Origin: an uncultured archaeon
GTDB taxonomy: Archaea > Altiarchaeota > Altiarchaeia > IMC4 > SCGC-AAA252-I15
DNA length: 12,719 nucleotides
Assembly: GCA_902384455.1 (NCBI GenBank)
Contig: CABMCB010000101.1
Span: 1-12,719, forward strand
Reading direction: 5' to 3'
Below, in pieces: positions 1 through 12,719 of the stretch; the first letter of the stretch is position 1, and each line of letters starts with the position of its first letter. The notes under the pieces are model-generated. The model saw only the letters and a program-made list of their open reading frames with translations, searched no databases and was not told the origin of the DNA. Position numbers and translations under genes: made by a program.

Positions 1-888
1 CAACGCAGAAAATCCGCTCCAACTTATGACTTCATTGAGGGAGGCTATCATCAAAGCAAGAAGCAACGCCTGAAGTATCGGCACATAAACACAAATCATA
101 GTCATACGCCAAAGACGCGACCCCAAATTCTTGGTCATGTCAAAGTAGTAAAGGAAAATGGTGATGGGAAACAGCAGACCAAACGCGGTAACAGCAACGT
201 ACCGCATAGCCAAAATGACAGGCGGAGCTATGAGGGTCGTAAGAAGAATCATTGCGGCAGGAATTATGAAGATGGTGAGAATCCAAGTAGCAGGGCAAAA
301 GACGTAGATTATGATGACGACAGCAGCCGCAGCCAACGCCACCGCAAAAGCAGCGCCAGCACCCAGAAGAGTCGAACCGTTCACTTGCACGCCCGTGAGA
401 ATCTGAGCCACGACAACGGCGTTGATGTCCAAAAGCAACTGGAACAACATCGGAGAGGCAGACACCATCAGCATGGAAATAAGCGTATTCCTCAAACGCT
501 TCTTAGCCAAATTCCTGCTGGCCGGACTCTCAGCGCTCCAGATGAAGTTGAACGCCGCAGACAAAATGAATATGATGTAGATGGGGTACAGGATGCCCAG
601 TATCGCCGGCATTATTGCTTTAACTATAGGATGGACTCCTGCGCCGGTGGTAGTCCAAAAAACAGGGTTTATCGTTAGGCAAAAAATAATCGCGACCACA
701 AAGACGTTGATGTTGCCGGCAAGCATTTCGGTGAACAGGTTACCGAACAGCTTGGCGATGTACTCGCCGCTCATCTGGAAGCAGCCTGAAGCCGCAACGA
801 CAAGAACAAGAGCGAAAAGCAAAGCTAAGTGCTTTCTCGCATTGTTGCGCCGAACCGCGGGCGGACTGGAAGACGCCGGCTTAACCAC
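1..888 (-). CDS. Polytopic membrane protein, VirB6/TrbL (type IV secretion inner-membrane component)-like, with lipobox-like N-terminus; 3' end runs off the window
   Basis: Translated by hand; absent from the ORF track. GTG at 888 is the first start after an in-frame TAA at 895-897, and the frame is open for 296 codons to base 1. It begins MVKPASSSPPAVRRNNARKHLALLFALVLVVAASGC and has several hydrophobic segments. The segment MRYVAVTAFGLLFPITIFLYYFDMTKNLGSRLWRMTMICVYVPILQALLLAL matches the R-hydrophobic-P...T...W...P pattern I recognise from the VirB6/TrbL core. Confidence 0.7.
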   Translation of the reverse strand, partial: MVKPASSSPPAVRRNNARKHLALLFALVLVVAASGCFQMSGEYIAKLFGNLFTEMLAGNINVFVVAIIFCLTINPVFWTTTGAGVHPIVKAIMPAILGILYPIYIIFILSAAFNFIWSAESPASRNLAKKRLRNTLISMLMVSASPMLFQLLLDINAVVVAQILTGVQVNGSTLLGAGAAFAVALAAAAVVIIIYVFCPATWILTIFIIPAAMILLTTLIAPPVILAMRYVAVTAFGLLFPITIFLYYFDMTKNLGSRLWRMTMICVYVPILQALLLALMIASLNEVISWSGFSAL

Positions 889-934
889 TGTTCTTTAATA
901 ATTACGCATGTATAGAAAAAAGGGTGTTTTAGAG

Positions 935-1390
935 CTAAGTTTCGTACATACCCCATATTCTGCCGCTGCTCCTGTGGACATCCGAACCCGTCCTTTCATC
1001 AGAATACTCCACAACCACAAATACCTCAAACCTGTCGCCGGCACTCCCCCTCTTAAGAGTCCCAGCCGGCAACCCAACGACAGAGTAATTGCCGTTAGTA
1101 ATGACATTGTTCGGATAAAATTCAGCAGACGTCACCCCCTGCGTCACATTCAAGTAATTCAAAGTGACGTTGGCGCCAACCGTATTGAACAAGGAAAGAC
1201 TCAAACTGCCGTCTTCAGAAAGAATGAAATCCGACGGCTCCACACCCCAAAAACCTATCGAACCAGGCTGAATCGTCCCGCTAAAATTAAACAAACCCCA
1301 CTGCCACGCAACCACAACGGCAATCACAATCACGGCTATAGCCCAGCCGTAAGTCATCAAAAATTCAAGGCTGCTTTGTCCGCGGGCCAT
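935..1390 (-). CDS. Archaeal type IV pilin-like protein with class III signal peptide (151 aa)
   Basis: The ATG at 1390 gives MARG|QSSLEFLMTYGWAIAVIVIAVVVAWQWGLF: basic residue, G|Q cleavage site, E at +5, hydrophobic helix, then a beta-rich domain with N-x-T/S sequons (NFS, NVT twice, NYS). The track start at 1459 overlaps cmk and is unlikely. Confidence 0.85.
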   Translation of the reverse strand: MARGQSSLEFLMTYGWAIAVIVIAVVVAWQWGLFNFSGTIQPGSIGFWGVEPSDFILSEDGSLSLSLFNTVGANVTLNYLNVTQGVTSAEFYPNNVITNGNYSVVGLPAGTLKRGSAGDRFEVFVVVEYSDERTGSDVHRSSGRIWGMYET

Positions 1391-1427
1391 AATCAATACT
1401 AATTTAACGAAGCTCAATAAAAGGCGG

Positions 1428-1961
1428 CTACTTCCTGCGCATACCCTCAACAGCGGCATAAGCCACGGAAGTCATCGCAGGAATATCAAGCCTACCGGTG
1501 TTAATCACCAAATCATAGACGCTCAAATCACCCAAATCAATACTGTAGAACGCGCTATACCTCTTCCTCTCACTCGCCTCCCGCGCCTCCATGGCCGCAC
1601 GGGCTTCCGAGACGTTCTTGTACTTTTCTCCGCGACTCAACAAACGCTTAGCCCTCACTTCAGCCGGAGCAACAAGCCAAAGCGCCAAATCAGGCTTAAG
1701 GAAATACGCGGACAAACGACCATCAACCACCGCATCACCCGCCGCCTTAGCAGCAGTCCTCTGGCGCTCATCAATCTCCTTGTCAATCTCAGGGAAAGAC
1801 TCCGCCAACTTCGAGAACTCCAGGATGCTCATCCCGCGCTCGTCGGCCATCTGCCTAAGGAAGCTACCGGCGGAAACATGAGCGAAACCCAGCTTTTTAG
1901 CGAGGTTCTTGGCTAAAGTGCTCTTGCCCGAGGCAACGCTTCCGCCGACCGTCACCAGCAT
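1428..1961 (-). CDS. cmk: Cytidylate kinase, archaeal type
   Basis: P-loop GGSVASGKST, VSAGSFLRQMA.ERGMS, IDKEIDERQ, VVDGRLS, SERKRY..FY.ID..DLSVYDLVINT. It lies immediately downstream of rpl34e, as in the conserved archaeal cluster. Confidence 0.95.
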   Translation of the reverse strand: MLVTVGGSVASGKSTLAKNLAKKLGFAHVSAGSFLRQMADERGMSILEFSKLAESFPEIDKEIDERQRTAAKAAGDAVVDGRLSAYFLKPDLALWLVAPAEVRAKRLLSRGEKYKNVSEARAAMEAREASERKRYSAFYSIDLGDLSVYDLVINTGRLDIPAMTSVAYAAVEGMRRK

Positions 1962-1969
1962 GGTATCAC

Positions 1970-2500
1970 TTATTTCTCAGACTTTTTCTTTGCAGCCTTC
2001 TTTTCCCCTTTCATGGCCCGCTTAGTTTTGGCCGCAGGTTTCTCTTTTTTTGCCTGCGTTTTTTCTGTGGGCTTCTTGGGTTTTTCTTCTGTTGAGCCTT
2101 CTTTTTTCTTTGGTGGGCTCCATTTTGAGGGTGAGCGGACGTTTTTTTCCTTCCATCCGGGTGGGAGGTATTTTTCGAGCGATAGGTCGCGGTGCAACGG
2201 CAGGTTGCTTAGTTCAGGGTTGCTGATTTTGGCGTTCTGCCTTGCGGCGTACCTTATTAGCGCGTCCACTGTGTCTGCGCCAAGGTGGCCTCCGTATGGT
2301 CTGCTTATTTTCCTTTGGCTTGCAGGTAGTGCGCCTGCTTTTGCGGCTCTCTTTATTGCTACGCCGTGGAGTTTTTTCCCTGTTCGGGGGTCTGTTGCGG
2401 CTGAGGCTTTTTTTGCCCTGAAGTGTGTTACTGTTTTGCCGCCTGGTGTTTTGCGCTGGCTTTTTTTGATTGAGCGCCCGCGTAAGTTTGGTCTGACCAT
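1970..2500 (-). CDS. rpl34e: 50S ribosomal protein L34e (eL34), cysteine-free variant with long Lys-rich C-terminal extension (176 aa)
   Basis: The ATG at 2500 is preceded by AGAGG and gives MVRPNLRGRS..K..RKTPGGKTVTHF, L.GV and SQRKISRPYGG.L, which are L34e hallmarks. It sits between DUF106 and cmk. Confidence 0.9.
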   Translation of the reverse strand: MVRPNLRGRSIKKSQRKTPGGKTVTHFRAKKASAATDPRTGKKLHGVAIKRAAKAGALPASQRKISRPYGGHLGADTVDALIRYAARQNAKISNPELSNLPLHRDLSLEKYLPPGWKEKNVRSPSKWSPPKKKEGSTEEKPKKPTEKTQAKKEKPAAKTKRAMKGEKKAAKKKSEK

Positions 2501-2517
2501 TGATGTTCCTCTTTGTA

Positions 2518-2937
2518 TTATGTTAGTTTTAGTATTTTGTTTATTGGGAGGGATATTACGATGCTGGTTATGAAGTACCATGCGAACCAGCCGAACTGCA
2601 TCCCCAGTAATGTTGCCACTACGCCGACTCCGTCGTAGTTTTGTTTCAGCCAGCCGAATATTACCATGAAGGGTATTATTGTGAACAGCATCGGCTTCAT
2701 GTTGTCTTTCATGCTTTCCATCGTCAGTTCCATCATTTGGGATTGCGCGTGGTTGAGTTTCTTTTTGTCTCCTGCTTTGCTTGCGTCTTTTATGGCCTGC
2801 TGGTGGGCCTTAAGTTTCTCTTTGTTGAGCTTGATTTTGTCTATGTCGAGTACTGCGCGTCGTACTAGGCCGCTCATTAGCGACAGGCATGCTGATATTA
2901 GGGCTATTATGTAGCCGTCGTATGTTACGGTAATCAT
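2518..2937 (-). CDS. DUF106 / EMC3-TMCO1 (Oxa1 superfamily) membrane protein
   Basis: N-terminal TM, charged coiled coil, MKPMLFTIIPFMVIFGWL and the C-terminal GWFAWYFITS...I.K.L motif. It occupies the canonical position upstream of rpl34e. Confidence 0.9.
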   Translation of the reverse strand: MITVTYDGYIIALISACLSLMSGLVRRAVLDIDKIKLNKEKLKAHQQAIKDASKAGDKKKLNHAQSQMMELTMESMKDNMKPMLFTIIPFMVIFGWLKQNYDGVGVVATLLGMQFGWFAWYFITSIVISLPINKILKLT

Positions 2938-3046
2938 TGGTGAGGAACTAAAATAGATGGGGTTTATGGTTTAAATACCGACGGGTGGAAATGGTTTAAG
3001 CGTAACGGTTTTTATGTAGTAAACGTAATATGTAGGGTGATGTGAT
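2938..3046. promoter_or_regulatory. Divergent promoter region with TATA-like boxes and a Shine-Dalgarno site
   Basis: AT-rich gap between divergent genes. TTTAAATA at 2970-2977 lies about 33 bp upstream of the DUF106 ATG. TTTTATGT at 3010-3017 lies about 30 bp upstream of the ATG at 3047, with GGTGA at 3036-3040. Confidence 0.5.
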
Positions 3047-3457
3047 ATGCCAGATGAGGATACTATTCCTGTTGAAACAGAAGTGAAGGATGCTGTGCCC
3101 CCCGTGGGTGTTGTTGAGGGGGAGGATGGGGAGATTGAGCAGGAAAGCCGTTATTTCGCTCTTTCGCCTCTTGTCCGCCTTATGAAGGAGGAGTTGGACA
3201 AAGACAAGATTATTCGAAGACGCGTCAAGGAAGGCATGCTTGAGTTTTTGGAGCAGACGGTCCGTAAGGTGACTAAGAAGATGAACGAAAGCGAGTATAC
3301 GGTCGTCGAATATGAGGATTATAAGACTGCCGTAGAGCCTTATGAGCTTATTGATGACGTCGAGAAGGAGAGGGAGAGGATAGTCGCAAGTTTGGAGAAA
3401 ATCAAGCAGGACTGCGACAGCTTAATCCGCGACGTCAACCGAAAATTTAAGACGTAG
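3047..3457 (+). CDS. Histone-fold protein with acidic N-terminal tail and C-terminal coiled coil
   Basis: FALSPLVRLMKEELDKDKIIRRRVKEGMLEFLEQTVRKVTKKM...TVVEYEDYKTAV follows the alpha1-L1-long alpha2-L2-alpha3 histone pattern (P..R.MK; D..A in alpha3). A heptad helix follows (VEKERERIVASLEKIKQDCDSLIRDV). GGTGA SD is present. Confidence 0.65.
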   Translation: MPDEDTIPVETEVKDAVPPVGVVEGEDGEIEQESRYFALSPLVRLMKEELDKDKIIRRRVKEGMLEFLEQTVRKVTKKMNESEYTVVEYEDYKTAVEPYELIDDVEKERERIVASLEKIKQDCDSLIRDVNRKFKT

Positions 3458-3482
3458 AAGAGTATTCCTTAGAGGTAAAACA

Positions 3483-3508
3483 CCTGTCAGCTTAGCTTAA
3501 GCGGCAGG
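3483..3508. terminator. Stem-loop between convergent genes, putative terminator
   Basis: CCTGTC-A-GCTTA-GCT-TAAGC-GGCAGG forms an imperfect inverted repeat. On the minus strand it is flanked by short T tracts. Confidence 0.4.
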
Positions 3509-3519
3509 CAAAAACAGGT

Positions 3520-4746
3520 TCATCGTTCCCGCGGGAAACCCCTGTCGAAGTAGAACTGCTTGGCGGCCTCAAACTCATTGTATCCAGCCAAAGCGTTTGC
3601 CGCAGCCAAAACTCTCACTTCATCCGGTCCGAAAGCGCCGAATAACGCTTTTAGTTGCCTGTAATTGATGAATGTTTTAGGCATGTTGCCTGAGGTTCCC
3701 TCCCCCAGAACCCTCTTTATTCCCCTCTCGTCGGAGGGGTCTTCAAGATACCTTTTGACTGCTTGATGGCGGCGCCACACGAGGTTGTCTTCAGGCCCCT
3801 CGCCTTTTGGCGGATTGGCCATAAAGTGCTGCCAGCCGGGGGGTAGGGACATGTCGCCGCCCATGTCAGGCCTCAACTCCCTTTCGTATGGGACCCATCC
3901 TCTGAATCCGCGAGTGTCTTCGTCGACGTACATTGCGTTTTGAATAGTCCACCATGCTTCTTGGGGTAGGACGCTGAAGTCGACTTCCCGGCGTATATCT
4001 TTTTGAGGGTGCACGTCATGGCGGTGCTCGACCATCTTGTCAACCTGGCTTCCGCCGATAAAAGAAGCTAATGCAATCCAAATCCAATTTTTCTTCGCCC
4101 AATCCCTGAACTTTTCCCACCCAGACCTACCAGAAGTAGAAGGACGCGGCGGACTAGACGGACGATCACCTCTGGACTCCGGCGGCCTGCTGGCGGGAGC
4201 GGGAGCGGGCGGAAGTACTGTAGGAGCAGGAGGTGGCTCAGGGTCGGTGGGGTGTATTGCCGCCTCCATCAGCGGGAAGAATTCAGTCGCAGCCGCCTTC
4301 ACGTATCCGCCTAAGTCTCTTGGAAGCGCCGCCGTAGGCTGCGTGGCCCTCAAGTATGCGGCGGAGTCGGGTTGTTCTCCTGTTTCCATTGCGTGTAACG
4401 CGGCGTTTCCTATTTGAACTTCATTTAGTTCCCCGACGTTTACTTGGCTTGCAGTCGCAAGAACCATCTTCATTACTGGCTGGTGTACTTGCGTGGGTGG
4501 GAGAGTGGGGTTTGCGCGGGAAAAAGCGTAGTATAAGCCGCTTTTGACTTCAGGATGCACGTCGACGTTGCCTTGGACTGCAGCATACACTTGATGCATG
4601 TGACCGGCTTGGATGTCCGGCGGCACCGTGCTTAAGTAGTCTGTGACTTGCTGCTGCGTAGGCAGAGGCCTCATCACTTCGACATCCTCTTCCGGGGGGC
4701 GGCTTCCTCTTCTTCGGGGAGGTTGCAGAGGGGATGGCGCAGTCAT
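3520..4746 (-). CDS. Hypothetical Pro-rich protein with central amphipathic/hydrophobic segment; last gene of the array operon
   Basis: 408-aa ORF starting 23 bp after the upstream stop. It has a Pro-rich linker followed by WEKFRDWAKKNWIWIALASFIGG. No family recognised. Confidence 0.75.
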   Translation of the reverse strand: MTAPSPLQPPRRRGSRPPEEDVEVMRPLPTQQQVTDYLSTVPPDIQAGHMHQVYAAVQGNVDVHPEVKSGLYYAFSRANPTLPPTQVHQPVMKMVLATASQVNVGELNEVQIGNAALHAMETGEQPDSAAYLRATQPTAALPRDLGGYVKAAATEFFPLMEAAIHPTDPEPPPAPTVLPPAPAPASRPPESRGDRPSSPPRPSTSGRSGWEKFRDWAKKNWIWIALASFIGGSQVDKMVEHRHDVHPQKDIRREVDFSVLPQEAWWTIQNAMYVDEDTRGFRGWVPYERELRPDMGGDMSLPPGWQHFMANPPKGEGPEDNLVWRRHQAVKRYLEDPSDERGIKRVLGEGTSGNMPKTFINYRQLKALFGAFGPDEVRVLAAANALAGYNEFEAAKQFYFDRGFPRER

Positions 4747-4769
4747 TTAACTTGTTATTATTGATTGAG

Positions 4770-6683
4770 TTATCTTGGCGGGCGCAGACTTATATTCGGC
4801 GGTACGTCAGAGGGGGCGGCTTCAATCCTTCTGACGGGGTAAGATTCATGGCCTTGTGTAGCCCAATATTTTATGGCGTCGGATTCTATAGTCAAGTCTC
4901 CTTGGTCAGCGTATATTTCTATTGCTCCTCTTGTCGCGGGGGGGTTCTGTAGATTGGCGATTTTTGAGTACCTTAATTCGTTTGTCCCCAACGTGAAGTC
5001 CACTGATAAGGAGTATCTTAGAAGGTTGCCTGCGTCGAATCCGGCTGCTGCCTGGCGGCACCGAGTTATTACTGCTTCGTCTTGAACTTTGTGGGGGTTC
5101 CCTAAGCTATCAATCAGGAATACTTCGCCGTTTGTTTCATAGCCTTGTGTGGCCAGGATTTGATAATCGTCGGAGTCAAGGGCGATTTCGTATCTTGGAA
5201 AATTGCCCGTACCGTTGGTGGCGTATTCCACTCTTGTGCCGTCCCTCAGCAGTCTAGTATGACGCCAGTAGATTCTGCCGTTTGGCTCTGTTTGTAGGGG
5301 GTTTAAATCGCCTCGGACGAACGTTGACCCGTCTACTTGAATGAAAGCTTCGTCCGTCCTGCGCCTCAAAGCTAGCATGGCGTCGTAAGTTGCAGCAGGC
5401 AGACTGTAGTAGACACCGCCGCCCTCCTCTTCATGCCGTTGTGGAACCACTTCCGTAAGAGGCTGGGCCGCATTGAGTACGTCGGTTAAATTTATGCGGG
5501 GCTTTTGAGTTACCCTAAGGGAGGGTGGAACTGGACCTAACGTTCTGTCTGAATCCGAGCCCGGAGCAGGAGCGGCAGAAGGCGGTCCTCCAGTTGTAGG
5601 CTGCGGGCCTACTGTGCGGGCTATGTCTTCGACGTAGTTGCGTACTGCTCCTACGATTAATTGTTCTCCGCCTGCGCGGTTTAATGCGATTATTGCGTGG
5701 ATTGACGGGTCTTTTTCTGGCGGCAAACCGGGATGCTTTCGCTCGTAATCTTGCGCTAATGCGCCGAGTATTTTGGCGTATTCGTCGTTTTCTTGCTTTA
5801 AGTCTCCTGTTCTGGCGTCTAGCAGGCGCACGTGAAAGTGAACGTCGTTTGATGCGCCAAGTATTCGCAGAAGTTCCCTCATTTCAGGATGGCGTTCTTG
5901 GGCGGCTGCGGCTGTAGCGTCAAGCTGAGCGTATGCGTTGTCGCGCACAGACAACATGTATTTGTGCAACGCTATGTCCCTGGAGTTAACGTCTGCGCCG
6001 GTGACAGGCGGAAATGCGTTCCAGGCACCTTCAAGCCGTTGCCGAGCGGGTTCATTACCAGCGGCTGTAAAAGCTCTGTCGGCTTCCATGAAGCGCGTGC
6101 CTATGAACGTACCCACCCATACTGCCTGACCAAAATTATCAGAAACAAGCGGAGGATAACCTTTTGTCACATAATTTAGCAGCAGCCCCTGAAAGTCTAA
6201 TCCTCCGTAATCTCCCAGCGCATTCAACAAAGCGACTGTCTGCCGGTGCTCTGGGAGCGCAGCGGCAGCAGCTACCGCAGGACCAACCACTTGGTCGCCG
6301 AATATGCGGGAACCCATTCTGCCGGAGGATTCTTGACCTGACGCTGAAGTGAGAGAGCCCTCTATTATTCTGCCTAATGCGCCTGCTTCCTGGCATGTGA
6401 TTTGAAAGTCGTCGCGTAGGAGAGTCAACGCGGAATCGACTGAACGACGTGCCATGGCCGGGAGAGGACGTAATTGCATGGGTGCAACTTCAGGATGCGA
6501 GAGACGAAGTAACTCAGCCTGCAAAATACGGGCTTGATGAGGGTTAAGATTGAAATCGTCAAGAAGTTGAACCGCAGACCCTATTTTCCTCTGCTGCATA
6601 GGCGATAGTTCTACGCCTGCTGCTTGGAGAGCCTCACCTAATTCAGCTTGTTGGGGTAACCGGACTACTTCATGTTGAACCAT
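4770..6683 (-). CDS. Array paralog A: conserved leader + helical module + YSLPA domain
   Basis: Start moved from GTG 6695 to ATG 6683 because MVQHEVVRLP matches the starts of the paralogs and GGTGA (overlapping the upstream TAG) is positioned as an SD site. Confidence 0.85.
   Translation of the reverse strand: MVQHEVVRLPQQAELGEALQAAGVELSPMQQRKIGSAVQLLDDFNLNPHQARILQAELLRLSHPEVAPMQLRPLPAMARRSVDSALTLLRDDFQITCQEAGALGRIIEGSLTSASGQESSGRMGSRIFGDQVVGPAVAAAAALPEHRQTVALLNALGDYGGLDFQGLLLNYVTKGYPPLVSDNFGQAVWVGTFIGTRFMEADRAFTAAGNEPARQRLEGAWNAFPPVTGADVNSRDIALHKYMLSVRDNAYAQLDATAAAAQERHPEMRELLRILGASNDVHFHVRLLDARTGDLKQENDEYAKILGALAQDYERKHPGLPPEKDPSIHAIIALNRAGGEQLIVGAVRNYVEDIARTVGPQPTTGGPPSAAPAPGSDSDRTLGPVPPSLRVTQKPRINLTDVLNAAQPLTEVVPQRHEEEGGGVYYSLPAATYDAMLALRRRTDEAFIQVDGSTFVRGDLNPLQTEPNGRIYWRHTRLLRDGTRVEYATNGTGNFPRYEIALDSDDYQILATQGYETNGEVFLIDSLGNPHKVQDEAVITRCRQAAAGFDAGNLLRYSLSVDFTLGTNELRYSKIANLQNPPATRGAIEIYADQGDLTIESDAIKYWATQGHESYPVRRIEAAPSDVPPNISLRPPR
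6363..6683 (-). repeat. Dispersed ~320-bp leader repeat, copy A
   Basis: 6580-6683 matches 11332-11435 with 5 mismatches in 104 bp by hand alignment. 6545-6581 is identical to 8450-8486. Confidence 0.9.
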
Positions 6684-6695
6684 AATTCGCTTCAC

Positions 6696-8588
6696 CTAAG
6701 GTTTAGCGGAAGATTCTTCCCTTACGATGGCATAGTCCCTTCCGGCAGAGTAGCTATAAAAACGTATTGAGCCGTCAGAATTTATCTGCATGCCGTTCAT
6801 TTCAAGGTAGGTGGGTGAGTTAGTTCCTCGGTGATAATCAAAAAAATACGAAGGCCCGTTGAAGACCGCGTGAAGTGTTGTTCCTGTTTTTGGTTGGCCT
6901 CTAAACAACGTAGCTTTCTCGCGGCACATAAGCGCCAAACCTTCGTTTTCAACGTTGGTTTTTTCGGGGGAATACGTATAAACTGGCCCCGTTGGATCAC
7001 CATCTAAACCGGCGTTAACGCGATAAACACCAGGACTACCGGACAACATCACGGAAAAGTTACGTTCCCCCCCGTCATACTCCACGAAAGTACCGTCACT
7101 AAAATTCAAACTTTGACTCCATTGAACCCTACGTATGCCCAAGTCGCTTAGAACCTGAACATTCTGACCTGGAACAAACGTGTTCACGTCAACAGACGCA
7201 AAAGCCTCATCCGCCATCCTCTTCAAAGACAACAAACCATCATAAACACTGGCAGGAAGACTATAAGTGACCTCACTCCCAACCTCACTCCTTTTGGGAA
7301 CCACACCAACAAAAGGACTAGATGCCTCAACCAAAGGAGCCAACTTAACATGAGGCCTATGGTCTACTGTCTGCGGAAGGTTTAACCGTAGTTTTTCGAA
7401 TGCGTCCGCCGCCACCCCATTTTGAGTTAGGAAATCGGGCGTTAAGGGGGTGGGCACTTGGGAGATGTAAGTCCCGTCAGGACGCCATTTTTTCCTTTCG
7501 CCCCCAAAAACCTCAGGATTGTAGCTGTAGCCGTGAAGATTAACTCCGTCACTAAAAAACACTGCCGTAGGGTCGGGTTCACTACTACTCCAGTTCGGCC
7601 AGTGATACATCCGCCAGTTTGCCATACCCACGTCATAGTCACACAGCAAATCAGGACGCTCACTCCAACCGTGAGTGAGAAACACTCCAAGAATCTCGCC
7701 AACTTCAACATCCACTTTCCTGCGGCCTAAGCTTAGCCCTAAGAATTTTCGGGGTTGTAGTCTTGTTTCTGTGGGCGTTTGCGGGTCTATGTAACGGAAG
7801 CTGTTTGGAACTAATTCACATCCTGCCACCATAAGTCCTGTTGCTGTGTAGGAGCCGTCTCTGTTTTCTACGCCTCTTACGTCAGCCATAAACATCGTCC
7901 ATTCTTGACCCAAGAATTCGTGTCCGTGCGCTACCGCGGTGAGGGCCGTCATCTGCTGGTATATGCTGTTTGATATGTGGAAGTTTCTTTGGGTTCCGTT
8001 TGGGGCAAAAACCGGTATTGTCATGCATAATCTGTCTGCGTAATCGACGCCGAACTGCTTCCGGTATTCTGAATCTACGCGGCTCAGGTATTCATTGAGC
8101 GTCCTGGCGTTTCCGTAAAGTATTTCATTTTCCTCTTGTGGTTTGGCGCCTTCAGGAACATGAAGTAATGCCCCTCTTAGAGGGAATAATGCTGCTTCGT
8201 CAAGAAGATTAGGCACCCCGCCTGAAGCACTTAGAGGCACCGTATGCCGTTCAGTTAGCGAATCCCCTATTATCCTACTTAGTGCGCCTGCTTCCGGCCC
8301 GGCGATTTGGAAGTCGGAGATAAGCAGCGTGAGCGCTGAATTTACTGCGCGCTGCTGCATAGGCGGAAGATTAGACGCAGGCATAGGCGCAGACTCAGGA
8401 TGCGCCAGACGCTCCAACTCAGCCTGCAAAACACGAGCTTGACCATGAGTAAGATTGAAATCGTCAAGAAGTTGAACCGCAGACCCAACCTTCCTCTGCT
8501 GCATAGGCAAAAGCCCGACGCCCGCCTGCTGAAGAGCAACATCAAGCTCCTGCCGCACAGGAAGCCGAAAGACTTCTTGCTGAACCAT
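6696..8588 (-). CDS. Array paralog B: conserved leader + degenerate JAB/MPN-like domain + YSLPA domain
   Basis: 630-aa ORF with leader MVQQEVFRLP. GEILGVFLTHGWSERPDLLCDYD aligns with the JAMM motif region of paralog C. Confidence 0.85.
   Translation of the reverse strand: MVQQEVFRLPVRQELDVALQQAGVGLLPMQQRKVGSAVQLLDDFNLTHGQARVLQAELERLAHPESAPMPASNLPPMQQRAVNSALTLLISDFQIAGPEAGALSRIIGDSLTERHTVPLSASGGVPNLLDEAALFPLRGALLHVPEGAKPQEENEILYGNARTLNEYLSRVDSEYRKQFGVDYADRLCMTIPVFAPNGTQRNFHISNSIYQQMTALTAVAHGHEFLGQEWTMFMADVRGVENRDGSYTATGLMVAGCELVPNSFRYIDPQTPTETRLQPRKFLGLSLGRRKVDVEVGEILGVFLTHGWSERPDLLCDYDVGMANWRMYHWPNWSSSEPDPTAVFFSDGVNLHGYSYNPEVFGGERKKWRPDGTYISQVPTPLTPDFLTQNGVAADAFEKLRLNLPQTVDHRPHVKLAPLVEASSPFVGVVPKRSEVGSEVTYSLPASVYDGLLSLKRMADEAFASVDVNTFVPGQNVQVLSDLGIRRVQWSQSLNFSDGTFVEYDGGERNFSVMLSGSPGVYRVNAGLDGDPTGPVYTYSPEKTNVENEGLALMCREKATLFRGQPKTGTTLHAVFNGPSYFFDYHRGTNSPTYLEMNGMQINSDGSIRFYSYSAGRDYAIVREESSAKP
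8268..8588 (-). repeat. Dispersed ~320-bp leader repeat, copy B
   Basis: 8322-8360 is identical to 11169-11207 (39 bp), and 8450-8486 is identical to 6545-6581 (37 bp). Confidence 0.9.
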
Positions 8589-8606
8589 TTTAAACGGGAA
8601 CTAATG

Positions 8607-11435
8607 TTAAGAGACAGTTATTTCAGCTGCGAACGGCCTCAGTTGGTTTACTGGGCCTGTTGCGTTTCCTTCTGTGACGGCATATGTTTCCGCGAATCTT
8701 TCGAATCTGTTGATGTCGTAAGGGTAGACTACTGGTTGGCGTCCTTCGCGGGTTTGTATCATTGTGAAGAATGGTAGTTCTGCTTGAGCGGGGAGTTGTT
8801 CGCCTCTCATCCTGAAGAGTTCGTTAACAGCCACAAGGTCTTGGTTGCTTAGTACACCCCATTGTTCGTCGTTTGCTGGGTGGGGGTGGTACGTGCCCAA
8901 GTAAACTTCGCCTTCAGCTAATCCGAAGCCTTGAGCCATCTGGAACCTAACCCTGTTTTCCTCAGCCCACACTCTTGCAGGCACCGCAACGTCTGTGACG
9001 CGGAATCCTGCTTCAGTTTGCTGCCCGACCAGTCCCACGAATAATTCTGCGACGTCGGGTGCTACCGCATTCGCCGCCGCAAGAGCGTTTATAGCATCAA
9101 TCTGAGCTTTGACCGAATTAGTAAATTCAACCGGATGTCGAGGCCTGATTGGCGGAGTTATTCCCTGCTGTCCGGGGTGATACACTTCAAAAGTCAATGC
9201 CGTATTATCCGCGATTTCAGGGTTTTGCGTCCGGTAATTGACGGCTACTTCAGCGAGGTACTGCCTAATTAACCGGGTGTTTTGCTCCCCGTGTTCTTCC
9301 CCGCCTAGTATCTGGGGAATATTGATTTCGCCGTGGCGGCCAACATAAACTGGAGCTGGACCAGGAGGAGCAAGATGGGGAGCGGGACCAGGAGGAGCAA
9401 GATGGGGAGCGGGACCAGGCGGTTGTGTTGTTGGCTCCTGCCTTATGATGTCGTACCATTTTCTTTCTTCTGTGTTGTAGTATCTGATTGAGTCGTCTCT
9501 TTTAACGGATAATGTATTGTTTATGGAAAGTTCTCTAAAAGCTTGACTGTATTCTATTGGTATGGAGTCCACATCGAGTCTCGCTCGTACAGAACCGTCA
9601 TCTATTCTTCCTTCATTGAATCCTGCGACTGCCGCACGGACCCGGCGAACAACGTCTTCGTCTTCAACGTCGGCTCTATTGCCGTCGGTATATGCGTATA
9701 CAGGCCCGTTTGCTGAGCCGTTTGAGTCGACGGAAATGTAGCGAGGAGGCGAGTCTCTGCCGTCTAATTGGACGTTAAAATAGTTAGAGTGGGTGCCACG
9801 CATATAGCTCACAATTGTCCCGTCACTTAAGACTCTGCGTTGATTGAAGGACGCATCAAACGGCACGTCGGATTGTATTGGAACCTCCAAGTTTGGGTTG
9901 AGCATTTCAGGGGTTATTTCGGCAAACGCCTGCGTGAACCCCCCTCTTAAAGCCGCCAATGCATCGTACGTTTCAGCTGGAAGGCTGTATGTTACGGTTT
10001 CGCCGGACTCATGCCTTTCGGGGGCGACACCCACCAAGGGCTTAGCCGCCTCAACTAGGGGAGCCAAAACGACTTGATGCTTCTCGCCTGCAGTTAGGGG
10101 CACTATTGAATTTAATTCTACGGTAGGAGGTTGCTGAACTGTGCCGGGACCTGGAGGAGCTGGAGGTTGCTGCGCGACTACAGGGGGTAATGGAGTAATT
10201 CTGAATGCGTCTAAAGCACCTTCTTCTAGGGGCGCAAAGACGCCTGCTCTTTTTGGGTCTACTGCGGTGTACGCTGCGTTGAATGCTTCTGCGTTGTACC
10301 CGAAAAAGTGAGGTTGCTCTCCGTCGTGGAACGCGGTAACCCACGGGATTCCCGCCGCAGCATTCTCTGACGCCGCCTCCTGCCTTGCGCGCCTTCTAAC
10401 GCGAGGACTCCAAAAAGGAATTCCTTTAGCAGCAGCATCAACAGCATTTGCCTGCGCAGTTTCCTCACAGGCACTGCGCCTCCATGTGGTAACGCGCATG
10501 TCCCAGTCGTGGGGGCTTGAAGGAGAATCACTCCAAGAGTGAGTAAGGAAAGACCCCACCGCAAAATCGCCATCAGCAACAGTCGGGGGATAAGACTGGA
10601 AATCAAAAAAGCTAAGGTTATAATTGTTTCGCTTGTATCCCAATCCGGGAACATTAAGCCAACTCACTTTGAATGAGCCGTCCTCTTCAGGAACTCCGAT
10701 TAACTCGGCCGCAACAACAAGGTTTGGGTTAGGGCCGCCCTCGCCTGTCAACGCCTGCAGCGCGCGCATTTGCTGGACTGCGCTGTTTGTCAAATTAACG
10801 TTTACTGGTTGGCCGTTGGGGGCTGTGACTGGAAGCGTCATGGCTATTGCGTCTGCGCCTTCATCTCCTAATTGCGCTCTTGTGGCTGCGGCTACCGCAT
10901 CAAGGTACTTGTCTACTGCTTGACCGTTGTTTATGCGCCTCTGCTGGTTTATTGCCTCAATTCTTTTCTTTTGCTTGGCGTTGGTGTCAACAGGCTCGTA
11001 TTCAACCAGTTCCAAACGTGGCGTTTCTACTTGGCTTAAGTCTATTTGCGGGATTCCGCCGGCAATATGCGGGAGGTGTGCAGGTGGAGTCTGCTCTGTT
11101 CTCGCTGCCGCATTGAGTATGTGACTTAGTGCGCCTGCTTCTTGGCCGGCGATTTGGAAGTCGTCGCGAAGCAGCGTGAGCGCTGAATTTACTGCGCGCT
11201 GCTGCATGGGCGGAAGATTCGACAGAGGCATGGGCGCAGATTCGGGGTGAGCTAGTCGTTCGACTTCGGCGCTAAGATGCTGTGCTTGCTGCGGGTTAAA
11301 GTTGAATCCGCCAAGAAGCTGGACGGCAGATCCTATTTTCCTCTGCTGCATAGGTGATAGTTCTACGCCTGCTGCTTGGAGGGTCTCGCCTATTTCAGCT
11401 TGTTGGGGTAACCGGACTACTTCATGTTGAACCAT
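8607..11435 (-). CDS. Array paralog C: conserved leader + degenerate MPN-like domain + YSLPA domain + C-terminal JAMM/MPN+ metallo-isopeptidase-like domain
   Basis: 942-aa ORF. The C-terminal AELFVGLVG...FRVTDV...LGTYHPHPANDEQWGVLSNQD carries E...HxH...SxxD, and an internal copy reads VGSFLTHSWSDSPSSPHDWD. Confidence 0.85.
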   Translation of the reverse strand: MVQHEVVRLPQQAEIGETLQAAGVELSPMQQRKIGSAVQLLGGFNFNPQQAQHLSAEVERLAHPESAPMPLSNLPPMQQRAVNSALTLLRDDFQIAGQEAGALSHILNAAARTEQTPPAHLPHIAGGIPQIDLSQVETPRLELVEYEPVDTNAKQKKRIEAINQQRRINNGQAVDKYLDAVAAATRAQLGDEGADAIAMTLPVTAPNGQPVNVNLTNSAVQQMRALQALTGEGGPNPNLVVAAELIGVPEEDGSFKVSWLNVPGLGYKRNNYNLSFFDFQSYPPTVADGDFAVGSFLTHSWSDSPSSPHDWDMRVTTWRRSACEETAQANAVDAAAKGIPFWSPRVRRRARQEAASENAAAGIPWVTAFHDGEQPHFFGYNAEAFNAAYTAVDPKRAGVFAPLEEGALDAFRITPLPPVVAQQPPAPPGPGTVQQPPTVELNSIVPLTAGEKHQVVLAPLVEAAKPLVGVAPERHESGETVTYSLPAETYDALAALRGGFTQAFAEITPEMLNPNLEVPIQSDVPFDASFNQRRVLSDGTIVSYMRGTHSNYFNVQLDGRDSPPRYISVDSNGSANGPVYAYTDGNRADVEDEDVVRRVRAAVAGFNEGRIDDGSVRARLDVDSIPIEYSQAFRELSINNTLSVKRDDSIRYYNTEERKWYDIIRQEPTTQPPGPAPHLAPPGPAPHLAPPGPAPVYVGRHGEINIPQILGGEEHGEQNTRLIRQYLAEVAVNYRTQNPEIADNTALTFEVYHPGQQGITPPIRPRHPVEFTNSVKAQIDAINALAAANAVAPDVAELFVGLVGQQTEAGFRVTDVAVPARVWAEENRVRFQMAQGFGLAEGEVYLGTYHPHPANDEQWGVLSNQDLVAVNELFRMRGEQLPAQAELPFFTMIQTREGRQPVVYPYDINRFERFAETYAVTEGNATGPVNQLRPFAAEITVS
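9358..9419. repeat. 27-bp coding tandem repeat (about 2.3 copies; PPGPAPHLA)
   Basis: GGACCAGGAGGAGCAAGATGGGGAGCG occurs at 9358 and 9385, with a partial copy at 9412. Confidence 0.9.
11115..11435 (-). repeat. Dispersed ~320-bp leader repeat, copy C
   Basis: The protein alignment with copies A and B is gap-free over 107 aa. Confidence 0.9.
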
Positions 11436-11437
11436 TT

Positions 11438-12718
11438 TTATATAGCATATTGGTCGTCTACTGCTGATTTAGTTCCCGCCCAATTTGTCGGGTCTATTTT
11501 CTCCAGCATTTCTGCGACTGCAACAGCTTCGATGCGGCGCGGACCGGGGTATCCTTGAGCTTCAATTTCGGTTATACGATGCCCCAACACTCCAAGTAAA
11601 TTACCTCTTAGTCCAGGGTCAACTCCCAGTGACGGGATAGGAATATCCTTCAGTCCTTCATCAAATGTGCCCCACCGCGCAACAAGCTCGTTTATTAACG
11701 CATCCGTGTCTCCCGGCGTCCTTGCCGTGTTCGCCAGTATTCCTGCCACGTCAACCGGACCAGGAGGAGCTTGGACTGGAGCGGCACCTTGTGTGGGAGC
11801 GGGTATTCGCGTAATTAAAGCATCTATTGCTTCGGGTGTTGAAGCATCTTCGCCCGCCTCACCAAGGCGCGCTACAGCAAATCTTTGAGTGCGGTCCTGC
11901 CTTAGAACCTCAACCCAATCCTGCACTGCACCATCGCGGTTTCCGCGCAAATTACGGACTACACCGCGAATATTATGGTTATAGATTAAACTAGCTCCAA
12001 AATCTATTTCCTCATCAAGACGACCTTCTACGCCAACTAAAAAGGCGTCTGCCGCTGCTGCCGCATCGCCTCCAGCTTTTCGCATAAGGACTATTGTGGG
12101 GTCTCTTCCCGTATTGTGGAGTACCCGCTCAACTTGATTGAGGGGTAGGCCGTTCATCAAACCGATCATCTGTGTTACGTCGTCTGGGTTCGTGAAGTCC
12201 ATGAAGTATCCGAGGTTGCTTACCATGACGCCGCTTTGCGGATTTAAGCGGACTGCTGTTCCGTAGCAGTCTCTCTTGGTTAATGCTTCTTGGCCTGCGG
12301 GGGCGTTGGTTAGGTATACTCCGCGAACGTTCCAAGCTTCTGCGTTTTCTGGCGAGACTACTGTTGCTGCGCGCGCGAGCATCCACCTGCGAGTTCTCTC
12401 TTCTTCTACTGTTATTCCGTGGGTTTGGGCGGCAGTTGCTTCATCTCCGAGTGATAGCTGCACTAAATGAGCGGTCAGGGTACTGAGTTGGTCTCCTTGT
12501 AGGTTGCCTCCGCCAGCTACGGCTCTTATTTCGTCTTCAGTTGCGGAAGCGAACCTAACTGCAATATCGTAGATAGTCTGCGAAGACTGCGCATTTGCTT
12601 CCCCGGCTCCGAGTATTCCCTGTACATCGCCTAACAGGCCTGCAATTCTCTGCGCGTCAACCTGAACCGGAGGAGCACCAGGAGGCTGCTGAACCGGAGG
12701 AGCACCAGGAGGCTGCTG
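11438..12718 (-). CDS. TPR-repeat-containing protein, 5' end outside the window
   Basis: The frame stays open upstream of the track's GTG (12463) to the window edge (QQPPGAPPVQQPPGAPPVQVDAQRIAGLL...). TPR-like motifs: SPENAEAWNVRG, YGTAVRLNPQSGVMVSNLG, YNHNIRGVVRNLRGNRDGAVQDWVEVLRQD. Confidence 0.75.
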   Translation of the reverse strand, partial: QQPPGAPPVQQPPGAPPVQVDAQRIAGLLGDVQGILGAGEANAQSSQTIYDIAVRFASATEDEIRAVAGGGNLQGDQLSTLTAHLVQLSLGDEATAAQTHGITVEEERTRRWMLARAATVVSPENAEAWNVRGVYLTNAPAGQEALTKRDCYGTAVRLNPQSGVMVSNLGYFMDFTNPDDVTQMIGLMNGLPLNQVERVLHNTGRDPTIVLMRKAGGDAAAAADAFLVGVEGRLDEEIDFGASLIYNHNIRGVVRNLRGNRDGAVQDWVEVLRQDRTQRFAVARLGEAGEDASTPEAIDALITRIPAPTQGAAPVQAPPGPVDVAGILANTARTPGDTDALINELVARWGTFDEGLKDIPIPSLGVDPGLRGNLLGVLGHRITEIEAQGYPGPRRIEAVAVAEMLEKIDPTNWAGTKSAVDDQYAI

Positions 12719-12719
12719 A
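12662..12719. repeat. 27-bp coding tandem repeat (at least 2 copies; QQPPGAPPV), truncated by the window edge
   Basis: CTGAACCGGAGGAGCACCAGGAGGCTG occurs at 12662 and 12689, and a third unit starts at 12716. Confidence 0.9.

What the first reader, a model, noticed from the sequence alone, without database searches (positions are those of the whole stretch)
8680..9290. Apparently catalytically intact JAMM/MPN+ domain at the C-terminus of a 942-aa protein, with no E1/E2/Ubl partner nearby
Seen: Glu at 9045-9047 in AELFVGLVG, the strand FRVTDV, then LGTY-H-P-H-x10-S-NQ-D (8838-8888). Known: the JAMM motif is E...H-x-H-x7-S-x2-D. Characterised archaeal JAMMs are small stand-alone desampylases, and prokaryotic JABs often sit beside E1/E2/ubiquitin-like genes (for example CBASS Cap2/Cap3). 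Here the spacer is 3 residues longer, the domain is fused to a large multidomain protein and no conjugation genes are in the window. Inference: the substrate is encoded elsewhere or belongs to another organism.
Basis: partly seen in the sequence, partly recalled or inferred. Interest (0 to 1): 0.8.

Follow-up and report, generated by a model that had tools for sequence, protein, structure and literature searches.

The report
Divergent JAMM protease domain, orphan archaeal protein
The last 180 residues of an orphan 942-residue archaeal protein form a very divergent zinc-protease (JAMM/MPN+) domain that keeps every catalytic residue, and the same protein also carries an older, catalytically dead copy of that domain.

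Summary

Sequence profiles barely see the domain: Pfam Prok-JAB scores 13 bits against a cut-off of 25. Three other lines place it in the MPN/JAB fold:
- Three relatives keep all five catalytic residues. One of them has the canonical 7-residue spacer and nearly reaches the Prok-JAB cut-off.
- Two AlphaFold models and the ESM Atlas model match only MPN proteins (VIA Z up to 10.3; Foldseek E 1e-5 to AMSH).
- The motif elements lie on the expected strand and helix ends.

New here:
- Residues 169-400 are an internal duplicate that has lost the Glu and the first His, so it is MPN-minus.
- The next gene (630 aa) carries the same dead copy.
- Three tandem paralogues share N- and C-terminal modules.
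- The family was not found in 60 related genomes.

No E1, E2 or Ubl gene lies in the window. Elsewhere the genome has one ThiF-type E1 and three canonical small Prok-JABs.

The substrate is unknown and activity is untested. I read it as a new variant of a known kind, of moderate interest.

The parts
8607..11435 (-). Gene for the 942-aa protein P0001. Its ATG lies 2 nt after the stop of the upstream gene.
   Evidence: open frame, no stops inside
8610..9137 (-). MPN+/JAMM core domain, residues 767-942.
   Evidence: AF2 model m21df1371afd7. VIA wide: ranks 1-33, the rows at Z 8.0 or more, are all MPN entries by title, best Z 10.3. Foldseek: 36 matches at E<=0.001, best AMSH at 9.8e-6. ESM Atlas model: 10 of 10 rows are JAB-clan, TM 0.54-0.67. 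Prok-JAB is the only Pfam family listed at E<=10 (E 0.092).
9138..9284 (-). Family-specific N-terminal extension of the domain (helix plus strand, residues 718-766). It is also present in the duplicate and in the relatives.
9045..9047 (-). Glu797, the putative general base. It has the canonical spacing E-x2-[AGV]-x-L-x-G to the first core strand.
8880..8888 (-). His850-Pro-His852, putative Zn ligands at the end of a strand.
8850..8879 (-). The 10-residue spacer PANDEQWGVL. Three of the 4 active family members carry this form (P-[AG]-N-D-[DE]-x-W-G-[VY]-L); the fourth has 7 residues.
8838..8849 (-). Ser863-Asn-Gln-Asp866, at the start of the following helix. Asp is the putative third Zn ligand.
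9345..9434 (-). Pro-rich linker (PPGPAPHLA x3, residues 668-697), encoded by a 27-nt tandem repeat at 9352-9419.
9420..10118 (-). C-module shared by the three paralogues (residues 440-672). Fold unknown.
   Evidence: no usable Atlas or Pfam hit
10236..10931 (-). Internal duplicate of the MPN unit (residues 169-400). It has Val at the Glu position and Leu at the first His, so it is MPN-minus.
   Evidence: BLASTP E 1e-5; profile A2 E 7.8e-7; reciprocal profile hits; alignment
11100..11435 (-). N-module shared by the three paralogues (residues 1-112, about 70% identity), itself made of two ~31-residue repeats.
6696..8588 (-). Paralogue P0002 (630 aa): N-module, MPN-minus copy (residues ~150-379, 7452-8141) and C-module. 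It has no MPN+ domain.
4770..6695 (-). Paralogue P0003 (641 aa from the GTG, 637 from the ATG at 6683): N-module, an unrelated middle region and C-module.
3520..4746 (-). Co-directional orphan gene P0004 (408 aa, one hydrophobic segment). Last gene of the cluster.
11438..12718 (-). Co-directional orphan gene P0005 (over 426 aa, cut by the contig end; Pro-rich repeats). First gene of the cluster.

Best explanation
Residues 767-942 of P0001 are a genuine but very divergent MPN+/JAMM domain, a distant offshoot of the Prok-JAB lineage. All five catalytic residues are kept: Glu797 as general base, His850, His852 and Asp866 as zinc ligands, and Ser863 supporting the site. I therefore read it as an active zinc-dependent peptidase or isopeptidase.

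The domain hangs on a flexible Pro-rich linker at the end of a large non-enzymatic scaffold. That scaffold contains an older duplicate of the same domain which has lost the Glu and the first His (MPN-minus). The protein is the only catalytic member of three tandem paralogues that share N- and C-terminal modules. They probably assemble or act together with the two flanking orphan genes.

Shown: the motif, its conservation in relatives, the fold at model level, the internal duplication, the loss of catalytic residues in the duplicate, and the absence of Ubl or E1/E2 genes in the window.

Inferred: zinc binding, peptidase activity, that the substrate is a protein C-terminal tail or isopeptide encoded outside the window, and any cooperation between the dead and the live copy.
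For: Motif and coordinates.

Relatives: P0008 (695 aa, phmmer E 1.5e-7 against 1.84 billion representatives), L018 (metagenome contig, tblastn 3e-15) and P0009 (355 aa, profile E 1.8e-41). E, H, H, S and D are invariant in 4 of 4 active members.

Link to Prok-JAB: P0009 has the canonical HxH-x7-S-xx-D and scores 21.9 bits (E 1.7e-4) on Pfam Prok-JAB. Prok-JAB is the best Pfam family for all 4 members (13.1, 15, 14 and 21.9 bits). hhalign of the family against the 3 canonical Prok-JABs of the same genome gives E 8.7e-5, probability 60%, with HxH and S..D aligned across a 3-residue gap.

Fold: in model 2 (pLDDT 60, pTM 0.61) E797 sits just before the first core strand, HxH at a strand end and S..D at a helix start. 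In VIA wide, the rows listed at Z 8.0 or more (ranks 1-33) are all MPN entries by title, with best Z 10.3, 136 residues aligned and rmsd 3.6. The first non-MPN row has Z 6.1. Foldseek gives 36 matches at E<=0.001, with AMSH, AMSH-LP and Sst2 on top (E 9.8e-6, TM 0.54-0.56), and every listed row is an MPN entry. The independent ESM Atlas model gives 10 of 10 JAB-clan rows at TM 0.54-0.67. Model 1 gave the same families at weaker scores.

Duplication. Paralogue structure. Composition typical of the genome: GC 0.522 against 0.505, tetranucleotide correlation at the 37th percentile of 213 windows.
Against: - No curated profile reaches its cut-off. Prok-JAB scores 13.1 bits against 25, and full-length P0001 has no Pfam family at E<=1.
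- A profile of the genome's own 3 canonical Prok-JABs does not find it at E<=1 among 21,612 ORFs.
- No PDB chain is found by sequence at any convincing E-value.
- Both AF2 models are of low confidence (mean pLDDT 55 and 60). The spacer loop and the region after it are the worst parts. Model coordinates could not be read, so convergence of E/H/H/D on one site was not measured.
- The family alignment has only 4 active sequences.
- No Ubl, E1 or E2 gene is nearby, and no ThiS or ubiquitin was detected in the genome, so there is no candidate substrate.
- Divergent JAB clades in toxins have been proposed to be nucleases rather than peptidases (PMC3482391, passages read).
- There is no evidence that the gene is expressed.
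Confidence: 0.6

Rival explanations
1. The C-terminal JAB domain is a toxin or effector tip, as in Tox-JAB-1/2 of bacterial polymorphic toxins. It would be delivered or deployed by the scaffold and act on a non-Ubl target, possibly nucleic acid or a protein of another cell. The paralogues without a tip would be variants of the same delivery scaffold.
For: The JAB domain is C-terminal in all 4 family members, behind long scaffolds or coiled coils. The three tandem paralogues have a conserved N-module (about 70% identity) and divergent bodies (about 30%). The family was not found in 60 related genomes, as expected for conflict genes. The Atlas feature search lists Toxin-JAB1 and DUF4329 clusters at 0.88, which is a lead only. 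Zhang et al. 2012 describe divergent JAB toxin tips (PMC3482391, passages).
Against: There is no Pfam hit to Toxin-JAB1 or DUF4329 even at E<=10. No known trafficking domain, RHS or filamentous repeats, or signal peptide was seen. The gene after P0001 is a paralogue, not a small immunity-like gene. There are no PADLOC or PHROGs hits. The model is closer to peptidase-type MPN domains (Z 8-10) than to RadC (Z 5.5).
Confidence: 0.15
2. It is simply another housekeeping desampylase or Ubl-processing enzyme of the organism's own E1-Ubl sulfur-carrier system, fused by chance to a larger protein.
For: The genome has one ThiF-type E1 (137.6 bits). Archaeal JAMM1 enzymes cleave SAMP conjugates (PMC4443979, abstract in the search listing). 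PfJAMM1 and CsRpn11 are among the structural matches.
Against: The genome already has 3 canonical small Prok-JABs over the cut-off. P0001 and its domain were not found in 60 other genomes of the phylum, which is unlike a housekeeping function. No ThiS or ubiquitin family member was detected. The E1 gene has no Ubl or JAB neighbour.
Confidence: 0.1
3. The domain is an MPN fold that keeps the motif but serves as a binding or scaffold module, catalytically silent or only weakly active, like several eukaryotic MPN domains.
For: Many of the best structural neighbours are non-catalytic MPN proteins: CSN6, Rpn8, eIF3f, Npl4 and Prp8. The same protein already holds one dead copy.
Against: All five catalytic residues are invariant across 4 members that share only 25-29% identity with P0001. 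That is hard to explain without selection on the site. The dead copies show what decay looks like in this same lineage.
Confidence: 0.1
4. It is a chance motif in a non-MPN region, or an assembly artefact.
For: The bare pattern occurs in 39 of 21,612 ORFs. The contig comes from a 103-contig draft with tandem paralogues and repeats.
Against: There are homologues with the same motif and consistent MPN matches from three models. The duplicated unit, with its extension, starts 5' of the core and is continuous with it.
Confidence: 0.03

Closest known systems
Prok-JAB (Pfam PF14464): small prokaryotic JAMM enzymes such as AfJAMM (1r5x), Pyrococcus JAMM1 (5ld9) and Haloferax HvJAMM1
   Same: Same fold at model level (Z 7.7-8.5). 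Same E...HxH...S..D residues, with the same E-x2-[AG]-x-L-x-G spacing. Prok-JAB is the best Pfam family for all 4 members.
   Different: The score is below the family cut-off. The spacer is 10 residues instead of 7. The core is about 45 residues larger, with extra C-terminal helices and an N-terminal extension. The domain sits at the end of a 942-aa protein rather than standing alone. There is no Ubl or E1 neighbour.
AMSH / AMSH-LP / Sst2 catalytic domains (3rzu, 2znv, 4jxe)
   Same: These are the best Foldseek matches (E 1e-5 to 2e-4, TM about 0.5-0.56). They are similar in size (about 175-190 residues), and the domain is likewise C-terminal, behind a non-catalytic N-terminal region.
   Different: Sequence identity is 12-16%. 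Whether the Ins-1 and Ins-2 elements that bind ubiquitin exist here cannot be said from a model with pLDDT 60. The organism has no detectable ubiquitin.
Eukaryotic MPN+/MPN- pairs (Rpn11-Rpn8, CSN5-CSN6, BRCC36-Abraxas/KIAA0157)
   Same: An active copy and a catalytically dead homologue coexist, and these complexes are among the top structural matches.
   Different: Here both copies are in one polypeptide and arose by a lineage-specific internal duplication. Physical pairing is not shown. There are no PCI partners. [quoted passage not shown]
[quoted passage not shown] 2012, PMC3482391)
   Same: A divergent JAB domain at the extreme C-terminus of a large multidomain protein, in a locus of related genes, without Ubl systems nearby.
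   Different: No profile match. No known trafficking or repeat modules and no immunity-like gene. Archaeal host. The model is closer to peptidase-type MPN domains than to RadC.
CBASS Cap3 (9ild) and bacterial Bil/Bub deubiquitinases (8tyy, 9ea5)
   Same: MPN+ fold (Z 9.3, 9.3 and 6.5).
   Different: These are defined by operon partners (CD-NTase and Cap2, or E1/E2/Ubl). None of these is in the window, and there is no PADLOC hit.

Membership tests
JAMM/MPN+ superfamily (JAB clan) | MPN fold | tested here: met
   Three models agree. AF2 model 2: in VIA wide, the rows listed at Z 8.0 or more (ranks 1-33) are all MPN entries by title, best Z 10.3; Foldseek gives 36 matches at E<=0.001, all MPN. 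AF2 model 1 gives the same families at weaker scores. ESM Atlas model: 10 of 10 rows JAB clan, TM 0.54-0.67. Caveat: mean pLDDT is 55-60.
JAMM/MPN+ superfamily (JAB clan) | Catalytic motif E...H-x-H-x7-S-x2-D | tested here: met
   All five residues are present and invariant in 4 of 4 active family members. The spacer is 10 residues, not 7, in 3 of the 4, and 7 in P0009. hhalign places HxH and S..D on the canonical ones with a 3-residue gap.
JAMM/MPN+ superfamily (JAB clan) | Motif residues on the canonical elements: Glu before the first core strand, HxH at a strand end, S..D at the start of the next helix, all converging on one Zn site | tested here: inconclusive
   The secondary-structure positions fit.
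JAMM/MPN+ superfamily (JAB clan) | Zinc binding and zinc-dependent hydrolysis | not testable with these tools
   Needs protein biochemistry.
Pfam Prok-JAB (PF14464) | Score at or above the gathering cut-off of 25 bits | tested here: not met
   13.1 bits, E 0.092 for the domain alone. No hit for the whole protein at E<=1, and not among the genome's hits at E<=0.01. Relatives score 15, 14 and 21.9 bits.
Pfam JAB (PF01398, eukaryote-type) | Profile match | tested here: not met
   No match in the window or the genome.
Archaeal desampylase (HvJAMM1 / PfJAMM1 type) | Small stand-alone JAMM acting with a SAMP (ThiS/MoaD-type Ubl) and a UbaA-type E1 of the same genome | tested here: inconclusive
   The domain is not stand-alone (942 aa). 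An E1 is present. ThiS was not detected at E<=0.01 in a 92%-complete genome. One unverified 80-aa ORF ending in RGG lies next to another JAB gene on contig C62.
CBASS Cap3 / Bil-type deubiquitinase | Operon with CD-NTase and Cap2, or with E1/E2/Ubl genes | tested here: not met
   No such family occurs in any window ORF, and there is no PADLOC hit.
[quoted passage not shown] | Match to the Toxin-JAB1 or DUF4329 profile; N-terminal trafficking domain or RHS-type repeats; adjacent immunity gene | tested here: inconclusive
   No profile match at E<=10. No known trafficking or repeat domain. The downstream gene is a 630-aa paralogue. Unknown archaeal equivalents cannot be excluded.
MPN+/MPN- pair (Rpn11-Rpn8 type) | A catalytically dead MPN homologue alongside the active one | tested here: met
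   Residues 169-400 are homologous to residues 718-942. The duplicate has Val at the Glu position and Leu at the first His. P0002 has Met and Leu at those positions.
MPN+/MPN- pair (Rpn11-Rpn8 type) | Physical heterodimer of the two MPN domains that supports activity | not testable with these tools
   Needs binding and activity experiments.

The most novel reading that the evidence does not exclude
An archaeal lineage independently invented the eukaryote-style pairing of a live JAMM protease with a dead MPN pseudo-protease. It did so by internal duplication within one polypeptide. The second, protease-less paralogue (P0002) offers another dead copy. The three-paralogue scaffold plus its flanking orphans would then form a dedicated, so far undescribed, deconjugation or processing machine whose substrate is not a classical SAMP.
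Probability: 0.2. Interest if true: 0.7.

Novelty: new variant of a known kind. Interest (0 to 1): 0.5.

Why it matters
JAMM enzymes are the only metalloprotease class of the ubiquitin world, and their prokaryotic relatives are the usual starting point for ideas about how that world arose.

This locus adds a subfamily that curated profiles miss. Only four active members were found across the protein and contig collections searched. It also shows a live and a dead MPN copy in one archaeal protein. According to a paper read here (PMC6043591), that arrangement is known from eukaryotic lid-type complexes and not from archaea.

If the two copies cooperate, it would be a simple, tractable model for why JAMM proteases so often need a pseudo-enzyme partner. 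If the domain is instead an effector tip, it would extend JAB-type conflict proteins to archaea.

Either way the claim is modest. It is a divergent member of a well-known fold with unknown substrate.

Tried and rejected
- Complex prediction of the MPN-minus unit (alignment A8) with the MPN+ core (A7) plus Zn gave 'no answer' (runs 0.34, 0.00, 0.00; mark 0.32; controls not run). It says nothing either way.
- The look-up of sequencing runs listed one DNA run with a 0.05 share and no RNA holder. Read laying placed a single 151-nt contig at 10034-10184. This gives no information on expression or on the join between scaffold and domain.
- Sequence search of the PDB found nothing at E<=10 with the domain alone. 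With the 2-sequence profile it returned only chance-level rows, best E 0.051 to a ribosomal protein.
- PHROGs and PADLOC gave no hit for any window protein. P0009 weakly hit a 'tail protein' phrog, E 0.0037. NCBIfam gave only chance-level rows.
- Pfam on the N-module, the C-module, the MPN-minus unit and the P0003 middle region gave nothing near a cut-off. The Atlas search on the C-module gave no usable hit, best TM 0.44 to a MORN-repeat cluster.
- The search for related loci found no relatives in genome contigs (2 scans) or viral contigs (2 scans). This pattern-based method can miss distant relatives.
- The search for homologous proteins with whole P0001 returned only the window's own three paralogues.
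- P0007 (2,794 aa, repeat-rich) was dropped. It reached E 2.1e-9 only through 8 copies of a 39-residue stretch, and the family profile does not match it at E<=10. It was left out of all alignments.
- Foreign origin by composition was rejected.
- The idea that the N-module is a Ubl cleaved at the Gly-Gly that follows it in P0001 and P0002 was not pursued.
Full report
**Setting.** The window is the whole of contig C101 of a 2.41-Mb, 103-contig draft genome, 92% complete with 0.9% contamination. Its left 3.5 kb carries archaeal core genes: ribosomal protein L34e, a cytidylate kinase and an EMC3/TMCO1-like membrane protein. The rest is a run of five co-directional minus-strand genes with almost no spacing:
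- P0005 (11438-12718, cut by the contig end)
- P0001 (8607-11435, 942 aa)
- P0002 (6696-8588, 630 aa)
- P0003 (4770-6695, 641 aa)
- P0004 (3520-4746, 408 aa)

None of the five has a Pfam or NCBIfam family near a cut-off. The composition of the cluster is ordinary for the genome. GC is 0.522 against 0.505, and the tetranucleotide correlation falls at the 37th percentile of 213 equally long windows.

**The observation.** The bare pattern is not rare. H.H.{7,10}S..D occurs in 39 of 21,612 stop-to-stop ORFs of this genome. The motif alone therefore proves little.

**Sequence evidence.** The full protein has no Pfam hit at E<=1. The last 245 residues alone give one family at E<=10, Prok-JAB, at 13.1 bits (E 0.092, cut-off 25), over the stretch that ends at the HxH.

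A full HMMER scan of 1.84 billion representative proteins with this domain returned three proteins:
- P0001 itself, with two matching stretches.
- P0008 (695 aa, E 1.5e-7).
- P0007, a repeat-rich 2,794-aa protein. I discarded it because it scores only through eight copies of a 39-residue stretch, and the family profile does not match it at E<=10.

A metagenome scan added L018, an ORF of at least 346 aa followed by a TPR protein. A profile search of the 5.8-billion-protein index added P0009, 355 aa, E 1.8e-41.

The searches that found no relatives:
- The other 60 genomes of the phylum, with the domain profile or with P0002.
- Two scans of 185,579 species genomes.
- Two scans of viral contigs.
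- The index search with whole P0001, which returned only the window's own paralogues.

In the four active members the Glu, both His, the Ser and the Asp are invariant, at only 25-29% identity to P0001. Three members share the long spacer as a signature, P-[AG]-N-D-[DE]-x-W-G-[VY]-L. P0009 has the textbook seven residues (HTHPAGYDVFSAQD) and scores 21.9 bits (E 1.7e-4) on Prok-JAB. It bridges this family to the canonical one.

Prok-JAB is the top Pfam family for all four members. A profile-profile comparison with the three canonical Prok-JABs of the same genome aligns HxH and S..D across a 3-residue gap (E 8.7e-5, probability 60%). Plain HMMER with that 3-sequence canonical profile does not reach the window protein at E<=1. 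The long spacer is not unique either: two JAB-like ORFs on contig C98 of this genome also have ten residues.

**Fold evidence.**
- *AF2 model 1* covers residues 698-942 from a 4-row alignment. It was poor (pLDDT 55). Even so, every listed Foldseek row was an MPN entry (best E 4.8e-4). The first twelve VIA rows were also MPN entries, at Z up to 5.5.
- *AF2 model 2* covers the trimmed core, residues 767-942, from a 6-row alignment (pLDDT 60, pTM 0.61). An unbiased VIA search of 48,161 chains listed 33 rows at Z 8.0 or more. All are MPN proteins by title. Two are NMR structures of unnamed function that I recall as Prok-JAB members. The best row had Z 10.3, 136 residues aligned and rmsd 3.6. The first non-MPN row was at Z 6.1, and RadC at 5.5.
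- *Foldseek on model 2* gave 36 matches at E<=0.001, led by the AMSH, AMSH-LP and Sst2 catalytic domains (E 9.8e-6, TM 0.54-0.56).
- *The ESM Atlas model*, made without any alignment of mine, gave 10 of 10 JAB-clan rows for residues 760-942 at TM 0.54-0.67.

In model 2 the Glu lies just before the first core strand, HxH closes a strand, and S..D opens the next helix. This is the canonical layout as I recall it from AfJAMM. I could not read coordinates, and the spacer loop is the least confident part. The convergence of the four ligating residues was therefore not measured.

Residues 169-313 of P0001 align with residues 718-857 (28% identity, BLASTP E 1e-5). The domain profile finds this region at E 7.8e-7. 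The relation is reciprocal between profiles. The similarity continues through the late strands (alignments). So the protein holds two copies of the same unit, including a family-specific helix-plus-strand extension in front of the MPN core.

The N-proximal copy has Val at the Glu position and Leu at the first His. P0002 carries the same unit, with Met and Leu at those positions. Both are therefore MPN-minus. The relatives P0008, P0009 and L018 have a single, active copy each.

The three paralogues share two modules:
- An N-module of about 112 residues, with 69-72% amino-acid identity and 69-73% DNA identity. It is itself made of two ~31-residue repeats (score 52 against 21 +/- 4 in 500 shuffles, none reaching it).
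- A C-module of about 230 residues, with no recognisable fold.

Only P0001 continues, through a PPGPAPHLA x3 linker encoded by a 27-nt tandem repeat, into the active domain.

The genome has three Prok-JABs over the cut-off (contigs C62, C71, C34) and two below it. It has one ThiF-type E1, whose neighbours are unrelated. At E<=0.01 there is no PF01398 JAB, ThiS, ubiquitin or UQ_con. The UQ_con search rang in no control genome, so that answer is uninformative. An 80-aa ORF ending in RGG overlaps the 3' end of the C62 JAB gene. It has no Ubl profile support and remains only a candidate.

**Reading.** I take the C-terminal domain to be a real and probably active JAMM metallopeptidase of a tiny, deeply divergent Prok-JAB offshoot. 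It is tethered to a scaffold that contains its own dead duplicate. Active-site conservation across four distant members argues for catalysis. Nothing here identifies the substrate.

The main rival is a Tox-JAB-like effector tip (PMC3482391, passages read). It fits the C-terminal position and the patchy distribution. It has no profile match, no trafficking module and no immunity gene to support it.

A housekeeping desampylase is unlikely, given three canonical small JABs in the genome and no homologue found in related genomes.

PMC6043591 (passages read) states that the Rpn8-Rpn11 type of organisation is not known in archaea. That gives the live-plus-dead arrangement some interest, but their cooperation is untested.

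**Verdict.** The substrate inference is undecided. I class it as a new variant of a known kind, of moderate interest.

Noticed in passing
window 11100-11435 (P0001), 8253-8588 (P0002), 6348-6683 (P0003): The shared N-module consists of two ~31-residue repeats (L-x-P-M-Q-Q-R-x-[IV]-x-S-A-[VL]-x-L-L ...). In P0001 and P0002 it is followed about 15 residues later by Gly-Gly (AGG / SGG, around residues 125-127). P0003 has only the second Gly. Whether this is a processing site is unknown.
   Followed up: partly
window 9352-9419 and 12662-12719: Two 27-nt tandem repeats encode Pro-rich linkers: PPGPAPHLA in P0001 and QQPPGAPPV in P0005. The second runs into the contig end and probably caused the assembly break.
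   Followed up: no
own genome, contig C98: 672-1331 and 2693-3268 (locus L010): Two neighbouring JAB-like ORFs (220 and 192 aa) each have HxHP, a 10-residue spacer, PS-x2-D and an upstream Glu. One scores 22.6 bits on Prok-JAB. They are not close relatives of the window domain (family profile E>1).
   Followed up: partly
own genome, contig C62: 3126-3371 (L006:2342-2584, P0010): An 80-aa ORF ending in ...IPPIRGG overlaps the 3' end of a 354-aa Prok-JAB gene. It is a candidate ubiquitin-like partner or a frameshifted fusion. No Pfam Ubl family matches it.
   Followed up: partly
window 935-1459 (-) and 1-888 (-): A 174-aa ORF contains a stretch (ARGQSSLEFLMTYGWAIAVIVIAVVVA) that resembles an archaeal class III (type IV pilin-like) signal peptide, as I recall the motif. 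It lies next to a polytopic membrane protein. Neither has a Pfam hit.
   Followed up: no
window 3520-4746 (-): P0004, the last gene of the cluster, has one hydrophobic segment (WIWIALASFIGGS) after a Pro/Ser-rich region. It is the only cluster protein with an apparent membrane anchor.
   Followed up: no
L018 1039-2418: In the metagenome relative, the JAB protein (K/E-rich coiled-coil N-terminus) is followed, with overlapping stop and start, by a 459-aa TPR-repeat protein.
   Followed up: no
window 10476-10580 (P0001 residues ~286-320) and the equivalent stretch in P0002: The dead copies keep a shared motif at the former active site (L-T-H-x-W-S-[DE]-x-P ... D-[WY]-D ... W-R). The region may still be under constraint, but only two sequences are available.
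   Followed up: no
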